A stretch of DNA of 64,000 bases from Bacteroidales bacterium. GTDB lineage: Bacteria > Bacteroidota > Bacteroidia > Bacteroidales > JAUNSR01. Shown here in pieces: positions 1 through 64,000 of the stretch (positions within the stretch are counted from its first letter, which is position 1; each line of letters opens with the position of its first letter). The notes under the pieces are model-generated. The model was not told where the DNA came from and made no database searches. It saw only the letters and a program-made list of their open reading frames with translations. Location of the stretch: positions 3,416 through 67,415 of the forward strand of contig JAVVPN010000003.1 of the NCBI GenBank assembly GCA_036655755.1, written 5' to 3'. Position numbers and translations under genes: made by a program.

Positions 1-2
1 TA

Positions 3-170
3 AATGCCGACGCGTTGTTGCTTGTTACTGAATGGAAAGAGTTTCGTTTGCCTTCATGGCGAGTTGTGAAAAAAGTCATGAGAGCCAATGTGGTAATCGA
101 CGGGCGAAATATTTATGATCCGCAGGAGATGCAAGAAAATGGGTTCGTATATTATTCGATCGGCCGATAA
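3..170 (+). CDS. UDP-glucose 6-dehydrogenase family protein, C-terminal fragment (5' end outside window)
   Basis: The frame is open from the window edge to TAA at 168-170. It translates to NADALLLVTEWKEFRLPSWRVVKKVMRANVVIDGRNIYDPQEMQENGFVYYSIGR, which resembles the conserved C-terminal end of UDP-glucose/GDP-mannose dehydrogenases. Confidence 0.6.
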   Translation, partial: NADALLLVTEWKEFRLPSWRVVKKVMRANVVIDGRNIYDPQEMQENGFVYYSIGR

Positions 171-186
171 AAATAGATGATTATAA

Positions 187-2319
187 ATGACACTTGATAT
201 AACCCAAGACCTTAACAGTTTATTAAAAAAATATTACGGCTACGATTCGTTTCGTCCATTACAGCTCGATATCATCGAGCATGTACTGGACGGAAATGAC
301 GCATTGGTGTTGATGCCTACCGGAGGTGGAAAATCCATTTGCTATCAATTACCTGCGCTTGCCCGCGAAGGCACCGTTGTCGTTATCTCTCCATTGCTGG
401 CCCTGATGAAAGATCAGGTCGATGCGTTGCGAGCCAACGGTATCCCGGCGGCCGCGCTCAACAGCCTTCAAAGTGAGGCCGAAGCCGAGCTGATTAAAAA
501 CCAATGTATTTACGGTAAACTTAAATTGCTTTATATTTCACCCGAACGCGTGTTGGGTGAGATCGATTATTTATTGCGCCGTATGCCTGTCACGATGTTT
601 GCCATTGATGAGGCGCATTGTATTTCGCAGTGGGGACACGATTTCCGTACCACTTACACCGAATTATCCAAGCTGAAGCAATTCTTTCCGAATGTGCCAA
701 TGATGGCGCTTACGGCGACTGCGGATAAACTTACGCGCGAGGATATTCTCCAGCAATTAAACCTGCGTAGTCCGCGTGTGTTTATCTCTTCTTTCGACCG
801 GCCTAACTTGAGCCTTCGCGTAAAGAAAGGATTGAATAAAAAACAGAAACTATTCTCCATCGTCGAGTTTATCGAGCGACATCCGCGTCAGAGTGGTATT
901 ATTTATTGCCTAAGCCGCAATAGTACCGAAGCGCTCGCCGCCGAATTGGGTGAATATGGAATTGAAGCAGTTGCTTATCACGCCGGCATGGCACCCGAAG
1001 ACCGCGAAAAGATACAGTCCGATTTTCTGAACGACCGCATTGAGGTAATGTGTGCCACCATTGCATTCGGAATGGGTATCGACAAGTCGAATGTAAGGTG
1101 GGTGATTCATTATAACATGCCTAAAAGTCTCGAATGTTATTATCAGGAGATTGGCCGTGCGGGGCGCGACGGGATGCCGGGCGACACATTGCTTTTTTAC
1201 TCATTAGGCGATCTGGTGATGCTTTCTAAATTTGCCACCGAAAGCGGACAGAGTGAAATCAATCTTGAAAAATTACGTCGTATGCAGCAGTATGCCGAGG
1301 CCGATATCTGTCGCCGCCGTATTCTGCTGAGCTATTTTGGCGAAACTACCGAAACCGATTGTGGCAATTGTGACGTATGTAAAAATCCACCCGTTCGCTT
1401 CGATGGTACCGTGATTGCCCAAAAGGCACTTAGTGCGATTGTCCGAACGCAGGAACGTGTGGGTATCAATTTGCTGATTGATATTTTACGCGGGTCAAAA
1501 CGTTTCGAAATTACAGAAAAGGGATTCGATCAGATAAAGACCTTTGGTGCAGGAGCCGATCTTTCTCACGCGGTTTGGAATGCCTATCTGCTGCAACTAT
1601 TGCAATTGGGTTGTTTCGAAATGTTATACAAGCATGGCAATGTATTAAAGGTAACCGAACTGGGCTGGAAAGTGCTTAAAGGGGAAACCAATATTGAATT
1701 GCATGAGACAAAAGAGGAAGAGGTAAAACAAAAAACTACCCGTCGCAAAGCAACCGCATATATCGCACCCGAAGAGTCTTTGCTTTCCGAAGAAGATCGC
1801 TTGTTCGAGTCCTTGCGTATGTTGCGTAAGCGTATCGCAGTGGAGGAAGATGTGCCTGCATATATCGTATTTACCGATAAAGTTTTATCGGAGCTGGTAT
1901 CGGCGCGTCCTACCAATGTGCACCAATTTTCTGCTGTCAACGGGGTAGGCGAGCATAAGGCTAAGAAATACGGTAAAGAATTTGTCGATCTGATTCGTAA
2001 GGAATTGAATGTGAAGCGGCAGAAAGGCGACTCGATGTTGCAAACCCTGATGATGTATCAAAGCGGTATGTCGGTTGACGAAATTGTTGCCGCCCGTTCG
2101 ATGCAGCGTCCTACCGTATATTCTCATATCGCGCAGCTTGTGGCGGAAAATAAAATAACCAACTGGGATAATCTGATTGCAGACTATGAGTTGAAAAGTG
2201 TGCAGATGGCAGTGGCTCGCTTGGGCGGAAGCGAAGAGTTGAAGCCGATATTCGAATTGTTGAATGGGGGAGTGGAGTACGGTAAAATCCGTCTCGCACT
2301 CACCATTCTGAAAAAATAA
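187..2319 (+). CDS. recQ: ATP-dependent DNA helicase RecQ (long form with HRDC and an extra C-terminal HTH-like region)
   Basis: The 710-aa ORF has PTGGGKS (Walker A), DEAHCISQWGHDFR, the RecQ zinc-binding cysteines (CRRR...CGNCDVC) and an HRDC-like segment. Confidence 0.95.
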   Translation: MTLDITQDLNSLLKKYYGYDSFRPLQLDIIEHVLDGNDALVLMPTGGGKSICYQLPALAREGTVVVISPLLALMKDQVDALRANGIPAAALNSLQSEAEAELIKNQCIYGKLKLLYISPERVLGEIDYLLRRMPVTMFAIDEAHCISQWGHDFRTTYTELSKLKQFFPNVPMMALTATADKLTREDILQQLNLRSPRVFISSFDRPNLSLRVKKGLNKKQKLFSIVEFIERHPRQSGIIYCLSRNSTEALAAELGEYGIEAVAYHAGMAPEDREKIQSDFLNDRIEVMCATIAFGMGIDKSNVRWVIHYNMPKSLECYYQEIGRAGRDGMPGDTLLFYSLGDLVMLSKFATESGQSEINLEKLRRMQQYAEADICRRRILLSYFGETTETDCGNCDVCKNPPVRFDGTVIAQKALSAIVRTQERVGINLLIDILRGSKRFEITEKGFDQIKTFGAGADLSHAVWNAYLLQLLQLGCFEMLYKHGNVLKVTELGWKVLKGETNIELHETKEEEVKQKTTRRKATAYIAPEESLLSEEDRLFESLRMLRKRIAVEEDVPAYIVFTDKVLSELVSARPTNVHQFSAVNGVGEHKAKKYGKEFVDLIRKELNVKRQKGDSMLQTLMMYQSGMSVDEIVAARSMQRPTVYSHIAQLVAENKITNWDNLIADYELKSVQMAVARLGGSEELKPIFELLNGGVEYGKIRLALTILKK

Positions 2320-2330
2320 TATTCACTTAT

Positions 2331-3851
2331 CTATTCATTCGTCAGCGTACGGAATACCTTGAAGAGTTTTTCATAATTCTGATCCGGTAACTCAATCTGA
2401 ATGAGATCCCCTTTTTGCAGGACTAACGCAGGGGTTACCGGCACAGGATTTGTTTCGTCGCGTTTTATGCTTATTATTTTGCTGTCTCCGGGCAGTTCTA
2501 TCTGTCCGAGCTGTCGCCCTATCAATATCGAATCGTCGTTTACTTCAAAATTAACGGTAGTCAGTTGTCCCGTCTCTGCTTGTTCGTCTTGTAGCATCAA
2601 TTGATACAGTTTGTGATAAACCGGTTTGATGTTTAGGTATTGTCCGAACAAAAATGTGAGTGTCCCGGCAATAATCATCGGAAAGAATACATGATATTGT
2701 CCTGTCATCTCCAGAATCAACATCAGCCCGCTGATCGGTGCGCGAACCACCGATATGAAAAAAATCGACATCCCTATGATGGTGAAAAAGCCTGTGGTTT
2801 CGGGAGATACTATTCCAAACTGAATTAACATCAACGCATATCCTTTTCCTAAAAGACCACCCATTACAATCAGCGGAAGCAATAAGCTGCCACACAACCC
2901 AGTGGAATAACTGATTGCGGTGAACGCTATTTTGATCAGTACCATGGCAAAAAGCCACCATACATTCCCATCTTCAGATAAGGTTTGTTTAATCAGTTCG
3001 GTTTCCCCTCCCGAGGTCAGATCCAGAATCAACATTCCGGCAATATAGGTTACTCCTATAACACCAAACAACTTGATTCCGGTTGGTATTTTACAGTTCT
3101 TATACCAGTTTTTGAAATTGAAAAGGGATAGATTGAATAATTTACCACCCAATGCTCCTAATATGGCGAATCCGATCAGAATCATAAACAGCACTCCGAA
3201 CGAAACTTCCGGAAAATTGGTCGGAACGGTAAGATAAATATTATCGGGCAACATGAGTTGCGCACAATATCCGGCAGTAATACAGGCCAGTAGAGCCGGC
3301 AATCCTACCCGCAGCGACACCCATCCCAGTGTGTCTTCTATCAGAAAGATGGTTGAGGCAATCGGAGCGGTAAAGGCGGCCGATAAGCCGGCGCCGGCTC
3401 CTGCAGCTGTCAGATAACGCCGCTCAGTAGGTGTGGTTTTGAAATACTTGCTTACCAGCGATGCCCCGAATGCGCCGATCTCAACTGATGGCCCTTCTCG
3501 TCCGAGCGAAAGCCCCATGCCGATGGCTCCAAGACTGCCGAAGAATTTACTGACAAACTGCAACCATGGCTTGGTGAAATTAAAGCGTCCGAAAATTACT
3601 CCGCGCGATTGTGGTATGCCACTCCCCCCGATTAATGGCACATGGCGTGTCAGCCAGTAAATCCCCATCGCAAGCAACCACATAGCGGCGAATACGAGGG
3701 CATGATATAAAAAAGTCTGATCATGCCTGAACATCAGTTCACGCACAATCAGACTTTTGTTCAGACACCAGCGGAATGCGCTGCCGAATACTCCGGCAAA
3801 TAATCCTACCAGCAAGCTGAGTAAGAATAATCGGGTTTGAAATATCTTCAT
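2331..3851 (-). CDS. ClC family voltage-gated chloride channel/antiporter with C-terminal TrkA-C (RCK_C)-like domain
   Basis: The 506-aa polytopic membrane ORF has GSGIPQ and GREGP selectivity motifs. Its C-terminal ~80 aa resemble a TrkA-C domain (SILIGRQLGQIELPGDSKIISIKRD...GDLIQIE). Confidence 0.85.
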   Translation of the reverse strand: MKIFQTRLFLLSLLVGLFAGVFGSAFRWCLNKSLIVRELMFRHDQTFLYHALVFAAMWLLAMGIYWLTRHVPLIGGSGIPQSRGVIFGRFNFTKPWLQFVSKFFGSLGAIGMGLSLGREGPSVEIGAFGASLVSKYFKTTPTERRYLTAAGAGAGLSAAFTAPIASTIFLIEDTLGWVSLRVGLPALLACITAGYCAQLMLPDNIYLTVPTNFPEVSFGVLFMILIGFAILGALGGKLFNLSLFNFKNWYKNCKIPTGIKLFGVIGVTYIAGMLILDLTSGGETELIKQTLSEDGNVWWLFAMVLIKIAFTAISYSTGLCGSLLLPLIVMGGLLGKGYALMLIQFGIVSPETTGFFTIIGMSIFFISVVRAPISGLMLILEMTGQYHVFFPMIIAGTLTFLFGQYLNIKPVYHKLYQLMLQDEQAETGQLTTVNFEVNDDSILIGRQLGQIELPGDSKIISIKRDETNPVPVTPALVLQKGDLIQIELPDQNYEKLFKVFRTLTNE

Positions 3852-3930
3852 TTATAATTCGGTTAAACAATGATTCTTATGAAGCGCTAACGCTTTTAAG
3901 AAGTCAATAGTTCACATCCGATTACAACTT

Positions 3931-4899
3931 TTAAAAATGATACTCTTCTGTAATCTTATAGCCATTCAGCAGGCTTGGGATATCCATTCGTTTTTTGCCG
4001 GCAAGCTGCACCTGTTTTAAGGCGATAAAGCCATCTTTTACCGCTACTTCAAGTTTCGATTTGCCATCTGTGCGAATCGATCCCGGTGCAAGCGTGTGCG
4101 GTTCAGTGATTTTTGCCACTTCAAAAATCTTCATCCCGGTTACCGTGCCGTCGGGTGCCACCAACTCGCTCCATGCGGCCGGATAAGGCGACATGCCGCG
4201 AATCAAATTGTAAACCGAAGTCGTATCCTTATCCCAGTCGATATGACAGGTATCTTTGAAAATCTTCGGAGCGGCGCGCAATTCAGATTCATCTTTAAAA
4301 AAGCGGCTCTGATCTACAGCATCTACCTTCCCGTCAAGAATGGCATCTACCGTGCGGGTTACCAGCGTTCCACCCATTGCCATCAGGCGGTCGTGTACCG
4401 ATCCTACGTTTTCATCATCGCCGATCGCTATTTTTTCCTGTAAGATGATCTTACCGGTATCGATTTCATGTGTCAGGAAGAAAGTGGTTGCTCCCGTCTC
4501 TTTATCCCCGTTGATAACAGCCCAGTTGATAGGAGCAGCTCCGCGGTATTGAGGCAGTAAGGATGCGTGCAGGTTGAATGTGCCGAATCGGGGCATGTCC
4601 CATACCACTTCGGGTAACATACGGAAAGCCACCACGATCTGCAGATCGGCCTTCCATGCGCGCAAAGCCTCTAAAAACGCTTCGTCTTTCAGTTTTTCGG
4701 GTTGCAGTAAAGGCAGGTTTTGCGATACGGCATACTCTTTCACGGCAGAAGCCTGTAGCTTATGTCCGCGCCCGGCCGGTTTATCGGGCATCGTAATCAC
4801 TCCGACTACATTATATCCCCCCTCTACCAATGCTTTCAAGCTTTCTACAGCAAAGTCGGGGGTACCCATATATACAATTCTTAAATCTTTTTTTTCCAT
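3931..4899 (-). CDS. fmt: methionyl-tRNA formyltransferase
   Basis: The 322-aa ORF has N-terminal YMGTPDFAV, plus HASLLPQYRGAAPINWAVING, typical of Fmt. Confidence 0.95.
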   Translation of the reverse strand: MEKKDLRIVYMGTPDFAVESLKALVEGGYNVVGVITMPDKPAGRGHKLQASAVKEYAVSQNLPLLQPEKLKDEAFLEALRAWKADLQIVVAFRMLPEVVWDMPRFGTFNLHASLLPQYRGAAPINWAVINGDKETGATTFFLTHEIDTGKIILQEKIAIGDDENVGSVHDRLMAMGGTLVTRTVDAILDGKVDAVDQSRFFKDESELRAAPKIFKDTCHIDWDKDTTSVYNLIRGMSPYPAAWSELVAPDGTVTGMKIFEVAKITEPHTLAPGSIRTDGKSKLEVAVKDGFIALKQVQLAGKKRMDIPSLLNGYKITEEYHF

Positions 4900-4917
4900 A
4901 ATCCAGTTTAGTTGTCG

Positions 4918-6702
4918 TTAATCCTCTGAGAAATGTCGTAACACTTTCCGGTATGAGTTGAATATTTTGGCTTTCGACACGAACCCGATGTACTGGCCGT
5001 TCTCTACGACCGGCAGATTCCACGCGTTTGTATCGTCAAACAGGTTCATGACCTGTTCCATAGGCATCCCCACCTCAATTTTCCCGGGAGGGGAAATCAT
5101 GAATTGTTTTACCGTTAGCCGCCCATAGAGGCGTTGCTGAAACATGATGTTACGGATGTCATTCAATAAAACAATACCGAGAAACTTATTGTTGTCATCT
5201 GTCACCGGGAAGATATTTCGTTCTGATTTTGAAATCACCTTTACGATATCGCCGAGTGTCATTTCGGGGTGGACGATTTGCAGGTCCTTTTCAATAACAC
5301 TATCCATTTTAAGCAATGTCAGTACGGCTTTATCTTTATGATGCGTAATCAGTTCCCCTTTTTTGGCCAAACGACGCGTATAAATGCTATAAGGTTCGAA
5401 AATACGGATGGTTCCGTAAGAGAGGGTCGATACGATCATCAGCGGCAAGAATAAGTCGAATCCACCGGTCAGCTCGGCGCTTAGGAAGATACCCATTAGC
5501 GGAGCGTGCATTACACCCGACATGACCGCGGCCATACCCATTACGGCAAAATTCTTTTCAGGAAGGAACGGAGTATAACCGAAATGGTTGAGCGCATATG
5601 CAAACAAGAATCCGGCCATATTTCCCAAAAACAAACTTGGAGCGAACGTACCCCCTACGCCACCCCCTCCGTTGGTGGCCGCCGTGGCAAATACCTTGGT
5701 CAGCATGATCAGTGTAATAAAGGCCGAAAAGATCCAGAAGTTCTCACGCCCTTCATAAAACAAACTTCCGATGGTCATCTGTTGCGACGTGCCGTTGTAA
5801 ATATCCAATATCGCATCATATCCTTCCCCATAGAGTGGGGGCAGGATAAAGATCAGCACACTCAGTACGGCCGAACCGAGGAAGAATTTTTTCCACGGGT
5901 TACCCAGTTTTTTCATCAAATCTTCCGCCCAAAACATACAACGGGTGAAATAGAGCGAAACGAATCCGCAAACGATACCCAGTAAAATTACATAGGGGAT
6001 GCGCTCGGTTAAAAACGGATCTGTCTGTGTGAAGCTAAACTGAGCCATCGGGCCCGAAAATATGTAGGCGATCGACGCCGCCGTTACCGCCGAAATAAGC
6101 AGTGGCATGATTGAAAAGGCGGTCAGGTCGAGCATCAATACTTCAATGGTAAACAGAAGGCCTGCGATCGGCGCCTTAAAGATTCCGGCGATACCCGCTG
6201 TTGCCCCACATCCGAGCAGTAGCATCAGCGTACGTTGGTCCATCTTGAAAAAACGTCCCACATTCGATCCGATTGCCGCTCCGGTATATACGATCGGCGC
6301 CTCAGCCCCAACTGATCCCCCGAATCCGATGGTGATCGAACTTGCTACGATGGAGGTGTACATATTATGTGGCTTCAGCCTGCTTTTTCGTTGCGAAATA
6401 GCATACAGAATACGTGTTACCCCGTGGCTGATATCATCTTTTACAACATATCGCACATAGATGCCCGCCAGGAAAATACCGATTACCGGATAAAGCAGGT
6501 AAAGGTAGTTGGCGTTTTCCACACTGAAATGGTTGGTCAGCCATCCCTGGATACCATGAATGACAAATTTGAGCAACAACGCGGCTCCTGCTCCTAAAAG
6601 CCCGGTTACAAAACTTAAAATCAGAACAAAGTTCTTTTCGGTAATATGGCGCTCCCGCCATAAAATGATTCTTATATACCAGTCGGTAGTATTAATGCGC
6701 AT
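4918..6702 (-). CDS. ClC family chloride channel with C-terminal CBS domain pair
   Basis: The 594-aa ORF has GGSVGAEAP and GIFKAPIAG motifs in a polytopic core. The C-terminal ~140 aa look like tandem CBS domains. Confidence 0.85.
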   Translation of the reverse strand: MRINTTDWYIRIILWRERHITEKNFVLILSFVTGLLGAGAALLLKFVIHGIQGWLTNHFSVENANYLYLLYPVIGIFLAGIYVRYVVKDDISHGVTRILYAISQRKSRLKPHNMYTSIVASSITIGFGGSVGAEAPIVYTGAAIGSNVGRFFKMDQRTLMLLLGCGATAGIAGIFKAPIAGLLFTIEVLMLDLTAFSIMPLLISAVTAASIAYIFSGPMAQFSFTQTDPFLTERIPYVILLGIVCGFVSLYFTRCMFWAEDLMKKLGNPWKKFFLGSAVLSVLIFILPPLYGEGYDAILDIYNGTSQQMTIGSLFYEGRENFWIFSAFITLIMLTKVFATAATNGGGGVGGTFAPSLFLGNMAGFLFAYALNHFGYTPFLPEKNFAVMGMAAVMSGVMHAPLMGIFLSAELTGGFDLFLPLMIVSTLSYGTIRIFEPYSIYTRRLAKKGELITHHKDKAVLTLLKMDSVIEKDLQIVHPEMTLGDIVKVISKSERNIFPVTDDNNKFLGIVLLNDIRNIMFQQRLYGRLTVKQFMISPPGKIEVGMPMEQVMNLFDDTNAWNLPVVENGQYIGFVSKAKIFNSYRKVLRHFSED

Positions 6703-6715
6703 ATTGATTAATGTT

Positions 6716-8128
6716 CTAAATTCCTCTTCCTGTTAAAACGGTACGGACTGTATAAATCAAAATTTTACAATCTACCGCTAGTGAGATGTTTTCCAGGTAT
6801 AAAAGATCATATTGAAGGCGTTCGATCATTCCCTCTACATTCGAGGCATATCCGTATTTCACCATTCCCCACGAGGTTATGCCGGGGCGGATTTGGTGAA
6901 CCATACAATAATATGGTGCTTTCTTGCCAATTTGTTCAATATAGCAAGCGCGCTCGGGGCGTGGCCCCACCAGCGACATATCTCCTTTTAATACGTTCCA
7001 GAATTGCGGGATTTCGTCAAGCCGGTATTTTCTCAGAAAGTGACCCATCGGAGTGATGCGTGGGTCATTTTCGCTCGACAGGGCAGGTCCCCCTTTTTCT
7101 GCATCCGTATACATGGTGCGGAATTTGACAATCTTAAACGGTCGGCCGAATTTGCCGATTCTTTCCTGTCGGTAAAAAACAGGTCCTTTTGAGTCGGTCT
7201 TCACAAAGAGCGCTAAGATAAGATAAAGTGGCGAAAGCAGCAAAAGAGCAAGCAGTGAGAATAAAATATCTCCGGTGCGTTTGCAGTTAATTTGCGCTTC
7301 GCTTAATTTACCCCGGCTGATATCCAGCATCGGCGTTTCATAAAGCGACCGCATTTTTACTTTTCCCAGCAGAATATCCTGCAGGTCGGCATGCATGCGG
7401 ATGGCAAACCCATACGGGTAGAGTTGGCGCACTACGCGGAAAATCTCTTCGGGTGTGCGGATATCGGGCGCAAATATAAAATGTTCGATCTGATAATCTT
7501 TTACGATACCGTCGAGATTTTCGAGTTCGCCCAATATGGGCAATTCGTTGCAATTGTATTTTTCACACCCCGTAGTAACATACCCCTTCACAATATAACC
7601 GAGTTGTTGTTTTTTTCGGTTGAAATCTTCCGTCAGGCTCAATGCGTTTTTTCCCGAACCTACGATAAGTGTGTTCAGCCCCCATTTGCCCCCGTGAATA
7701 AGCCGTGTGGCATGGCGCGTGATGAGGTAGCGCAAGGCATAAACCGGGATAAACTCAAGCAGAAACAATACGATGATCAAATGGAAATAATGGTCTGCGT
7801 TGAGGGGCATGTCATCAAGAACCACCGCGAAAAAGAAAAATAAAACGCCCGTTCCGACCGAAATCAACGTGGTTTTCAGCTCCTCAAGTCGCGACTTCAG
7901 AAAGGGTTGGTTATAATATCCCGAAAGGAAAAACAGCCCGAGCCAAAGTAAGGGGCTCAGTAATTGTCCCTCTATCACGTTCCGGTATGTCAGAAACGCT
8001 TCGGGGGTAGCAAAAGCTTTATACCCCACCACTTGATAGCGGTATAGGTTGAATAAGAACCAGCCGATCGTGGAGGCTCCCAGATCGGCGATAATGTATT
8101 TGAGTATTTGGTATTTCGATTTTATCAT
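6716..8128 (-). CDS. polyprenyl-phosphate glycosyl-1-phosphate transferase (WbaP/exopolysaccharide sugar transferase family)
   Basis: The 470-aa ORF has N-terminal TM helices. The C-terminal bacterial sugar transferase motif is PRITPMGHFLRKYRLDEIPQFWNVLKGDMSLVGPRP. Confidence 0.85.
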   Translation of the reverse strand: MIKSKYQILKYIIADLGASTIGWFLFNLYRYQVVGYKAFATPEAFLTYRNVIEGQLLSPLLWLGLFFLSGYYNQPFLKSRLEELKTTLISVGTGVLFFFFAVVLDDMPLNADHYFHLIIVLFLLEFIPVYALRYLITRHATRLIHGGKWGLNTLIVGSGKNALSLTEDFNRKKQQLGYIVKGYVTTGCEKYNCNELPILGELENLDGIVKDYQIEHFIFAPDIRTPEEIFRVVRQLYPYGFAIRMHADLQDILLGKVKMRSLYETPMLDISRGKLSEAQINCKRTGDILFSLLALLLLSPLYLILALFVKTDSKGPVFYRQERIGKFGRPFKIVKFRTMYTDAEKGGPALSSENDPRITPMGHFLRKYRLDEIPQFWNVLKGDMSLVGPRPERACYIEQIGKKAPYYCMVHQIRPGITSWGMVKYGYASNVEGMIERLQYDLLYLENISLAVDCKILIYTVRTVLTGRGI

Positions 8129-8134
8129 GTTGTA

Positions 8135-8698
8135 TTATTCGCGGATCACTTCGATCAAGCCACCTTCACCTACTTTAATGATACCTGAAGGAGTGGGGCG
8201 CGACATATCGTCCTGGCGGTAAGTTACCACATAATCTACAGCATCTTTGATTTCATCAGAGATTTCAGAAAAATTGAGCGGTGTTTTTTCGCCGCTGATA
8301 TTTGCCGAGGTGGATACGATCGCTTTCTTGAACCGTTCGCACAACCGTTTTGAAAAATCCTCTTTCGTAATGCGGATACCAATTGATTTGTCGGCTCCGA
8401 TTAGGTTGGGCGCCAGGTTGCGGGCGTTCGGATAAATAATCGTAAGCGGCTTGTTGGCTACTTCAATCAAATCCCATGTGATTTCGGGAGCTTGATCTAC
8501 ATAAAAGTCGATTTTTACCGGATTATCTACCAATACCAGCATCGCTTTCTGGTCGATCCGTTTTTTAATATCATATACCTTCTTTACGGCTGCTTCGTTG
8601 GTTGCGTCGCATCCGATTCCCCATACGGTATCGGTAGGGTAGAGGATTACTCCTCCTTGCTGCATTACTTCGCAGGCTTTCTTGATATCGTCGTTCAT
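8135..8698 (-). CDS. tsaC: L-threonylcarbamoyladenylate synthase (YrdC/TsaC family)
   Basis: The 187-aa ORF has YPTDTVWGIGCDA and STSANISG motifs of the YrdC/Sua5 fold. Confidence 0.85.
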   Translation of the reverse strand: MNDDIKKACEVMQQGGVILYPTDTVWGIGCDATNEAAVKKVYDIKKRIDQKAMLVLVDNPVKIDFYVDQAPEITWDLIEVANKPLTIIYPNARNLAPNLIGADKSIGIRITKEDFSKRLCERFKKAIVSTSANISGEKTPLNFSEISDEIKDAVDYVVTYRQDDMSRPTPSGIIKVGEGGLIEVIRE

Positions 8699-8762
8699 CT
8701 TAATCTATAGGTTGTTAATGATTATCTTTTGTGGCGTTGTGACGGCCACGGAAAGAGATAAA

Positions 8763-8770
8763 CAAAGTTA
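8763..8770 (-). promoter_or_regulatory. candidate Bacteroidota -7 promoter box for the tsaC operon
   Basis: The minus strand reads TAACTTTG (TAnnTTTG consensus), about 65 nt upstream of the tsaC ATG at 8698. Confidence 0.45.
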
Positions 8771-8802
8771 ATCAATTATGTAATAAGTTGGATATTTTTG
8801 GG

Positions 8803-8810
8803 TATTATCC
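8803..8810 (+). promoter_or_regulatory. orphan TAnnTTTG box on plus strand pointing into the non-coding gap
   Basis: The plus strand reads TATTTTTG. No plus-strand gene lies downstream. This motif alone is weak evidence, since matches are expected by chance. Confidence 0.25.
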
Positions 8811-8909
8811 CTTGCTTTATATAATGAGGAGGAGCTAAATTGACGGTATCTGCGGGTGTAATTTATCCCTCTGCCGTAAGTAATAGCCCGAGACAAACTC
8901 AACGATCGC

Positions 8910-9003
8910 CCGCGAGCAACCTGATTGCCGTCCGCGAAGAATTTAAGTGTCGCTCCCGAGCGGCGTTCGGGTTCTCCGCGGACGGCAATCAGGTTGCTCG
9001 CGG
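8910..9003. repeat. perfect 27-bp inverted repeat (long hairpin/cruciform-capable element), function unknown
   Basis: 8910-8936 (CCGCGAGCAACCTGATTGCCGTCCGCG) is the exact reverse complement of 8977-9003. The 40-nt spacer can extend the helix and form a small apical stem (CCCGA/TCGGG). Confidence 0.9.
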
Positions 9004-9110
9004 AGGAACACTTGGTTTTTCGTGAAGTATCAATAACGGAAGAGGCAGTGATACGATATGAGAGAAGGACGAATAATGCTTCCTTATCCCAAAGCCAGCA
9101 ATAGTACTTT

Positions 9111-9157
9111 GTGGAAAAAGGAAACACCATTCGCCCTTCGGCAAAAAATGGGTGTTC
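9111..9157 (-). terminator. intrinsic terminator of the sensor kinase/response regulator operon
   Basis: A hairpin (GAACACCCATT...AATGGTGTTTC with inner GCC-GAAG-GGC) lies directly after the kinase stop and is followed on the minus strand by TTTCCTTTTTCC. Confidence 0.7.
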
Positions 9158-10927
9158 TTATTTACGTTTGAGTGAGAACAGATATTCTAATCCCCCCTCC
9201 GGCCGATTTTTGGCCGATATTTCTCCTTTATGATAAAGAATGGCGTTTTTAACGATTGCCAATCCGAGCCCGGTACCTCCCAATTTGCGTGAGCGCCCTT
9301 TGTCTGCGCGGTAAAAGCGTTCGAAAATCCGGTTCAGGTGCTTCTCTTCGAGCCCTACACCATTATCGCTGAAGCTGAAGTAACAAGCTTCACTGTCTTG
9401 GCGGTAGCAGCGGATCGATATCGCGCGCCCTTCGCCGGCATAGGCGATCGCATTGTCGAGCAAGTTGCGGAAAATCGAGTAGAGCAGCAACTGGTTTCCT
9501 TCGATCGTTGTATGTTCGGGTATCTGAATCGCTACCTGCATCTGCTTCTCTTGCAAAGAGCGTTGCGAGTCGCATACAAGTTCCTCTACCATCTGGCCCA
9601 CATCAATCGATTCTTTTTCAAATTGATCGTATGCTTCGTCCATCCGGTTTAATACAGAGATGTCTTTCAGTAAGTCGGTCAGGCGGTTGGCCTGGGCAAA
9701 GCAACGTTCGATAAACTGTTTCTGCATGTTCGGATCGATTGCCGGATTGTCGATGATCGTTTCAAGATATCCTTTGATACTGCTTACCGGAGTTTTCAGC
9801 TCGTGCGCTACGTTTTGCGTCAGTTGTCGCTTCAGGCGCGTTTCCTCTTCCTGTTGCGTAATGTTGTTGATGCTGATTTCAAAACTGCGGTCCTGGAAAA
9901 TGATGCATTCGATGTTGAATGTTTTTCCGTTTTTATGAATCAGAATATGCTCGCTGTGATATTCGGATGTACAGGTTGTGGGCGTATTCCGGTGCAGATT
10001 CAGAAAATAGCGCAGGCGTGCCAGCTCTTCGATTTCAAAAATCCCTTCGGGCGACGACAACTCTTTGTCTGAAATCAGGTTGATATACTGAATGAACAGG
10101 GTGTTGGTAAACTCGGCGCGCATATCGCACGAGAATACGGCCAACCCCTCTTTCGAGATTTGCAGGTGCTTGAGTAGTTTCTCTTTTTCAACCACCAAGT
10201 CTTGTTTGGCCTGACTCAGCTTGGTATACAGGCGGATGATATGGCCGGTGATATCGCCAATATCGTTTGCCGGTAATTTGATGTTGAGATCTTTTAATTC
10301 ATCTTTTTCGGCCTTATACGAGAACTTTCGCAAAGAGGAGATCGCTTTCCCCAACCGGAAGCTGAAGAAAAATATCATCAATATAAAAGCGCAAGCCATG
10401 GTGATGAAAAACAGAATGATGCCCGGATCAACCTTCAGATACGAAAGCGTGGTGAGGTTGAAGGGCAATGCGCTGCGTACGATATAATGCATCGAGGAAC
10501 GGGCCGAATAAAAGAACGGTTCGTCGAGCGTATCCGATTTGCGCAGGGCATAGCTCTTGCCGTGTTTGACTGCTCCCGATACTTCGGGGCGTGCCAAATG
10601 GTTGTCGAATGATTTGCTTTCGCTTTTCTTATTGTCGGAAAGCACGTTGCCTTGCCGGTCCATAACGGTCACACGAAGGTCGTAGTCGGTAATCATGCGG
10701 GTCAGCTCATCGAGCGTATCGAATGCGGCAGAGTCTTTCTCTAGTGCTTGCAAAATGGCATAGTTGTATCCTTGCAGCACATCGTTGAGAAGCTCTTTGC
10801 GAAAGTGCTTTTCGCGGTTGTACTGGTAAAGAAACGCAGCCATCAAAAACAGGGTGAAAATGCCGGTCCCGAAGAAAAACAAACTTTTATGAAACGGGAA
10901 TCGGGGCCACTTTAGCAACTTCTTCAT
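9158..10927 (-). CDS. two-component sensor histidine kinase
   Basis: The 589-aa ORF has two TM segments flanking a periplasmic region, the H-box HELKTPVSSIKGYLE, and N/G boxes (LLDNAIAY, DNGVGL, GGTGLGLAIV). Confidence 0.9.
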   Translation of the reverse strand: MKKLLKWPRFPFHKSLFFFGTGIFTLFLMAAFLYQYNREKHFRKELLNDVLQGYNYAILQALEKDSAAFDTLDELTRMITDYDLRVTVMDRQGNVLSDNKKSESKSFDNHLARPEVSGAVKHGKSYALRKSDTLDEPFFYSARSSMHYIVRSALPFNLTTLSYLKVDPGIILFFITMACAFILMIFFFSFRLGKAISSLRKFSYKAEKDELKDLNIKLPANDIGDITGHIIRLYTKLSQAKQDLVVEKEKLLKHLQISKEGLAVFSCDMRAEFTNTLFIQYINLISDKELSSPEGIFEIEELARLRYFLNLHRNTPTTCTSEYHSEHILIHKNGKTFNIECIIFQDRSFEISINNITQQEEETRLKRQLTQNVAHELKTPVSSIKGYLETIIDNPAIDPNMQKQFIERCFAQANRLTDLLKDISVLNRMDEAYDQFEKESIDVGQMVEELVCDSQRSLQEKQMQVAIQIPEHTTIEGNQLLLYSIFRNLLDNAIAYAGEGRAISIRCYRQDSEACYFSFSDNGVGLEEKHLNRIFERFYRADKGRSRKLGGTGLGLAIVKNAILYHKGEISAKNRPEGGLEYLFSLKRK

Positions 10928-11631
10928 GGGCGATCGGTGGTTTCAAAACAATAACCGTATCCCAGGCGTGTGATGATGTTTTTACCGTAAGGACTGATTT
11001 TTTTGCGCAGACGGGTGATGTTTACGTCGATGGTGCGATCGAGCACATATACCTCGTCGGTCCAGATGCGCGACAGCATCTCTTCGCGCGAAAAAACCTG
11101 GCCCAGATTGCTTAAGAGCAATTTGAGAATTTCGAATTCTTTTTTCGTAAGCTGAATCTCCTCGCCGTTGATCACGGTTTTCTTTTTTACGGTATCCATC
11201 GAGAGGGTTTTGTAACCGATGATATGTTTGGCAGACGTTTGCTGGCTTGCCGTACGGCGTAGCAACGCTTTGATGCGGACAATCACTTCGCGGATAGAGT
11301 AGGGTTTTGAGATGTAATCGTCGGCACCTACGTTAAATCCGTGCAGCATGTCGTTTTCGGTATCCTTCGCGGTAAGAAAAACGATCGGAATTTTTTCGTA
11401 ATGCGGGTTCGAACGCACTTTGCGTGCCATGTCATAGCCCGACATTTCACCCATCATCACGTCGAGCATCAACAGGTCGTATTGTGCCAGATCGAGGGTA
11501 AGGGCCTCCTCGGCCGAATAGGCGGTATCGACGTGATAACCTTCGAGCTCGATGTTGAATTTAAGGATTTCGCACAAATCCTCTTCGTCGTCAACAACCA
11601 ATATTCTATGAGTAGTATTCATATGGAGCAT
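10924..11631 (-). CDS. OmpR/PhoB-family response regulator
   Basis: The 235-aa ORF has a receiver domain (ILVVDDEED...MLDVMMGEMSG) and a winged-helix C-terminus (LTKKEFEILKLL...RTIDVNITRLRKK). An ATGA overlap joins it to the kinase gene. An alternative ATG lies at 11622. Confidence 0.9.
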   Translation of the reverse strand: MLHMNTTHRILVVDDEEDLCEILKFNIELEGYHVDTAYSAEEALTLDLAQYDLLMLDVMMGEMSGYDMARKVRSNPHYEKIPIVFLTAKDTENDMLHGFNVGADDYISKPYSIREVIVRIKALLRRTASQQTSAKHIIGYKTLSMDTVKKKTVINGEEIQLTKKEFEILKLLLSNLGQVFSREEMLSRIWTDEVYVLDRTIDVNITRLRKKISPYGKNIITRLGYGYCFETTDRP

Positions 11632-11694
11632 ACATTTTAAATTTCGACAACAAAATAACCGAGAGGATGTTTCGGTTTTATGAAATACAGGTTA

Positions 11695-11702
11695 CAAATA
11701 TA
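11695..11702 (-). promoter_or_regulatory. candidate -7 box for the response regulator/kinase operon
   Basis: The minus strand reads TATATTTG, about 65 nt upstream of the ATG at 11631. Confidence 0.35.
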
Positions 11703-11745
11703 TTACAATAGGGTATGACAACCCTGTTGATGCGCGATTTTTTAT

Positions 11746-11753
11746 TATCTTTG
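11746..11753 (+). promoter_or_regulatory. candidate -7 box for lepA
   Basis: TATCTTTG lies 35 nt upstream of the lepA ATG. Confidence 0.5.
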
Positions 11754-11787
11754 CCTCATTAAAGCAATAATAGACTATAGGTTAAGA

Positions 11788-13575
11788 ATGAAGAATATTC
11801 GCAATTTTTGTATCATCGCCCACATTGACCACGGTAAAAGTACACTTGCTGACCGATTGCTGGAATTTACCAATACGGTAGCTGGTAGAGAAATGCAGGC
11901 TCAGGTGCTCGATAATATGGATTTGGAGCGTGAGCGTGGTATCACGATTAAAAGTCATGCCATCCAGATGGAGTATGTGCTCGACGGTGAAAAATATATC
12001 CTGAATCTGATTGACACTCCGGGACACGTAGACTTTTCGTATGAAGTATCACGTTCGATCGCCGCTTGTGAAGGCGCGTTGCTGATTGTTGACGGTACGC
12101 AGGGTATTCAGGCCCAGACGATCTCGAACCTGTATATGGCGGTAGATCATAATCTGGAGATTATCCCTGTTGTAAATAAATGTGACCTCGATAGCGCTAT
12201 GCCGGAAGAGGTGGAAGATCAGATCATCGAATTGCTCGGATGCGACCATTCGGAAATTATTCGTGCGAGCGGTAAAACCGGATTGGGAGTGGAAGAGATT
12301 CTTCGTGCTATCGTAGCGCGCGTACCGGCTCCGAAGGGTGATCCGGAAGCTCCGTTGCAGGCGCTGATTTTCGACTCGGTATTTAACTCGTATCGTGGTA
12401 TTATCGCTTACTTTAAAATTGTAAACGGTGTGTTGCGCAGTGGCGACAAGGTGAAATTCGTAGCTACCGGCAAGGAATATGAGGCGGATGAAATCGGAGT
12501 GCTGAAACTGGATATGGACCCGCGTAAGGAATTGCGTACGGGGGATGTGGGTTACATCATTTCGGGTATCAAGACGTCGAAAGAGGTGAAAGTGGGTGAT
12601 ACCATTACGCATCAGGCACGTCCTTGTGAGAGCGGTATCGACGGATTTGAGGAGGTGAAACCGATGGTGTTCGCCGGAATCTATCCGATCGAGAGTGAGG
12701 ATTTCGAAAACTTGCGCGCTTCTCTTGAAAAATTGCAGCTGAATGATGCGTCGCTGACTTTCCAGCCGGAATCGTCGTTGGCGTTGGGCTTTGGCTTCCG
12801 ATGCGGATTCCTGGGCTTGCTTCATATGGAGATTATCCAGGAGCGTTTGGATCGTGAGTTCGATATGGACGTAATCACTACCGTACCCAATGTATCGTAT
12901 AAAGTATATGATAAGAAAGGGGAGATGACAGAGGTGCATAACCCGTCGGGACTTCCTGATCCGACTTTGATTGAGAAGATTGAAGAACCGTATATCCGTG
13001 CTTCGGTAATCACAACGACCAATTACATCGGGCCGATTATGAGCTTGTGTTTGGGTAAACGTGGTGAGTTGATCAAGCAGGAATATATTTCGGGCGATCG
13101 TGTAGAGATTTTCTATGACATCCCATTGGGTGAAATCGTGATCGACTTTTACGATAAGCTGAAAAGTATTTCGAAAGGATATGCATCGTTCGATTATTAT
13201 ATCAGTGACTTCCGTCCGTCGAAACTGGCGAAACTGGATATCCTGTTGAACGGGGAGCCGGTGGATGCGTTGTCTACATTGACACATGTGGATAATGCGG
13301 TTACTTTGGGTCGCCGTATGTGTGAGAAACTGAAAGATTTGATTCCGCGCCAGCAGTTTGATATCGCTATTCAGGCTGCGATCGGAGCAAAAATCATCGC
13401 CCGCGAAACAATTAAGGCCGTTCGTAAAGACGTAACCGCAAAATGTTATGGTGGTGATATCAGCCGTAAGCGTAAACTCCTTGAAAAACAGAAGAAAGGA
13501 AAGAAACGAATGAAGCAGATTGGTACGGTTGAGGTACCTCAGAAAGCTTTCTTAGCAGTATTGAAGCTTGATTAA
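11788..13575 (+). CDS. lepA: translation elongation factor 4 (LepA)
   Basis: The 595-aa ORF has [14 protein letters not shown] and NKCD GTPase motifs and the LepA C-terminal region. Confidence 0.97.
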
Positions 13576-13598
13576 CCAAATAAGGATAATTAATAAAA

Positions 13599-13636
13599 AA
13601 TAAGAGAAAAGTTAGTTCTTTTCTCTTATTTTTTTG
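13599..13636 (+). terminator. intrinsic terminator after lepA
   Basis: A 13-bp perfect stem (AATAAGAGAAAAG / CTTTTCTCTTATT) with a 6-nt loop is followed by a T-run. Confidence 0.8.
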
Positions 13637-13722
13637 CACTTTCGCGCAACCGATTTCCGAGACACTTGTGCCACCTAAGTCGTATTATTACATTTAGTTC
13701 ACATTTTAGATTTATTTTAGAG

Positions 13723-15096
13723 ATGAGCGACTTGCTTTACAGTTTCCGGAGTACGCTTCGGAATTACATCAACTCGAGCTTTATTCTGGTGTTCGTGACC
13801 CTTCTCGCATTGTTTTGTGCGAATTCACAATTTTCTGATGCCTATTTTCAATTATGGCAAAAACCGGTTAGTTTTCAATTCGGAGATTTTAATCTTTTTA
13901 GTCATCACGGCGAATCGATGATGTTAATGGACGTTATCAATGATTTTCTGATGGCTATTTTCTTTTTTTCGGTAGGATTGGAAATTAAAAGGGAAATTTT
14001 GGTTGGCGAATTGTCTTCGATGAAAAAAGCACTGCTTCCTATTATCGGAGCGATTGGCGGAATGATTGTTCCGGTTCTTTTATTCTTTGTTTTTACAAAT
14101 GAGGGCTTAGGGGTTCGTGGTAGTGCTATCCCGATGGCTACGGATATCGCTTTTTCGTTAGGGGTGTTATCCATGTTGGGCAAACGTGTGCCTGTGGGAT
14201 TGAAAATATTCCTTGCGGCTTTGGCTGTAGCAGACGATTTGGGTGGTATATTGGTGATTGCCTTGTTTTATAGCGGTCATATCGATGTTACATATTTAAT
14301 GTATGCAACGGTATTGGTTGGTATTCTGGTGTACGGGGCTCGCAAGGGTGTGCGTACGAAATTGTTTTACTGCCTGCTTGGGACAGGGGTTTGGTATCTG
14401 TTTTTAAACTCAGGTATCCATGCAACGATTGCAGGTGTGATTGTGGCGTTCTGCGTACCGGCACGTCCGGCTACGACATCGGCGCGCTATATTGAGCGAA
14501 TCCGTGAGAACATCAGCAAGTTTCCTAAAACGACGGAGGCGAAAGGTGAAGTTCATATTTTGACGAATGAGCAGATCTCTTTGCTGAAGAGTGTTGAGTC
14601 GGCTTCTGATAAAGTGATTAGTCCGCTTCAGGACTTGGAAGATACGTTGGCTCCATTGATTAATTTCTATATCATTCCGATTTTTGCGTTCGCTAATGCC
14701 GGAATCAACTTTACGGGACTAAGTTTTGGAGATCTTTTCCACGGTGTAGGACTGTCTGTGTTTGTCGGCTTGGTGATTGGTAAGTTTTTGGGTATTTTCT
14801 CCTTCTCATGGATTGCCATTAAATTAGGTTGGGTGAATATGCCGACCGGTGCAAACTGGAAGATGTTTTCCGGAATTGCGATGCTGGGAGGTATCGGATT
14901 TACCGTATCCATGTTTATAGCCAATCTTTCATATTCGGGAGCAGGTGCCGAAGGGCTTGTCTTGCTGAATGATGCGAAACTGGGTATTCTTGCCGGTTCG
15001 GTATGTGCCGGAGCTTTCGGTTATTCATTGCTGAATCAGTATTTACCTAAAGAGGATGAGGTTGCCGATTTGGTCGGTGAAACCGTAATGAATTGA
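13723..15096 (+). CDS. nhaA: Na+/H+ antiporter NhaA
   Basis: The polytopic ORF has NhaA-like motifs (FFFSVGLEIKRE, DDLGGILVIALFY). I prefer the ATG at 13723 (MSDLLYSF) to the non-ATG start at 13666 in the ORF track. Confidence 0.88.
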   Translation: MSDLLYSFRSTLRNYINSSFILVFVTLLALFCANSQFSDAYFQLWQKPVSFQFGDFNLFSHHGESMMLMDVINDFLMAIFFFSVGLEIKREILVGELSSMKKALLPIIGAIGGMIVPVLLFFVFTNEGLGVRGSAIPMATDIAFSLGVLSMLGKRVPVGLKIFLAALAVADDLGGILVIALFYSGHIDVTYLMYATVLVGILVYGARKGVRTKLFYCLLGTGVWYLFLNSGIHATIAGVIVAFCVPARPATTSARYIERIRENISKFPKTTEAKGEVHILTNEQISLLKSVESASDKVISPLQDLEDTLAPLINFYIIPIFAFANAGINFTGLSFGDLFHGVGLSVFVGLVIGKFLGIFSFSWIAIKLGWVNMPTGANWKMFSGIAMLGGIGFTVSMFIANLSYSGAGAEGLVLLNDAKLGILAGSVCAGAFGYSLLNQYLPKEDEVADLVGETVMN

Positions 15097-15125
15097 TTAT
15101 CTGTTTAAATTCGAAATATAAAAAA

Positions 15126-15156
15126 AGGCCATTCTGAAAAGAATAGCCTTTTTTTG
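15126..15156 (+). terminator. intrinsic terminator after nhaA
   Basis: The stem GGCCATTC/GAATAGCC has one mismatch. It is flanked by an A-run and followed by T7. Confidence 0.65.
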
Positions 15157-15337
15157 TGTCTTATAGATTGTTGGTTTAATTTATTGTCTAAAATCAAAAT
15201 GTCACAAAATATGTGTTTTGTATTAGTAAATAAAAGTGAGGTGATAAAAAATAGATATTTGAAACAAAATATTCTGGCAAATTGTTATATTGTAGTGGTT
15301 TAGAGAATAAAAACGCTGTTGTTCTAATCACAAATCT

Positions 15338-15754
15338 ATGACAGAAGCTATGAGACGCAATCCAACATTTTCACCTGAAGACTGTGCGCTGCTTTTTGGG
15401 CAGGCAATGCCAAATGGCGATATTGAAACAATTCTGGAGCTTTATGAACCGGGGGCGGTGTGGTATTCACTGGTAAGTGGAAATCCTTTGCTTCGCGAGG
15501 AAAAGGAGTTTAAGAAAGAATATATGTGGCTTACGGCAAGAAATGCAACCGTTCGTTTCGATCAGATCAAAACGGTATTTAATAAAGATAATCAGGTTGC
15601 CTTCGTAGAGATTCGCGCGGTTTTTGAAGGTCGCGACCCGGATGGGAAAGAGGTGATCATACCTTATACATCCCATCAAATCACCCGAAAACAACCTGAT
15701 AATACGTGGCGTATCATTTATGAAAAGCCACAAAGAGAGCGTTTACGCCAATAA
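15338..15754 (+). CDS. small NTF2-like (SnoaL/DUF4440-like) protein, function unknown
   Basis: The 138-aa ORF has the length and pattern (ILELYEPGAVW...TWRIIYE) of NTF2-fold proteins. The assignment is tentative. Confidence 0.45.
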   Translation: MTEAMRRNPTFSPEDCALLFGQAMPNGDIETILELYEPGAVWYSLVSGNPLLREEKEFKKEYMWLTARNATVRFDQIKTVFNKDNQVAFVEIRAVFEGRDPDGKEVIIPYTSHQITRKQPDNTWRIIYEKPQRERLRQ

Positions 15755-16291
15755 CATTCCTTTGGCAACATTCGCAGCCGTATTTTTGTCGGTTAAAATC
15801 TCAATGATTTTTAAGGCAAACGGAAACACGGTGCCGGGCCCGGCGCTGGTAATCACGCGATCACTTACCACGACGGGCTTGTTGCTATGAATTGCTTCTA
15901 TTAACTCATTTTCGAATCCGGGATAGCAGGTTGCTTCTTTTCCTTTTAATAATCCCAATTGACCATATACGAGCGGTGCGGCACAAATTGCTGCAAGGTA
16001 CTTATTGGCCTTTGCATAATCTTCAATCAAAGATGCAAGAGGTGCGAATTGCTGTAAATTTCGTGTTCCAGGCATTCCACCGGGTAAAATCAGCATGCTT
16101 CCATCTTTAAAATCGGTATCTTCAAAAAGCAAATCGGCTTCGATATTGATCTGGTGGGCACCTTTTACATTACGATGGCTTGTGATGGAAACTGAGTTTA
16201 CATCAATACCTGCACGGCGGAGCATGTCAATGGTAGCGATCGCTTCGATTTCTTCAAAACCTTCCGCGAGAAATAAATACACTTTCTTCAT
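15743..16291 (-). CDS. DJ-1/PfpI family protein (YajL/ThiJ-like)
   Basis: MKKVYLFLAEGFEEIEA...ILPGG...AAICAAP carries the nucleophile-elbow Cys. I prefer the ATG at 16291 to the track start at 16348. The 3' end overlaps the convergent upstream gene by 12 bp. Confidence 0.85.
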   Translation of the reverse strand: MKKVYLFLAEGFEEIEAIATIDMLRRAGIDVNSVSITSHRNVKGAHQINIEADLLFEDTDFKDGSMLILPGGMPGTRNLQQFAPLASLIEDYAKANKYLAAICAAPLVYGQLGLLKGKEATCYPGFENELIEAIHSNKPVVVSDRVITSAGPGTVFPFALKIIEILTDKNTAANVAKGMLLA

Positions 16292-16399
16292 TTGTATATA
16301 ATTTACTGTTGAACATCCAAGTATATAAAAAAGAAACGGGCTGCTCAAAGTTTAAAACCCGAAACAGCCACGTGGAGTAATGTATGTAAATCAAATTGA

Positions 16400-17659
16400 T
16401 CAGACCGGATTGATATTGTTTGTACAACATTCATTCCCACCTTTCCCCTCCTGCGTGTTGCAGAATTCGGACGGCATTGGCTTTAATTCATCTTCCACTT
16501 CTCCCGAAAGATAATTAAAAAATGGGAACATGCTATCTTTTTTGTGGTCTGCGCCAAAATCATCTTTATTTTCCTGCAAAATAGCTTTTTCGAAGGCCGC
16601 TTGTTCATCTTCGAGGTATTTTGAGTAAGAAAGAGATTGAACACTCTGGCCAAATAAATCAAGAATCGAGTGATTGATGATATTCTTTGGTTTAACAAGC
16701 AGATTATGTTCGATTAACCGTCGTTCGGCATCGAATTCTGATTTTTCAATGCTCCACGGTTTATCCCAATGATATAAGAATTTGAGTCTCCAATAACCGT
16801 CCCAAGGGATGTTTACCAATAAGTACGCTTTCATCTTGCTGATAATAGCAAGGTTGTGTGCTGTTTCTTCGGCGGTAAGGACGTTTGTTGAGCCCAGCAT
16901 ATCCATCAGGAATACGCTTCCCCACAATACGGATGCGGCATATTCATAGGTGTCGAGAAATTCAAGGTCGAGCAATGTGGTTATGTATTCACGGAAAGAC
17001 TCCTCTTCAAGCAATAGTTTGTCGGGAATCTCTTCCGGGTAATTTCGCTCGAAGTAGTCTGTCATCGCATCAATAATGTTTTCGGCGGTTATTGACGGAA
17101 TATACCAGAATGGCGCGCGGTTGATAAATTCATTTCGGATCGCCTGTAGCTTCGGATCATCACTGAATGGTTCGACAGCCACAAGATAACTTTCGAGTAA
17201 TTCCTGATCCTCTTCGTCAAGTCCTGTATCGGTAGTCAGTACGTCTGTTACGATCTGATTCATCATTTCGGTATGACCATAAGCATCCAGTACATCGAGC
17301 ATATGGACGAATAACAGAAAATCTTCTTCGGGAGCAATTGCCAATTCACGCATATAATAATCTACTTTGTCGGCTTCCCCTTTGAACAGATAATAATAAA
17401 TCAGCTCAGGTAACAATAAAAATAATGATTCCTGATATAATTCGGGTTGATGACATTGTAATACGCGGACAAGTTCTTCAGCCTTTTTAAACTCCTTCTC
17501 TTCATAGAGGGTATCGGCTAATAGTTCGATGGTCATCATGATGTCGTAATTCTCATACAACTCTTCCGGAAGGTCTGTTGTAAATACTCCCAGTGCCACA
17601 TCATATAGGTCTATTGGGTTCTGTTCCTGACAGGCCCTGACGAATTTTAAAGCATCCAT
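16400..17659 (-). CDS. hypothetical acidic cytoplasmic protein (419 aa), no family recognised
   Basis: A long uninterrupted ORF. It is very D/E-rich, has no signal peptide or TM segment, and has a Cys-containing tail (GGNECCTNNINPV). Confidence 0.6.
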   Translation of the reverse strand: MDALKFVRACQEQNPIDLYDVALGVFTTDLPEELYENYDIMMTIELLADTLYEEKEFKKAEELVRVLQCHQPELYQESLFLLLPELIYYYLFKGEADKVDYYMRELAIAPEEDFLLFVHMLDVLDAYGHTEMMNQIVTDVLTTDTGLDEEDQELLESYLVAVEPFSDDPKLQAIRNEFINRAPFWYIPSITAENIIDAMTDYFERNYPEEIPDKLLLEEESFREYITTLLDLEFLDTYEYAASVLWGSVFLMDMLGSTNVLTAEETAHNLAIISKMKAYLLVNIPWDGYWRLKFLYHWDKPWSIEKSEFDAERRLIEHNLLVKPKNIINHSILDLFGQSVQSLSYSKYLEDEQAAFEKAILQENKDDFGADHKKDSMFPFFNYLSGEVEDELKPMPSEFCNTQEGKGGNECCTNNINPV

Positions 17660-17979
17660 AAAACAGAAGGATTTTTGGTTATTTTCTGTATAACAATAGA
17701 ACTCGACATATGGTTTTTGACTTAAATGAATTTTGCAAATAAAAATTTTTAAATAGATAAATGAATTTCTATATATTATAATATTAAATTGGATAAAAAT
17801 ATTGAATAAAAAAATTAGATTTTTATATTCGTTAATTTGTTGAAATTAATATATTTGTCTAATACTTATAAAAACATTCATCACCGAAAGTAATATAACC
17901 TTATTATTCTTCCTGTGATCCATTTGCTTGAAAAACTACCTTTAAAGATTGCATACTGTAATACTTATATTTTTTTACC

Positions 17980-19452
17980 ATGGCTAAAAACATTTCAAGA
18001 AGAGATTTTTTAAGGACCGGCTCATTAGCAGCAGCCGGTTTAACAATTGTTCCTAACGTTGTATTGGGTAAGAGTTTCGGGCATACAGCTCCAAGCGACC
18101 GGTTGAATATTGCCGGTATCGGAGTGGGTGGTCGCGGAGCCGGCGTTTTAAAAGAGTTTCCTGCGAATAATATCGTTGCATTATGTGATGTAGACTGGGG
18201 ATACGCGGCAAATACGTTTAAAGAGTATCCGAATGCAAAACGTTTTCGTGATTTCCGGAAAATGTATGATGAAATAGGCGATTCTATCGATGCTGTAATG
18301 GTAGCGACATCCGACCATACGCACGCTGTGATTGCAGCTCGTGCCATTGAGATGGGCAAACATGTGTATTGTGAAAAACCTTTGACTCATACCGTATACG
18401 AAACACGGTTGCTTACAAAATTAGCTGATAAACATAAGGTGGCTACTCAAATGGGTAATCAGGGTGCATCTGAAGATGGTGTGCGCGGTACTTGCGAGGC
18501 GATTTGGTCGGGTATGATCGGAGAGGTGACCAAAGTAGAAGCGTTTACAGATCGTCCGATCTGGCCACAAGGTTTGCCTCGTCCTGTAAAAGTAGAACGT
18601 ACGCCGAAAGATTTGGATTGGGATTTGTTCCTGGGCCCAGCTCCGAGCCGTCCGTTTAATTCAATCTATACTCCATGGAACTGGCGTGGATGGTGGGATT
18701 TTGGGACAGGTGCGTTAGGTGATATGGCATGTCATATCCTCCAACCGGTAGCAAAAGCCCTTAATCTTAAATATCCTTCTCAGGTAGAAGGTAGCTCTAC
18801 CGTATTGCTCACCGATTGCGCACCCAATGCAGAGCGGGTAAGATATGTGTTCCCTGCGCGCGATAATATGGCAAAAGTGGCGATGCCGGAAGTGGAAGTG
18901 ATTTGGTATGACGGCGGTCTGAAACCGGATTATCCGAAAGGCTGGCCTGCCGGTAAAACAATGAATAACTCGGGTGGTGGCGTAATATTCTATGGAACCA
19001 AAGATATTCTTGTATGTGGCTGTTATGGCAGAGATCCATGGCTCATGTCTGGAAGAGAGATTCCGGCGCCTACTTCGACCCGTGCGATTACCGAGGGCCA
19101 TTATATCGACTTCCTGAATGCATGTAAAGAGTCGCCATCTAATCGCCGTGTGACCGCTTCGAATTTTGCTGAAGCAGGTATTCTGAACGAGATGGTTGTA
19201 ATGGGGGTATTGGGTGTGCGTTTGCAGGATCTACATCGTACGCTCGACTGGGATGGTGAGAATATGCAGTTTACCAATATCAATGATGAGGATGTGATCC
19301 GCATCATGCGGGAAGACGGATTCAGCATTAAAGATGGTCATCCAACCTTCAATAAGACTTATACCGAGCCAATCAATGCTAAAGAATTTGCGGCCGAATT
19401 AATCAAGCATTCTTACCGTGAAGGATACGAATTGCCGGAAATGCCGGTTTAA
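17980..19452 (+). CDS. Gfo/Idh/MocA family oxidoreductase with twin-arginine signal
   Basis: The N-terminus SRRDFLRTGSLAAAGL is a TAT motif. It is followed by the Rossmann motif IAGIGVGGRG and EKP (YCEKPLTH), typical of the family. Confidence 0.85.
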   Translation: MAKNISRRDFLRTGSLAAAGLTIVPNVVLGKSFGHTAPSDRLNIAGIGVGGRGAGVLKEFPANNIVALCDVDWGYAANTFKEYPNAKRFRDFRKMYDEIGDSIDAVMVATSDHTHAVIAARAIEMGKHVYCEKPLTHTVYETRLLTKLADKHKVATQMGNQGASEDGVRGTCEAIWSGMIGEVTKVEAFTDRPIWPQGLPRPVKVERTPKDLDWDLFLGPAPSRPFNSIYTPWNWRGWWDFGTGALGDMACHILQPVAKALNLKYPSQVEGSSTVLLTDCAPNAERVRYVFPARDNMAKVAMPEVEVIWYDGGLKPDYPKGWPAGKTMNNSGGGVIFYGTKDILVCGCYGRDPWLMSGREIPAPTSTRAITEGHYIDFLNACKESPSNRRVTASNFAEAGILNEMVVMGVLGVRLQDLHRTLDWDGENMQFTNINDEDVIRIMREDGFSIKDGHPTFNKTYTEPINAKEFAAELIKHSYREGYELPEMPV

Positions 19453-19488
19453 CAGCATCAGAAAATAACCTTATAATACGATATTAAA

Positions 19489-20286
19489 ATGAAGAAATCA
19501 GTTATTTTGCTGGGGTCAGCGATGGCTATAGCATTGACTTCCGGTTGTGGAAGTAATAATAAAAAAGCATCCGAAGAGTCAGCTCCTCAACCTCAGGCAG
19601 AAGCGGAAATTGCTCCTGAAGAGGGCGAAATCGTTTTGTTTGACGGAGAATCGTTTAATGGTTGGCGAGGATATAACCGCCAGGATGTTCCTACTGCATG
19701 GACGATTGAGGATGGCTGTATTAAAATCAATGGGTCAGGGATGGGTGAAGCCGGCGCTAAAGATGGTGGCGATATAATCTTTGATCAGAAGTTTGGTAAT
19801 TTCGAACTTACTTTCGATTGGAAAGTGGATAAAGGCTCTAATTCCGGTATCTTCTATCTAGCTCAGGAAGTGCCAGATAAACCTATTTATTACTCTGCTC
19901 CCGAATATCAGATTTTGGATAACCAAAATCATCCGGATGCCCGACTGGGTATAGATGGTAATCGTTGTTCTGCATCATTATATGATATGATTCCGGCTAA
20001 ACCACAAAATTCAAAACCTTACGGCGAGTGGAATACGGGTAAGATTTTAGTATATAAAGGCACTGTAGTTCACTTCCAGAATGGCGAGCAGATGCTTGAA
20101 TATCATCTGTGGACTCCGGAATGGCAGGAAATGCTTGATAAATGTAAATTCAGTCAGGATAAAAATCCGGTAGCTTACGATTTGCTCATAAATTGTGGCG
20201 GTGATGAAAAAGCCGGTTACATTGGATTGCAAGATCATGGAGATAATGTATGGTATCGCAATATCAAGGTAAAAAAACTAGATTAA
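19489..20286 (+). CDS. DUF1080 (3-keto-disaccharide hydrolase family) lipoprotein
   Basis: The lipobox LTSGCG is present. The DUF1080 hallmarks are FNGWRGY, NSGIFY, EYQILDN and GYIGLQDHGDNVWYRNIKVK. Confidence 0.8.
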   Translation: MKKSVILLGSAMAIALTSGCGSNNKKASEESAPQPQAEAEIAPEEGEIVLFDGESFNGWRGYNRQDVPTAWTIEDGCIKINGSGMGEAGAKDGGDIIFDQKFGNFELTFDWKVDKGSNSGIFYLAQEVPDKPIYYSAPEYQILDNQNHPDARLGIDGNRCSASLYDMIPAKPQNSKPYGEWNTGKILVYKGTVVHFQNGEQMLEYHLWTPEWQEMLDKCKFSQDKNPVAYDLLINCGGDEKAGYIGLQDHGDNVWYRNIKVKKLD

Positions 20287-20303
20287 GATTATTTTTTAAC
20301 TAT

Positions 20304-20342
20304 AAGGTTGTTTCAGTTTGATTGTCAAATTGAAACAACCTT
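20304..20342 (+). other. 18-bp stem-loop in the gap between the DUF1080 and DoxX genes
   Basis: AAGGTTGTTTCAGTTTGA (20304-20321) pairs with TCAAATTGAAACAACCTT (20325-20342) with a single G-T wobble and a 3-nt loop. The downstream GTTGATTTTA is only moderately T-rich. Confidence 0.6.
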
Positions 20343-20371
20343 GTTGATTTTATAGCGTTGGAGATTACTTA

Positions 20372-20872
20372 ATGATGACAAATATTTATTCAAAAACACA
20401 GTTTTGGTCGTTGTTGTTACTTCGGCTGGCCGTCGGATGGCACTTTTTATATGAAGGGATTGTTAAGTTTATGAATCCCAAATGGACATCCTATGCTTAT
20501 CTGATGGATGCAAAAGGGTTTATGGCAGGCGTATTTCATGAAATTGCCGCGAGACCTGCTTTATTGGAAGTGGCCGATGTCTTAAATATGACCGGTTTGA
20601 CACTGGTCGGATTAGCTCTCATTACCGGATGTCTGGTTAATTGGGCGGCTATCGGCGGAATAATCATGTTGGTATTCTATTTCCTTTCTCATATTCCGTT
20701 TGTCGACGCGGCTTATTTACTACCCGCAGAGGGCTCTTATTTATGGGTGGACAAGAATATCATCGAGATATTTACCTTATTGGTAATTTTTTATTTTCCG
20801 ACTTCACGTATTGTCGGAATCGACAGATGGGTATATCGAAATAGCAAACATAATTTACAGGAGGTAGGATGA
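20372..20872 (+). CDS. DoxX family membrane protein
   Basis: The 166-aa ORF has four predicted TM helices and the N-terminal LLLRLAVGWHFLYEGIVKF typical of DoxX. Its stop overlaps the next start (ATGA). Confidence 0.8.
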   Translation: MMTNIYSKTQFWSLLLLRLAVGWHFLYEGIVKFMNPKWTSYAYLMDAKGFMAGVFHEIAARPALLEVADVLNMTGLTLVGLALITGCLVNWAAIGGIIMLVFYFLSHIPFVDAAYLLPAEGSYLWVDKNIIEIFTLLVIFYFPTSRIVGIDRWVYRNSKHNLQEVG

Positions 20873-22479
20873 GCAAGATGAATGGAAGAAGAGAATGGTT
20901 GAAAACCCTGGCAACAGTTCCCTTATTGGGAGCCATGGGGTATGGCGTTTATCAGAAAGCAAAGTATAACCGCATGCGCCGGAATGTAGGGGATGTATTT
21001 CACCTTGACAAGAAATCGCCTACGATGATACCTGCAGCGCCGGATGGAAGAACAATTCGGCTGGGTATAATCGGAAATGGTATCCGTGGCAAATTGCTGA
21101 TGCGTTCGTGTGGTTTTGCTACCCCCGAATATGTCGATCAGATAAAAAAAGATGGTGAAGACAATCCTCAGAACAAAAGATATGAGATATTCAAGAACCA
21201 GGAAGACCTCAATGTAAAAGTGGTTGCGGTATGTGATATCTTTGATGCGTATGCCGACGAAGCCGTAAAGGCCGGCGCCAATATTTACAAAGAAGGTACA
21301 ACCGGTAAGCAGGGGGATGCTCCTAAGCGCTACCGACATTATAAACAGTTGTTGGCCGATCCAGAAGTGGATGCCGTTATTATAGCAACTCCCGATCACT
21401 GGCATGGCACGATGGCGATTGATGCCGCTCTTGCCGGTAAGCATGTTTACCTTGAGAAACCAACGACCTGGACGGTTCCTGAAACTTATTTGTTGAGAGA
21501 TGTGATAAATCAATCGGGCATCGTCTTTCAGCTGGGGCACCAGGGACGTCAAACGGATAGCTATATCCGGGCAAAAGAGATTGTTGATAAGGGGATTCTC
21601 GGATCTGTAAACCTGATTGAGGTATGTACAAATCGAAATGACCCGAATGGAGCCTGGGTGTATGATATTCACCCTGATGCGAATCCGGATACCATTGACT
21701 GGAATCAGTTCGTACCCGATGAAACTCGCCTGAAAGAATATATGGATTACATGACTTCGAATGGTCTGGAGCGTTATATGGGGCCCGATTCATTCGATAA
21801 ATTCAGCCTCGAACGTTTCTTCCGCTGGCGTTGTTGGTGGGATTACAGTACCGGACTGAGTGGTGATTTGCTGACGCATGAATATGATGCCATAAATCAG
21901 ATAATGGGGGTGGGAATTCCACATTCGGCAACTTCTTCGGGGGGTGTCTATTTCTTTAAAGATGGCCGAACAGTGCCAGATGTATTGCAGACTACCTTTG
22001 AATTCCCGGAAAAAAACCTCACGATGCTTTACAGCGCTACTCTTGCTAGTACGCGTAAACGGGGGAAGGTTTTCATGGGACATGATGCGAGCATGGAACT
22101 CGACAATACCCTTGTCGTTAAAGTGGATCGCGATTCAACACGCTACAAAGAGAAAATACAACAGGGTATTATCCAGCCGGAAGTGCCTTTCTATACTTAT
22201 ACGCCGGGATCGGATAATGTGGATGCGATCAGTTCGGCTACCGAATTGTATTTTGCTCAGCGCGGATTGCTCTATACTTATGTCGACGGCAAACAATATG
22301 ACACCACTTTTCTGCATATAAGGGAGTGGCTCGAATGTATTCGTCAGGGATTGGCTCCGAGTTGCGGCATCCAACCCGCTTTTGAAGAGGCCATTGCCGC
22401 TCATATGGGCACACGTGCTTATCTTGAAGGATGTACAATGTATTGGGACAAAGAAAATGAGGAGATCGTGCGAGGATAG
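20869..22479 (+). CDS. Gfo/Idh/MocA family oxidoreductase with N-terminal RR-containing signal/anchor
   Basis: The N-terminus is GRREWLKTLATVPLLGAMG. Family motifs include IIGNGIRG, DAVIIATPDHWH and YLEKP. Confidence 0.85.
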   Translation: MSKMNGRREWLKTLATVPLLGAMGYGVYQKAKYNRMRRNVGDVFHLDKKSPTMIPAAPDGRTIRLGIIGNGIRGKLLMRSCGFATPEYVDQIKKDGEDNPQNKRYEIFKNQEDLNVKVVAVCDIFDAYADEAVKAGANIYKEGTTGKQGDAPKRYRHYKQLLADPEVDAVIIATPDHWHGTMAIDAALAGKHVYLEKPTTWTVPETYLLRDVINQSGIVFQLGHQGRQTDSYIRAKEIVDKGILGSVNLIEVCTNRNDPNGAWVYDIHPDANPDTIDWNQFVPDETRLKEYMDYMTSNGLERYMGPDSFDKFSLERFFRWRCWWDYSTGLSGDLLTHEYDAINQIMGVGIPHSATSSGGVYFFKDGRTVPDVLQTTFEFPEKNLTMLYSATLASTRKRGKVFMGHDASMELDNTLVVKVDRDSTRYKEKIQQGIIQPEVPFYTYTPGSDNVDAISSATELYFAQRGLLYTYVDGKQYDTTFLHIREWLECIRQGLAPSCGIQPAFEEAIAAHMGTRAYLEGCTMYWDKENEEIVRG

Positions 22480-22505
22480 TTTTTAAATCTAATAATTTAT
22501 TTACC

Positions 22506-23372
22506 ATGCGAAACAAAGTGATCATGTTTATACTGGTGGTGGGAGCCGTATTTGGTATTCTGTCTGCCTTCAATGAAATCCCCCGTAAAGAAATAGGCTT
22601 GCAACTATATTCAATCCGTGAGGATATCGGTAAGAATCTTCAGGCTTCGATAGATTCGGTTGCGGCAGCCGGTTATACGTTTGTCGAGGCTGCGAATTAT
22701 GAAAACGGCAAGTTCTATAATATGGAGCCGCAGGCTTTTCGCCGAATGCTCGACGAAAAGAAACTCCGGTTTATCTCGTCGCATATAGGTAGAGATCTGC
22801 CCGATTCATTAAATTATGCCGAAACAATGGCATGGTGGGATAAGGCGATTGCGGCACATCAAGCGGCGGGTGTTTCCTATATCGTGCAGCCCTGGATGGG
22901 GAAGGTGGGGTATAACTCACTGGAAGGATTACAGCGCTACTGCGATTATTTTAATGAAGTAGGCAACAAATGCAATAAGGCGGGTATCCGTTTCGGATAC
23001 CATAATCATTCGCAGGAGTTCGTGCAGTTGGAAGGCGAAACCATTTATGATTATATGCTTACCCATACCGATCCTGAGAAAGTGTTTTTTCAGATCGATG
23101 TGTATTGGGCTACAAAGGGGGGGGCGAATCCGATTGACTACATGACCAGATATCCCGGTCGCTTTGAGTTGTGGCATGTAAAGGATGAAAAAGAGATTGG
23201 TGCCAGTGGTGAGATTGATTTTGAGGCTATCTACCAAAAAGCTTCAGAGGCCGGTATGAAATATGCTATCATTGAACAAGAAGATTTTACTACCACCGCT
23301 TTCCCCGGAATCCGTCAAAGCTGCGAATTCATACAGAAAGCTGCTTATGTGAAAAACACTTATTCTAACTAA
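22506..23372 (+). CDS. sugar phosphate isomerase/epimerase (xylose isomerase-like TIM barrel) with N-terminal signal/anchor
   Basis: A hydrophobic N-terminus is followed by GLQLYSIRE, YHNH and WHVKD motifs typical of the AP endonuclease 2/xylose isomerase-like fold. Confidence 0.85.
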   Translation: MRNKVIMFILVVGAVFGILSAFNEIPRKEIGLQLYSIREDIGKNLQASIDSVAAAGYTFVEAANYENGKFYNMEPQAFRRMLDEKKLRFISSHIGRDLPDSLNYAETMAWWDKAIAAHQAAGVSYIVQPWMGKVGYNSLEGLQRYCDYFNEVGNKCNKAGIRFGYHNHSQEFVQLEGETIYDYMLTHTDPEKVFFQIDVYWATKGGANPIDYMTRYPGRFELWHVKDEKEIGASGEIDFEAIYQKASEAGMKYAIIEQEDFTTTAFPGIRQSCEFIQKAAYVKNTYSN

Positions 23373-23406
23373 GTCCTGAAATAATCCCATAAAAAATATT
23401 TATACT

Positions 23407-23452
23407 AAAAAGGCAGAAGGCCGGTTCTGAAAACCGGTCTTCTGCCTTTTTT
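23407..23452. terminator. bidirectional intrinsic terminator between convergent genes
   Basis: A 16-bp stem (AGGCAGAAGGCCGGTT / AACCGGTCTTCTGCCT, one wobble) is flanked by A4 and T6. Confidence 0.8.
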
Positions 23453-23481
23453 ATCTCAGTGGGATATCTCCTTATTATTAC

Positions 23482-24351
23482 TTAAATCCGCTCTAATACT
23501 TTTCCGATAAGAGTATTGATTGAATCTTTGTAATTAATATTTGTATTATGCGCCACGCGGTTTGCGATAATAGAGCAAACCGTCATTGCCCGATGGCCAA
23601 GCATCAAAGCCAACCCTGCAAGCGCCGAACTTTCCATCTCGTAGTTGGTTACTTTACGTCCGTGGAATTCGAATGCTTCGATATTACGGTTCAGATCCGG
23701 ATTTGCCAATGGTAAGCGAAGTTCACGTCCCTGCGGTCCGTAGAATCCGTTTGCCGAAATAGTAATACCCAATACCATATCATCCAAAGCGATGCGTGCT
23801 ACAAGTTCTGCATCGGCATCCACTACATAAGGAGCTGCAGCTTGTTTCGGATAACCCGTATATTCTACAAATGCTTTCTCAAATTCAAGATCACAATATT
23901 TATCGCGGTCGGCATAAAAATTCAATACACCGTCGAATCCGATTGAGCTTTGCGACACCACGAATGTCCCTACCGGAACAAACGGCTGTAATCCGCCCGA
24001 AGTACCGATACGTACCATATCCAGTTTTGTAAGCTGAGGTTTTACCGTACGGGTTTCGAAATCGATGTTCGCTAATGCGTCGAGCTCGTTTACAACGATA
24101 TCGATGTTGTCGGTACCGATTCCGTGAGAAATGGCAGTAATTCGTTTTCCTTTATATGTACCGGTAATCGTATGAAATTCACGGTTGGTTACATTTACTT
24201 CCTGTGTGTCGAAGTGCGATGCTACCAGGTCTACACGAGCCGGGTCGCCTACCAGAATAATCTTGTCGGCAATCTGTCCCGGTAACAGGTGCAGATGGAA
24301 AATAGTGCCGTCAGGATTAATAATTAATTCAGATGCTGGTATCTCTTTCAT
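23482..24351 (-). CDS. nucleoside phosphorylase (PNP/UDP family, uridine phosphorylase-like)
   Basis: The 289-aa ORF has family-like segments (LVGDPARV, GIGTDNIDIV, RIGTSGG, EMESSAL). Confidence 0.8.
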   Translation of the reverse strand: MKEIPASELIINPDGTIFHLHLLPGQIADKIILVGDPARVDLVASHFDTQEVNVTNREFHTITGTYKGKRITAISHGIGTDNIDIVVNELDALANIDFETRTVKPQLTKLDMVRIGTSGGLQPFVPVGTFVVSQSSIGFDGVLNFYADRDKYCDLEFEKAFVEYTGYPKQAAAPYVVDADAELVARIALDDMVLGITISANGFYGPQGRELRLPLANPDLNRNIEAFEFHGRKVTNYEMESSALAGLALMLGHRAMTVCSIIANRVAHNTNINYKDSINTLIGKVLERI

Positions 24352-24489
24352 CGTTCTAAAAAATTATATGTTAGCAATTTGAGGATATTTACACCCCCTG
24401 AGCTGTAAATATCCTCATCATTAAGTAAAGCTTATCAACTACTCTAAACTATAACAGCATTTATTATCAAACAGTTTTAGTCTTGATTC

Positions 24490-25461
24490 TTATTTTGCAG
24501 TGGTCGGGCCACTTCCGGCAATCGAATCGCGCATTTCTGTATCGGCTTGGATGTTTTTCATCCGATAATAATCCATAATGCCCAGATTCCCGTTGCGGAA
24601 TGCAGCTGCGATAGCTTCGGGCACTTGCGTTTCGGCCTCAATTACTTTGGCGCGCGCTTCCTGTGCTTTGGCAATCATCTCTTGTTCGCGGGCAATTGCC
24701 ATCGCGCGGCGTTCCTCCGCTTTTGCCTGTGCGATATTCTTATCGGCGTTAGCCTGGTCAATCTGCAATTCAGCCCCGATGTTCTTGCCGATATCAATAT
24801 CCGCGATGTCAATCGATAGGATTTCGAAAGCCGTACCCGAATCGAGTCCTTTGCGCAATACGAGTTTCGATATCGAATCCGGGTTTTCCAATACGCTCTT
24901 ATGCGAGTCGGACGATCCGATTGACGACACGATACCTTCGCCTACACGTGCCAGGATTGTATCTTCACCTGCACCTCCGACCAATTGGCGGATATTTGCA
25001 CGTACCGTAACACGCGCTTTTGCAATCAGCTGAATTCCATCTTTCGCCACAGCAATTACGGGCGGTGTATCAATCACTTTGGGGTTTACCGACATTTGCA
25101 CTGCCTGAAATACGTCACGGCCGGCAAGGTCGATTGCTGTAGCATCTTTAAAGCTCAATACGATGTTCGCTTTCGAAGCCGATACCAACGCATGCACTAC
25201 GCGTTCAATATGACCTCCCGCCAGATAGTGAGCTTCCAGCTCGTCGCGCGTAATCGTATTCAACCCCGCTTTGTGGGCTTCGATCATTGCCCGTACGATA
25301 ATCTGCGGCGGTACATGGCGGATGCGCATCAGTACTAATTGTACCAATGAAATATGTACTCCCGATACTTTGGCCGAAATCCACAATAGTACCGGTACAA
25401 AATGGAAGAAGAGAAACAGGAGAATCAGTATGATTCCCAATAAAATTAAAGATTCAACCAT
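24490..25461 (-). CDS. floA: flotillin-like protein FloA (UPF0365/YqfA family, SPFH domain)
   Basis: The N-terminal anchor is followed by [35 protein letters not shown], characteristic of FloA. The C-terminus is Ala/Glu-rich coiled coil. Confidence 0.85.
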
Positions 25462-25470
25462 AGAATTATT

Positions 25471-25947
25471 TTATTTGTGAGTTTGTTTTACAATGATTTT
25501 GGTCGCTTCTGTTTTGACCACTTCAACCGGTTTGTTTACCTCGATGAATCCTTCCTCCGATTTAGCCTCTACCGGCAGGTCATGAATCAGCACCGTACCC
25601 ATCGGGTTCATGATAGAGAGTGTTACCCCTTTATCGCCCGGTAGAATTTCGGTCGAAATCTTATTCGGTGCAGTCGAATCGATCTCTTTATGAAGCGACA
25701 TCCTATTCAGGATTTTACCTTTGATGAATTTGTATATTCCGAATATGAGCGCCACCAGACACAAAATAAGGGTGATATTCCCCCACAGCGGCCCCAGATG
25801 TTCATATGCGTACCATACCGAACCACCCATAAAGGCTACTCCTGCTATTCCGGTAAATCCGAATCCCGGAATCAGGAATACTTCAAGAATGATCAGTCCG
25901 ATTCCGAACAGAGCCAATACCAGGATGATTATAAAATCGAGTATCAT
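25471..25947 (-). CDS. NfeD family membrane protein
   Basis: The 158-aa ORF has three or four TM helices followed by an OB-like soluble C-terminal domain. It lies 9 bp upstream of floA, the classic NfeD-SPFH pairing. Confidence 0.8.
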   Translation of the reverse strand: MILDFIIILVLALFGIGLIILEVFLIPGFGFTGIAGVAFMGGSVWYAYEHLGPLWGNITLILCLVALIFGIYKFIKGKILNRMSLHKEIDSTAPNKISTEILPGDKGVTLSIMNPMGTVLIHDLPVEAKSEEGFIEVNKPVEVVKTEATKIIVKQTHK

Positions 25948-25958
25948 GATATTCCGGT

Positions 25959-27419
25959 TTAACGTCGTTGGCGTAAATAATTGATTTCAGCGTTGCGGGC
26001 TTCCACTTCGAGCTGTTCATACTGTAGTTGCAGTTGGTCGGTTTTACCCTCTAGTTGCAATATCTTTCCTTTAATTTTATTGCGCAATGCATTATTGCCG
26101 TATGCCCATTCTTTGCGTAAATCTTCGAGTTCCTGTTTGTCTGCGTTATATAGCTTCTGCATATCGACAGCCTGTTCGTATAACTTACGCGCCTTCGGAT
26201 TTTCAAAATCGTCGAGATTATAATAAATGATCTTGTCATTGATTACAAAGAAAAATGCTCCTTTCTGTTTTGAAAGATCTGTTTCTGTATTATAAATCGA
26301 ATAAAGCAACTTTTCATAGTTGGCGTTTTCGGGCCATGTTGCCTGAATCGATGTGATACGCGCCCGGTCGCGTAGTTCGGCAGGCGGCAGGTCGCGGTAA
26401 TAAGTTTTCTCGCCGAAATTCGGAATGAACAGGTAAATGATCACTTTATCTTCCGGTTGATAACGGTCGGAGGCAAACCATCCCACCTGATTTCCTTCGT
26501 CAATAGCCATCAGATAGTCGTTGAAAGGCGAGTTGAAAGGCATCGGCAAATGTTCGGGCGTGAAATAAGATCCGTTCGATACATTATATTTGGTAATGTA
26601 CAAATCATATCCCCCCAGCGATTCACCCCGATCGGACGAAAAATAAATCGTGGTTCCGTCGGTCATTACGAATGGATAATTTTCATTCGCCGCCGTATTG
26701 ATATTGTCCGGAAACGGTACCGGATCGCTCCAGTTATTGCCATGAAGTTTGCTGCTTTCATACAGATCGAATCCGTTGCCGCCATTCTTCTTACCGAATA
26801 CGCGGCGATCGCCTCGCTGTGACTCAAACAACAGATCGCCTTCGCCTGCTACGGCTTGTGACAATAATTTATAGTCGAGAAAACGGCCTGATTCCTGACC
26901 AAGTTTATAATATTCAAAGAATTTGTTCTTGTCTACGATGATGCTATCGATAAATACAACATCCTCAACGCGCCCGAGTGCTTTTTCACCCAATGCCGCC
27001 TGTTCTATCAGCGAATCGATGCGGGCTGTTTCCTGTGGGTCTTTTTTTACCGTGGCCTTGTATTTTTCGTAATTGGCAATCGCTTCGTCAAAGCGGTATT
27101 CGCGCTCATAAACAGCTGCCAATAGGGGATAAGCACCCGATATGCGCCGTTTTGCGGCAATTGCCAGGTATTTTTCGGCTTCGGCATAATTGCCGGTTTC
27201 ATACAGCGCTTCGCCATACCATTTGTTTACATCTGCACGCGATCCGTATTGTTTGATCAATGTGCTAAAGGCTTCTGCAGCTTTTGCGTATTCTTTGTTT
27301 CGAATCAATTCACGAGCCTGGTCAAGCGTTTGACTCTGAGTCGTAAAGCAATTGCCGGCTGTCAGCAGACAACCGATGAAAAATCCGCGTATGCAATTAT
27401 GATTTATTTTTAAGTACAT
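25959..27419 (-). CDS. TPR plus WD40-like (PD40/TolB-type) repeat protein with C-terminal coiled coil
   Basis: A signal-like N-terminus and TPR-like helices (YGEALYETGNYAEAEKYL) are followed by PD40-like segments (TIYFSSDR..GGYDLY, GWFASDR) and a heptad-rich tail. Confidence 0.7.
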   Translation of the reverse strand: MYLKINHNCIRGFFIGCLLTAGNCFTTQSQTLDQARELIRNKEYAKAAEAFSTLIKQYGSRADVNKWYGEALYETGNYAEAEKYLAIAAKRRISGAYPLLAAVYEREYRFDEAIANYEKYKATVKKDPQETARIDSLIEQAALGEKALGRVEDVVFIDSIIVDKNKFFEYYKLGQESGRFLDYKLLSQAVAGEGDLLFESQRGDRRVFGKKNGGNGFDLYESSKLHGNNWSDPVPFPDNINTAANENYPFVMTDGTTIYFSSDRGESLGGYDLYITKYNVSNGSYFTPEHLPMPFNSPFNDYLMAIDEGNQVGWFASDRYQPEDKVIIYLFIPNFGEKTYYRDLPPAELRDRARITSIQATWPENANYEKLLYSIYNTETDLSKQKGAFFFVINDKIIYYNLDDFENPKARKLYEQAVDMQKLYNADKQELEDLRKEWAYGNNALRNKIKGKILQLEGKTDQLQLQYEQLEVEARNAEINYLRQRR

Positions 27420-27561
27420 CCTTGCTAAAGTTAAAAAACGATATAGACAAAGCTAATAAATATTTCGGTTGTAACTTCTATTGAGTTCTTCAAAATATCC
27501 GTTTACTTTTTCTAATCTTTTTTTATCCTGCTTCAGTTTCTATAATATTGGGAATATATGT

Positions 27562-27569
27562 TAATTTTG
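27562..27569 (+). promoter_or_regulatory. candidate -7 box for the purF-like gene
   Basis: TAATTTTG lies 25 nt upstream of the ATG at 27594 and downstream of the track start at 27558. This argues for the 27594 start. Confidence 0.45.
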
Positions 27570-27593
27570 CGGCGAATTAACACAAGCATAATT

Positions 27594-29012
27594 ATGAGCG
27601 GATTTTTTGGATGTGTCTCCCGGAAAGAGTGTGTAAACGATGTTTTTTATGGGACCGATTATCATTCACATTTAGGAACAAAGCGAGCCGGTATGGCGTT
27701 TTTTAACGGAACCGACTTTGTGCGGTCCATTCACAGTCTGGAAAGTGCTTATTTCCGGAACAAATTCGAGGCAGAGCTACCCCGGTTTGGCGATTCATCT
27801 GTCGGGATTGGTGTTATTAGCGATATGGAGTCGCAACCTGTAACGGTAATATCCCATTTAGGCAGGTTTTCGGTCGTAGTGGTCGGGCGCGTAGATAATC
27901 TGCGGGAAATTCAGGAGAAATTTCTAAAAGAGAAAACCCATTTTGCAGAGATGTCGGGGACGGAGATCAACCAAACCGAAATGATTGCGATGCTGATCAA
28001 TGCCGGCGAAACATTTAAAGAGGGTATCGAAAATGTGTACCGCTCGGTAAAGGGGTCTTGCTCTTTTCTGATTCTTACCGAAACCGGTATCTATGCCTGC
28101 CGTGATAAATTCGGACGTACGGCTGTTATCCTCGGTAAAAATGAATACGGCTATGTAGTGGCAAGCGAAAGCTCCTCTTTTACCAACCTGGGGTATAAGA
28201 TAGTGCGCGATTTAGGGCCGGGTGAAGCCTTGCATGTTACGCGCGACGGATTAGCACAGGTAGTCGCTCCGGGTTGTCGTAAGCAGGTTTGCTCTTTTCT
28301 CTGGATTTATTACGGATACCCTTCGTCCGATTACGAAGGCGTTAATGTAGAAGATGCCCGTTACCGTTGCGGCGCCGCGATTGCCCGGCAAGATGCGGTA
28401 GAAATCGATTATGTCGCCGGAATTCCGGATTCAGGGGTGGGTCATGCCATTGGTTACTCAAACGCCCGCAGCATCCCTTACAAACGACCTTTTGTTAAAT
28501 ACACTCCAACATGGCCTCGCAGCTTTATGCCGCAGAATCAGCACATGCGTGATCTGGTAGCAAAAATGAAGCTTATCCCCAATGAGGCATTTACTCGTAA
28601 CGCACGTATCCTTTTCCTGGACGACTCTATTGTGCGTGGCACTCAATTAAAAGACAATGTGGTAAAACTACGCGAATGCGGCGTAAAAGAGGTGCATATG
28701 CGTATTGCTTGTCCGCCATTGGTTTATCCATGTAAATTCCTTAACTTTTCTTCTTCCCGTTCTACATTCGATTTGTTTACCCGTCGTGTAATTCGCGACC
28801 TAGAGGGTACATCCGATCTTACCCCTGAGCTATTGGCTCCCTATTCCGATCCCGATTCTGACAAATATCAACAGATGCTTAGTGTGATGGCACAACATCT
28901 GCAACTCGATTCGTTGAAGTTTCAGCGTCTCGACGATTTGGTTACGGCTATCGGCCTGCCTAAAGACGATTTGTGTACTCACTGCTGGGACAATTCAAGC
29001 TATACGGAATGA
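27594..29012 (+). CDS. amidophosphoribosyltransferase-like protein (class II amidotransferase fold + PRTase domain), non-canonical N-terminus
   Basis: The PRPP-binding motif ILFLDDSIVRGTQL is present. The N-terminus MSGFFGCVS aligns to the MCG(I/V)xG of PurF, but with Ser in the nucleophile position. Confidence 0.75.
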   Translation: MSGFFGCVSRKECVNDVFYGTDYHSHLGTKRAGMAFFNGTDFVRSIHSLESAYFRNKFEAELPRFGDSSVGIGVISDMESQPVTVISHLGRFSVVVVGRVDNLREIQEKFLKEKTHFAEMSGTEINQTEMIAMLINAGETFKEGIENVYRSVKGSCSFLILTETGIYACRDKFGRTAVILGKNEYGYVVASESSSFTNLGYKIVRDLGPGEALHVTRDGLAQVVAPGCRKQVCSFLWIYYGYPSSDYEGVNVEDARYRCGAAIARQDAVEIDYVAGIPDSGVGHAIGYSNARSIPYKRPFVKYTPTWPRSFMPQNQHMRDLVAKMKLIPNEAFTRNARILFLDDSIVRGTQLKDNVVKLRECGVKEVHMRIACPPLVYPCKFLNFSSSRSTFDLFTRRVIRDLEGTSDLTPELLAPYSDPDSDKYQQMLSVMAQHLQLDSLKFQRLDDLVTAIGLPKDDLCTHCWDNSSYTE

Positions 29013-29025
29013 AAATTTAAGAATA

Positions 29026-29060
29026 CAAAAAGAGGACATGCTTTTGCATGTCCTCTTTTT
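29026..29060. terminator. bidirectional intrinsic terminator
   Basis: A 10-bp perfect stem GAGGACATGC/GCATGTCCTC with a TTTT loop is flanked by A5 and T6. Confidence 0.8.
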
Positions 29061-29095
29061 TGAAAAGAATATTTTCTTTTTTGTTTTTGCAGCGA

Positions 29096-29428
29096 TTATT
29101 TCTTCAAAAAACAAGTTTTCAAAACGATTGAGCTTCCGTCGATTTTGCAATCTACATATTCAGGCTCTTCTGTCAAACGGATGCTTTTTACTTTCGTACC
29201 ACGTTTGATTACCATTGATGATCCTTTTACTTTCAGGTCTTTGATCACTGTTACCGAATCGCCATCCATCAATTCTGCTCCATTGCTGTCGCGTGGTACT
29301 GATGATGTTTCTTCTTCACCTTCTTCTCCGGCCGTCCATTCATACCCACAATCCGGACACACATTCAATACTCCGTCGAAGTATGTGTTGTCCATCTTAC
29401 ACTTAGGGCAGTCTAAGATTTCACTCAT
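29096..29428 (-). CDS. yjdM: zinc-ribbon protein YjdM/PhnA family
   Basis: The 110-aa ORF has CPKC...CPDC zinc-ribbon cysteines and a conserved C-terminal domain (VIKDLKVKGSS..IKRGTKV..IRL). Confidence 0.85.
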   Translation of the reverse strand: MSEILDCPKCKMDNTYFDGVLNVCPDCGYEWTAGEEGEEETSSVPRDSNGAELMDGDSVTVIKDLKVKGSSMVIKRGTKVKSIRLTEEPEYVDCKIDGSSIVLKTCFLKK

Positions 29429-29500
29429 AAATGCAGTAGTTTTTAATTATTCGGCTGCAAAGTTAATCAAAAAAACGGGTTTTCGGAAAATCGCTTTCAA

Positions 29501-29701
29501 TCAGCTTCGTGTCCTTACAAAAATGCGACGCAACTCCTCTTCATCTTTCTGTGCGTCTTCCGGATGATCAACCTTATGTTGTTTCAGCCATTCGCGAAAA
29601 TGTTGTTCATCTTCTTCGTGAATCTGGCGCTGAGTGAATTGTTCCGCTTCGTTATTCGCCTTCTGTTCATTCTCCTTCAGATCGTGCTTTTTCTGTGCCA
29701 T
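29501..29701 (-). CDS. small charged hypothetical protein (66 aa)
   Basis: The ORF fills an otherwise empty gap. It is highly charged with no recognisable motif. Coding status is uncertain. Confidence 0.3.
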   Translation of the reverse strand: MAQKKHDLKENEQKANNEAEQFTQRQIHEEDEQHFREWLKQHKVDHPEDAQKDEEELRRIFVRTRS

Positions 29702-29848
29702 ATTTTTTCAGTTTAAACGTAATCTACTCTCTATTAAACAAAGCAGGTTTAAGAAAAGTTGTTCATAATCCAATAAAAACCCGTATCTTGCGGCCGATTC
29801 ACAACTTTGTGATCAAATTAATACTGCGTGGTGCAGTAACTATATTAC

Positions 29849-30976
29849 ATGAAATTTACTGATTTGAACATTGAGAAGCCAATTCTAAAGGCGCTTCTTG
29901 AGAAAGGATATACGACTCCTACCCCTATTCAACAACAAGCAATTCCCGTTATTTTAGATAAAAAAGATGTTCTGGGCTGTGCTCAGACAGGAACCGGTAA
30001 AACGGCTGCTTTTTCTATTCCGATTATTCAGCATCTTTATCAGGCAGCACCTGCGGATAAAGGGCCGCGTCGCATCCAGGCGCTTATTCTGACACCTACG
30101 CGCGAGCTTGCTATTCAGATCGCCGATTGTGTGGCCGAATACAGCCGTTATACCAATTTGCGTCATTGCGTGATATTCGGGGGTGTAAAACAGGGGGCTC
30201 AGACAGAGAAACTCAAAAAAGGGGTGGATATTCTTATCGCTACTCCGGGCCGTTTGCTCGATTTGATGCAGCAAGGATATATCACCTTAGAGCACATCCG
30301 CTATTTTGTGCTTGACGAGGCCGATCACATGCTCGATATGGGATTCATCCATGATATCAAGCGGATTCTACCTAAATTGCCAAAGAAAAGACAAACATTG
30401 TTTTTCTCTGCAACCATGCCGCCGGCAATTGCGTCGCTTGCCAATTCGATTCTATTCCATCCGGTACGCGTAGAGGTTGCACCCGCATCATCAACTGTTG
30501 AAACGGTAGAGCAATACCTGTATGCTATTGAGAAAAAAGAAAAGAAAAACCTCTTGATCCATCTGTTGCAGAAACAGAATTATCCCTCGGTACTTGTTTT
30601 CTCTCGTACTAAACACGGAGCCGACAAAATTGTGAAAGATTTACGCAAGGTGGGCATCGGCAGCGAAGCGATCCATGGTAATAAATCGCAGAACGCACGT
30701 CAGCGCGCGCTTACGCTGTTTAAAGAAAATCAAATCCGGGTATTGATCGCAACCGATATTGCCGCTCGTGGTATCGATGTGAGCCAGTTGTCGCTGGTAA
30801 TCAATTACGACCTGCCGAATGTACCCGAAACATATGTACACCGTATTGGCCGTACAGGGCGTGCCGGTGAAAAAGGACTTGCTTTCACTTTCTGTGATTC
30901 GGAAGAAAAACCGTTGTTGAAGGATATCGAAAAACTAATCGGTAACCGGATCATCAAACGGGCCAAAATAGATTGA
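29849..30976 (+). CDS. DEAD-box ATP-dependent RNA helicase
   Basis: Q-motif, AQTGTGKT, PTRELA, DEAD (here DEADHM), SAT and HRIGRTGRAG motifs are present. Confidence 0.92.
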   Translation: MKFTDLNIEKPILKALLEKGYTTPTPIQQQAIPVILDKKDVLGCAQTGTGKTAAFSIPIIQHLYQAAPADKGPRRIQALILTPTRELAIQIADCVAEYSRYTNLRHCVIFGGVKQGAQTEKLKKGVDILIATPGRLLDLMQQGYITLEHIRYFVLDEADHMLDMGFIHDIKRILPKLPKKRQTLFFSATMPPAIASLANSILFHPVRVEVAPASSTVETVEQYLYAIEKKEKKNLLIHLLQKQNYPSVLVFSRTKHGADKIVKDLRKVGIGSEAIHGNKSQNARQRALTLFKENQIRVLIATDIAARGIDVSQLSLVINYDLPNVPETYVHRIGRTGRAGEKGLAFTFCDSEEKPLLKDIEKLIGNRIIKRAKID

Positions 30977-31006
30977 TCAATCTTACTTATATTATTCTTG
31001 TAACCA

Positions 31007-32269
31007 ATGACTTTTGATTCTTTTAAACTGATTCATCCCCTTTTAAAAGCTCTTGAAAAAGGAAATTTTCTCACTCCGACGCCGATTCAGGAGATGGCAA
31101 TCCCTGTGTTGATGGAGGGGAAAGACTTAATGGCATTCGCTCAGACCGGAACCGGCAAGACGGCTGCTTTTTTGTTGCCTCTGCTCCAAAAGGTTTACAA
31201 AAATAACCGCAACGGCATAAAAGCGCTGATTCTGACTCCGACGCGTGAATTGGCTCAGCAAACAGGCGAAGCGATCTATCTGTTGGGAAAATACATGGAT
31301 GTGGCCCACGCTGTTATTTACGGCGGTGTGCCGCATGACGAGCAGATCGAAATGTTTCGCGGGCAAGTGGATATCGTGGTGGCTACGCCGGGTCGTTTGC
31401 TCGACCTGCTGGGGCGCAACGCACTTAAACTCGATCAGGTGAATACTTTTGTGCTGGATGAGGCCGACCGCATGCTCGACATGGGCTTTATTGAGGATGT
31501 ACAACGTATCTTATCGACACTGCCTCCCAAGCGTCAGTCGATGTTGTTTTCGGCTACCATGTCACCCACGATCGCGGGGTTGGCAGATGTTATGCTGTCT
31601 GAGCCCGAACGTGTGTTTGCGGCCCCTACGGCATCTGCTTCTGAGCTGATTGAACAGAAAGTATATTATATCGAAAAGCAAAACAAACCCTCGTTGTTGA
31701 TTGATTTTCTTCGGAAAGAGGAGGTAAAGACGGCAATTGTGTTTACCAAAACCCGCAAAAGTGCGGATGCTTTGCACATACGCTTGCAGGAAGCGGGTTT
31801 TAGTAGCGACCGCCTTCATTCCGATCGTTCTCAACATGCGCGCGATACGATTCTGACGGCTTTTCGTAACGGCGAGTTGCCGATTCTGGTAGCTACCGAC
31901 ATTGCTGCGCGCGGCATAGATGTGGCGCATCTTACGCATGTGTTTAATTACGAGTTGCCTCAAGAGGCCGAAACCTATATTCATAGGGTAGGGCGTACCG
32001 GCAGAGCAGGGAAGGAGGGTATCGCCATCACTTTGTGCGAGCCCGACGATAAGGCGATGCTGGGGGATATTCAGAAATTGATGCGCAAGTGTATTCCTGT
32101 TGTTGAAAATCATACGTATGCTACGCTGGCATTGAAACAGGCGCTCGAAGTGGCCGATCTTAAAATCGCGGGTAAAGCGGTTGCGAAAAAAGGCTATAAG
32201 GGAAGTAAGGCCAACGGCGATTATTTCCGACGTCAGAAGATGGCACAGCGAAAGGGAAAAAATAAATAA
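31007..32269 (+). CDS. DEAD-box ATP-dependent RNA helicase with basic C-terminal tail
   Basis: AQTGTGKT, PTRELA, DEADRM, SAT and HRVGRTGRAG motifs are present. The tail is Lys/Arg-rich. Confidence 0.92.
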   Translation: MTFDSFKLIHPLLKALEKGNFLTPTPIQEMAIPVLMEGKDLMAFAQTGTGKTAAFLLPLLQKVYKNNRNGIKALILTPTRELAQQTGEAIYLLGKYMDVAHAVIYGGVPHDEQIEMFRGQVDIVVATPGRLLDLLGRNALKLDQVNTFVLDEADRMLDMGFIEDVQRILSTLPPKRQSMLFSATMSPTIAGLADVMLSEPERVFAAPTASASELIEQKVYYIEKQNKPSLLIDFLRKEEVKTAIVFTKTRKSADALHIRLQEAGFSSDRLHSDRSQHARDTILTAFRNGELPILVATDIAARGIDVAHLTHVFNYELPQEAETYIHRVGRTGRAGKEGIAITLCEPDDKAMLGDIQKLMRKCIPVVENHTYATLALKQALEVADLKIAGKAVAKKGYKGSKANGDYFRRQKMAQRKGKNK

Positions 32270-32298
32270 TCAGTTTACTCAAAATACTGTATAAAAAA

Positions 32299-32341
32299 AT
32301 ATCCTTGATATACTTTAAAAGATATATCAAGGATATTTTTT
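32299..32341 (+). terminator. intrinsic terminator after the helicase pair
   Basis: A 14-bp perfect stem ATATCCTTGATATA/TATATCAAGGATAT is followed by T5. Confidence 0.8.
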
Positions 32342-32360
32342 GCTTCTTAAATAAGGCTTC

Positions 32361-33569
32361 TTATCCTACAATAACGCGTTCTGTTTTTTTGCTGTTGCGA
32401 ATCAGATAGATTCCTGAGGGAAGCGAGATGAGCTGTCCGCGATTTGCGTTCGGCAAGCGTCTGATTAATTGTCCGGAGATGGTGTAAATCTCAATCGGAC
32501 CTGCTTGGGCAGACAGAATATGAATCCCTTCGTGCGTACCGTACGCGATCTTCTGATCCTCTTTTATCGTTGATATGCCGGTTGCTGTTTGATAGTCGCT
32601 TAAGCGCACGTTATCGATATTGATACCGCCGGTAGTATTGTCGGCCTTTACGAATTTAACGCGTACAGAGCCCGGTTTATTTACTACAAAGCGGTATTCC
32701 GACATTCCGTTGGTTGTTACGTTATTTCCTCTTTTTACAGCGATATTGCTGTTTATTTCGTGCCAGTTTTTTCCCTGATCGGTAGAGTAATAAAGTCCTA
32801 CAGCGAGGCTTTTAGCTGCGTCGGCTCTGTAGTTTCCTGCCCAGAAGCGAACTTCTCCTAATCCGTTTCCTTTATCGGAAAGAAGTTCGAGAGAGCCTTT
32901 CTCACCGCTCGATCCTTCTGTAAAGCGTAATCGGATTGAGGCTTTCTCCCATTTGTTATCTTCTCCCGTTTCGCCCCATGTGCCACCTTTTATTTTCCAT
33001 ACGCCGGTTTCTCCTGTATAGGTTCCTCCTGCGAATACAGAGCTCGAGCTAGCCGCCACATATCCTTTGGTATCGAACGTCTCGTATGTATTCCAAAGCA
33101 TCGTTTCGGTATCGGTAAGCGTAGATTCCTCGAAATAATGATTGTTGATACTTTTAACCCCCGGACGGCTATTATACTCCCGTAATAACCCGCACACGGT
33201 AACTTTCTTTTTCCAATGTTCGGGATGGGTGCTTAAATCCACATCTCCGAAAGAACTTTTCGAAAGCTGCAGGGTCATACATTTGTTTACGTCGATTTCA
33301 TCTTTCGAATCGGCAATCAGATACGCGTATGTTCCGTTAAAGGGGGGTGCAACCTCATAAAAATGTTTACTGTTTGAATAGCTGTCGTATTCGCCCACGA
33401 TATATCCGGTAACCCAATAGGTTTTTGATGAGCCGTCGGTTTTAGAAAGTCCCTGGGTTACGCTTAAAGGTTGCTCTTCTGTACCCGTCTGAGCCTGTAT
33501 TTCAGTGCTCATCGTAAAAAAGAGTACGCCCGCGCAAACAAGGTGTTTGTTTGAGTAGATTTGTTTCAT
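32361..33569 (-). CDS. secreted protein of unknown function with T9SS (Por) C-terminal sorting domain
   Basis: The signal peptide ends ...EIQAQ. The C-terminal ~75 aa (IEIYTISGQLIRRL...LPSGIYLIRNSKKTERVIVG) fit the T9SS CTD pattern. The N-terminal YWVTGYIVGEY segment resembles OB-like domains of secreted Bacteroidota proteins. Confidence 0.7.
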   Translation of the reverse strand: MKQIYSNKHLVCAGVLFFTMSTEIQAQTGTEEQPLSVTQGLSKTDGSSKTYWVTGYIVGEYDSYSNSKHFYEVAPPFNGTYAYLIADSKDEIDVNKCMTLQLSKSSFGDVDLSTHPEHWKKKVTVCGLLREYNSRPGVKSINNHYFEESTLTDTETMLWNTYETFDTKGYVAASSSSVFAGGTYTGETGVWKIKGGTWGETGEDNKWEKASIRLRFTEGSSGEKGSLELLSDKGNGLGEVRFWAGNYRADAAKSLAVGLYYSTDQGKNWHEINSNIAVKRGNNVTTNGMSEYRFVVNKPGSVRVKFVKADNTTGGINIDNVRLSDYQTATGISTIKEDQKIAYGTHEGIHILSAQAGPIEIYTISGQLIRRLPNANRGQLISLPSGIYLIRNSKKTERVIVG

Positions 33570-33591
33570 AATTAAGTGATTGTGTGTTTAT

Positions 33592-33625
33592 AAAAACAGA
33601 GGCGTCCTTTCGGGGGACGCCTCTG
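33592..33625 (-). terminator. intrinsic terminator after the DUF349 gene
   Basis: An 11-bp perfect stem CAGAGGCGTCC/GGACGCCTCTG is followed on the minus strand by a T-run (TTTTTAT). Confidence 0.8.
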
Positions 33626-33643
33626 TAAAAATATATAATGAAT

Positions 33644-35452
33644 TTATTTCAGATTTTCGTCGATCACGTCGATTTTCTGAGCGATCGTATTCATATCTTC
33701 TTTGATCTTTTCGATCTTGCGTTCCATCTCTTTCACCAAAGCGTTACCTCCCTTAGAAGAAGAAGAAAGGAATCCAACATTGTTTTCGTACGTTTTCAGT
33801 TCCGTCTTCATATGATCGAAGGCACGCATCAGTTTTTCGCGTTCGCGATACAGTGCGTTTTGTGACTGATTACCATCGGCAAGTTTACCTACGTTTGCCG
33901 TAAAGTTGTCAAGATGTGCTTTACGACCCTGTTTGTTAAAGCGAGCGAATAAAATATCAAGCATACCCTGGTATTCCTTGAAGATTTTATCTTTCTCCTT
34001 AAACGGTACATGCCCGATGTTTTTCCATTCGGCCATGATATCCTGCAATTCTTTGAACTGACTCTCCTGATTTTCCGACATTGCGCGTAGCTTTTCAATC
34101 AATACCTTTTTAGCTTCAAGGTTTGCTGTTTCTGCCGAACGTGAGCTTGACGAGTTTTTCTCTTTCTGTTCGAAGAAATAATCGCAAGCCGCAATAAATC
34201 GGTTCCAAAGCATATCTGAATATTTGCGGGCAACCGGTCCAACCTTTTTCCATTCTTTCTGAAGAGCGATTAGCTGATCAGTCGTGTGCTTCCAGTCGGT
34301 ACTGTCTTTCAACGCTTCTGCTTTTTCACACAGAGCACGTTTCAATTCCAGATTTGAGGCCAGCTGGTCTTTCATCTGTTGAAAATATACCGATTTGGCA
34401 GCGAAGAATTCATCGCAAGCTTTACGGAAACGGTCGAACAGCAGGTTGTTTACTTTTTTAGAAGCGAATCCCACTTTCTTCCATTGCTCTTGCAGGTCAA
34501 TGACTTCTTTGGTTTTGTTTTCCCATGCCTGGAATGATTTCAGGTCGGCAACGTTAAGCTCTTCTATTTTTTTGCAAAGTTCCTCTTTCTGACGCTCATT
34601 TTCAGCTTCTGTTTCTTTGATGTTTTCAAAGAATTGCTGATGACGTTTGTTAATCGAAGTGGACGCGTCTTTAAAACGGTTCCATAACTCTTCACGCATA
34701 TTCGGAGCTACCGGGCCGGTCTGACGCCACTCTTCATGCAATTCCTGCAAACGGCGGAAAGCTGCAATGATATCGTTCTCTGTAGTCAGTGCTTCAGCTT
34801 CCGTACACAACGCTTCTTTGTGCTCCTGATTTTTCTTGAAATCATAGTCGCGCAATTCTTTATTGATCTTAAGCAGGTCGTAGAATGTTTCTGTGTACTT
34901 CTGGAAGTTCTTCCACAACTCATTTACATGAGTCGGCGGGATATCTGTAATCTCACGGAATCTTTTTGACAGTTCCTGAAATTCATTGTAGTATTTGTTG
35001 ATATTGTCGCTGTCGTCCGCAATTTTACGGATTTCTTCGAGTACCGCTTGTTTAAGGGCCAGGTTCTCGCGGCGACGAGCTTCTTTTGCTTCGAGAGCAG
35101 CAGCTTTTTTAGCTTTAAAATCATTCAAGAGCGTCTTCAAGCCTTCTTCCAGGGAGTCTGGTTCTACGGTAAAATCTGTTTCCGCATTTCCGGCTTCCAC
35201 GAACGCAGCCTTTGCTGTTTCAATTTCATGTTTGCGTAGTTTATAATAAAGCTGCTTGAGCGACTCCACTTCCTCTTTTACATCTTCCGGCGACTGTCCG
35301 ATCAGAATCTGAAGGCGAGCGATTACTTCTTCGCGGTTATTATAATCTTTTTTAGGCATCTCCTGCGTTTTGGCAGGCTCCTGTGTCCGTGTTTCGTTAA
35401 CCTGAGGATTTTCAGCGTTGAGCGATTCGGAAGTTGCAAGAACATCAGTCAT
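33644..35452 (-). CDS. DUF349 repeat protein (coiled-coil rich, 602 aa)
   Basis: About five tandem ~70-aa repeats carry the DUF349 signature (e.g. LQEQWKKVGFASKKVNNLLFDRFRKACDEFF, LQKEWKKVGPVARKYSDMLWNRFIAACDYFF). Confidence 0.85.
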   Translation of the reverse strand: MTDVLATSESLNAENPQVNETRTQEPAKTQEMPKKDYNNREEVIARLQILIGQSPEDVKEEVESLKQLYYKLRKHEIETAKAAFVEAGNAETDFTVEPDSLEEGLKTLLNDFKAKKAAALEAKEARRRENLALKQAVLEEIRKIADDSDNINKYYNEFQELSKRFREITDIPPTHVNELWKNFQKYTETFYDLLKINKELRDYDFKKNQEHKEALCTEAEALTTENDIIAAFRRLQELHEEWRQTGPVAPNMREELWNRFKDASTSINKRHQQFFENIKETEAENERQKEELCKKIEELNVADLKSFQAWENKTKEVIDLQEQWKKVGFASKKVNNLLFDRFRKACDEFFAAKSVYFQQMKDQLASNLELKRALCEKAEALKDSTDWKHTTDQLIALQKEWKKVGPVARKYSDMLWNRFIAACDYFFEQKEKNSSSSRSAETANLEAKKVLIEKLRAMSENQESQFKELQDIMAEWKNIGHVPFKEKDKIFKEYQGMLDILFARFNKQGRKAHLDNFTANVGKLADGNQSQNALYREREKLMRAFDHMKTELKTYENNVGFLSSSSKGGNALVKEMERKIEKIKEDMNTIAQKIDVIDENLK

Positions 35453-35583
35453 AGCTACTTGAATTAATTGCTGTTAATTAAACTTTTAGTATTACAAAAT
35501 AAGGGAAATATTCTCGGATAACAATCAAGTCGCTCTCTTTTTTGAGAGAAAGAACAGACTTTCTCGTTAAAATGCGCTAAAAA

Positions 35584-36360
35584 CTACGTGTTCAGTATCT
35601 CAACACACCCAAAACCAAGTCCGACCTTGTCTCCTAAACCGGTATTATAAATAAGATGATGAAGTGCCGGATGCGCCTTGAAACGGAACTTATACATATA
35701 TCCGATGATTTTTGTCTCTTCCTCTGTAAAGCGTTTGATGAAAATACCTTTTCTTTTTGGTGTAGATAGCAATTCAAAGCTATAATCTGGCTGATGCGGG
35801 AAATCGTGCCCGTAAAAATGACGGTATTTGTCCAGCAGAATATTCATTAATGTCTGGCTATAATTGAGATCTTCGGGCGAAATATACTCTACGCTTTTAT
35901 TCTGACGTAAAGAGGATACCACAATGGGTGATAAAGAAAGATAATCGATTGATTTCGGAAAATCAACCTTATTGATCTCTTCAATGCTTTCGGTTACGAA
36001 TTCGACCTGAGTTTTCCGGTCGCCTATTAAAAGTACCTGATTGGTAAGTATCTTCTTAATAAATTCTGCCGTACCCCGTTCCGGAAGGAAAGAGATCCAG
36101 AACTGAACTTTGCGGGCCAATACGTGCAGGCGATCTTCTTCTACTTTGATTTTCGGTATGTAGAAATTGGATAATGAAAAAAGTTTGTGTTTGATGTTGT
36201 TATCCGCGATGAAGCCGTTCATCTCGAGCCATTCATTGTATTCCTTTTTATTCTCGGTTAACTTTTTGTAAATACATGAAGATAGTTCAAATTGGTAACT
36301 AACTGGCAAAATATTCCCAAACGCTTCATTTCGAACGACTAAAACTATCTTAAATCTCAT
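35584..36360 (-). CDS. cas6: Cas6-like (RAMP superfamily) endoribonuclease homologue, stand-alone
   Basis: MRFKIVLVV...LPVSYQFELSSCIYKKL, HKLFSLSNF and a C-terminal GLGDKVGLGFG are present. The last fits the Cas6 glycine-rich loop GhGxxxxxGhG. I prefer the ATG at 36360 to the TTG at 36366. Confidence 0.7.
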   Translation of the reverse strand: MRFKIVLVVRNEAFGNILPVSYQFELSSCIYKKLTENKKEYNEWLEMNGFIADNNIKHKLFSLSNFYIPKIKVEEDRLHVLARKVQFWISFLPERGTAEFIKKILTNQVLLIGDRKTQVEFVTESIEEINKVDFPKSIDYLSLSPIVVSSLRQNKSVEYISPEDLNYSQTLMNILLDKYRHFYGHDFPHQPDYSFELLSTPKRKGIFIKRFTEEETKIIGYMYKFRFKAHPALHHLIYNTGLGDKVGLGFGCVEILNT

Positions 36361-36533
36361 ATACAAATAAATTTGGTGTAAAAATATAAAAAAGTCAAAA
36401 TAATAAAGCCAAAAAGAGCCAATTATTTTGACAGAATTTTGCTTTTATTTGAATATGCTCTGCTTATTTTACCTAATAAGTCAAAAATAGAATGGATAAG
36501 TATATAAGTTCTATCCGACAGGCATGATTTTAT

Positions 36534-36541
36534 TATTTTTG
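36534..36541 (+). promoter_or_regulatory. candidate -7 box for ttcA (implies leaderless or very short leader mRNA)
   Basis: TATTTTTG ends 4 nt before the ATG at 36546. Confidence 0.4.
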
Positions 36542-36545
36542 CAGC

Positions 36546-37298
36546 ATGGGAAAAAAGTTTACAGAAGAGGAGCAGCTGTTCCATAAAATAGAGCGTAAAA
36601 TCCGCAAAGCGATGGTGGATTACCGTTTGATAGAGGATGGTGATAAGATCTTGGTCGGATTGTCGGGTGGAAAAGATTCCTTGGCATTGATAGAACTGCT
36701 GGGACGCCGCAAAAAGATTCTAAAACCTCGCTTTGAGGTGGTTGCCGTGCACGTATCAATGACCAATATCGGCTACGTATCCGATCTTGAGTATTTACGT
36801 AAACACTGCGAGGACAACGATATTCGTTTTATCCATCATGTAGATGCTTTCGATATGAGTACCGACAAGCGTAAATCACCCTGCTTCCTTTGTTCGTGGA
36901 CTCGCCGTAAAGCGATGTTTGCGCTGGCAAAAGAGCATGGTTGCAATAAAATAGCGTTAGGTCATCATCAGGATGATATATTGCAAACGTTGTTGATGAA
37001 TATGACCTTTCAGGGAGCATTCGGCACAATGCCTCCTAAACTGAAAATGGATAAGTTTGAAATGACAATTATTCGCCCCATGTGTCTGGTTGCCGAAAAA
37101 GAGTTGATCGAGCTGGAGCAACTGCGCGGATATATACGTCAGAAGCAACCTTGTCCGTATGAATGCTCATCGAGTCGTCCGGAAATGAAAAACGTAGTGA
37201 AGATGCTTGAGGGGATGAACGAAAAGGCGCGTTTTAACCTATGGTCGAGTATGACCAATATTCAGACCGATTATCTTCCCCGTATCGAAAACGATTAA
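36546..37298 (+). CDS. ttcA: tRNA 2-thiocytidine biosynthesis protein TtcA (PP-loop ATPase)
   Basis: The PP-loop SGGKDS is present, with CxxC-type cysteines (CFLCSW, CPYEC) and overall TtcA-like architecture. Confidence 0.85.
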   Translation: MGKKFTEEEQLFHKIERKIRKAMVDYRLIEDGDKILVGLSGGKDSLALIELLGRRKKILKPRFEVVAVHVSMTNIGYVSDLEYLRKHCEDNDIRFIHHVDAFDMSTDKRKSPCFLCSWTRRKAMFALAKEHGCNKIALGHHQDDILQTLLMNMTFQGAFGTMPPKLKMDKFEMTIIRPMCLVAEKELIELEQLRGYIRQKQPCPYECSSSRPEMKNVVKMLEGMNEKARFNLWSSMTNIQTDYLPRIEND

Positions 37299-37317
37299 AA
37301 CGACAAATAAAAACGAA

Positions 37318-37375
37318 ACCCCGGCAAACCAGTTATTCCTCATATGGAAAAACCGGTTTGCCGGGGTTTTGTTTT
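37318..37375. terminator. bidirectional terminator between ttcA and the POT transporter gene
   Basis: A 14-bp perfect stem AACCCCGGCAAACC/GGTTTGCCGGGGTT is followed by TTTGTTTT. Confidence 0.7.
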
Positions 37376-37392
37376 ACGTTATGAACGTATGT

Positions 37393-38745
37393 TTATTTTT
37401 TGCTGCGGGTAAAATATCCGAAAATAAACAATGCGATAGCCGATACAAGACCGATTGCCGCGAAGTAGAACCAGATATAATGAGCATGTACGGCTGCTTC
37501 TTTCCATGCGCTATGCGACGCATACAATGAAGGATCCGGACAGTATTCTGCCAATAACAGACCTGACAAACCAAAACCGAGAACAGATGCGATAAAGGAG
37601 TTGATATGGCTGAATCCGAGATACATCCCTTCGTCACCCTTCGGCGCCTGCATTGAGAAGTATTCCAAATAACGCGGCGATATAAATGTTTCAGCCAACG
37701 CCTGAATAGCGATACCTACTACCATCATGAACGCGATCGGATTTAGTCCGAGGATATTTCCTTCAATCATATTGCCCGAAGCCATAACCATTGCCGAAAG
37801 TGGCATTAACAACATACCTACCCCCATGGATGTAATGGCCGTGCGTTTTTTCATCAGGGTAGTAACGGCATTTACCAACAATACCACCACAAGCGGATTT
37901 ACATTGGCATACCAAGCCGGTGCCGAATCAGCTCCTGCCATACGAATCACATATTTCGGCATGGTAGCATACAACTGCATATACACCATCCAGAATCCAC
38001 TGGTGATCAAAGTAAGGATAATCAATTTCGCATTTGTAATAACTTTCCACAAGCCATAACCGATTTCACGGAAACTTTTACCTTGGCCGGCAGTATGAGT
38101 TGTTTTATACAGAAAGAAAACGATGAAAAGGGCAACAAGAGTAGTGGCTGCCGAAAAATAGTTCAGGTATACCAATCCTTCGCTACCCAAAGCGCGGCGA
38201 ACCGGTTCTACTACGGTTTTACCCGTAAAGCTACCGATGTTTACCATCATATAGAATAAAGAAAATCCGCGTGCACGTGTTTCTGAAGTGGTTTCTTTTG
38301 CTACCGTTCCGCTGATGATCGATTTGATGAACGCACCGCCGATAATAATGATTGCCATTACCGGTACGATTGCGTAGCGCATATTGCTTTCACGCAAACC
38401 TGTAAATGTGGTTTCAAATCCATAATCTACCAGTCCTGCCGATTCGAGCAGTGTCGGTAACAATCCAAGTCCGAAATAACCGATACTTAAAAAACTGAAT
38501 GCAATCAACATCGATTTGCGAAAGCCGATTTTATCGGCGAATGCTCCGGCGAACGTTGGCAGCAAATAAAGCGCCCCCGAGAAAAGTCCGGAAATTACCC
38601 CTGCTTCGAGGTCGGAGAATCCCATTACCTGCGATAGATAAAGCGTAATTACGATGAATACTGCATAATAAGCCATTCGTTCCAGCAACTCTACTGTATT
38701 GGCTGTCCAGAATGCTCTCGAAAACTTTTTAAAGATTGAAGTCAT
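37393..38745 (-). CDS. MFS transporter, proton-dependent oligopeptide transporter (POT)-like
   Basis: The 450-aa polytopic ORF has N-terminal ELLERMAYYAV, which resembles the POT ExxERFxYYG signature. Confidence 0.75.
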   Translation of the reverse strand: MTSIFKKFSRAFWTANTVELLERMAYYAVFIVITLYLSQVMGFSDLEAGVISGLFSGALYLLPTFAGAFADKIGFRKSMLIAFSFLSIGYFGLGLLPTLLESAGLVDYGFETTFTGLRESNMRYAIVPVMAIIIIGGAFIKSIISGTVAKETTSETRARGFSLFYMMVNIGSFTGKTVVEPVRRALGSEGLVYLNYFSAATTLVALFIVFFLYKTTHTAGQGKSFREIGYGLWKVITNAKLIILTLITSGFWMVYMQLYATMPKYVIRMAGADSAPAWYANVNPLVVVLLVNAVTTLMKKRTAITSMGVGMLLMPLSAMVMASGNMIEGNILGLNPIAFMMVVGIAIQALAETFISPRYLEYFSMQAPKGDEGMYLGFSHINSFIASVLGFGLSGLLLAEYCPDPSLYASHSAWKEAAVHAHYIWFYFAAIGLVSAIALFIFGYFTRSKK

Positions 38746-38785
38746 AATGTGAATGATGTGAATATAAAAAGGTTAAGGAAAAAGC

Positions 38786-39283
38786 TTATTGTTCGGCAAG
38801 TTCAACTACCTCCAAGTCGCGAATATTGCCGTTGTCCAGAATAAACCGCATCAGGGTACGGGTCTTGTGAAAGCCCTGCTTGCCGGCCGCACCCGGATTC
38901 AGATGCAGGCATTGCAGTTTTTTATCATACAAAACCTTCAGGATATGTGAATGGCCCGATATAAACAATTTAGGCGGGTTTCGGAAAATATGTGGAGCAA
39001 TATCCGGATCATATTTCCCGGGGTACCCTCCGATATGCGTAATCCATACGTCCACTCCCTCGGCCATAAACCGTTGATGTTTCGGATAGCGAGCGCGTAA
39101 TTCGTGTCCGTCGATATTGCCGAAAACAAAGCGCAGCGGTTTTCCCATCGCCTCGAATCGATCGGCAAGTTCAACGGATCCGATATCTCCGGCATGCCAT
39201 ATCTCGTCACAATCGCGAAAATGTTTTTCATATCGCTCGTCCCACCAGCCATGGGTGTCGGAAAGTAATCCTATTTTTAACAT
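38786..39283 (-). CDS. metallophosphoesterase, YfcE/MJ0936 family
   Basis: SDTHG, AGDIG, GNID and GHSH metal-binding motifs occur in a 165-aa protein. Confidence 0.85.
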   Translation of the reverse strand: MLKIGLLSDTHGWWDERYEKHFRDCDEIWHAGDIGSVELADRFEAMGKPLRFVFGNIDGHELRARYPKHQRFMAEGVDVWITHIGGYPGKYDPDIAPHIFRNPPKLFISGHSHILKVLYDKKLQCLHLNPGAAGKQGFHKTRTLMRFILDNGNIRDLEVVELAEQ

Positions 39284-39313
39284 CTTAAAATGTATGAATT
39301 TGTACGAATTTAA

Positions 39314-39321
39314 TACATTTG
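39314..39321 (+). promoter_or_regulatory. candidate -7 box for ppk1
   Basis: TACATTTG lies 41 nt upstream of the ATG at 39362. Confidence 0.4.
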
Positions 39322-39361
39322 AGTTTACCTGACAAATCTAAATATTCAACGGAAGAAAGCC

Positions 39362-41461
39362 ATGGAGACGGAACGACGTTTGTTTAAGCGCGATATTAGT
39401 TGGTTATCATTTAATTATCGCGTTTTAATGGAGGCGAAAGATGAATCATTGCCTCTATTTGAACGGATTAAATTTTTATCGATCTACTCTTCCAATCTCG
39501 AAGAGTTCTATCGGGTTCGTGTTTCAGAACATCGCAAAGAGTTGATCAACAAGGATGCAACTCCCGAACAACGTGAGTCTGCCTGGAAAACCCTCGAGGC
39601 GATCAACAAAGAGGTAAGCCGCCAACTCAAAGAGTTTGATAGTTTTTTCGAGAATGATATTCTAAAAGAGCTGGCCCGCCACCGTATCGTGTTATATGAA
39701 GGAGCGGAGGTGGAATCGGCTCATGCTGAATTTATCCGTACTTATTTCCGCGAAGAGGTTTTTCCTTATCTCGAACCGATGATCGTTATCAAAGATCAGC
39801 TCCATACCTTTATTCGTGACAATCGGCTTTATCTGGTCATACGCATGCACAAGGCTGTTTCCGATGCTGTTTGTCCGATTGAAAACGGATTCAAATGCCC
39901 TGCCCTGATATCACCCGCCGGGCCTGTTTATTTCGTAATGAAAGTACCCTACTCTAAAGTGCCTCGGTTTGTTGAGTTGCCTGCGCTAGAAAATAAGCAT
40001 TACCTCATGTTTGTCGAAGATATCATTAAGGCGAATCTGGGCGTGGTCTTTCCGGGCTTCGAAATAGATGGTGCATATACCATTCGTGTGTCGCGCGATG
40101 CCGATTTTCTGATCCCTTTTGAGAAGAAGCAAACATTGGTCGAAGAGATACGGCGCAATGTACGGAAACGGAAGATAGGGGCGGCCAATCGCCTGGTTTA
40201 TGACTCTAAGATGCCGGCTGATTTTCTGCGGTTTATTTGTGAAGCCTTTCATTTTACCCCCGACCGGTGTATTCCCGAAGGATGCCATCTGCATCTTGAA
40301 GACCTTATCAAGTTGCCCAATCCGGTGGGCCGCTCGCTGACCGAGCAGTTGCCCCGGCCGTTGCGCATCCGTGAATTCGATAATTCGGGTTCCGTGTTTA
40401 AAGTGATCAAGAAAAAAGATATGTTGCTGCATTTTCCGTATCAGTCGTTCGAGTATCTGGTGCGTTTCCTCAACGAAGCTGCGTTTGACCCCTCGGTCGA
40501 AGAGATAAAGCTAACCCAGTATCGGGTAGCCGAAAATTCGGTTGTAATCAATTCATTGATCAGTGCGGCGCAAAACGGGAAGCGTGTTACCGTATTCGTC
40601 GAGCTAAAGGCGCGTTTTGATGAAGAAAATAATTTTGATACGGCAGAGATGATGCGAAAGGCGGGTATTCGGATCATTTACTCTTTACCCGGCTTAAAGG
40701 TGCATGCCAAGATGATTCTGGTTTTGCGTAAAACAGATGCTCACCATCTGAATAAATGTTTCGGTTGTCTGAGTACCGGCAATTTCAATGAAAAAACAGC
40801 CAATGTTTATTCCGATCTGGTGATCCTCACCAATCGGACCGAGTTGATTACCGAGATGGATAAATTATTCGAACTGCTTGAAAAAGGGGTAGAGCCATAT
40901 CCGTTCAGATACTTGCTGGTATCGCAGTTTAACATGACCGAACAGATCGAATCGAAAATCCGTCGTGAAATCGAATCGGCGCGTTCCGGATGTAAAGCAC
41001 GGATGATATTAAAAATGAATGGTCTGCACGATCCCAATATGATAGAACTTTTATATCAGGCAAGCGAAGCGGGAGTAGAGATCGATCTGATCGTAAGAGG
41101 TATTTGTTGTTTGGTGCCGGGACAGAGTTACAGCAAGAATATCCGGATCACCCGCATTGTCGATTCGTTTCTCGAACATTCGCGGGTATGGTATTTCTAT
41201 GCCGATGGCGAAGAAGAATTGTATATCACTTCGGCCGACTGGATGAAGCGAAATCTGAGTCGTCGTATTGAAACTGCATTTCCCGTTTGGGATAAATATG
41301 TAAAAGATGCCATTATAAACGGTTTGATGATCCAGCTTTCCGATAACGTAAAAGCTTGTTGGATAGATGAAAACCTCAATAATATTTATAAAAAGAGTGG
41401 CAATAAGAAGACTCAGACCCGCGCGCAAAGAATGATTTATGAATCACTAAAAAGTGACTGA
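39362..41461 (+). CDS. ppk1: polyphosphate kinase 1
   Basis: The 699-aa ORF has the N-terminal RDISWLSFNYRVL, two PLD-like HxK motifs (VHAKM...) and typical PPK1 length. Confidence 0.95.
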   Translation: METERRLFKRDISWLSFNYRVLMEAKDESLPLFERIKFLSIYSSNLEEFYRVRVSEHRKELINKDATPEQRESAWKTLEAINKEVSRQLKEFDSFFENDILKELARHRIVLYEGAEVESAHAEFIRTYFREEVFPYLEPMIVIKDQLHTFIRDNRLYLVIRMHKAVSDAVCPIENGFKCPALISPAGPVYFVMKVPYSKVPRFVELPALENKHYLMFVEDIIKANLGVVFPGFEIDGAYTIRVSRDADFLIPFEKKQTLVEEIRRNVRKRKIGAANRLVYDSKMPADFLRFICEAFHFTPDRCIPEGCHLHLEDLIKLPNPVGRSLTEQLPRPLRIREFDNSGSVFKVIKKKDMLLHFPYQSFEYLVRFLNEAAFDPSVEEIKLTQYRVAENSVVINSLISAAQNGKRVTVFVELKARFDEENNFDTAEMMRKAGIRIIYSLPGLKVHAKMILVLRKTDAHHLNKCFGCLSTGNFNEKTANVYSDLVILTNRTELITEMDKLFELLEKGVEPYPFRYLLVSQFNMTEQIESKIRREIESARSGCKARMILKMNGLHDPNMIELLYQASEAGVEIDLIVRGICCLVPGQSYSKNIRITRIVDSFLEHSRVWYFYADGEEELYITSADWMKRNLSRRIETAFPVWDKYVKDAIINGLMIQLSDNVKACWIDENLNNIYKKSGNKKTQTRAQRMIYESLKSD

Positions 41462-41484
41462 TAGATGATTTCTTTGCAGAAAAA

Positions 41485-41859
41485 TTAATTGTTCTGGATT
41501 TCCTTACCAAACGGAGCCAAGGCAAGGGCCGCCATTTTGAAGTGCTGCAATCCAAACGGAATACCAATGATGGTGATACAGCAGATCAGCCCGAATGCGA
41601 TGTGGGTAAGCGCAATCCAGATACCGCCTATCAAAATCCAGATGATGTTCATAAGGATGTAGATGCATCCTCCGGCTTCCGGTTTGGTGGTAATCGTACT
41701 ACCAAACGGCCAGAGGGCCAATACCCCTAACTTGAATATCTGAAATCCGAAAGGAATGCCCACGATGGTCAGGCAAAGCAGGGCACCCGATATGAAATAT
41801 TCGATGGCGATGGCCAATCCGCCCAATATAAGCCACAATACATTACCAATACAACCCAT
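41485..41859 (-). CDS. YccF domain-containing inner membrane protein
   Basis: The duplicated motif TI(V/I)GIPFG.Q.FK is characteristic of YccF. Confidence 0.85.
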   Translation of the reverse strand: MGCIGNVLWLILGGLAIAIEYFISGALLCLTIVGIPFGFQIFKLGVLALWPFGSTITTKPEAGGCIYILMNIIWILIGGIWIALTHIAFGLICCITIIGIPFGLQHFKMAALALAPFGKEIQNN

Positions 41860-41881
41860 GGTTATAATATCATTAAATTGT

Positions 41882-42667
41882 TTATAATCCTAATCCTTTT
41901 GCCTCATTCCAGAATGCATCCATCTCCGCCAGCGTCATATCCTTCAGATTCAGTCCAGCTTCGTTCGCTCGCTTTTCAAGATAGTTGAAGCGGCGTATAA
42001 ACTTCTGGTTGGTACGTTCGAGCGCATTGTCCGGATTAATTTTATACAGCCGGGCAGCGTTTATAAGGCTGAAGAACAAATCACCGAATTCCCCTTCCAT
42101 TTTATCCTGATCGAGTAGGTCGATTTCATTTTTCAGTTCCGTAAACTCTTCCAATACCTTGTCCCAAACCTGTTCGCGCACTTCCCAGTCGAAACCGGCA
42201 TTACGCGCTTTGTCCTGTATGCGGTGAGCTTTCACCAAAGCCGGAAGGGCAGAAGGCACCCCTTGCAATACGGTTTTATTACCCCCTTTTTCTTTTAGCT
42301 TGATCTGCTCCCAGTTTTGCTCCACTTGTCCTGCGGTTTCGGCAACAGTTTCGCCGAATACATGGGGATGGCGGAATATCAATTTGTCGCAAAGGCTGTT
42401 GCATACATCCGCAATGTCGAATGCGCCTTTCTCTTCGCCTATTTTAGAGTAGAATACGATATGCAGCAATACATCGCCCAGCTCTTTTTTCAATTCTTCA
42501 TCATCGCCGGCCATAATGGCGGCACAAAGTTCGTACGTTTCTTCTATCGTATTGGCACGAAGTGATTCGTTGGTTTGCTTACGATCCCACGGGCATTTTT
42601 CACGCAGCTCGTCGAGTACGTCGAGCAATCGCCCGAATGCTTCTATCTTTTGTTCTTTTGTATGCAT
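41882..42667 (-). CDS. mazG: nucleoside triphosphate pyrophosphohydrolase MazG
   Basis: There are two MazG-type EExxE regions (ETYELCAAI...ELGDVLLH, EEFTELKNE...GEFGDLFFSL). The start CPWDRKQT is typical. Confidence 0.9.
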   Translation of the reverse strand: MHTKEQKIEAFGRLLDVLDELREKCPWDRKQTNESLRANTIEETYELCAAIMAGDDEELKKELGDVLLHIVFYSKIGEEKGAFDIADVCNSLCDKLIFRHPHVFGETVAETAGQVEQNWEQIKLKEKGGNKTVLQGVPSALPALVKAHRIQDKARNAGFDWEVREQVWDKVLEEFTELKNEIDLLDQDKMEGEFGDLFFSLINAARLYKINPDNALERTNQKFIRRFNYLEKRANEAGLNLKDMTLAEMDAFWNEAKGLGL

Positions 42668-42711
42668 GTTGGCAAGTTGTTATAGCTTCGAATGAAATTC
42701 GTCAATCAAAG

Positions 42712-42762
42712 GTAATAAAAAATATTCCCTCCGATTGAAAATGCATATTTCAGATCGGAGGG
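42712..42762 (-). terminator. intrinsic terminator after the DsbD-like gene
   Basis: The 9-bp stem CCCTCCGAT/ATCGGAGGG is followed on the minus strand by AATATTTTTTATT. Confidence 0.65.
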
Positions 42763-42789
42763 AAAAATTAAATATTGTAGAAGATGCGT

Positions 42790-44811
42790 TTATTTTCTGC
42801 TTTCAAACTCCTTTAACCCGTTGGTCAGGAATTTGATATAATCAGGCACACTTTCATTGAATGAATAAGATGGGCCGATCGGCATTCCGCTTGGGTCGAG
42901 CAACACATAGAATGGCTGTGCGTTCGCTCCGAATTTTGAACGTTCAAGGTAGCTCCATTTGTCGCCTACCGTACGTAACGTACGTGTTTTGCCGTATTCT
43001 TCAATTTTGACTGGTTCGGCAAGCGGAGTTTTATCGTCAACGATCAGCGTAATAAGCACGTAATCTTTTTCGATAATGCTTTTTACTTCCGAGTTGGTCC
43101 ATACAGAGGCTTCCATTTTACGGCAGTTCACACATCCGTATCCAGAGAAGTCTACCAATACAGGCTTGTTTGCTTTGCGGGCATAAGCCATCCCTTCGTC
43201 ATAATCGGTAAAGGATGCATGTACCTCTTCATTGTATAAGCTGAAGTCCTGAGTTGTCAATGGTGGTGCGAAAGCACTGATTGATTTCAACGGAGCACCC
43301 CATAGTCCCGGTACCATATATACCGCAAAAGAAAGCGATATGATAGCCAGGAACAAACGTGGAATCGTGATGTAAGGAAGGTCGCTGTCATGCGAGAACT
43401 TCAGTTTGCCCAGCAAATAGAAGCCTAACATGGCAAAAATGATGATCCATAATGTCAGGAATACCTCACGGTCAAGGATACGCCATCCGTAAGCAAGGTC
43501 TGCCACCGAAAGGAATTTCAGCGCCAATGCCAGTTCAAGGAATCCAAGTACCACTTTCACCGAGTTCAACCAACCGCCCGATTTAGGCATCGACTGAAGC
43601 ATCGACGGGAAGACAGCGAACAATGAGAACGGAATAGCCAATGCAAGCGCGAAACCAAGCATACCTACCGCCGGTCCGGCAGTTGCACCCATCGAGGCAG
43701 CCTGTACAAGCAGTGTTCCGATAATCGGCCCTGTACAAGAGAACGATACAAGCGACAACGTAAATGCCATAAAGAAGATACTTAGCAATCCGGTTGTAGA
43801 GTCGGCTTTACTATCCAGTTTGGTTGTCCAAGAAGCCGGTAATGTAATTTCGAATGCACCCAAGAAGGAAACCGCGAATACAACAAGCAACAGGAAGAAG
43901 ATAATATTGAAGACCGCGTTTGTCGCCAGGTCGTTCAATGCGCTCGCGCCGAACAATCCGGTGATAACCAATCCGAGCGTTACATAAATAACAATGATCG
44001 AAATTCCGTAAGTGAAGGCGTCGCGAATCGATTTCTTACGGTCTTTTGTACGTTTCAGGAAGAAACTTACCGTCATCGGAATCATTGGCCATACACAAGG
44101 CGTAAGCAGCGCGAACAAACCTCCGGCAAATCCGGCAAGCAAAATCAGCCACAAAGAAGAATCATGGTCAACCGTGTCTTTTCCGTATGCCTGAAGTTCG
44201 GTAATAACAGGTTTCCAAAGATCGGTGTCTTCTGAAGCGATCACTTCTTTTGATGGTTTGATCGGTTTGGCCGGAACCAATGGGATAGCCGCAATTACAG
44301 AATCCTGCGTATTGTTACTGTCGGCAATCGATTTTTCCGCGTCTATTGGATTTTTATCGCCTTTCTTTCCGCTGAAAGAAAATTCTTCGGGAGTAGGAGG
44401 AAGGCAAGTTTCATCATTACAACCCATAAAACGAAGTTCACCCTGAATGCTGTAATTCTTATCCGTTACCTGGATTTTTTGAATGAATTTTACTTCGGAT
44501 GCAAACCAGTTGAGCTCCATGTCAAACTGTTTGTCATACTGGAATATCGGGGTACGTTCTGCCTTGATTTTTCCGATAAGTTTAGCCCCTTTTACCTCGT
44601 GAAAAGTAAAAGTGGTCGAAATAGGTCCCCCTTCGGGTAGATCCAGCCCGTACAAATGCCATCCGTCTTCGATTGAAGCTTTGAATATGAGTTCTTTTTC
44701 ATTACCCGAAAGATTGTGTGTAGAAAAACTCCAGGTAATCGGCTCTAAAATCTGAGCTTGCCCAAAGGCTGCGATGCATAAAAATAAAAATAAGTAATAA
44801 AGTCTTTTCAT
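42790..44811 (-). CDS. thiol:disulfide interchange protein DsbD-like (CcdA-type membrane core + C-terminal thioredoxin fold)
   Basis: The 673-aa ORF has a signal peptide, an N-terminal periplasmic domain, a polytopic core with paired Cys, and a C-terminal thioredoxin-like CVNC motif. Confidence 0.85.
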   Translation of the reverse strand: MKRLYYLFLFLCIAAFGQAQILEPITWSFSTHNLSGNEKELIFKASIEDGWHLYGLDLPEGGPISTTFTFHEVKGAKLIGKIKAERTPIFQYDKQFDMELNWFASEVKFIQKIQVTDKNYSIQGELRFMGCNDETCLPPTPEEFSFSGKKGDKNPIDAEKSIADSNNTQDSVIAAIPLVPAKPIKPSKEVIASEDTDLWKPVITELQAYGKDTVDHDSSLWLILLAGFAGGLFALLTPCVWPMIPMTVSFFLKRTKDRKKSIRDAFTYGISIIVIYVTLGLVITGLFGASALNDLATNAVFNIIFFLLLVVFAVSFLGAFEITLPASWTTKLDSKADSTTGLLSIFFMAFTLSLVSFSCTGPIIGTLLVQAASMGATAGPAVGMLGFALALAIPFSLFAVFPSMLQSMPKSGGWLNSVKVVLGFLELALALKFLSVADLAYGWRILDREVFLTLWIIIFAMLGFYLLGKLKFSHDSDLPYITIPRLFLAIISLSFAVYMVPGLWGAPLKSISAFAPPLTTQDFSLYNEEVHASFTDYDEGMAYARKANKPVLVDFSGYGCVNCRKMEASVWTNSEVKSIIEKDYVLITLIVDDKTPLAEPVKIEEYGKTRTLRTVGDKWSYLERSKFGANAQPFYVLLDPSGMPIGPSYSFNESVPDYIKFLTNGLKEFESRK

Positions 44812-45247
44812 TGAAGAAAAAATTTGAATTTAGAGATTGTAATGACGAATCGTTTTTGGGTTTTTGTATAAATATACTACCTTTTTACATAGCACCTTAA
44901 CCAAATGGCGCATTTGTATCTTGATGTTAAAAATATATTATATACAAATAAATACAAATATAGAATTAAAAAATTTTGTTTTTGCAGAAATCTGTTGTTC
45001 ATGGGAATTTTCGCCAATAAAAAAAGAAGAATCGGATTCTATTTGCCCGATAACTGGTTAATGTTTTCGGTTTTCCCCATACATTCGGGGGTGTTGAGGC
45101 TTTTATTCTTCCGATTCATGGGTTTCAGTTTCCGAATTATTGCGAAAATGGGCATATTTACCTATTCTTATGAAATGCTCAAGAAGAGGAGGAGTGCTGT
45201 TTTCAATTCTTTTTGAATGATTTTTATCTTCAAACAATCATTAATTT

Positions 45248-45255
45248 GTACTTTT
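45248..45255 (+). promoter_or_regulatory. candidate -7 box for the DHH phosphoesterase gene
   Basis: TACTTTTG lies 61 nt upstream of the ATG at 45316. Confidence 0.4.
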
Positions 45256-45315
45256 GGAACCAGAAAGCTGTTCGAACGAACAGGTTTTTGATTTATAGAA
45301 GCGTACTGATTATAT

Positions 45316-46344
45316 ATGATTACAAAAATTATCCGGGAAGAGCTGATTCAGAAAGTAAAGAAAGCGATTGAAAAACATGATCGTTTCGTAATTGTGGCGC
45401 ACGTATCGCCCGACGGGGATGCCCTGGGTTCTTCATTAGGTCTTTACCATTTCCTCGGAGAGATGGAAAAAGATGTGACGGTAATATATGCCGATAGTGT
45501 GTCTGACAATTTGAATTGGTTGCCGGGTGTAAAGGATGCTTTGTTTTATGATGAAACACCCGACGCGGCAAATGCCGAGATTGCAGCGGCAGAAGTGATT
45601 TTCTGTGTCGATTTTAATGCGGCTAAACGTATGGGAAAGATGGCGGATGCCGTAGTAAACGCCGACGCCCTTCGCATTATGGTAGATCATCATTTATATC
45701 CCGACGACTTTTGCCAGATTTGTATTTCTCATCCCGAAATATCATCTACCAGCGAACTGATTTTCCGGTTGATTTGCCGTATGGGATATTTCGATATGAT
45801 CAATCTGAATATTGCAACCGTAATTTATACGGGTATGATGACCGATACCGGAGCATTCACCTATAATTCGGTTTCACCTGAAATTTATTTAATTATCAGT
45901 GAACTGCTGAAAATCGGAATCAATAAGGATAAAATCTATGATCGCGTGTTCAATACTTTTTCCGAATCGCGCGAACGTCTGATGGGATTTGCCATCAATA
46001 AGAAGATGAAAGTATTCAAGCCCTATAAGGCGGCGATGATTTCGCTTACTACCGAAGAACTCGAATCGTATAACTTTAAAAAAGGAGATGCCGAAGGATT
46101 TGTAAATATCCCGCTTTCCATTAAAGGAATCGTATTCTCCGTATTTTTCCGTCAGGATAAAGAATACATCAAGGTGTCGCTTCGGTCGAAAGGGAATTTC
46201 CCTGCCAACAAGGTGGCTGAGCAGTATTTCAATGGGGGAGGACACAAAAATGCTTCGGGCGGAGAGTTCTTCGGAACCATGGAAGAAGCCGAGAAATTGT
46301 TTGAGTCGATTCTGCCTCATTTTGAAAATTATCTTGAAGATTAA
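45316..46344 (+). CDS. nrnA: DHH/DHHA1 phosphoesterase (NrnA-like oligoribonuclease/pAp phosphatase)
   Basis: HVSPDGDALGS, DHH (MVDHHLY) and GGGHKNASG motifs are present. Confidence 0.85.
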   Translation: MITKIIREELIQKVKKAIEKHDRFVIVAHVSPDGDALGSSLGLYHFLGEMEKDVTVIYADSVSDNLNWLPGVKDALFYDETPDAANAEIAAAEVIFCVDFNAAKRMGKMADAVVNADALRIMVDHHLYPDDFCQICISHPEISSTSELIFRLICRMGYFDMINLNIATVIYTGMMTDTGAFTYNSVSPEIYLIISELLKIGINKDKIYDRVFNTFSESRERLMGFAINKKMKVFKPYKAAMISLTTEELESYNFKKGDAEGFVNIPLSIKGIVFSVFFRQDKEYIKVSLRSKGNFPANKVAEQYFNGGGHKNASGGEFFGTMEEAEKLFESILPHFENYLED

Positions 46345-46394
46345 GGAAGAAGTAAGGATTATTTATATTTTTGAAAAAAATTAAGATCTCAATT

Positions 46395-47003
46395 ATGAAA
46401 CGAATTACGTATCTCTGTTCTATGTTGTTGATGGGCGCGGCTGTAGCTTTTACTTCGTGTGACGACAATAAAACTTATGCCGAAAAGCTTGCTGATGAAA
46501 AAGATGCGATTAAAAAGTTCGTAGCTGAACAACAAATCAAGGCAACTTTTGTTTCGGAAGATCAGTTAGCGACATACCAGACTGATGCTGCCAACTGGCT
46601 GCCGGGTACAACCCATTTCGCCCTAAGCGAATGGTATAAGTTTGATGATAACTTATATATGCGTATCAACAATTACGGCGACACTACCAGCATGTTTATC
46701 AAGAAGAATTTGCCGGATATCGTAATCCGTTTTGATAGCTGTTATAACCTGCTTACTTACGATAACCTTTCTTCGCCGTTTGTCGGAAATGAAAATCCGA
46801 CTGCTAATCCGTGGTATTTGCAGGCTTGGAATCCGAATTATGCAGGCCAGTTCGGAACAGGACTTGAATTTCCGCTCCGCTATCTGGGTAATAACGGGAA
46901 TGTAAGCCTGATCGTTCCTTCAAAACTGGGACTGAGCGGCGACACGCAAAGCGTAACCCCTTACTTTTATAAAACAGTTACTTATACTCTTTCAAATCAA
47001 TAA
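46395..47003 (+). CDS. lipoprotein of unknown function
   Basis: MKRITYLCSMLLMGAAVAFTSCDD carries a lipobox. I recognised no catalytic motif. I prefer the ATG at 46395 to the TTG at 46371. Confidence 0.6.
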   Translation: MKRITYLCSMLLMGAAVAFTSCDDNKTYAEKLADEKDAIKKFVAEQQIKATFVSEDQLATYQTDAANWLPGTTHFALSEWYKFDDNLYMRINNYGDTTSMFIKKNLPDIVIRFDSCYNLLTYDNLSSPFVGNENPTANPWYLQAWNPNYAGQFGTGLEFPLRYLGNNGNVSLIVPSKLGLSGDTQSVTPYFYKTVTYTLSNQ

Positions 47004-47037
47004 GAGTAACTCTTATCTATAAAAATATATCAACATT

Positions 47038-48426
47038 ATGTCTTTGATTAAATCTATTTCCGGAATTCGCGGAACCATTGGAGGACAGGCGGGAGACGGT
47101 TTAAACCCTCTTGATATCGTAAAGTTTACGGCAGCATATGCTACTGTAATCCGCCGTATGGGAGCTTCCGACTCGAATAAAATCGTAGTAGGGCGCGATG
47201 CCCGAATTTCTGGTGAAATGGTGCTTTATAATGTAATCGGCACATTGATGGGTATGGGATTCGATGTGGTAAACATCGGCCTGGCTACCACTCCTACCAC
47301 CGAGCTTGCCGTAACGGGCGAAAAAGCCGCAGGGGGTATTATTCTTACTGCAAGCCATAACCCACGTCAGTGGAATGCCTTGAAACTATTGAATGAAAAA
47401 GGCGAATTCCTGAATGCTGCCGAAGGTAACGAAGTGCTTGAGATTGCCGCTGCCGAAGATTTCGACTTTGCAGAGGTGGATCAGCTGGGTAAACTGACTG
47501 AAGATTTTTCATATACACAGAAACATATTGAGAGCGTACTTGCGCTCAACCTTGTAGATGTTGAGGCGATTAAGGCGGCCAACTTCCGCGTAGCGGTTGA
47601 TTGTGTAAATTCGGTAGGCGGAATCGCTATCCCGGCTTTATTGGAGGCTTTAGGCGTAAAACAGGTTGAAAAACTATATTGCGAACCAAACGGACAGTTC
47701 CCGCACAATCCGGAGCCGCTTCCTGAACATCTTACCGATATTTCGGCATTGATGAAAGAGGGGCGTGCCGATGTAGGTTTTGTGGTTGATCCCGATGTAG
47801 ACCGCCTGGCGGTAATCTGCGAGAACGGAGCGATGTTTGGCGAAGAATATACATTGGTGGCGGTAGCCGACTATGTATTGCGTCATACGCCGGGTAACAC
47901 CGTATCCAACCTGAGCTCTTCACGCGCGTTGCGCGACGTAACCCGCGCATTGGGCGGCGAATACAATGCTGCCGCTGTGGGAGAAGTAAACGTGGTTGCC
48001 AAAATGAAAGAAACCGGTGCCGTAATCGGTGGCGAAGGTAATGGCGGGGTTATTTATCCTGAATCTCATTACGGACGCGATGCTCTGGTGGGGATTGCTT
48101 TGTTCCTTACTCATTTGGCTAAGACAGGTAAAAAAGTGAGCGAACTGCGCGCTTCTTATCCTGCTTACTCTATCGCGAAACAGAAAGTGGAATTAACTCC
48201 GGATATCGATGTAGATGCATTGTTGATCGCGGTAAAAGAGAAATACGCACAATACGATATTACCGATATCGACGGTGTGAAAATCGATTTCCCTGATCGT
48301 TGGGTTCACCTGCGCAAGTCGAATACGGAACCGATCATCCGTGTGTATGCTGAAGCGGCTACTGCTCAGGAAGCCGAAGATACTGCTGCCGGCGTGATGA
48401 GCGTAATTCGTGAAATGGCTAAATAA
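47038..48426 (+). CDS. glmM: phosphoglucosamine mutase / phosphohexomutase family
   Basis: The active-site loop TASHNP, the metal site DPDVDR and the sugar loop GGEGNGG occur in 462 aa. Confidence 0.85.
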   Translation: MSLIKSISGIRGTIGGQAGDGLNPLDIVKFTAAYATVIRRMGASDSNKIVVGRDARISGEMVLYNVIGTLMGMGFDVVNIGLATTPTTELAVTGEKAAGGIILTASHNPRQWNALKLLNEKGEFLNAAEGNEVLEIAAAEDFDFAEVDQLGKLTEDFSYTQKHIESVLALNLVDVEAIKAANFRVAVDCVNSVGGIAIPALLEALGVKQVEKLYCEPNGQFPHNPEPLPEHLTDISALMKEGRADVGFVVDPDVDRLAVICENGAMFGEEYTLVAVADYVLRHTPGNTVSNLSSSRALRDVTRALGGEYNAAAVGEVNVVAKMKETGAVIGGEGNGGVIYPESHYGRDALVGIALFLTHLAKTGKKVSELRASYPAYSIAKQKVELTPDIDVDALLIAVKEKYAQYDITDIDGVKIDFPDRWVHLRKSNTEPIIRVYAEAATAQEAEDTAAGVMSVIREMAK

Positions 48427-48444
48427 TAAATAGATGAATATTCG

Positions 48445-48476
48445 AAAGACCCGCAACTCTGCGGGTCTTTTTTTTG
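48445..48476 (+). terminator. intrinsic terminator after glmM
   Basis: The stem AAAGACCCGC/GCGGGTCTTT with a 6-nt loop is followed by a T-run. Confidence 0.85.
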
Positions 48477-48522
48477 CACCGGCCCTTCCTTTTGATATCA
48501 AATACTTCTTCTTTGTTAAGCT

Positions 48523-48704
48523 GATAGTGGCTTTTGTCATCGGCGATAGTGGCTTCTGTCATCGGCGATAGTAGTGTGGTGATGCACTCACGGGGAGCGG
48601 ATGTGTGCTTCAAGAGGGACGGATGTGTGCCTCACGAGGGGCGGATGTGTGCTTCATGGGGCACACTATTGTGCTTCTTGAAGCAAACTATTGTTTCCGA
48701 ATGG
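48523..48704. repeat. degenerate tandem repeat array, period ~21-22 nt (about 8 units)
   Basis: Two units of GATAGTGGCTT(T/C)TGTCATCGGC lie at 48523 and 48545, followed by a diverged third. Three units of CGGATGTGTGC(T/C)TCA...GGG(G/A) lie at 48598, 48620 and 48642. Two decayed copies follow at 48662 and 48684 (CACACTATTGTGCTTCTTGAAG, CAAACTATTGTTTCCGAATGG). Confidence 0.8.
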
Positions 48705-48860
48705 CAAGGAAGCGCTCCCCGTGAAGGCTACGCGGAAGAACCATCGCCAAAAGCAAAAAGAACTATCCGGAAATGGGAAAAGAAATAGCGTTTAATTTTA
48801 TTGACACAGTTATTCGCACAAATTAGGGAAAAATGGATGGCATAAAGCTATTCTTGGCGG

Positions 48861-48868
48861 TATCTTTG
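48861..48868 (+). promoter_or_regulatory. candidate -7 box for the 5'-nucleotidase gene
   Basis: TATCTTTG lies 37 nt upstream of the ATG at 48905. Confidence 0.5.
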
Positions 48869-48904
48869 CAGTAATTTAAAAATCCTTTTTAATCATTTTA
48901 GATT

Positions 48905-50677
48905 ATGCAAATCAATCGAAAAGCGCTGCTTCCGGTAGCTGCTGTTTTAGGACTTGCTGCTTTGTTTGGCTGTAAGCAGAAGCCACAAGATGCAGAACTG
49001 ACTTTGCTTTATACAACCGATCTTCACGGCGCGATATTGCCGTATGATTTTAATAAAGACAAGGTTGCCGCTACCAGTATGGCGAATGTGGCGACTTATG
49101 TGAAACAGGAACGGGCAAAAGATAAAGACGGCGTGTTGTTGCTGGATGCGGGCGACTTTTTACAGGGGCAGCCGTCTATTTATTATTCGAATTTTGAAGA
49201 TACCATCGGCGAGCATATTCAGGCGCGTGTGATGGAATATGTAGGATATGAGGCGGCAGCTGTCGGGAATCATGATATTGAGCCGGGTGAAGCCGTATAC
49301 AGCCGTGTACAGAAAGATTTTGATTTCCCTTGGTTGGCGGCAAATGCCATTGATACGCGTACGGGAAAACCATTCTTTCAACCTTATGCGGTATATGAAA
49401 AGAATGGTATCAAGGTTGCCGTATTGGGGATGATTACTCCCAATATTCAGGCTTGGTTGCCGAAATATCTGTGGGAGAACATCGAGTTTCGTGACATGGT
49501 GGAAACCGCACAGGAGTGGGTACCTTACATTCAGCAAAAAGAGAAACCCGATTTGCTGATCGGACTGTTCCATTCGGGAAGCGACTATACGGCGAATGGC
49601 AGTACGATAGATACCTATAAAAATGAGAACGGTGCGATTCCGGCAGTAACGAAAGTGGATGGATTCGACATTGCGTTGCTCGGACACGACCATCAGGAAA
49701 AAGTGGACGAAATTACCAATAACTTTGGTAATAAGGTGGTGATTCTTGATGCGCAGACGGGTGCCCGCTATGTGGGGCGTGCCGATATCAAACTTCATCG
49801 CAACGGCGATAAGTATGAAAAAACAATTACTCCTTCGTTGGTAGAGATGAAGAATGTGCCGCAGGATAGTGCTTTTGTGGCAGCATTCAGTAAGGATGTA
49901 AAACAGATCAATGAATATGTGGATGCGCAGATCGGATTGCTTTCGGATACGTTGCGCAGTACCGACGCGCTTTACGGGCCTTCTGAATTTATGGACCTGA
50001 TTCATGACGCTCAGTTGGAAGCAACGGGTGCCGACGTTTCGTTTGCGGGCGTATTATCGACCGATGCAGTGATTCCGACAGGAAAACTGACAATGCGTAA
50101 CCTGTTTACGCTTTATAAATATGAGAACCTGCTTTATACGATGTCGTTGAGCGGAAAGGAGATCAAGGATTTTCTGGAATACGGATTCGGCCGTCAGTAT
50201 AACCAAATGAAATCGCCGAAAGATCATTTGTTGAATTTCAAGAAAGATGAAAAAGGGAATTTGGTGAAGAGCGCCCGTTTCGGTTACTCTTTTGTAACGC
50301 CTTCATTCAACTTTACGTCGGCTGCCGGAATCAAATATACGGTAGATGTCACTAAACCGGTTGGTGAGCGCGTAACGATCCTGTCGATGAGCGACGGTAC
50401 GCCATTTGATGCTGACAAGCAGTATAAGGTGGCTGTCAATTCGTATCAGGCGAGTGGGGGCGGCGGCTTCTTCTTTGAAGGGCTTGGCTTTACCAAAGAG
50501 CAGACGGATGCACGCGTAATCAATGCTTCGAAAAATGATGTGCGCAAATATATTGCCGATTACATTCGTAAACAGCAGACGATTACTCCGAAAAGCAGAG
50601 GTGACTGGAAGGTGATTCCGGAAAACTATTTTGAAGCGGGTAAAGCGACCGATATGAAACTGATGGGCGGTAAATAA
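48905..50677 (+). CDS. bifunctional metallophosphatase/5'-nucleotidase lipoprotein (UshA/CpdB family)
   Basis: The lipobox is LFGCKQ. Metallophosphatase motifs TTDLHG, GDFLQG and GNHDIE are present, with a C-terminal nucleotidase substrate-binding domain. Confidence 0.85.
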   Translation: MQINRKALLPVAAVLGLAALFGCKQKPQDAELTLLYTTDLHGAILPYDFNKDKVAATSMANVATYVKQERAKDKDGVLLLDAGDFLQGQPSIYYSNFEDTIGEHIQARVMEYVGYEAAAVGNHDIEPGEAVYSRVQKDFDFPWLAANAIDTRTGKPFFQPYAVYEKNGIKVAVLGMITPNIQAWLPKYLWENIEFRDMVETAQEWVPYIQQKEKPDLLIGLFHSGSDYTANGSTIDTYKNENGAIPAVTKVDGFDIALLGHDHQEKVDEITNNFGNKVVILDAQTGARYVGRADIKLHRNGDKYEKTITPSLVEMKNVPQDSAFVAAFSKDVKQINEYVDAQIGLLSDTLRSTDALYGPSEFMDLIHDAQLEATGADVSFAGVLSTDAVIPTGKLTMRNLFTLYKYENLLYTMSLSGKEIKDFLEYGFGRQYNQMKSPKDHLLNFKKDEKGNLVKSARFGYSFVTPSFNFTSAAGIKYTVDVTKPVGERVTILSMSDGTPFDADKQYKVAVNSYQASGGGGFFFEGLGFTKEQTDARVINASKNDVRKYIADYIRKQQTITPKSRGDWKVIPENYFEAGKATDMKLMGGK

Positions 50678-50707
50678 TTCGTGCCGGCCTGATTATATAA
50701 GCAGAAG

Positions 50708-50746
50708 GGAGATGTGTCTTTAAATAGGCGCATCTCCTTTTTTTTA
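50708..50746 (+). terminator. intrinsic terminator after the 5'-nucleotidase gene
   Basis: The stem GGAGATG/CATCTCC is followed by T8. Confidence 0.7.
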
Positions 50747-51010
50747 TTTAAAAACAAGTTGACAAAACAAAAAACAAACTCTTTTTGTTGTTTATGCGTA
50801 TTGTATTTGCAAAAAACAGACAAAAGCGGTTAATTTAATCGGAAAACTTGTCAGCAAACCGGAGGAACTGTGTCAGTATTATAGGCTTTCTTGTCAGAAT
50901 TGAGAGGGAGCTTAAAATGGCACGGACTTTGTGTAAGATTTAAATGAAATCTTTTAACCCAAAAAAGATTTGAAATCGTATAAATTATTAATTCTATAAA
51001 GAAGCTTATT

Positions 51011-51280
51011 ATGAACATTAAACCATTAGCAGATAGAGTATTGGTAAAACCGGCTCCTGCAGAAGAAAGAACATTGGGAGGAATCATTATTCCGGATTCT
51101 GCAAAAGAAAAACCTCTTAAAGGGGAAGTAGTTGCGGTGGGAACCGGAACAAAAGATGAAGATATGATTGTTAAACCGGGTGATCAGGTTCTTTATGGTA
51201 AATATGCCGGAACAGAACTTGACCTGGATGGTACGATTTATCTGATTATGCGTCAGTCTGATATTCTTGCAATTATTTAA
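51011..51280 (+). CDS. groES: co-chaperonin GroES
   Basis: The 89-aa ORF reads [14 protein letters not shown]...[13 protein letters not shown]...G.V.AVG. Confidence 0.97.
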
Positions 51281-51286
51281 TTCTAA

Positions 51287-52933
<1,647 letters not shown>

Positions 52934-52957
52934 TTCTGACAAACAAGATAAAAATAG

Positions 52958-52988
52958 AACCGGACTCCTTTTGGTGTCCGGTTTTTTG
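52958..52988 (+). terminator. intrinsic terminator after groEL
   Basis: The stem AACCGGAC/GTCCGGTT is followed by TTTTTGTTTT. Confidence 0.75.
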
Positions 52989-52991
52989 TTT

Positions 52992-52999
52992 TACTTTTG
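52992..52999 (+). promoter_or_regulatory. candidate -7 box for the YidE/YbjL-type transporter gene
   Basis: TACTTTTG lies 54 nt upstream of the ATG at 53053. Confidence 0.4.
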
Positions 53000-53052
53000 C
53001 GCCCTAAAACAACTCGGCGAAGGCCGAATCAGAATCATCAATTTCCGTATCG

Positions 53053-54729
53053 ATGGAATGGCTTGACAGTTTACTATTTGAACACTCCGTGATTCAGGCA
53101 GTGGTAGTGCTTTCGACGATTGTAGCTCTAGGGCTTGCGTTGGGTAAGTTAAAGTTACTGGGCGTTTCGCTCGGTGTGACTTTCGTGTTTTTTATTGGAA
53201 TCCTCGCAGGACATCTTGGATTGAGTATTGATCCGCAAATGTTGAGCTATGCCGAAAGTATGGGCTTGATATTGTTTGTTTATGCGCTTGGATTGCAGGT
53301 CGGACCATCGTTTTTTGCTTCTTTCTTTAAAGGGGGCATCAAACTGAATGCGTTGGCAATGGCAGTGGTATTTGTCGGAACGGCAATGATGCTCGGGTTT
53401 TATTTCCTGACAGACATCTCGTTGCCGGAAATGACCGGTATCTTTTGCGGTGCAATCACCAATACGCCGGCTTTGGGGGCAGCTCAGCAAACCCTGAAGC
53501 AGTTGTCGCTCGATACTCCGGCCGGACAGCCGGACCTGGCGCTCGGGTGTGCGGTAACTTATCCGCTCGGAGTAGTGGGGGTGATTCTCGGATTGATTTT
53601 CTTGCGCCGCTTTGCCTCGGTGGGAGTGGTAAATGAATTGACGCCTGCTTCACACGGAAGTTCGAAAACCTATATTGCTGGATTTCAGATCATCAATCCG
53701 GCTATCTACAATAAGTCGGTACAGGAAATCGCCTCTTTTATACCCAATAAGTTTATTATTTCGCGTGTATGGCAGGATGGGAAAGTGATTATACCTACTT
53801 CTCAAACAATTCTGACAGAAGGGGAGCGTATTCTTGTAATCGCGACTGAAGGTGATATCCGCGCCCTGACCGCATTATTTGGCGAGCAGGTGGGGGATGA
53901 CTGGAACAAGGAGGATATTGACTGGAATGCGATTGACAGTCAGCTGATCTCTCAACGCATCCTTGTAACGCAGAATGAAATCAATGGGAAAAAGATTTCT
54001 CAGTTGCGATTGAGGAATAAGTATGGCGTTAATATTACGCGAGTTTTTCGCTCGGGTATGAATTTGTTGGCGACGCCTGCGCTGACCTTGCAATTGGGTG
54101 ACCGATTGACAGTGGTCGGTGAGAAAAATTCGATTCAGGAAGTTGAAAAGCTGTTGGGTAATCGTATGAAGCGACTGAATGAGCCTAACCTGGTAGCTAT
54201 TTTTATCGGAATAACGCTTGGTTTGATTCTAGGATCTATACCATTCAGTGTGCCGGGCATTTCGTTGCCTGTAAAACTTGGATTGGCGGGTGGCCCGATT
54301 GTTATCGGTATTTTGATGGGAGCTTTCGGGCCCCGGTTTCATATCGTTACTTACACCACGCAGAGTGCGAACCTGATGTTGAGGGGATTTGGTATCAGTA
54401 TGTATCTGGCATGTTTGGGATTGGATGCGGGAGCTCATTTCTTTGAAACCGTATTCCGTACGGAAGGTTTGATCTGGGTGATGATCGGTTTTGCCCTGAC
54501 GGTGTTGCCGGTATTGCTGGTGGGGATTTATGCTTTGAAAATAAATAAGATAGATTATCCAACCGTATGCGGGATGTTGTGCGGAAGTATGGCGAATCCG
54601 ATGGCTCTGAATTATGCGAACTCGACAGTTGAAGGGGATCAACCCTCGGTATCCTATGCGACGGTATATCCGTTGTGTATGTTTGCGCGAGTCATCATTG
54701 CTCAGCTGATATTATTGATATTTCTTTAA
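53053..54729 (+). CDS. putative transporter of the YidE/YbjL (aspartate:alanine exchanger, AAE) family with central TrkA-C domains
   Basis: The 558-aa ORF has two membrane halves flanking two TrkA-C-like segments. The N-terminus (GLALGKLKLLGVSLGVTFVFFIGILAGHLG) is typical of the family. Confidence 0.85.
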   Translation: MEWLDSLLFEHSVIQAVVVLSTIVALGLALGKLKLLGVSLGVTFVFFIGILAGHLGLSIDPQMLSYAESMGLILFVYALGLQVGPSFFASFFKGGIKLNALAMAVVFVGTAMMLGFYFLTDISLPEMTGIFCGAITNTPALGAAQQTLKQLSLDTPAGQPDLALGCAVTYPLGVVGVILGLIFLRRFASVGVVNELTPASHGSSKTYIAGFQIINPAIYNKSVQEIASFIPNKFIISRVWQDGKVIIPTSQTILTEGERILVIATEGDIRALTALFGEQVGDDWNKEDIDWNAIDSQLISQRILVTQNEINGKKISQLRLRNKYGVNITRVFRSGMNLLATPALTLQLGDRLTVVGEKNSIQEVEKLLGNRMKRLNEPNLVAIFIGITLGLILGSIPFSVPGISLPVKLGLAGGPIVIGILMGAFGPRFHIVTYTTQSANLMLRGFGISMYLACLGLDAGAHFFETVFRTEGLIWVMIGFALTVLPVLLVGIYALKINKIDYPTVCGMLCGSMANPMALNYANSTVEGDQPSVSYATVYPLCMFARVIIAQLILLIFL

Positions 54730-54760
54730 AAGCCCTGTGGGCCTTTTAAAATACTCATGT

Positions 54761-54807
54761 AAAAAAAGCTTACTCTGGTTTCCAGTAAACCAGAGTAAGC
54801 TTTTTTT
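54761..54807. terminator. bidirectional intrinsic terminator
   Basis: A 13-bp perfect stem GCTTACTCTGGTT/AACCAGAGTAAGC is flanked by A7 and T7. Confidence 0.85.
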
Positions 54808-54830
54808 ATGTAGCATAAATAAAGGGAGAA

Positions 54831-55172
54831 TCAGAAGTTATCGCACTCTTTTTCTACGGCAACAGTAGTTTCGTTTTCTTCTTCCTGATAATTTTCATTT
54901 CTGATAAAATCAAGAACTTCTGTCAGACCGTCGGCGAATTTGTTGAAATCTTCTTTGTAAAGAAAGATTTTGTGTTTTTCAAACTGAAAGCTTACATCAT
55001 CACCGGTTCCGGTTGTGATTTTTTTGCTTTCTGTAATGGCAAGAAATAATTCATCTCTTTTATTTCTTTTTACATCCAGGTAATAGATTCGCTTGCCCGC
55101 TTTGATAGCCTTTGAAAAGATAATATCGCTTTCTCTTTTTTCAGGATGGTCTTTTCTTTTATTATCTTCCAT
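54831..55172 (-). CDS. PUR-like (DUF3276) nucleic-acid-binding protein
   Basis: The 113-aa ORF reads FSKAIKAGKRIYYLDVKRNKRDELFLAITESKK...KIFLYKEDFNKF, as in the bacterial PUR-alpha-like family. Confidence 0.7.
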   Translation of the reverse strand: MEDNKRKDHPEKRESDIIFSKAIKAGKRIYYLDVKRNKRDELFLAITESKKITTGTGDDVSFQFEKHKIFLYKEDFNKFADGLTEVLDFIRNENYQEEENETTVAVEKECDNF

Positions 55173-55358
55173 ATTCTTTTAATTATTGAAATCAAATCGT
55201 TTAACTACTTTTTAATTACTTGTTCAAATATGTAAAAAAATAAATTAAACAACAAAGATTTAAGCTATTAATTATTAAAAATAGGCAAAAAAACATTAGT
55301 CGGGAATAATTTGCATATAAAAACGGAGGCTAATCTTTTTAAAACGGTGAAAATCGGC

Positions 55359-55366
55359 TAACTTTG
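55359..55366 (+). promoter_or_regulatory. candidate -7 box for nusB
   Basis: TAACTTTG lies 32 nt upstream of the ATG at 55398. Confidence 0.5.
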
Positions 55367-55397
55367 CAGTTCTAATATAAAGTAGTTCATTTAAACG

Positions 55398-56318
55398 ATG
55401 GTAAACAGAATTTTGATTCGAATAAAAGTTGTACAGATTGTATATTCTTTTTTAAAGGGTGACAAGGATATGAGTACAGCTGAGAAAGAGTTGTTTTTTT
55501 CTCTGGAAAAAGCGTATGATTTATATCATTACTTGCTTGTGTTGATGATTGAGTTGACAGATTTGCAGAAAAAGCGTATAGAAACAGCGAAAGCAAAATA
55601 TATGCCGACTCACGAGGAATTGAATCCGAATACACGTTTTATCGACAATCGTTTTATCCAGACACTTCGCAACAATCCTCAGTTAATAGATTATACTTCT
55701 CAGCAAAAACTATCATGGGTAAATGAATCGGACTTTCTGAAAGTCTTATTGGATGAAATTATTGCTTCTGATTTGTATGAGCAATATATGAATTCGTCTG
55801 AAGATTCATTTAAAGCAGACCGCGATTTCTGGCGTCAGGCATTTAAAACTATCATTGCACCAAACGAGCTGATGGGCGAGATTCTGGAAGATCAGAGCTT
55901 GTACTGGAATGACGACCTGGATGTAATTGGTACGTTCGCATTGAAAACAATCAAGAAATTTGATGAGAATCCTGAAAACAATCAGCTGATTCCGATGTTT
56001 AAGGATGAAGACGACAGCGAATTTGCACGTAAGCTGTTCCGTAAGGCATTGCTTGATGCAGACCGTTTCCGTAAATTGATCGAAGAAAATACCAAAAACT
56101 GGGATATCGATCGCCTTGCGTTTATGGATATTGTGATTATGATTGTAGCCTTGGCTGAGATTACGACTTTCCCGTCGATTCCGGTAAAAGTATCTTTGAA
56201 CGAATACATCGAAATTGCTAAAACTTACAGCACTCAGCGTAGTGGAAAGTTTATCAACGGTATCCTGGACGGAATCGTTACACGCTTAAAAAAAGAGGGT
56301 GATATCACCAAAGATTAA
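55398..56318 (+). CDS. nusB: transcription antitermination factor NusB (long Bacteroidota form)
   Basis: The N-terminus RILIRIKVVQIVYSF and the C-terminal NusB fold segment (VIMIVALAEI...PVKVSLNEYIEIAKTYS...SGKFINGILD) are present. Confidence 0.85.
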   Translation: MVNRILIRIKVVQIVYSFLKGDKDMSTAEKELFFSLEKAYDLYHYLLVLMIELTDLQKKRIETAKAKYMPTHEELNPNTRFIDNRFIQTLRNNPQLIDYTSQQKLSWVNESDFLKVLLDEIIASDLYEQYMNSSEDSFKADRDFWRQAFKTIIAPNELMGEILEDQSLYWNDDLDVIGTFALKTIKKFDENPENNQLIPMFKDEDDSEFARKLFRKALLDADRFRKLIEENTKNWDIDRLAFMDIVIMIVALAEITTFPSIPVKVSLNEYIEIAKTYSTQRSGKFINGILDGIVTRLKKEGDITKD

Positions 56319-56392
56319 GGTATTTTTGTTACATTTGTAGAAAGCGAACATTCGCAAACAAATAAATTATAACAATATTAAATCTTGTGTTT

Positions 56393-56716
56393 ATGAACTT
56401 ATTAAACATTTTTCTGCAGGCTCAGGCCGGAGGTAATCCGAGCGGAGGTGTGATGAATATAGTGTTCATCATTGCTATCGTAGCCATCTTCTATTTCTTT
56501 ATGATCCGTCCGCAGTCTAAGCGTCAGAAAGAGATCAAGAAATTCCGTGAAAGTCTTAAAGTGGGTGATCAGGTGATCACAGCCGGGGGCATCTATGGTA
56601 AAATCAAAGAGGTAAAAGATGATTCTATCATCCTAACCATTGCTGACGGTGTAACAATCCGTATTTCAAAAGATTCTGTTTATCAGAATGCAACTGATAC
56701 ACAGCAAACAAAATAA
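56393..56716 (+). CDS. yajC: preprotein translocase subunit YajC
   Basis: A single TM helix is followed by MIRPQSKRQKE...L.VGD.V.T.GGI.GKI. I prefer the ATG at 56393. Two TAnnTTTG boxes lie at 56321-56328 and 56330-56337. Confidence 0.85.
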   Translation: MNLLNIFLQAQAGGNPSGGVMNIVFIIAIVAIFYFFMIRPQSKRQKEIKKFRESLKVGDQVITAGGIYGKIKEVKDDSIILTIADGVTIRISKDSVYQNATDTQQTK

Positions 56717-56735
56717 GATTTAACACAAGTGTCTG

Positions 56736-57740
56736 ATGCCTGGAAAAAATCAGCTTTTTACAACATTCAGATATTTATATAAGAAGGTCAAAAACTTTTT
56801 GAGCAGAGCTCAGAGCAAAGAGTTATTGACCTTCTTGTTCTTTTTATGTCTGTCGTTTCTTTTCTGGATTCTTCAGTCGATGAACGAAGAAGCAGAAGCT
56901 ACCTATCGGATTCCGGTGCGCTACCGCAATGTGCCGGAAGATATTGTTTTTACCACTGTTCCGCCCAGTCAGCTTACGCTCCGGATAAAGGACAAGGGTA
57001 TAATTTTACTGAATTACTCGTTTGGGAAACCATTTCAGCCGGTGGATGTGGATGTAAAGCCTTATCTGGCTAATAATAAAGGTACTATTCGTATTAATGA
57101 AGAGCAGTTGGGGGCTTTGCTTAAAAAGCAACTGAATGTCAGTACGACTCTTCTCTCATTATATCCCGATACATTGCTTATTCATTATTCAAAACAGGGG
57201 GATAAACTGGTTCCTGTCCGTCTGGACGGGATGCTTACGGCCGGCGCCCAGTTTCAGGTGGGAAGCGATATTCAGCTTAAACCCGATTCGGTACGTGTTT
57301 TTGCGGCCCGTACTATTCTGGATACGTTACAGTCGGTGTCAACAACCGCTTTGCAATTATCGGAGTTATCCGATACGGTTGTCCGGAAATTATCGCTTCG
57401 TCCGATTAAGGGAGCTAAGATTGTGCCGTCGCAGGTACAGATTACGATTCCTGTAGAGGAGTACACAGAGAAGGTGATGAGTTTGCCGATTATGGTAGAG
57501 GGATTGCCCGACTCTTTGCAACTTCGTACATTCCCGTCGATGGTTCAATTGTCCTGTTTTGTGGTGTTGCGTGATTTTAAGGATGTTACTCCCGAATCGT
57601 TTCGTGTGGCAGTGGATTATCACAATGTCAGGGAAGGGGTGAGCCGATTGCCGGTAGAAGTGCTTGAGATTCCGCAGAATGTAACAAATGTACATTGTAA
57701 GCCGGATAGCGTGGAGTTTATTATAGAAGAAAAAGAATAG
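56736..57740 (+). CDS. YbbR-like domain-containing protein (CdaR family)
   Basis: An N-terminal TM anchor is followed by repeated YbbR-type beta-rich modules. The position between yajC and coaE is typical for Bacteroidota. Confidence 0.7.
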   Translation: MPGKNQLFTTFRYLYKKVKNFLSRAQSKELLTFLFFLCLSFLFWILQSMNEEAEATYRIPVRYRNVPEDIVFTTVPPSQLTLRIKDKGIILLNYSFGKPFQPVDVDVKPYLANNKGTIRINEEQLGALLKKQLNVSTTLLSLYPDTLLIHYSKQGDKLVPVRLDGMLTAGAQFQVGSDIQLKPDSVRVFAARTILDTLQSVSTTALQLSELSDTVVRKLSLRPIKGAKIVPSQVQITIPVEEYTEKVMSLPIMVEGLPDSLQLRTFPSMVQLSCFVVLRDFKDVTPESFRVAVDYHNVREGVSRLPVEVLEIPQNVTNVHCKPDSVEFIIEEKE

Positions 57741-57744
57741 AAAG

Positions 57745-58335
57745 ATGATTAAGGTAGGAATTACCGGTGGAATCGGAAGCGGAAAGTCGGTGGTATCCGA
57801 ACTATTGCGCAGTATGGGGTATCCGGTATTTGATACAGACCGTGAGGCAAAACAATTAATGGAGCGCTCTGTTATAATTCGCACCAAATTAACCGAAGCA
57901 TTCGGTGATCAGGTTTATTCGGAAAGTGGGCTTAATCGCCCTTATTTGGCATCGCTGATATTTCATGATCCTGCGGCCCGTTTACAGGTAAATGCGATTG
58001 TACATCCCGAAGTAAGGTCTTATTTTCAAAATTGGTGTGAAGGGCAACATTCGGATGTTGTCTTTTTTGAATCGGCGATTCTGTACGAATCCGATTTTCA
58101 TCATCTGGCAGATGCGATATGGGTGGTTAGCGCTCCCGAAAAAGTCCGTTTGATGCGGACGGTGCGGCGAGATGGAGTTACCCCCGAACAGGTATTGGCG
58201 CGGATGCGATCGCAGCTCGCCCAGGAAGAGAAAGAGGCACGAGCTGATTTTGTGATTCAGAATAATAATGAAGAAGCATTGATTCCGCAGGTACTTTCGG
58301 GTTTAGCGCGGATCAGAGAAGCATTAGTGCGTTAA
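57745..58335 (+). CDS. coaE: dephospho-CoA kinase
   Basis: The P-loop reads VGITGGIGSGKS. The length is 196 aa. Confidence 0.9.
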   Translation: MIKVGITGGIGSGKSVVSELLRSMGYPVFDTDREAKQLMERSVIIRTKLTEAFGDQVYSESGLNRPYLASLIFHDPAARLQVNAIVHPEVRSYFQNWCEGQHSDVVFFESAILYESDFHHLADAIWVVSAPEKVRLMRTVRRDGVTPEQVLARMRSQLAQEEKEARADFVIQNNNEEALIPQVLSGLARIREALVR

Positions 58336-58404
58336 AATAGATTCTCCGGAGGGTAGAGAGGATAAAAACACAGGTTACAGTTTGTTGATTTGATGTTGTA
58401 ATAT

Positions 58405-58412
58405 TAAATTTG
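58405..58412 (+). promoter_or_regulatory. candidate -7 box for the 58454 gene
   Basis: TAAATTTG lies 42 nt upstream of the ATG. Confidence 0.4.
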
Positions 58413-58453
58413 CGAACTATAACGGAAATACAGAATTTACTAATATAAATAAT

Positions 58454-58876
58454 ATGTTGAAGAATATTCTTTCCATTTCAGGGAAACCAGGTTTGTTTAA
58501 ATTGGTTTCACGCGGAAAAAACATGTTGATCGTTGAGTCATTGGCTACCGGAAAAAGACAGCCTGCTTATTCACATGACAAAGTCCTTTCATTAGCTGAT
58601 ATCGCAATGTTTACAACGGAGGGCGAAACTCCGCTAAATGAAGTTATGAATGCGGTAAAAGCGAAAGAAAACGGAGGTGTAACTTCTGTTTCGACAAAAT
58701 CTACAGCAGAAGAGCTTCGTACATGGTTTGCGGATATTTTGCCGGATTTCGATCGTGATCGCGTTTATCCGAGTGATATCAAAAAATTGATTACATGGTA
58801 TAATTTGCTGACTGAGACAGGTAATAATGACTTCGACGCAGAAGTAGAGGAGCCTGAAGCTGAATCAGCAGAGTAA
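58454..58876 (+). CDS. conserved hypothetical protein (DUF5606-like), acidic C-terminal tail
   Basis: The 140-aa ORF has ISGKPGLFKLVSRGKN at the N-terminus, which I recall as typical of a Bacteroidota-specific family found after coaE. The assignment is from memory only. Confidence 0.55.
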   Translation: MLKNILSISGKPGLFKLVSRGKNMLIVESLATGKRQPAYSHDKVLSLADIAMFTTEGETPLNEVMNAVKAKENGGVTSVSTKSTAEELRTWFADILPDFDRDRVYPSDIKKLITWYNLLTETGNNDFDAEVEEPEAESAE

Positions 58877-58881
58877 GATAT

Positions 58882-58920
58882 AAAAAAAGCCGTCGTACAA
58901 AAGTGTATGACGGCTTTTTG
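58882..58920. terminator. bidirectional intrinsic terminator
   Basis: The stem AGCCGTC/GACGGCT is flanked by A7 and T5. Confidence 0.7.
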
Positions 58921-58941
58921 ATTTTATCAAGGTAACAGGAA

Positions 58942-59232
58942 TTACCCTTTTGTTTGTGTCGTTTGTTTTGCTTCTTTTCGTTTGTGCATAAACTCTTTTA
59001 TCCATTGCCACCCTTTTGTAATATACTGGAAATACATTTTCCACTTATCCAAAGAGGCGAACATGCCCGCACCGAACCCCATGGCACCTATGAATCCACC
59101 CTCTAAATAGTGATGAACATGCTGTCGAAGGGTATCTTCGAGATAAGCCATTTCAATTGTAACCCGGGCTTTTTCGTATTGCAGCTCTTTTAGGGTGCTT
59201 ACTCTTTTAGGATTATAATTCACCTTCTTCAT
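58942..59232 (-). CDS. small hypothetical protein, third gene of the YtxH/holin-like triad
   Basis: The ORF starts at the ATG at 59232 (MKKVNYNPKR...) and overlaps the upstream gene by 20 nt. It has a Gly-rich hydrophobic segment (GGFIGAMGFGAGMF). Confidence 0.45.
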   Translation of the reverse strand: MKKVNYNPKRVSTLKELQYEKARVTIEMAYLEDTLRQHVHHYLEGGFIGAMGFGAGMFASLDKWKMYFQYITKGWQWIKEFMHKRKEAKQTTQTKG

Positions 59233-59584
59233 TGTTCTCTCTTCTTTTAAACAGGGTTTGATCAAGGATACGAATCATCGGATTGATGAGCAATGATACT
59301 TTGAATTTAATAAAAATAAATATCAGGATGATATACAGAACTGCTATTAACAGGAATCCCCACACAAAACTTCCCAACCAGGCTCCTAGCAGATAAGCAA
59401 TCGCAAAAGAAAGGCATAATAGTGCAAAACAGCTGAATAATAAACAGATTAATATGAGAAGCATGTTTCCTAAAAACAAACTTCCTTTTTCAAGTGTATC
59501 TAGCCGGTAGTAATCAAGCTTAAGATAGAAATATCTTTTTAGCTCGCTGAATAGCTGGCTGTTAGTATGATGAGATTCTGTCAT
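59213..59584 (-). CDS. two-TM membrane protein, 'phage holin family' (Holin-X-like) type
   Basis: The 123-aa ORF has two long hydrophobic helices after a charged N-terminus. The architecture matches proteins commonly annotated as phage holin family next to YtxH genes. Confidence 0.55.
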   Translation of the reverse strand: MTESHHTNSQLFSELKRYFYLKLDYYRLDTLEKGSLFLGNMLLILICLLFSCFALLCLSFAIAYLLGAWLGSFVWGFLLIAVLYIILIFIFIKFKVSLLINPMIRILDQTLFKRRENNEEGEL

Positions 59585-59595
59585 GTGTTCTGTCT

Positions 59596-59853
59596 TTACT
59601 CGTGTCTTGAAGCAGGGGTGTCTTTGTCAATTAATTCGTCAACCAGATTATCGAGCTGGCAGCATTCGAGCTTGATACCATGTGATTCTAAAAAATCTTT
59701 CAGTTTCATTTTAGCCAAGTGTCCCTGATCGTGGGCAAACTCATATACTTTATGACGTGTATTCGCTCCTTTGTCGGGCGCAAGCATTAATCCGATAACA
59801 GCTCCCGCAACGGCTCCGCCGGCAAAAGCAATCAATAAATCTAGATTCTTCAT
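59596..59853 (-). CDS. YtxH domain-containing protein
   Basis: The N-terminus GGAVAGAVIGLMLAPDKGANTR matches the YtxH signature (GxxxGxxxGxLxAPxxGxxTR). Confidence 0.75.
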   Translation of the reverse strand: MKNLDLLIAFAGGAVAGAVIGLMLAPDKGANTRHKVYEFAHDQGHLAKMKLKDFLESHGIKLECCQLDNLVDELIDKDTPASRHE

Positions 59854-60073
59854 AACTCAATATAATTTAGCTGTAATTATAGATGCAAACTTCCATGAAA
59901 TTGCGGAACTGCATTCAGTGTGAAATACGTTTTTAGTTGTTAAATCAAGGTATTTCAATAGATGAACAAACCGGAATCGCTTTTGTTTTCCTTTTAGACT
60001 TTTTATTGCGCCCGGATTGCTCAAATACCCTTTACATAAGGTGGTGTGGTGGTTGATTCTGAGTGATAAATAT

Positions 60074-60081
60074 TATCTTTG
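60074..60081 (+). promoter_or_regulatory. candidate -7 box for uvrA
   Basis: TATCTTTG lies 27 nt upstream of the ATG at 60108 and downstream of the track start at 60063. Confidence 0.5.
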
Positions 60082-60107
60082 TAAATTCTATTTTTGACTT
60101 GAATTTG

Positions 60108-62915
60108 ATGAACTCAGAGAATAATATCTTTATAAAAGGAGCCCGCGTAAACAATCTGAAGAATATCGATGTGGAGATTCCACGTGATAAGCTGGTTGTG
60201 ATTACCGGATTGTCGGGTTCCGGTAAATCGTCGCTCGCTTTCGATACGCTTTATGCCGAAGGACAGCGACGTTATGTTGAATCTTTATCTTCATACGCAC
60301 GGCAGTTTTTGGGGCGTATGAGTAAGCCTGAATGTGACTTTATTCATGGCATCCCTCCCGCTATTGCCATCGAACAGAAAGTAAATACCCGAAATCCGCG
60401 CTCTACTGTTGGTACTTCTACCGAAATTTACGATTATCTGCGCATGCTTTTTGCCCGTATCGGAAAGACCTATTCGCCTGTGTCGGGCGCTTTGGTAAAG
60501 AAGAATACGGCAGAGGATGTGGTGCAAAAAATGCTTTCCTATCCGGATGGTGTGCGATTTGCCTTATTGGTCGCTCTGAATATGCCGGAAGGGCGTTCGA
60601 CGCAGGCGCATTTGGATGTGTTGTTGAAATCGGGCTTTAATCGACTGGAGAAGAATGGCGCATTTTTACGTATCGAAGATTTGCTTTCGGATGAAAATCC
60701 GGATCTGACAGATATGTATCTCGTGATTGATCGTATGTCGGTAGCGCATGATGAAGATGCGATCAGCCGTTTGTCTGATTCGGCGGAAACTGCTTTTTAT
60801 GAGGGCGATAATAATTGCATCCTGAAATTTTATAAGAAAGAGGGTGCCGAAACATTTGAATTTTCCAAACGTTTTGAAGCGGACGGAATTTCATTTGCCG
60901 AACCTTCGGATATGATGTTCAGCTTCAATAGCCCGATGGGTGCGTGCCCTACCTGCGAGGGTTTTGGGAAGGTATTGGGGATTGATGAAGATCTGGTCAT
61001 TCCGAATAAGGCCTTGTCGGTATATGACGATTGTGTCGTATGCTGGAAGGGCGAAAAAATGAGTGAATGGAAAAATCAGCTGATACGCAATGCGCGGGCT
61101 TTTGATTTTCCGATTCACCGGCCTTATTATCAATTGACAGATGCCGAGCGGGAATTATTGTGGAGTGGAAACCGCTATTTTGAAGGTATCAATGATTTTT
61201 TCCGGATGCTAACGGAAAATCAATATAAGATTCAGTATCGTGTCATGCTTGCGCGTTACAGAGGCAAGACGAATTGCCCTACCTGTAAAGGAACGCGCTT
61301 GAAACCGGAGGCTCAGTATGTGAAAATAGCCGGTCATTCTATTTCGGACTTGGTTACAATGCCGGTCAGCGATTTGAAAGTGTTTTTTGATAACCTCCAG
61401 CTTGATGAAACAGATCAGGTAGTAGGTAAACGCCTGCTTACGGAGATTCGCAGCCGATTGAAATTTCTTTTGGATGTGGGGTTGGGGTATCTTACCTTAA
61501 ACCGTCTTTCGGCTTCGTTATCGGGGGGAGAGAGTCAGCGTATCAATCTGGCTACTTCATTAGGCAGTTCGTTGGTAGGCTCACTTTATATTCTGGATGA
61601 GCCAAGTATCGGTTTGCATTCGCGTGATACAGATTTGTTGATACAGGTATTGAAGCAATTGAAAGAGCTGGGTAACACGGTAGTGATTGTAGAACATGAT
61701 GAGGAGATTATCCGTGCTGCGGATTATATTATCGATATTGGTCCGGATGCAGGACGTCATGGAGGTGAAGTTGTTTATCAGGGCGATTTGAATAAATTGC
61801 AAAAGGCAACCCGCAGCCATACTGTACGCTATCTTACGGGAGAAGATCAGATAGAATTGCCTAAATCACCTCGTAAATGGAATAACTATATTGCGATAAA
61901 GGGTGCGGCGCAGAATAATCTGAAAGGAGTGGATGTGCAGTTTCCTTTACATGTAATGACGGTGGTAACCGGAGTTTCGGGATCGGGTAAATCAAGTTTG
62001 ATTCGCGATATTCTTTATAAGGGACTGGTTCGTTATTATGGAGAAGCGGGAGACGCTCCGGGTAATTTCCTGAAATTTGAAGGGGATATGAATCTGGCCA
62101 AAGGAATTGAATTTGTTGATCAGAATCCGATTGGAAAATCGTCTCGTTCGAACCCCGCTACTTATCTGAAAGCGTATGATGAGATTCGTAAACTGTTTGC
62201 CGAACAACAGGCGGCTAAACAGATGGGCTTTACACCTGCTTATTTTTCATTTAATGTAGAAGGCGGACGTTGTGAGGAATGTAAGGGGGATGGAACGATT
62301 ACTGTGGAAATGCAGTTTATGGCGGATTTGGTGCTTGAGTGTGAATCTTGTCATGGCAAACGCTTCCGTCAGGAAATTCTCGATATCGAATACCGCGGAA
62401 AGAACATCAATGATATCCTTGAAATGACAATTGACCAGGCTATCGAGTTTTTTAGTGAAACACCGCATTCGACCGAAAAGAAGATTGTGAAGCGCCTTCA
62501 GCCTTTACAAGATGTTGGATTAGGATATATACGCTTGGGGCAATCGTCATCGACTCTTTCGGGTGGTGAAAACCAACGTGTGAAGTTGGCTTATTTCTTG
62601 AGTAATGATACGCAGGGATCGACCATCTTCGTATTTGACGAACCGACAACCGGTTTGCATTTTCATGATATCAAAACATTGCTGAAGGCTTTTAATGCCT
62701 TGATTGATAAAGGACATACGGTGATAATTATCGAGCACAACATGGATGTGATAAAATGTGCCGATCATATTATCGATATGGGGCCTGAAGGTGGAGATAA
62801 AGGCGGGTTTGTGGTAGCTACCGGTACGCCGGCAGAGATCGCCGCTTGTGAAGCCTCTTATACAGGTCATTTCCTAAAAGAAAAACTTACCAGTAACGAC
62901 CCAGTTCGAAACTGA
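60108..62915 (+). CDS. uvrA: excinuclease ABC subunit UvrA
   Basis: There are two ABC ATPase modules ([38 protein letters not shown]) and zinc-finger cysteines. I prefer the start at 60108. Confidence 0.97.
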
Positions 62916-64000
62916 CACGGAATCCCGTTTCATACATCTTTCCTCCATGGAAAGCGGTAAAAACAGCTACGTTGAAAATATAATTCCCCAGGCCATATCC
63001 TAATTCTGTATAGGAGGGTTTGTCGGGTGAAAACAACTGGCTGGCATAAAGCCGCTCGGATAGTATGAAACGGGATATCCTTTTAAATAAATGGAGCAGG
63101 ATAAAGGGTGATTCATACATGAGATGCAACTGTGCATATTGCGGCGACGCATAGTACCAACGGGTATCGAGCAGGTTGAAAACACCTCCGATATGATCTG
63201 TCCATGTGGCAGGATAATTGCTCCGCCGGAAATAGCGGTAATCTACGAAATACTCAGATTTCTGATTAAAGAAACTTCCGAATCCGGCACGGTAACTCAG
63301 GGAGCGAAGCTTTGAGAATTGAATATTCTGGTGAATATCGAATTCTATCTTATTGAACTTGCTGTTTGATCCCAGTATGCCGGCAATCCCACATGCATAT
63401 TCGAGTGAAAGGGTAGGAGTCGGAGAGGGTAAATGTATTTTACGATGGCCAATCATCCGGTAATATTGTCGGGGTGTCCATGATAAGCGCATATAGGGCA
63501 CGAAATCGGCATAATCATTTTTGATCAAAGGCTCCATATCGGAAGGGAGATCGGGCAATACTTCTTGGTCTATTCGCTGTTTTTTTACCGGTTTGTGCAG
63601 ATTGTATGTGATACCTCCATAAAGCATTACGCCGTTTGTCAGTTCATACGAATTTTCCAGCTGGACGCTATAATCGCGGTAGTATTTTACATTGAGATGA
63701 TCAAAGTTGTATTTGGTCGTGTCTAACGCCTTATTAACCTGGTCGATAAAAGAGGAGCTAAAGCCCTTGTTGCCATTGCGAAAGGATAATGATACTTTTC
63801 CGATTTTTGATGGTTGATATAACCAATCTGTATCGAACCTGTAAAAAAACTCTTTATGTTTAAAGCCAAAGCCCACTTCGGGGCGTATGGCAAAATACTG
63901 ATCGTGCTTCATGTTTTTACGGAGTAATAGTCGCTGACGAATTACGATTCCGTTTGTTTTAGAATAGCCTATCATAGAGGGGTTTAATACTCCGGAATAA
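62887..64000 (-). CDS. outer-membrane beta-barrel-like protein, C-terminal part (ORF remains open to the window edge)
   Basis: There is no in-frame stop between the annotated Met (63975) and position 64000. The sequence shows an alternating aromatic/polar beta-strand pattern and a C-terminal aromatic residue (...FELGRYW). It is possibly a DUF5686-type protein, but that is from memory only. Confidence 0.55.
   Translation of the reverse strand, partial: YSGVLNPSMIGYSKTNGIVIRQRLLLRKNMKHDQYFAIRPEVGFGFKHKEFFYRFDTDWLYQPSKIGKVSLSFRNGNKGFSSSFIDQVNKALDTTKYNFDHLNVKYYRDYSVQLENSYELTNGVMLYGGITYNLHKPVKKQRIDQEVLPDLPSDMEPLIKNDYADFVPYMRLSWTPRQYYRMIGHRKIHLPSPTPTLSLEYACGIAGILGSNSKFNKIEFDIHQNIQFSKLRSLSYRAGFGSFFNQKSEYFVDYRYFRRSNYPATWTDHIGGVFNLLDTRWYYASPQYAQLHLMYESPFILLHLFKRISRFILSERLYASQLFSPDKPSYTELGYGLGNYIFNVAVFTAFHGGKMYETGFRVSFELGRYW

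Follow-up and report, generated by a model that had tools for sequence, protein, structure and literature searches.

The window, by which we mean the whole 64-kb stretch of DNA analysed here, carries a single gene of the Cas6 family, which lies immediately upstream of a gene encoding a DUF349 repeat protein. We consider it reasonably likely that this gene is an exapted descendant of a type I-B Cas6b, and that its product, with little or no cleavage activity, would bind RNA and work together with the DUF349 protein. Since the gene has left the CRISPR context, the catalytic histidine has been lost and strong selection maintains the gene beside DUF349, it was probably recruited for an RNA-related job of the host. 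Three readings had been put forward in an initial annotation of this DNA, namely a Cas6 acting in trans on an array elsewhere, the relic of a lost locus, and a Cas6 fold co-opted outside CRISPR; the evidence presented below favours the third over the other two.

Results

The window encodes a stand-alone Cas6 homologue

The features of the locus are collected in Table 1. The 258-aa translation of the Cas6-like gene begins with MRFKIVLVVRNEAFGNILPVSYQFELSSCIYKKL (MRFKIVLVV...), displays HKLFSLSNF at residues 58–66 and ends with GLGDKVGLGFGCVEILNT, as was quoted when the ORF was first annotated. The histidine of the internal motif, H58, is not at the catalytic position of Cas6 and is not conserved. 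The surroundings of the gene also agree with their first description, in that the DUF349 gene follows after 131 bp, in the same orientation, and a ttcA-like gene is transcribed divergently; the neighbours in the window further include two DEAD-box helicase genes.

No CRISPR array was detected in the 64-kb window by TRF, a repeat finder, a spacing-based array detector or Rfam; no Rfam family was matched in the window, and no tRNA was found in it. When every window ORF that reaches 90 aa (53 in all) was scanned with PADLOC, no other Cas family was recovered and the Cas matches were confined to the Cas6-like protein, while the remaining matches were generic cross-hits of housekeeping proteins (RecQ, polyphosphate kinase, a UvrA-like ABC ATPase and two helicases of the DEAD-box type). 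The claim that the Cas6-like gene stands alone was thereby confirmed, with neither an array nor another cas gene across 64 kb. A recent horizontal acquisition of the gene was also considered and rejected: its composition is not distinctive, as its GC content of 38.1% compares with a mean of 44.1% over genes (z = -1.6), and its GC3 gives a z of -0.7.

Table 1. Features of the Cas6-like/DUF349 locus, in window coordinates
Feature	Position	Strand	Basis or remark
Intrinsic-terminator-like hairpin directly after DUF349, strong	33596..33626	-	12-bp stem, 8 GC pairs, T-run
DUF349 gene, 602 aa, invariant downstream partner of clade A	33644..35452	-	five Pfam DUF349 repeats (PF03993)
Cas6-like/DUF349 spacer, 131 nt	35453..35583	-	no terminator-like site, no CRISPR-repeat-like unit
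TTATTTTG box, 42 nt before the DUF349 ATG	35495..35502	-	intergenic comparison
Cas6-like gene, 258 aa; DUF349-linked, His-less clade A member, derived from Cas6b (type I-B)	35584..36360	-	ATG at 36360, stop 35584-35586; ORF and translation; Cas6 profiles, fold, clade assignment
Glycine-rich loop G241-L-G-D-K-V-G-L-G-F-G251, Cas6 RNA-binding signature	35608..35640	-	alignment
Lys59 codon, PfCas6 Lys52 equivalent	36184..36186	-	HMM alignment
Glu46 codon, at the position of PfCas6 catalytic His46 and of the clade B invariant His	36223..36225	-	ctc on the plus strand = GAG
Tyr31 codon, PfCas6 Tyr31 equivalent	36268..36270	-	HMM alignment
TTATTTTG box, putative promoter -7 element, 36-43 nt upstream of the Cas6-like ATG	36396..36403	-	inferred
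ttcA-like PP-loop ATP_bind_3 gene	36546-37298	+	divergent neighbour of the Cas6-like gene

In the Cas6-like protein, Pfam recognises two domains, Cas_Cas6_C at 6e-23 and the N-terminal one of Cas6_I-A at 1e-6, and each exceeds its gathering score, PF01881 scoring 82.4 against a cut-off of 23 and PF21350 29.2 against a cut-off of 27. The NCBIfam equivalog model TIGR01877 (cas_cas6) reaches 86.9 bits for a cut-off of 58.65, and the top model of the PADLOC defence library is Cas6b, which matches the full length of the protein at 4.6e-51. An AlphaFold2 model built with 51 homologues (pLDDT 88.6, pTM 0.84) predicts with high confidence the tandem ferredoxin/RRM (double-RRM) fold of Cas6. Searched with Foldseek, this model matched 3qjj, 5yi6, 3ufc and 3pkm, which are Cas6 proteins of Pyrococcus and Methanocaldococcus, with an E of 5e-15 and TM of 0.75–0.81. 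The protein is a genuine Cas6 homologue, its match lying far past chance, and the initial assignment to the Cas6 family stood once the profile HMMs and the fold comparison had been run.

Relatives fall into a DUF349-linked clade and a CRISPR-linked clade

A database search returned 78 relatives of the Cas6-like protein, the closer of which are annotated as Cas6 and come from Bacteroidales MAGs and from Coprobacter. For a survey of loci, one genome per GTDB species was scanned with the family alignment, which gave 80 loci, each classified by script. Clade A comprises the window gene and 46 species loci at 38–90% identity, with members in Coprobacter, Barnesiella, Ca. Caccoplasma, Ca. Gallibacteroides and numerous MAGs from gut and rumen; the 34 loci of clade B, at 33–42% identity, come from Paludibacter, Mariniphaga, Parabacteroides gordonii, Belliella and others. 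In a distance-based neighbour-joining tree clade A is monophyletic in 100 of 100 bootstraps, and its nearest relatives are Cas6b proteins whose genes belong to type I-B operons accompanied by repeats of the usual I-B type.

The genomic context separates the two clades, since cas homologues (in clade B, of Cas3 or Cascade proteins) are found within ±10 kb in 28 of the 34 clade B loci but in none of the 46 clade A loci (Fisher p = 5e-16), and five of the six clade B exceptions sit on short contigs. Many clade B loci carry arrays of the I-B repeats CTTTTAATYG...GGAATTGAAAY, and a Paludibacteraceae relative that is 35% identical to the window protein heads a canonical type I-B operon (Cas7, Cas3 HD, Cas3, Cas4). 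The Bacteroidota type I-B Cas6b, for example that of Paludibacteraceae P0072 (locus L010), belongs to the same family as the Cas6-like protein and has the same length, fold and glycine-rich loop at 33–42% identity. In such canonical proteins Y31, H46, F58, G103 and K209 are invariant, and they are accompanied by cas8b-cas7-cas5-cas3 and arrays, whereas clade A has none of these and is fixed by DUF349. No CRISPR array was found within ±10 kb in the clade A loci. Type I-B repeats (29–30 nt, ending in ATTGAAAY) are absent from the window and from the clade A loci, in none of which did the type I-B proteins of L010 find a match by phmmer or HMM. A hidden mini-array or a solitary repeat was another candidate that did not hold: nine I-B repeat consensuses, compared with the clade A loci and the window, reached 67–73% identity at best, no improvement on shuffled sequence.

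A DUF349 gene lies 71–246 bp downstream of the Cas6-like gene, on the same strand, in all of the clade A loci with enough sequence (45/45), and no such gene follows Cas6b in any of the 34 clade B loci. The outer flanks of the pair differ between clade A loci (ttcA, M16 peptidase, kdsA, rsmE, valS). DUF349 is the next gene downstream in both Coprobacter secundus (61% identity) and one other lineage (51%), where the outer flanks are entirely different, and in the deep-branching half of the clade the order is rsmE-(kdsA)-Cas6-like-DUF349-valS, a translation-related neighbourhood in which rsmE encodes a 16S rRNA methyltransferase. The DUF349/ttcA synteny, which the initial annotation had proposed to follow into related genomes, is therefore conserved on its DUF349 side and not on its ttcA side.

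The catalytic histidine is lost throughout clade A

Residues were mapped by family profile (HMM) alignment to the solved structures 3pkm and 5yi6. The catalytic triad of P. furiosus Cas6, Tyr31, His46 and Lys52, corresponds to Y31, E46 and K59 of the window protein; M. jannaschii Cas6 has the same catalytic His in the profile alignment. Among 49 clade A sequences, position 46 is occupied by 12 different residues and never by His, and no position across the clade A alignment holds an invariant His. Position 31, a Tyr in the window protein, is unconstrained in the clade, where seven residues occur (H/Y/N/F/S/T/K), and a Lys or Arg is present at position 59 in 46 of the 49 sequences. In clade B, both Y31 and H46 are found in 34/34 and the motif at the catalytic position is always WLHxxG, as against WLxxNG in clade A; F58, G103 and K209 are also invariant there, three positions that are relaxed in clade A. 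Of the catalytic His, Tyr and Lys that were to be looked for, the Lys is thus kept, the His is missing, and the Tyr is present in the window protein and variable across the clade. The label of endoribonuclease given to the gene at first is not supported, because a Glu stands at the His46 equivalent and no invariant His compensates for it in clade A.

The glycine-rich loop, which had been recognised as fitting GhGxxxxxGhG, is by comparison well preserved, with G241, G243, G249, F250 and G251 conserved to at least 95% in clades A and B. The basic PKRKG segment is retained in clade A as well. Eight residues are invariant specifically in clade A (S21, Y67, V73, Q86, W88, Y140, R203 and M222), R203 being a newly invariant basic residue, and the net positive charge is +1.6 in clade A vs +3.5 in the canonical clade.

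When 1.84 billion representative proteins were searched exhaustively by HMM, 2,698 relatives were obtained. Among the best 150 of these, about 11 bear the clade A signature and all of them lack His46, while 127 of the 139 others retain it. About a dozen of the same best 150 have neither His46 nor the clade A signature. The three of them that were looked up are all solo genes in unrelated housekeeping contexts, one with a dihydroorotate dehydrogenase neighbour, one flanked by a SpoIIE phosphatase and a giant histidine kinase (Microscilla marina), and one after folE-fabD. With 3/3 solo, it may be that genes of this kind have repeatedly lost the His and left cas loci in Bacteroidota, on a small sample of three cases.

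Mutation of the His in Thermus Cas6 enzymes causes a 300- to 17,000-fold loss of activity, and two Sulfolobus enzymes, SsCas6 and SsoCas6, cleave without a His (PMC3902920). The clade A protein is probably catalytically inactive, which in view of the two Sulfolobus enzymes falls short of proof. SsCas6 (SSO2004) and SsoCas6 (SSO1437) resemble clade A in having a Cas6 fold without the active-site His (PMC3902920), yet they are bona fide crRNA-processing enzymes encoded in CRISPR loci and match the window protein only weakly in structure (4ill/4ilm, TM about 0.5–0.58). They do bring in an alternative, in which the exapted protein would still be an active endoribonuclease that uses a His-independent site (Lys/Arg/Tyr, as in Sulfolobus) and processes a non-CRISPR host RNA, possibly linked to DUF349 or translation. 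Besides the precedent of His-less cleaving Cas6 enzymes (PMC3902920), the K/R59 found in 46/49 sequences, the new invariant Y67, Q86, Y140 and R203 and the strong purifying selection described below would suit such an enzyme. We nevertheless consider it unlikely: positions 46 and 31 vary (12 and 7 residues), the clade has no invariant His, the helix after strand 1, site of the Sulfolobus catalytic Lys, has no invariant basic residue, and no conserved candidate substrate hairpin occurs near the locus.

The best structural matches of the window protein also lack the His. PH0350 (PDB 3qjj/3qjl/3qjp), which we take to be the non-catalytic Cas6 homologue of P. horikoshii, and the Cas6-related 3ufc of P. 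furiosus (TM 0.75–0.81) have no His at the PfCas6 His46 position (LLSS and LLES, respectively) and keep the glycine-rich loop, like the Cas6-like protein. The non-catalytic Pyrococcus proteins bind CRISPR repeat RNA, as has been shown, and they differ from clade A in being archaeal, about 23% identical and encoded in CRISPR-bearing genomes; we know of no association between them and DUF349. The loss of the His in clade A is independent of theirs, given the identity of about 23% and the fact that clade A nests with bacterial Cas6b, whose closest members bear the His. A non-catalytic Cas6 homologue of P. horikoshii is on record (PMC3902920).

The Cas6-like gene is under strong purifying selection and co-diverges with DUF349

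Each of the 46 species has an unbroken reading frame for the Cas6-like protein. In pairs with unsaturated synonymous sites its dN/dS is 0.03–0.07, compared with 0.02–0.09 for DUF349, and dS is already saturated in several pairs at 80–90% protein identity. The gene is under strong purifying selection. In the window's own lineage, the identity of the Cas6-like protein exceeds that of DUF349 (90% vs 83% and 79% vs 63%), and across 44 distinct gene pairs the distance matrices of the two are correlated with r = 0.90. Inheritance of CRISPR-cas is typically patchy; strict linkage, co-divergence and low dN/dS fit a vertically inherited core gene.

These values bear directly on the reading of the gene as the relic, in decay, of a type I-B locus that has been lost. 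Such a relic would account for the I-B Cas6b ancestry and for the lost catalytic residues, but it is effectively refuted by dN/dS of 0.03–0.07 and by a conservation above that of DUF349 in the window lineage; the intact frame in 46 species, the saturated dS at 80–90% protein identity, the new invariant residues and the conserved position beside DUF349 speak against it as well.

Highly improbable, in our view, is a Cas6, catalytic or repeat-binding, that serves in trans an array or a type III/I system elsewhere in the genome. It is true that a cas6 gene sometimes lies at a distance from its array, that the glycine-rich loop is retained and that CRISPR repeats are bound by the non-catalytic homologues of Pyrococcus. 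However, across 46 species the gene is never found by cas genes or arrays within ±10 kb and is always beside DUF349 (45/45 loci), the catalytic His and Tyr are unconstrained, the gene co-diverges with a neighbour of housekeeping context (r = 0.90) at very low dN/dS, and no second, canonical Cas6b from the 46 clade A assemblies is present among the 80 loci.

Transcription of the pair and search for an RNA partner

Co-transcription of the Cas6-like gene with DUF349 is plausible in the window, because no terminator lies between the two genes and a strong terminator-like hairpin, which would end their common transcript, follows DUF349. The leader downstream of the upstream TTATTTTG box is conserved among the closest relatives (L013–L017). 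The second box, before DUF349, appears to resemble the Bacteroidetes -7 promoter element TAnnTTTG, and by virtue of this resemblance DUF349 may have a promoter of its own; a similar box (TTAnTTTG, about 40–55 nt before the DUF349 start) stands at the same place in many clade A loci. In many clade A loci a terminator-like hairpin follows the Cas6-like gene and is itself followed by the promoter-like box, so that each gene may often have a transcript of its own.

Shuffled versions of the window spacer fold as well as the spacer itself (z = -0.45). A conserved structured RNA in the Cas6-like/DUF349 spacer was considered and discarded, the spacer sequences not being conserved between genera. No structure conserved across genera was found in the intergenic or upstream regions of clade A loci, and the regions upstream of the Cas6-like gene are conserved among close relatives only. 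The recurring elements of clade A spacers are limited to promoter-like boxes, joined in some genera by terminator-like hairpins; no candidate RNA partner was found near the clade A loci.

DUF349 is an older and more widespread partner

The DUF349 protein is predicted to be an all-helical rod of repeated short-helix/long-helix units, in a model that is locally confident and for which no PDB fold match was obtained at E < 0.5. DUF349 has a far broader distribution than the Cas6-like gene (thousands of matches), and in Bacteroidota outside clade A it occurs in the arrangement trmD|hsp20-DUF349-pyrG-yidC, with no Cas6-like gene there. As it is widespread and found elsewhere without the Cas6-like gene, the latter is an addition, made in one lineage, to a core gene that is older.

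To our knowledge, no Cas6-like partner of DUF349 has been reported in mycobacteria. The only experimental account of DUF349 that we found in the literature concerns a mycobacterial protein, MSMEG_2731, which has three DUF349 repeats, binds RNA, ssDNA and dsDNA at about 1–3 uM, and binds ribosomal protein S1 1:1 (PMC3348880). The likeness of MSMEG_2731/Rv2731 to the DUF349 protein of the window is one of repeat family only, and these distant, actinobacterial proteins serve as a lead only.

The strict adjacency and co-divergence with DUF349 could also be read as those of a Cas6 fold that has come to serve protein interaction or scaffolding, for instance as the DUF349 rod's partner or chaperone, and that has no RNA role depending on sequence. 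The clade-specific invariant surface residues Y67, Q86, W88, Y140 and M222 and the reduced net charge (+1.6 vs +3.5 in canonical proteins) are consistent with this. We hold it to be very unlikely, as the glycine-rich loop, which contacts RNA in Cas6 proteins, is invariant, the basic PKRKG segment is retained and R203 is newly invariant.

Discussion

Under the exaptation that we favour, a type I-B Cas6b would have been captured once, immediately upstream of DUF349, in the ancestor of one Bacteroidales group. Constraint on the catalytic His and Tyr would have been lost, while the glycine-rich loop and the basic Lys52 equivalent would have been kept, and the clade A protein would have gained new conserved surface residues. 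The gene would thereafter have been co-inherited with DUF349 under purifying selection, as a slowly evolving core gene. Its product would bind a specific RNA of the host and leave it uncut, or cut it only feebly, in a manner comparable to the non-catalytic Pyrococcus homologue, and the Cas6-like and DUF349 proteins would act jointly in an RNA- or translation-related housekeeping process. A more tentative proposal, possible but short of probable, is that the domesticated Cas6b is a vertically inherited housekeeping RNA-binding factor that acts with DUF349. The ribosome/mRNA interface would be a plausible place of action, because of the rsmE, valS, ttcA and DEAD-box neighbourhoods and the precedent of an S1-binding DUF349 protein. 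As a further part of this proposal, genes in Bacteroidota may more than once have lost the His and left cas loci.

Exapted derivatives of CRISPR systems have been described, namely the I-E-like cas5-6-7-8 of Streptomyces with a STAND NTPase, haloarchaeal HRAMP, type IV and CAST (PMC8730458). Like clade A, they hold Cas proteins away from adaptive immunity, without arrays or adaptation genes (PMC8730458). They are, however, multi-Cas modules of a defence- or MGE-like kind (PMC8730458), whereas clade A has a single Cas6 with a non-Cas partner in a core-genome, translation-related context. The Cas6-like/DUF349 pair is not listed in that review of CRISPR exaptation (PMC8730458), and we found no description of it in the literature on orphan, solo or non-catalytic Cas6, on Cas6 in Barnesiella or Coprobacter, or on DUF349.

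In Barnesiella and Coprobacter and in MAGs related to them, the annotation 'CRISPR-associated endoribonuclease Cas6' should not be taken to indicate CRISPR-Cas. Documented Cas exaptations are mostly whole effector modules, or are tied to mobile elements or defence. If the exaptation proposed here is true, the Cas6-like/DUF349 pair would be a clean case in which host RNA biology has taken over an RNA-recognition module of CRISPR, across several families of abundant gut bacteria, and it would provide the first functional handle on DUF349, a widespread uncharacterised family in Bacteroidota and Actinobacteria.

Gene neighbourhoods of the Cas6-like/DUF349 pair

Within the DUF349-linked clade of Bacteroidales Cas6-like genes that lack His46 (the position of the P. 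furiosus Cas6 catalytic His), the deep-branching half, made up of rumen and gut MAGs, displays the gene order rsmE-[kdsA]-Cas6-like-DUF349, in which the rsmE product carries Methyltrans_RNA and PUA_4 domains. Among the four loci listed in the table below, the gene 3' of DUF349 is identified as valS by Pfam in L048 only; L045 and L056 carry one of comparable length (~900 aa) at this place, and the L051 sequence stops inside DUF349. The surroundings of the Cas6-like gene in this half of the clade are translation-related. Beyond the Cas6-linked clade, the long Bacteroidota DUF349 gene has a conserved context of its own, hsp20-DUF349-pyrG-yidC with a divergent trmD on the hsp20 side (L093, L094 and L095).

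Coordinates of the features described in the window and in the loci of relatives
Feature	Locus	Position	Strand	Source
rsmE-[kdsA]-Cas6-like-DUF349	L045	8230-15719
rsmE-[kdsA]-Cas6-like-DUF349	L048	9260-15557
rsmE-[kdsA]-Cas6-like-DUF349	L051	2155-5156
rsmE-[kdsA]-Cas6-like-DUF349	L056	9190-15499
DUF349 gene	L093, L094, L095 (each)	5001-~7200
RecQ gene	window	187-2316	+
DEAD-box RNA helicase gene, first of tandem	window	29849-30976	+
DEAD-box RNA helicase gene, second of tandem	window	31007-32269	+
TAnnTTTG box and ttcA-like ATG	window	36530-36548
Phosphoglucomutase-like gene	window	47038-48423
Terminator-like hairpin	window	~48449-48476
Two 22-bp tandem arrays	window	48512-48694
5'-nucleotidase/metallophosphatase gene	window	48905-50674
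13-nt core repeats	L010	12234-12541
His46-less Cas6b-like gene	L096	8001-8786		Microscilla marina AAWS01000021
His46-less Cas6b-like gene	L097	2075-2845
His46-less Cas6b-like protein	P0439			JGI 3300059473
His-bearing Cas6b gene	L087	10001-10771

In the window, two tandem DEAD-box RNA helicase genes are found 1.4 kb past the DUF349 gene. A RecQ gene is also present; Coprobacter and a related lineage (L007 and L011) likewise carry one, a few kilobases downstream of the Cas6-like/DUF349 pair. The association may be a coincidence. When the 49 non-helicase window proteins were searched with PADLOC, strong matches were obtained to mad3 (5.6e-86) and mad8 (7e-31) and weaker ones to AriA, NsnB, HEC-01A, AbiLi, DrmC and LmuB, and these matches probably come from housekeeping paralogues such as an ABC ATPase and a PLD-type kinase.

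Repeats and a promoter-like box

The divergent ttcA-like gene is preceded by a perfect Bacteroidetes-type TAnnTTTG box, TATTTTTG, ending 4 nt ahead of the ATG; should this box serve as the -7 element, the transcript would have no leader or a very short one. Elsewhere in the window, the 480-bp gap between the phosphoglucomutase-like and 5'-nucleotidase/metallophosphatase genes holds a terminator-like hairpin, shortly followed by two neighbouring tandem arrays, GATAGTGGCTTYTGTCATCGGC (2.3 copies) and GGGRCGGATGTGTGCYTCANGA (3 copies). In the canonical I-B locus of a Paludibacteraceae relative (L010), a spacing-based array detector picked up six copies of the core AAAGGTGAAGGCG, spaced 48-50 nt apart between a 242-aa ORF and cas8b; these repeats do not form a CRISPR array.

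Solo Cas6b-like proteins outside the clade

Among the canonical, His-bearing Cas6b genes, the sole full-length exception to cas association is L087, where neither a cas gene nor an array was detected within ±10 kb (123-kb contig), and which could encode a true trans-acting or a recently orphaned Cas6. Three further Cas6b-like proteins (in L096, in L097 and P0439) have neither His46 nor the signature of the DUF349-linked clade. Each of the three stands alone, lacking cas neighbours, in an unrelated housekeeping context. These three cases hint that loss of the catalytic His and exit from CRISPR loci are recurrent.
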